Origin: Promethearchaeota archaeon
GTDB taxonomy: Archaea; Asgardarchaeota; Lokiarchaeia; Sigyniarchaeales; SOKP01
Length of the DNA stretch: 11,839 bases
Direction of reading: 5' to 3'
Assembly: GCA_011364975.1 (NCBI GenBank)
Contig: RDOE01000093.1
Span: 1-11,839 of the forward strand
Position numbers and translations under genes: made by a program. The first letter of the stretch is position 1; the number at the start of each line of letters is the position of its first letter. The notes beneath the pieces are model-generated. The model saw only the letters and a list, made by a program, of their open reading frames with translations. It ran no database searches and was not told the DNA's origin. Below, piece by piece: positions 1-11,839 of the stretch.

Positions 1-1
1 A

Positions 2-688
2 AAGCTCATCACTTACAAAATTTCTTGCATACCCTATTGTTAAGTCAGGGTGATCATATATACCGGTGTCTATTACTGCTACTTTAATTCCAGTTCCATT
101 ATAAATCAGATCATCAGCATCAACTGCTGGAACCCACCAATTTGGATATGAATCCTTGTTTAAGTCGCTTGAAGATGGTATATTTTCTTTGATAAATGGG
201 AGCGTGTAAACTTTAGATTTGAAAATTCTGTCTATAATAGTATCTTGTTCAAGATTTTCTTTTTCTTTTATTAATTCCTCAGTATCACACTTAAGATATA
301 TTCCCGGGATAATATCATAATTATAAATAATTTCAAAATTATCAAAAATGGATTCTATAAATTCCAATCTAACCGATTTGGTAGTCCCTTCTTTAAAAAG
401 AACAATCACTCTACTTTCAGGTTCGTGGTTTTTGTCGGATAAATCGTTTAGGAGAAGATCATCAAAAATACTACTTTTTTGAATATTTTTTTTTAAATAA
501 TTTTCTTCAGCGGTTACTTTAGTATCTGAAAATGCTTGTTTGAGATCATTCAAAGGTAGGTTTAAATTTACTGAACTTTTTGAATTAATGGGAAAATTTA
601 TGCTATTTATGTAAAAGGGACTAACAATAGCATTGAATACTAATAAAGTAATTATTAAATTTCCGATTTTCCTCCTTATAAAAATCAT
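2..688 (-). CDS. S8 (subtilisin-like) serine peptidase, 5' part: signal peptide, propeptide and start of catalytic domain; runs off the left edge
   Basis: Hand translation from ATG 688 is open to the window edge: MIFIRRKIGNLIITLLVFNAIVSPFY... (basic then hydrophobic signal peptide), a propeptide-like segment (SRVIVLFKEG...YNYDIIPGIYLK), then YNGTGIKVAVIDTGIYDHPDL, the subtilase catalytic-Asp motif (Asp codon 70-68). Not in the ORF track because no stop lies in the window. Confidence 0.93.
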   Translation of the reverse strand, partial: MIFIRRKIGNLIITLLVFNAIVSPFYINSINFPINSKSSVNLNLPLNDLKQAFSDTKVTAEENYLKKNIQKSSIFDDLLLNDLSDKNHEPESRVIVLFKEGTTKSVRLEFIESIFDNFEIIYNYDIIPGIYLKCDTEELIKEKENLEQDTIIDRIFKSKVYTLPFIKENIPSSSDLNKDSYPNWWVPAVDADDLIYNGTGIKVAVIDTGIYDHPDLTIGYARNFVSDEL

Positions 689-863
689 AATATTTACAAA
701 ATAAGCTAAATATTTATTTTTTTATTTAATAGTTCAAAAATTCTATAATAAATTAAAGATTTGGCATAAATAAATCAGTTATCAGAATATTTAAGAAAAA
801 CCAAAATTTTTTTTAGAAGCAATAACTTTAAAGAATTACAATTGGGGCTGTGGATTAGTGGAA

Positions 864-883
864 AAAAGTTTACTTTTCCATAA
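864..883 (+). other. Putative tRNA intron 1 in the D-loop (about position 20/21-21/22, ~20 nt; boundaries ambiguous by a few nt)
   Basis: Excess sequence between G18G19 (860-861) and the D-stem 3' strand. TGGAAAA 859-865 pairs with TTTTCCA 874-880, and exon GTGG can pair with insert CCAT as a 4-bp central helix of a relaxed bulge-helix-bulge. Removal gives D-loop AGTGGAA followed by GATC. Confidence 0.8.
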
Positions 884-920
884 GATCGTTCGCTTGGCAT
901 GCGAAAGGCCGGGGGTTCAA

Positions 921-951
921 TAAACTTTGGGAATTACCCATAATAGGGAAA
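921..951 (+). other. Putative tRNA intron 2 in the T-loop (30 nt; 58/59 = 921-950 or 59/60 = 922-951)
   Basis: 30 extra nt between TTCAA and ATCCCCC, with internal hairpin TGGG-AATTA-CCCA 928-940. Exon TTC can pair with insert GGA/GAA. Removal restores a 7-nt T-loop (TTCAAAT or TTCAATT). Confidence 0.82.
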
Positions 952-1014
952 TCCCCCCAGCTCCACTATTATTCTTAGTTTATTTTTATTCTATTAAATA
1001 ATAGATCCTTATAT

Positions 1015-1036
1015 TCGTGAAATGCTGATTTCACGA
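1015..1036. repeat. Perfect 9-bp inverted repeat TCGTGAAAT-gctg-ATTTCACGA (operator or hairpin)
   Basis: Read directly; lies 50 nt after the tRNA and ~50 nt before ATG 1089. Function is not shown by the sequence. Confidence 0.6.
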
Positions 1037-1088
1037 TCATATTAACTACCGTAAAACTTAATGTGTTTGAGATTTTTAGTAGTTTATA

Positions 1089-1205
1089 ATGTTTTTTAGC
1101 AAAATATTAAAATATAGTATTGCCATTATTCTTGCTAATTTGTATTTCATTGCTATATTATTTTCTTGGCAATCATATCCCGAACTTAAATTATGGAAAA
1201 CCTAA
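1089..1205 (+). CDS. 38-aa hydrophobic ORF, probably the frameshifted N-terminal TM helix of the downstream methyltransferase
   Basis: ATG 1089 gives MFFSKILKYSIAIILANLYFIAILFSWQSYPELKLWKT*, overlapping the 1193 ORF. One extra base at TGGAAAAC (1194-1201) would fuse the two into ~185 aa. Confidence 0.6.
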   Translation: MFFSKILKYSIAIILANLYFIAILFSWQSYPELKLWKT

Positions 1206-1645
1206 ATTCGTTTTATTTTGACGTCAGTCTGTTTAGAATTATTCATCTCTCATTAGGCATTCTTTTCTTTATTTATGGGATTATTAATGTTATTGAAATT
1301 ATAGCTATTAATCGAAAAGCCCAATTAAGGAAAAATCAACCGGGATATATTATAAGGAGTGGGCTTTATGGAAAAATGCGTCATCCTATGTATAGCATGA
1401 TAATAATAATGCAAGCGAGTTTATTTTTTTCATTATGTTCTGCATTAGGAGTATTATTTTCCATTATCTTTTTATCATTTTTTATGTTATTGGGACTTTA
1501 TGAAGAAAAATTTCAATTATTACCAATATTTGGTGAAAATTACAGAGATTACATGAAGGAGGTAAAAATGAGATTTTTCCCGATTTTTTTGAAAATATAT
1601 TTAGTATCAATTTATTTTCTTTCATTTATAGGATTATTCTTATAA
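1193..1645 (+). CDS. Isoprenylcysteine carboxyl methyltransferase / phospholipid methyltransferase (ICMT/PEMT) family membrane protein
   Basis: Family motifs IIRSGLYGKMRHPMY and YEEKFQLLPIFGENYRDYMKEVKMRFFP, plus several TM segments. The true start is probably 1089. Confidence 0.88.
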   Translation: MENLNSFYFDVSLFRIIHLSLGILFFIYGIINVIEIIAINRKAQLRKNQPGYIIRSGLYGKMRHPMYSMIIIMQASLFFSLCSALGVLFSIIFLSFFMLLGLYEEKFQLLPIFGENYRDYMKEVKMRFFPIFLKIYLVSIYFLSFIGLFL

Positions 1646-1668
1646 CCCTTTTAAGAAATTATAAAAAC

Positions 1669-1674
1669 GGAGGT
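1669..1674 (+). promoter_or_regulatory. Shine-Dalgarno site GGAGGT for the racemase gene
   Basis: GGAGGT 10 nt upstream of ATG 1685 in an AT-rich spacer. Confidence 0.7.
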
Positions 1675-1684
1675 AAAGAAAACA

Positions 1685-2365
1685 ATGAAAAAAATTGGAA
1701 TTTTAGGAGGGATGTCTTATGAATCAACAATAAAATACTATGAGTTGATTTTAAAGAAATATTATGAAACTTTTCACGACTTTAATTATCCAGAGATAGT
1801 TATTTTCAGCCTTAATTTTCAAAAAGTTATTGACTATGAACTAAATAATAAAAAAGAGAAATATATTGAGTATTTAATCTCAGGGATTAGAAGTCTAAGG
1901 AATGCTGGTGTCGAATTTATTATTATGGCAGCGAATTCTCCACATTCTGTATATAATGAATTAGAGAGGTTATCTGAAATCCCAATTTTGAGTATTGTTG
2001 ATGTAACAGCAGAACAAGCAAAAAAGTTAAATATGCAGAGAGTTTTATTACTTGGTATAAAATATACGATGCAATCTTCCTATTATCAAGAATCATTTAA
2101 AAAAATAGGAATAAATGTAATTACACCCTCCCTTGAAGACCAAGAAATTATAGATGGTGTAATTTTCAATGAATTGGTTATTGGTAGTTTAAAAGACAGT
2201 AGCAGAAATGAATTATTAAAAATTATTCGGAAACATGGTGTAGATGGTGTAATACTCGGTTGTACGGAACTTCCTCTGATATTAAAGCAAGCAGATATTG
2301 AAATAATATTACTTGATACTATGGATATTCATACAACTGAGACATTAAAATATTGTTTAGAATAA
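1685..2365 (+). CDS. Aspartate/glutamate racemase family protein (YgeA/RacX-like)
   Basis: MKKIGILGGMSYEST N-terminus, AANSPH at the first catalytic site and VILGCTELP at the second; 226 aa is typical for the family. Confidence 0.93.
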   Translation: MKKIGILGGMSYESTIKYYELILKKYYETFHDFNYPEIVIFSLNFQKVIDYELNNKKEKYIEYLISGIRSLRNAGVEFIIMAANSPHSVYNELERLSEIPILSIVDVTAEQAKKLNMQRVLLLGIKYTMQSSYYQESFKKIGINVITPSLEDQEIIDGVIFNELVIGSLKDSSRNELLKIIRKHGVDGVILGCTELPLILKQADIEIILLDTMDIHTTETLKYCLE

Positions 2366-2433
2366 AAAAAGAAAGGTTTGAAAGCTTTTTTAATCCTCAA
2401 ATGCTATAAATAATAATTATATAAATATGGTAA

Positions 2434-4707
2434 TTGCTTATAGGTCGCTTTAAACTTACTAGAATTGAAGCAAAGAATATTGCACCAATCATTTTAGTCA
2501 TGCTTTTATTATTTATCTCAATTGCATGCGCTAATATGTTAATCCCTAGTTATAGTGCTATTAAAATTCAATTTGGAATACCAGAAACATTGCTTGCAAT
2601 ACCAGACGCCTTTTTTGTTTTAGTGAGTGCATTTTTTGCACTGATGTGGGGATACTATACCGATAGGATAAATCGAACAAAAGTAATAATGGCAGGAGCA
2701 TTTTCATGGACTTTTGGTATGATGCTGACCGCTCTTTCCTTTAATTATCAAATATTAATTATTTCAAGAATGTTAAGTGGCGCAGGTTTAGGTTGCGTTC
2801 TGCCAGTTGGTTATTCTATAATTGCGGATGCAATACCCCCTGATGAGAGATCCGGCTGGTTTGGTACGTTAGCAATCTTAAGCTCTGTTTCGAATGGAAT
2901 AGGTCAGGGGTTATCCTCATTCTTAGGACCAATATTTGGTTGGCAATTTCCATTTTTTCTATTATCCGCTATAAGTATTTGTATTGTTTTTATATTATTT
3001 TTTGTTAAAATTCCTCAAAGAGGAGCAAGTGAGGATGAACTTTTAGACCTTAAAGCAATGAATCTTGAATATCAGTATACAATTACAAAAAGAGATTTAT
3101 CTAAAATCCTAAAAAAGAAAACAAATCGATATCTAATAATACAAAACTTTTTTTCAATCATTCCAGGCACAATAACTATTTTCTTTCTAACCTCAATGCT
3201 AAACATCTATTTTCTATATGAAATTCCTACGGAAATAAGACTTCAAACAGCTACTATTATGGCTGGAATTTTAGGAGTGGGATATATTTTGGGAAATCTT
3301 TCTCTTTCATACTTAGGAGACATTTTATATAGAAAAAACAAAAAGAACAGGACAAGGTTAGCTACTGTGTGCATAATTTTAGCAATACCCTTTTTTATTG
3401 CTTGTCTTTTTTCAATAGAACCAATTCAAGTAATTAGGTTAAATATTACATATCCTGATCCTATTAATACACCCGAAATAGGATCATATATGTTTAGAAC
3501 GATATTTGAAATATTCAGAGTTTATCCAAATTATATATATTATTTTATATTCGGCTTATTGGGGACTATGTTTAGTGCAGGTCCTGTAGCCAATCGAAAT
3601 GCAATAATGATTGATATAAACCTGCCAGAACATCGCGGAACTTCAGTTTCATTTATGAATTTATCAGAACAAGTTGGTAAAGGTTTAACACTATTAGTTT
3701 CATACTTTTTAATATCTTACCTAGGAAGTATATTTAACATGTTGTTATTTTCATCATTATTCTGGATTCCAGCAAGTATATTATGGATTTTCGCAAATAA
3801 AACAGTAGGAAGAGATTTAACTGTAAAATCGATGATTTTATCAGAACGGCAACAAATAGGATTATTAGATTATGTCTTTGAGCTTGAAATTCAAATGGAT
3901 CGTGCAATCCAGAAAATTCAGGATTCAAAATACTACATTTTAAACGATCATAAGAAATTCAATGAGTTAATAACTAGCGCAATCAAAATTTTGAAATATT
4001 GTGAAAGAGAGAGTGAGAACAGAACTATAACAAATATTAAACAAAGAACTAACGATCTTTTAATACTTGCGGAGTCAATTAAAAGAATGGCAAATCAAAT
4101 TTATGAGATATTAGATAATAAAGATCTTAGCGAAAAAGAGATAGATATGCTAAATGAAGATTTAAAACAAATAATATTAAAGATAGCAGAGGGTGAAAAA
4201 AGCACTTTTGGAGAACTTCAAATTTATTTTGAAGATGCACAGTTGAAGATTGTAGAAGCAAGATTACTCCGAAAAAACGACTTATTGAGATGTGTGAACA
4301 AAATAGATGAAGCAATAAAAATATACGATAGAATTAAGAATCTTCTTAACGAAAGATTAGAAATAATCCCAGATAGTTCTCAATTATCAGAGGAAGATTT
4401 TTATGTTTATAACAGAGAACAAACCTTATTAGAAAAATGCATTTCTTCTCTTAACGCTACAAAAGAATTGAAGGAAAAAATTGGGAATGTCTTCACTCAA
4501 TTAGAAGAGCAGGGTATTACAAAAAAGGATTTAATAAAAATTTCTGAATTAACTCTTGAATACAATATTAACCTTTATCAAGTGATTACTGATACAATAG
4601 GTAATGAACATAAAACGAAGGTTGCTATAAATAACATATTAAAGAAAATCGATCAGATTTTTAATGATTATGACAAATGGAAAGAAGTGGAATTGAAAGT
4701 CTTTTAA
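2434..4707 (+). CDS. MFS transporter (~aa 1-460) fused to a ~300-aa soluble helical C-terminal domain
   Basis: MFS motif A in both halves (WGYYTDRINRTK; YLGDILYRKNKKNR), ISRMLSGAGLG, PPDERSG and PEHRGTS loop motifs, about 12 hydrophobic segments, then a charged amphipathic tail. TTG start. Confidence 0.92.
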   Translation: MLIGRFKLTRIEAKNIAPIILVMLLLFISIACANMLIPSYSAIKIQFGIPETLLAIPDAFFVLVSAFFALMWGYYTDRINRTKVIMAGAFSWTFGMMLTALSFNYQILIISRMLSGAGLGCVLPVGYSIIADAIPPDERSGWFGTLAILSSVSNGIGQGLSSFLGPIFGWQFPFFLLSAISICIVFILFFVKIPQRGASEDELLDLKAMNLEYQYTITKRDLSKILKKKTNRYLIIQNFFSIIPGTITIFFLTSMLNIYFLYEIPTEIRLQTATIMAGILGVGYILGNLSLSYLGDILYRKNKKNRTRLATVCIILAIPFFIACLFSIEPIQVIRLNITYPDPINTPEIGSYMFRTIFEIFRVYPNYIYYFIFGLLGTMFSAGPVANRNAIMIDINLPEHRGTSVSFMNLSEQVGKGLTLLVSYFLISYLGSIFNMLLFSSLFWIPASILWIFANKTVGRDLTVKSMILSERQQIGLLDYVFELEIQMDRAIQKIQDSKYYILNDHKKFNELITSAIKILKYCERESENRTITNIKQRTNDLLILAESIKRMANQIYEILDNKDLSEKEIDMLNEDLKQIILKIAEGEKSTFGELQIYFEDAQLKIVEARLLRKNDLLRCVNKIDEAIKIYDRIKNLLNERLEIIPDSSQLSEEDFYVYNREQTLLEKCISSLNATKELKEKIGNVFTQLEEQGITKKDLIKISELTLEYNINLYQVITDTIGNEHKTKVAINNILKKIDQIFNDYDKWKEVELKVF

Positions 4708-5006
4708 TTACTTAGGAATTCATTTTTTAATATTTCTTTAAATGCGGATCTTTCTTCGCCAATAATCTCTTTAACGTTTTTTCCCTTTTCATTATAATGA
4801 TCAGGACTATCATTATCTGAAAATAAATTTACTAATAAAATTAAGCAATTTCGTAGCTCTAAATCTTTGGTTTTTCCTTCAGAAAAATTTTTCATGATCT
4901 TTATTAGAAGATTACTTAAATACAGTTTAGAAAAATGATTAGGGTTAACCTCTTTAGTACTGAGTTTGCTATTGTAAAAATCTAAAATGTGAGCTACACA
5001 ATCCAT
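4704..5006 (-). CDS. Hypothetical protein (100 aa)
   Basis: ATG-started ORF with plausible helical composition. Its stop shares TTAA 4704-4707 with the MFS stop. No motif recognised. Confidence 0.7.
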   Translation of the reverse strand: MDCVAHILDFYNSKLSTKEVNPNHFSKLYLSNLLIKIMKNFSEGKTKDLELRNCLILLVNLFSDNDSPDHYNEKGKNVKEIIGEERSAFKEILKNEFLSN

Positions 5007-5291
5007 ACTGATTTTATTCCTATACCTATAATTAACTTTTAAAATCGCAGTAATTTAGTTACTCGATTTAAGTTAATTTTTCCTTATTCTTTTTAATAAC
5101 AAATGATAAAACTGGTATAAAAATATATTTGAGTTTCTTTTCACTTGAAAATCTTGAAAATAATATTTTTGAAGCTCTTTTTTATATCTGATTCTTGTCC
5201 AAATCTAAGAAAGATCAATAATACTAATTTCTATTAGGAAAGAGCAAGGAGGAATATACTGATTTTAGAAATAATTAAAAGTGTTTAAAAG

Positions 5292-5846
5292 TTAAAGTTC
5301 TACTTCAACATTTTTCACAAAAGAATCGATAGATTGCTCAAGATCTATTATATCATCAATATTTTTAATCTCAGAACCCGCTATCTTATTTAAAAATTCC
5401 TTTAGTATTTTTTCCTTTTGTTTATCATTTGGAAAGATTAAACTACTCTTATAATGTTCCCAGTCAAGAATTCCAGTAAAAATAATGAATAGAATTTCGA
5501 TATGGCTATAATCGATTAGGTTATGCAGTTTTTCTTTAGAGATTAACATTTTAGTATGATCCTTATAAAAGCCTGAAAGATCATTATAATAATTGGTTAT
5601 AAGAGCAATATTGTCTAACTGTGCTTTTAACGCCGCTTGGTTAATAGGACTATCTTCATCCTTATACATTATTTCGAAATATGTGTTAATGAAATCCTTT
5701 AGTTTTTGTAATTTTTGTTGGAATACTCTTGTTTTAACAATTCGTTCAAACATAGGACTTTGCTTATCTTTGTAGAAGCGAAGTTCAAATTTGACGATTG
5801 CAAGTATATCCAAGAAGAGTTCGCGTATATCTATATCCTCAATCAT
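5292..5846 (-). CDS. Hypothetical protein (184 aa, predicted helical)
   Basis: Long ORF for AT-rich DNA, ATG start with GGTGA just upstream. No family recognised. Confidence 0.8.
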   Translation of the reverse strand: MIEDIDIRELFLDILAIVKFELRFYKDKQSPMFERIVKTRVFQQKLQKLKDFINTYFEIMYKDEDSPINQAALKAQLDNIALITNYYNDLSGFYKDHTKMLISKEKLHNLIDYSHIEILFIIFTGILDWEHYKSSLIFPNDKQKEKILKEFLNKIAGSEIKNIDDIIDLEQSIDSFVKNVEVEL

Positions 5847-6005
5847 GTTCTCACCGTTTCGGTTAATCTCCTCAATCTTTAGATTGGTTTCAACTATCTT
5901 ACACGAGTTAAAAAATTAATAATATGATAAAAGTAACCTTGAATTTAAAATAATTTAATTTAAAATTCCAATTTTTAAATATGCTTTAAAGTATTTATAT
6001 TTTTA

Positions 6006-6026
6006 TGTTTAAGCACTACTTAAACA
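6006..6026. repeat. Perfect 8-bp inverted repeat TGTTTAAG-cacta-CTTAAACA
   Basis: Read directly; intergenic, ~160 nt upstream of the 184-aa gene. Confidence 0.55.
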
Positions 6027-6128
6027 GCAACAACTCCCTAATCTTAGTATAACCCTTTAATCTACTGTATCATAAACTTCACACAGGTTTTAAAAGAAAA
6101 AGATTTAAGGAAACTCCTCGAGAGTACC

Positions 6129-6344
6129 TCATTCTATATTTCCCCATCTTAGTTTTTCATTACACTCGGTGCAATACCAAGTTTTATGGACTGGATTATA
6201 AGTCATGTCCTTTACGGAGTTAAAGCACACGGTGCGGAGAAGAATTAAGGCACTTAATGGACGCTAAATAGGCCAGCACAGGTCATTTAGTGCCGGATCT
6301 ATCTATCGATATTTAGGATTATCAAAAAGGTCTGTATTATTCAT
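6129..6344 (-). pseudogene. 71-codon small protein frame with a C-terminal CxxC and two in-frame TAG codons (pseudogene or recoded gene)
   Basis: GAGGAGGAG (6362-6354) precedes ATG 6344. Translation: MNNTDLFDNPKYR*IDPALNDLCWPI*RPLSALILLRTVCFNSVKDMTYNPVHKTWYCTECNEKLRWGNIE* with TAG at 6305-6303 and 6266-6264 and terminal TGA 6131-6129. WYCTEC is a zinc-ribbon knuckle; RTVC is one base (CGC vs TGC) from CTVC. Confidence 0.6.
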
Positions 6345-6568
6345 TAAAACTTTCTCCTCCTCATCAATCTTTGCTTAATCTGCTCTGCTAGCAGCTCTTA
6401 TAACTTAGCTATTCGGTTCTTCTCTTAATACTAGAGAATATAAAGATATTTAAATTGGTATAGTGTTTTAGCTAACTAAATTTTGATTCGTGTTGGAGTT
6501 GATTTTAATGTGAATGTATAAAGTATTACCAAACTTTATTTTAAAGATAGGGAGTAATTCTTATCTTC

Positions 6569-7420
6569 CTAATAACGTAGAGTAAAGGCTCTTTGGTCAA
6601 CTATCTTTTCCTCAAATTTAGTTGGTATCCTATAAGGTATATTTTTTATCATTTTTCGATAAGCTATTGCTTGAATGTGCATTTTAAGAATTCTGATTGG
6701 ACTTAACATAATAAATCGAATATTATTTTGAGGATTCTTCCGTAGGGTTAAAAATTTAGAATAATAAGACTCTGCTTTAATTCTTTTATTTGGTTTTTCT
6801 AATGCTATAAATCTTTCAGTAATCTTCTTCAACTCTACACTATCCTTAAAACAAAAATAATTTGAGGCTTTTAAAGACCATTTAATTGATTCTAAAATAT
6901 ATTTTATTGATTTTAATTGTTTACGAGGAGTTAACAAAATACCAAAAAAGCAAATAAAGATATTCATAACTGTACTTCTAAACATTTCCTGAACAGAAAT
7001 GTTAATTTTGGGCTTGATTATGTTTCTTAAATCCTCGCCATATAATAATGTACTATTGATAATTACATTGCTAAGGACAATATTTCTAGGGGCAAAAATA
7101 GTTGAAAAAACTTTGTTTACTCGAAAAATTTTATGGAATTTAGCCGCTTCCCAAAATTCTTTCTTGGTTAAAAAATGACTAATAAACATTCCAGTAGAGT
7201 AATTAATTACCCCTAAAATACTTCGAGTAAGTTTTGTAGAAGAGTCTTTAAATTCATGCTTTATTTCTAGACCAATAAAGTACCTTTCTATTTCTCGTAA
7301 GTGGTGATTGGAAACTCTATCCTTGAAAATGAATAATAAATCACAGTCTGAAATAGGGCTATAATCTCCTTCCGCTTGCTGACTACCAAATAAAAAGATA
7401 GAGAGTATTTTATTTATCAA
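6569..7420 (-). CDS. Pol-beta-superfamily nucleotidyltransferase domain protein (N-terminus probably frameshifted, true start ~7556)
   Basis: SIFLFGSQQAEGDYSPISDCDLLFIF matches hGS...DxD. The motif is only ~10 aa from the annotated TTG, so the usual N-terminal helix is missing. Ends in TAG. Confidence 0.85.
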   Translation of the reverse strand: MINKILSIFLFGSQQAEGDYSPISDCDLLFIFKDRVSNHHLREIERYFIGLEIKHEFKDSSTKLTRSILGVINYSTGMFISHFLTKKEFWEAAKFHKIFRVNKVFSTIFAPRNIVLSNVIINSTLLYGEDLRNIIKPKINISVQEMFRSTVMNIFICFFGILLTPRKQLKSIKYILESIKWSLKASNYFCFKDSVELKKITERFIALEKPNKRIKAESYYSKFLTLRKNPQNNIRFIMLSPIRILKMHIQAIAYRKMIKNIPYRIPTKFEEKIVDQRAFTLRY

Positions 7421-7556
7421 TTTCTTTGTTTATTAAAATTATGACGTCAATTATGTAATTCCTAGACTTTTCATTTATCCAATTAAGCTTAGATGAGAGA
7501 TATTGATTTATTCTTTCCGATGTCTCTTTAGAGTCAATTTTATCCAAATTGATCAA
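7410..7556 (-). CDS. 48-aa ORF, probably the frameshifted N-terminus of the nucleotidyltransferase
   Basis: TTG 7556 gives MINLDKIDSKETSERINQYLSSKLNWINEKSRNYIIDVIILINKEIDK*. ...KEI is separated from INKILSIFLFGS by a single G (7418). Confidence 0.6.
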   Translation of the reverse strand: MINLDKIDSKETSERINQYLSSKLNWINEKSRNYIIDVIILINKEIDK

Positions 7557-7611
7557 TAATTAAATATTTTAGATTATTAAAATTGTTAATTAAAAGAAAA
7601 TGTTAAGATAA

Positions 7612-9621
7612 TTAGATTCGATTTGCTAATGAATATGCTTTGTTAATCGCTTCTAAAACAGTCTGGGGTTTTTTTGCATCTCCAATCTTTTCAACAGGAA
7701 TCTTTAATGCCTTGATTTGTTTATAAAGAATATCATCAGATTCAACTCCAGTTGCGTAATAAATATAATCAACATCACTTATTCTTTGCTCACTATCTGT
7801 AGCATCCATATAATTTACATAATTTTCTCCAATTTCAGTAACTTTTACGTTTGTTAGCATTTTTATTCCTAAAGCATCACATTTATCAAGTAGAACCCAT
7901 TTTGTAGTCTTTCCTAAGGCAGATCCTAATTTTGGAAGTTGTTCTAATACTGTTACTTTATTTCTTCCTTCGTGAAGCATTTTCAAGGCTATATCTGCTT
8001 CTAATGCTTTATAGAAAGTAAGAAAATCAAATTGTTCTAAATTTAAACTCCCAAATTTAGCTAAATAGAGAGCTAACTCAATTCCTGTTGCCCCACCTCC
8101 AATTATGACATTATTTTTACCAACAGGAGCATCTCCACTGAATACATCATTCGCCCAGTATACATTTTTATTATCGATTCCAGGAATTGGTGGTTTGAGT
8201 CCTTTCGATCCTGTTGCAAGAACAACAACGTCAGGATTAAACTCTTTTATTTTTTCGACTGAAACTTCCTCATTAAAATAAACAGGGATTCTATGTTTTT
8301 GTATCCAGTATGTATAATCATCTATCATTTTTTTAAATTCATTTCTTCCAGGTGGGATCCAAATAAGGTTAAGTAATCCACCAATCCTATCATTTTTTTC
8401 GAAAATATGAACGTCATGACCCCTTATTTTTGCAATCCTTGCAGCCTCAAGCCCAGCAGGACCTGATCCGATTATCATTACTTTTTTCTTAGTTTCAAGA
8501 GGATTTAATTCTGTTTTAGCTTCATTCCCTGCACGTGCATTCCTTAAACATGAGACGGGCTTTAGAAGGAAAATACTATCAAAGCAACCCTGATTGCATC
8601 CAATACATGTCATGATGTCTCGCAGTTCTCCTTTTTGAGCTTTTAACGGAAGATATGGATCAGCAATCAATGTTCTTCCCATACAAATAGCATCAGCTTT
8701 GCCAGCCATGAGAATTTGTTCAGCCAATTCAGGATTATTTATTCGATTTGACGAAAAAACTGGAATTGAAACATGCTTTTTTATATTTTCTGCTAAATAA
8801 GCATAACAACCCTCTGGGACATCCATTGTGGTTTGAGGTGTTTTAGTTTCATGCCAACCGCCAGTAACATTTAAATAATCTAAATGAGATGATAATTTTT
8901 CTGCTATATGTGTTTTTTCTTTATAAGTATTACTTCCTGGAACAAAATCATCACCAGAGATTCTATAACCTATCGGAAAATTATCAACATAAGATCTTAT
9001 TAAATCCAAGGTCTCTATTGGAAATCTTAATCGATTCTCTAAACTCCCTCCATACTTATCCTTCCGTTTATTAGTTAATGGAGAAATGAATTGAGTCATT
9101 AAGTATCCGGCATTTGCGCATATTTCAACTGCATCAAAACCAGCCTTTTTTGCTCTTAATGCAGCTTCAGCAAAAGCTTTTTGCTCTCGCTCTATATCAT
9201 TAAAATCCATTTCTCTCGGCATTGTCTTACTAAAGTTACTGTAAACCGCTGATGGGGCAATCGGTGTTGTACCAATTATCTGGGGATAAGTATAGGCACC
9301 TCCATGATAAAGCTGGGCACAAATCTTAACATTTTCTCGTGCATTATGAACTGAAGCCGTGAGCTCAGTCAATTTTGGTATGAAATTATCATTTTCTATG
9401 GAAATCATCATTGGAAGTCCTTTTGCATAAAGATCGACATAACAACCTCCAACAATAAGCATTCCAGCGCCACCTTTTGCTCTTTCGATATAAAAATCAA
9501 TAAGTCTTTGGGTAATATAACCTTCATTAGCATAATTTAGGTTAATTGCAGGCATCACTATCCTATTCGGAATCGTCATATCCCGAATTTTTAACGGACT
9601 AAACAATTTAAAGAATTTCAT
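7612..9621 (-). CDS. fadH: 2,4-dienoyl-CoA reductase-like NAD(P)H:flavin oxidoreductase (OYE barrel + 4Fe-4S + FAD/NAD(P)H domains)
   Basis: PNRIVMPA, RAKGGAG, GFDAVEI..NAGYL..QF.SP.TNKRKDKYGGSLENRLRF, GGWHE, the CX2CX3CX11C cluster motif (CIGCNQGC...VSC), GSGPAGLEAA, IGGGATG and LGKTTKW; 669 aa matches FadH architecture. Substrate is inferred. Confidence 0.88.
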   Translation of the reverse strand: MKFFKLFSPLKIRDMTIPNRIVMPAINLNYANEGYITQRLIDFYIERAKGGAGMLIVGGCYVDLYAKGLPMMISIENDNFIPKLTELTASVHNARENVKICAQLYHGGAYTYPQIIGTTPIAPSAVYSNFSKTMPREMDFNDIEREQKAFAEAALRAKKAGFDAVEICANAGYLMTQFISPLTNKRKDKYGGSLENRLRFPIETLDLIRSYVDNFPIGYRISGDDFVPGSNTYKEKTHIAEKLSSHLDYLNVTGGWHETKTPQTTMDVPEGCYAYLAENIKKHVSIPVFSSNRINNPELAEQILMAGKADAICMGRTLIADPYLPLKAQKGELRDIMTCIGCNQGCFDSIFLLKPVSCLRNARAGNEAKTELNPLETKKKVMIIGSGPAGLEAARIAKIRGHDVHIFEKNDRIGGLLNLIWIPPGRNEFKKMIDDYTYWIQKHRIPVYFNEEVSVEKIKEFNPDVVVLATGSKGLKPPIPGIDNKNVYWANDVFSGDAPVGKNNVIIGGGATGIELALYLAKFGSLNLEQFDFLTFYKALEADIALKMLHEGRNKVTVLEQLPKLGSALGKTTKWVLLDKCDALGIKMLTNVKVTEIGENYVNYMDATDSEQRISDVDYIYYATGVESDDILYKQIKALKIPVEKIGDAKKPQTVLEAINKAYSLANRI

Positions 9622-9796
9622 TTTAATCCACTTTGATTAATTTCTAATTTAATATAATTGAAATTGTTAAATCTTTTTAATTATAAATTTGCTTAACCAA
9701 ATAAAGTTTAACTTTTTTTAAGAACTAGGGATTCATTATTCTATTACATTAAATTTTGAAGATTTGAAAAGAAATTAAATAAATTGTATTTTTCAG

Positions 9797-10597
9797 TTAT
9801 CTGAAATAGGAATCAGATCCCCTATCTTCTTGAACACCCTTCATAAAGTGATCTGCTTGTCTTTTATAAGAATCAAGCACATTTTCCATCTCTTCGATTT
9901 GTTTATTCAACTCATCAAAATTCATTTTAATATTGAAGTAATCCTTTAAAATCGTGACCAACGCTTTAGATGCACGAGGATCAAGAGTCATCATGGGTAA
10001 TGGTAAAGTTTCAGCCAATAAACAGACCCCAGGTGCGTAATTTCTTTGACCAGCATAAGCAGGTAATATTCCATTTGCTCCTGCGATTACTCCGCTCTCC
10101 ATTAAGAGGGTATCTTCAAATTTCAAAAAAGATTTTGTCGTTTTTTCATGAGTTCCACAAACATGTACTTTAGGTTGATCTCTTATCTTATCAGTTACCA
10201 TAGCTCCAGTGCTTACATACATTTTAACTTTATTCTTAGTAATATTATTCATCTCTTCACAGAATTTTTGGGAAAATTCAAAGACACCTTGAGAAGATTG
10301 GGGTTGATAGTTTGCCGTTAGGATAAAAATATCACTTTCATTCTCTTTCTTTCTGGATTTATAATATACTTTCGCTGTCGGAATTTCTAAAAAACCTTTT
10401 TCAACGTTAGACTTAGGTGGAAAATCAAAATATTCTATATCAAGAAATTCTTCAGCCTTAATCGAGTCCTTTATAGAGGTTATGGCAATTTTACCCACCA
10501 AAGCGATCCCGGGCCACCCAACAAGGACCACTGGCTCATTTAAATCCTCAGGTACTATATCAAATTTTTTGTTTATTTTCATATCCATTTTATTCAA
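9797..10597 (-). CDS. PAC2-family proteasome assembly chaperone (PbaA/PbaB-like)
   Basis: LVGWPGIALVGKIA, GVIAGANGIL, CLLAET...DPRASKALV, C-terminal coiled helix and aromatic tail SYFR. The start may be a downstream ATG (10588). Confidence 0.92.
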   Translation of the reverse strand: MNKMDMKINKKFDIVPEDLNEPVVLVGWPGIALVGKIAITSIKDSIKAEEFLDIEYFDFPPKSNVEKGFLEIPTAKVYYKSRKKENESDIFILTANYQPQSSQGVFEFSQKFCEEMNNITKNKVKMYVSTGAMVTDKIRDQPKVHVCGTHEKTTKSFLKFEDTLLMESGVIAGANGILPAYAGQRNYAPGVCLLAETLPLPMMTLDPRASKALVTILKDYFNIKMNFDELNKQIEEMENVLDSYKRQADHFMKGVQEDRGSDSYFR

Positions 10598-10605
10598 CTT
10601 GTTTA

Positions 10606-11634
10606 TTACATTTCAAAATTTAATTTTTCACCACAATTAGGACAATATTGCTTTCTTTGAGACATATACGTTCCACAAAAAGGGCAATATAATCCCTTCA
10701 TCACGGGTTTATCTATTATGTCATGAGATTCACTAGATTGCTTTTCATAAGAATATAGCATATTTCTTTGAGATATATCATAACTATATTTCTTTCCAAC
10801 ACTTAAATGCACATATAAAGAACATAATAAACTTACGAATAGTGGACTAAACACATAATCCATAAGTTCATTGAAAAAATTATATAAAAAGATCATTCCA
10901 AAATTCCTTGTAGTAGGATTAAACCAAGAGTTATAAGTGTTTTGAGATACTATTAAAAAATTATCTATAATTAAATGGTAAACGAGTCCTGCTCCCCAAA
11001 TAACTAGGTTACTTATGAAAAAAACTGCAATAATTTTCCAGAATGACCCTCTAGCAATATTTCGTGCACTCTTTACGGGATTTTCTGTATTTCGTGAGCT
11101 ATAAGTAAATATTAAAAATGAATAAAATCCTAAAATTATGATAGAGGGAATATATATTAAGAATGCTCCAAGAGATACTCCTAATCCTAATAATAATAAA
11201 ACTATTATTAATTTACCATTAAAAGTCTCTTTAATTTCTGTGAAAAAATTCGGAGATACACCTATGAACTTTTTGTATACATAAGATCCAAATAAACACA
11301 TTGAAAAAACTCCAAATAGAGTTCTCATTAATCCATCTAAAAATAAAATGATATATGAAATTGATAAATATTCAATCATAATAGAAAGATCCAATTCGGT
11401 TATCTCAGCGGGGTCTTTTTGAAGAATAAGATTCAATTCGGAAGTAAGAATGATACTTTGCCAATTAAGATCAGCAATTAATAAATTCTTTAGGATCATA
11501 GAAATTAGTAAAAAACTGACAAAGGGTAATAAAAGCTTAGCCCAATTTTTACCAAAAAAGGAAAAACCAGCAGAAAGTACCTCACTAAATCTTTTATTTG
11601 CAAATCTCTCAAGATTTTGATAATCCTCTGACAT
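10606..11634 (-). CDS. Multi-pass membrane protein with C-terminal zinc ribbon
   Basis: About six hydrophobic segments, NPVKSARNIARGSFWKII loop typical of this kind of membrane domain, and terminal CPFCG-x8-CPNCG. Only 8 nt separate it from the PAC2 gene. Confidence 0.88.
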   Translation of the reverse strand: MSEDYQNLERFANKRFSEVLSAGFSFFGKNWAKLLLPFVSFLLISMILKNLLIADLNWQSIILTSELNLILQKDPAEITELDLSIMIEYLSISYIILFLDGLMRTLFGVFSMCLFGSYVYKKFIGVSPNFFTEIKETFNGKLIIVLLLLGLGVSLGAFLIYIPSIIILGFYSFLIFTYSSRNTENPVKSARNIARGSFWKIIAVFFISNLVIWGAGLVYHLIIDNFLIVSQNTYNSWFNPTTRNFGMIFLYNFFNELMDYVFSPLFVSLLCSLYVHLSVGKKYSYDISQRNMLYSYEKQSSESHDIIDKPVMKGLYCPFCGTYMSQRKQYCPNCGEKLNFEM

Positions 11635-11839
11635 AATTTTTTATTATCTTTTTAATAATAAATAATTTGTTAAAAAAACTTAATTAAATAATAGATAATA
11701 CAATACAAATAAGAATATAATTAATTATTTTATTTTCAAACCCATTAGGTATTATTAATATTTTATGTATGGTCAACAGCCTCCTACACGCTCAATTCCC
11801 GGAATAATCTCTTATATGAGTTTTTTCTCGACAAAGAGA

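Follow-up and report, generated by a model that had tools for sequence, protein, structure and literature searches.

The window analysed here, an 11,839-nt stretch of DNA from a genome of a Lokiarchaeia genus, contains a 122-nt tRNA-Ala(GGC) gene (positions 844–965, forward strand) that is interrupted by two introns, one in the D-loop and one in the T-loop. It is very probable that this gene, the only Ala(GGC) gene found in the genome, is transcribed as a precursor from which the splicing endonuclease EndA cuts both introns, after which the exons are joined by the ligase RtcB and CCA is added.

Structure of the tRNA-Ala(GGC) gene

A hand parse of the sequence placed the discriminator at A965, and CCA is not encoded at the 3′ end of the gene. 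The acceptor stem is located at positions 844–850/958–964 (7/7 pairs), the D stem at 853–856/884–887, the anticodon stem at 889–893/901–905 and the T stem at 911–915/953–957. The 7-nt anticodon loop (894–900), with GGC at positions 896–898, is intact, and the variable region (906–910) consists of 5 nt. The D-loop region (857–883) has a length of 27 nt and the T-loop region (916–952) has a length of 37 nt, which is 20 and 30 nt more, respectively, than the 7-nt loops of the intron-free orthologs. Without the two inserts, the sequence gives a four-stem cloverleaf with conserved loop signatures and 21 stem pairs, none of which is mismatched. The pair G846:T962 corresponds to G3:U70, the established alanine identity pair, and it is accompanied by A73, also an alanine identity feature, and by the anticodon GGC.

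The gene is divided into three exons, all on the forward strand. Exon 1 (844–863) contains the 5′ strand of the acceptor stem, U8, the 5′ strand of the D stem and the 7-nt D-loop AGTGGAA, and the uninterrupted genes of three genomes of the same genus (G002, G053 and G055) begin with an identical sequence. It is followed by intron 1 (864–883, 20 nt), which is located in the D-loop at 21/22 and was delimited by ortholog comparison and an HBh′-type motif; the alternative limits 862–881 or 863–882 lead to the same spliced product. Exon 2 (884–921), a 38-mer conserved across the genus, comprises the 3′ strand of the D stem, the anticodon arm, the variable region, the 5′ strand of the T stem and T-loop nucleotides 54–59. 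Intron 2 (922–951, 30 nt), delimited by ortholog comparison and an hBH-type motif, lies in the T-loop between nucleotides 59 and 60. Exon 3 (952–965) includes T60, the 3′ strands of the T stem and the acceptor stem and the discriminator A, and it is invariant in 12/12 aligned orthologs with a T-loop intron.

A run of five T residues (983–987, forward strand), 18 nt past the discriminator, is a possible archaeal terminator. A perfect hairpin with 8-bp arms (CGTGAAAT/ATTTCACG) and a 4-nt loop was found at positions 1016–1039, ~50 nt past the tRNA gene. In genomes G011 and G008, the same arms follow the tRNA ortholog with comparable spacing, and the host genome contains only two copies of the hairpin; its role could lie in termination, in processing or in the regulation of the downstream gene. 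Further along the window (2434–4707, forward strand), there is an ORF of 757 aa, the first ~325 residues of which match the MFS transporter family, while the last ~430 residues have no Pfam match.

Detection of the gene by tRNA search tools

No tRNA was found in the window by ARAGORN, and the Rfam search at the gathering score gave no match to the window. The model RF00005 showed no tRNA match within positions 700–1100 even at E values of up to 10. The gene is therefore easily missed by default scans, as the first-pass annotation had supposed. When double deletions were introduced in silico around both inserts, a tRNA was called by ARAGORN in 3874 of 8118 variants, and all of the 20 commonest call lines were Ala(ggc). 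An identity of the inserts as group I or group II introns was rejected, given their sizes of just 20 and 30 nt and the lack of an Rfam family match in the window.

A custom cloverleaf scanner, written to tolerate one insert per loop and another in the variable region, was applied to both strands of the 3.74 Mb genome. The locus at 844–965 obtained a score of 29.0 with no stem mismatches, whereas the highest score in the control, the reversed but uncomplemented genome, was 22.5. Only 25 loci of the real genome scored at least 24.5, including 15 ARAGORN or Rfam calls and 10 new loci. Both the hand parse and the scanner thus agree with the first-pass annotation, which had recognized a complete tRNA-Ala(GGC) with G3:U70 spread over 122 nt.

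Orthologs in the genus

The comparison set consisted of 42 genomes of the same genus, and the Ala(GGC) ortholog was read in 27 of them, including the host genome. The exon-2 38-mer (with no more than two mismatches) is present in exactly one copy in 26/42 genomes, while a backwards control gave no copies; in the 27th genome, G007, the 38-mer is split. No intron was found in six orthologs (G002, G012, G014, G052, G053 and G055), and five orthologs carry only a T-loop intron (G017, G042, G049, G050 and G051). Only a D-loop intron is present in eight orthologs, at 15/16 in G010, G019, G020 and G044 and at 20/21 in G008, G011, G048 and G056. Both a D-loop and a T-loop intron are found in seven genomes, namely the host genome, four genomes with the same 20-nt D-loop intron (G013, G018, G022 and G054; the G013 ortholog has lost its 5′ end at a contig end), G005 and G024. 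The remaining ortholog, that of G007, has only a 28-nt intron at 43/44 in the variable region. Intron 1 is absent from 12/27 orthologs and has homologous 20-nt introns in the four genomes just named; intron 2 is absent from 15/27 orthologs and has homologs in 11 others. The alignment of orthologous loci, which had been suggested earlier as a check, thus revealed the same exons with zero, one or two introns in 27 genomes. It also agrees with the earlier placement of ~20 extra nucleotides in the D-loop and 30 in the T-loop, with an intact anticodon loop and nothing at 37/38.

In the intron-free genes, the mature loops read AGTGGAA (D-loop) and TTCAATT (T-loop). Since these genes fix the mature loops, the limits of the introns are 864–883 (or frames shifted by 1–2 nt upstream) and 922–951. 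In 6/27 congeners, neither intron is present and the gene corresponds to the predicted spliced product. The predicted 72-nt product is identical to the product in 16/25 other genomes, including the uninterrupted gene of G002, which RF00005 detects with 66.7 bits (E value 4.4e-13, cut-off 29 bits). Among the orthologs scanned by ARAGORN, tRNA-Ala(ggc) was called in 4/4 uninterrupted genes and in 0/4 interrupted ones, and RF00005 gave no match to the three interrupted alleles searched.

The products of the orthologs differ in the D-loop, by two compensatory stem changes and by one change at 13:22. One of the compensatory changes is located at 28:42 (U-A to A-U, in G044 and G019) and the other at 4:69 (G-C to C-G, in G024 alone); the single 13:22 change is also carried by G024. 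In an alignment of 12 alleles with the T-loop intron (A1), 17/17 exon columns are invariant compared with 10/30 intron positions. A D-loop reading AGTCGCA, without the usual G18-G19, occurs in the Ala(GGC) genes of four congeners (loci L104, L111, L118 and L126 in G012, G014, G052 and G024, respectively), and the G012 gene with this D-loop is still called tRNA-Ala by ARAGORN.

Additional Ala(GGC) genes were searched for in the host genome. Four perfect hairpins of the GGC anticodon type were found, three of them outside a tRNA context, in a search that a copy interrupted in the anticodon stem or lying in an assembly gap would escape. A BLAST search of the locus against the host genome returned only the locus itself and weak matches to other tRNAs. 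An uninterrupted Ala(GGC) copy elsewhere, which according to the first-pass annotation would, together with a lack of spliced junction reads, have pointed to a pseudogene, was thus not found in the host genome.

These data make it very improbable that the locus is a decaying pseudogene that has been inactivated by its inserts, with another tRNA-Ala reading GCC and GCU. The rejection of the locus by standard finders, the single mismatch in the central helix of the T-loop intron and the presence of an Ala(CGC) gene on contig C200 would fit such decay, but the exons match those of uninterrupted orthologs exactly and have not diverged as the introns have. Moreover, the stem changes in the genus are compensatory, and no pair is broken except by the 13:22 change in G024; the gene is kept in one copy per genome in 26/26 genomes holding the exon; and it has no Ala(GGC) substitute among the genes found in the host genome.

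Splice motifs

The motifs were evaluated using the standard geometry, with a 4-bp helix between two 3-nt bulges, each of which is cut after its second base. The motif of intron 1 is of the HBh′ type: the central helix (858–861/878–881) has 4/4 pairs, the bulges are located at 862–864 and 882–884, the inner helix is formed by 865–868/874–877 (h′ 4) and the outer helix is absent at the best-scoring boundary (h 0). The motif of intron 2 is of the hBH type, with the T stem as the outer helix (5 bp), a 3′ bulge at 950–952 and no inner helix at the 5′ site (h′ 0). The central helix of intron 2 (916–919/946–949) has 3/4 pairs owing to the mismatch A919/G946, which is common to G005, G049 and G051; 11 orthologous T-loop introns were scored, and the central helix has 4/4 pairs in seven and 3/4 pairs in four. 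Both inserts conform to the relaxed BHB definition (HBh′ and hBH), and neither has the strict hBHBh′ structure.

The structure of the T-arm precursor is supported by the alignment, in which 93.9% of cells are paired versus 47–66% with slid partners. A hairpin within intron 2 (929–931/937–939) shows compensatory changes in the orthologs, with three pairs changed on both sides. As for the D-loop, 14 introns are present in the genus, and for 13 of them a boundary can be chosen that gives 3/4 central pairs or more; the G024 intron reaches only two. The host genome contains six other T-loop introns with a length of 29–33 nt, located at 58/59 or 59/60 (H 3–4, h 4–5) in the genes of tRNA-Asp, Lys(TTT), Arg(CCT), Arg(GCG), Tyr and Leu(GAG).

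In the minimum free energy (MFE) fold of the whole precursor, the acceptor stem is kept and the D-loop intron forms a continuous 8-bp helix without a 5′ bulge. This fold is only modestly better than those of shuffled sequences (z −2.1; 5/200 shuffles equally good). Since the MFE fold alone reproduces neither the cloverleaf nor the BHB structure, the assignment relies on the ortholog comparison. A blastn-short search of the host genome for extra copies of either intron gave chance-level matches only (best E values of 0.094 and 0.79) and therefore no evidence of copying between genes. The seven T-loop introns of the host genome, compared by eye, showed no obvious mutual similarity.

Splicing enzymes

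Two genes of the PF01974 family were found in the host genome, on contigs C126 and C191. The protein encoded on C126 (EndA alpha, 200 aa) is most similar to the catalytic subunit of the A. pernix enzyme (3p1z_B, E value 1.6e-35). According to the alignment with 3p1z_B, it retains the Tyr, His and Lys residues, and the His column is occupied by Ala in 3ajv_B. The loop of the A. pernix enzyme is matched by residues ~48–66 of EndA alpha, in which K58 (by our own count) falls on the lysine of this loop, K44; the M. jannaschii enzyme aligns to EndA alpha only from residue 69. The protein encoded on C191 (EndA beta, 205 aa) has the M. jannaschii EndA as its best match (E value 5.7e-24) and contains Phe and Ser at the columns of the catalytic Tyr and His of M. 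jannaschii 1a79. The NCBIfam models of fused alpha′2 enzymes align with C126 alpha in their C-terminal catalytic half and with C191 beta in their N-terminal structural half. Typing of the EndA subunits, suggested in the first-pass annotation, thus gave a catalytic alpha subunit and a beta subunit without the triad, and the endonuclease of the host genome is an (alpha-beta)2 enzyme that bears the L1, or Crenarchaea-specific, loop. A gene for the RtcB ligase is located on contig C124 (E value 3e-166).

An (alpha-beta)2 EndA with an L1 loop has been reported for Asgard archaea, and a role has been assigned to the conserved lysine of the loop (PMC5829648). In the same work, the A. pernix enzyme is described as cutting a D-loop HBh′ intron and a 59/60 hBH substrate in vitro. 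The earlier suggestion that a broad-specificity endonuclease would be needed is in line with a genome that codes for an (alpha-beta)2 EndA with both the loop and the lysine. We assume that a precursor of ~122 nt, carrying two protein-spliced archaeal introns, would be transcribed from the gene. The (alpha-beta)2 EndA would cut both the HBh′ intron at 21/22 of the D-loop and the hBH intron at 59/60 of the T-loop, because its catalytic subunit has the specificity loop and the lysine that allow the cleavage of relaxed motifs. The three exons would be joined by RtcB into a 72-nt tRNA, and CCA would be added after joining.

It is extremely improbable that the inserts instead persist in the mature RNA and simply enlarge its D- and T-loops. 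Splicing is read here from the sequence, and inserts of this kind reportedly appear in tRNAscan-SE output as D-loops of increased size (bioRxiv 10.64898/2026.10.13.758758), but a T-loop of 37 nt would abolish the conserved 7-nt T-loop. In addition, the presence or absence of the inserts in orthologs is exact to the nucleotide, both of them have BHB-type geometry, and the endonuclease and ligase needed for their removal are encoded. The probability of an assembly or binning artefact, with inserts or a contig foreign to the organism, is negligible even for a fragmented assembly of 200 contigs with some estimated contamination, as the same D-loop intron occupies the same site in independent assemblies (G022, G018, G054 and G013), a homologous T-loop intron is found at the same site in 11 other genomes, and the gene is single-copy and typical of the genus. 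Because of the ortholog comparison, a pseudogene and an assembly artefact are excluded for practical purposes.

Other tRNA genes of the host genome

The host genome has a size of 3.74 Mb in 200 contigs, a G+C content of 30.6% and an estimated contamination of ~6%. Its EndA alpha is 76–83% identical to 80 loci in named MAGs. The titles of these loci mostly refer to Promethearchaeota/Promethearchaeia, names that stand for Lokiarchaeia, with a minority of Hermod-, Hod-, Thor- and Odinarchaeota or "uncultured archaeon", which accords with the Asgard-like genome recognized in the first-pass annotation.

With default settings, ARAGORN found 10 tRNAs in the host genome, one of which is a mis-parse inside the Lys(CTT) gene (C21:6609-6712), whose intron is a canonical one at 37/38; 21 tRNAs were found when introns in the anticodon loop were allowed. 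RF00005 also found 21, and the union with ARAGORN amounted to 25 loci. The scanner added 10 loci, including 844–965, which resulted in 35 loci, nine of them uninterrupted. The nine other loci found by the scanner only contain D-loop and/or T-loop introns and are not reported by ARAGORN or RF00005. They were assigned to Asp (C169:28515-28618), Lys(TTT) (C124:23937-24039), Ser(GCT) (C21:4205-4306), Arg(CCT) (C43:26544-26648), Arg(GCG) (C193:3839-3968), Tyr (C132:30319-30468), Leu(TAA) (C64:2291-2408), a second Leu/Ile-like gene (C106:29460-29638) and Leu(GAG) (C124:27534-27682). The proposal that the lineage may hide more such genes is thus supported by ten loci. No genes for Asn, Cys, Glu, His and Trp tRNAs were found in the host genome by ARAGORN, RF00005 or the scanner; therefore, more tRNA genes must be hidden or unassembled.

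The ARAGORN call tRNA-Ala(cgc) at C7:4599-4704 (reverse strand) was rejected: its acceptor strand GCAGATG has A3, so that G3:U70 is lacking, and the variable arm is long. Because of these two features, the locus reads, in a hand parse, as Ser(CGA) with an anticodon-loop intron. The tRNA-Ala(CGC) gene at C200:57858-57960 (forward strand) contains a 32-nt intron between nucleotides 32 and 33, not at 37/38, and the BHB motif around it is complete (H 4, h 2, h′ 11).

Intron turnover in the genus

In addition to intron-free alleles, the Ala(GGC) gene of the genus shows at least eight intron configurations at five sites (15/16, 20/21, 21/22, 43/44 and 59/60). A tree of RtcB, a single gene, was constructed for 33 genomes of the genus, all of them MAGs, with 77–82% identity to the protein of the host genome and 26 tips of known intron state. 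The presence of the T-loop intron requires a minimum of six changes on this tree (mean of 8.5 with shuffled labels; 15/300 shuffles as low), and the type of the D-loop intron requires a minimum of 10 changes (mean of 13.9; 0/300 as low). The intron states are patchy on the tree, and nearly as dispersed as randomised labels, as the counts for the T-loop intron show.

Since the sequence groups of the T-loop intron, judged by eye, roughly follow the RtcB clades, we favour an old T-loop intron with several precise losses, together with several gains in the D-loop, a choice that a single-gene tree of MAGs cannot settle. Rapid and ongoing gain of BHB introns with precise loss, or an exchange of tRNA alleles between lineages, is a less likely but real possibility. 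If this were true, the genus would provide a fine-scale natural series for studying how such introns arrive.

Discussion

Tests of the gene against known systems place it in a familiar class. In Thermoproteales, several BHB-type introns per tRNA gene are found at the D-loop and the T-loop, and the (alpha-beta)2 EndA has a Crenarchaea-specific loop; non-canonical and multiple introns in the tRNA genes of this order are said to have been described by Sugahara et al. in 2008. The gene studied here resembles those of Thermoproteales in having BHB-type introns in the D-loop and T-loop of one gene next to a loop-bearing (alpha-beta)2 EndA, although it belongs to a different phylum. The A. pernix EndA substrates (PMC5829648) have the same two motif classes in the same two places, but they are two separate tRNAs from other lineages, whereas here both classes are combined in one gene without a 37/38 intron.

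Among Asgard archaea, 92–95% of the tRNA genes of Atabeyarchaeia and Freyarchaeia have been reported as interrupted, often at non-canonical sites, and more than half of those genes carry several introns (Valentin-Alvarado et al. 2024, PMC11291895). Goswami et al. (2026, bioRxiv 10.64898/2026.10.13.758758) took a motif-free census of 90 Asgard genomes, in which inserts of the D arm were found to escape tRNAscan-SE, those of the T arm lay in BHB motifs, and gains were repeated. The gene at 844–965 is similar to these multi-intron tRNA genes, the introns of which are at non-canonical positions and often several per gene. Both studies are centred on Atabeyarchaeia, Freyarchaeia and Jordiarchaeia, and the string "Lokiarchae" does not appear in the main text of the census; in contrast, the host here belongs to a Lokiarchaeia genus, and one gene was followed through 27 congeners. 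Earlier publications have already described multi-intron non-canonical tRNA genes and an (alpha-beta)2 EndA with the L1 loop in Asgard archaea, and the gene is thus a case of a known kind, as described in PMC11291895, PMC5829648 and bioRxiv 10.64898/2026.10.13.758758.

The gene leaves the knowledge of the splicing mechanism unchanged. For Lokiarchaeia, it provides an example of a tRNA gene with two interruptions that is cleanly delimited and comparatively validated. Of the detectable tRNA loci in its own genome, more than a quarter (10/35) are invisible to ARAGORN and Rfam, and therefore, without intron-tolerant methods, neither the tRNA complements of such MAGs nor inferences on their codon reading can be relied on. 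The genus-wide series of presence and absence for one gene could be of use in investigating how introns are gained and lost.
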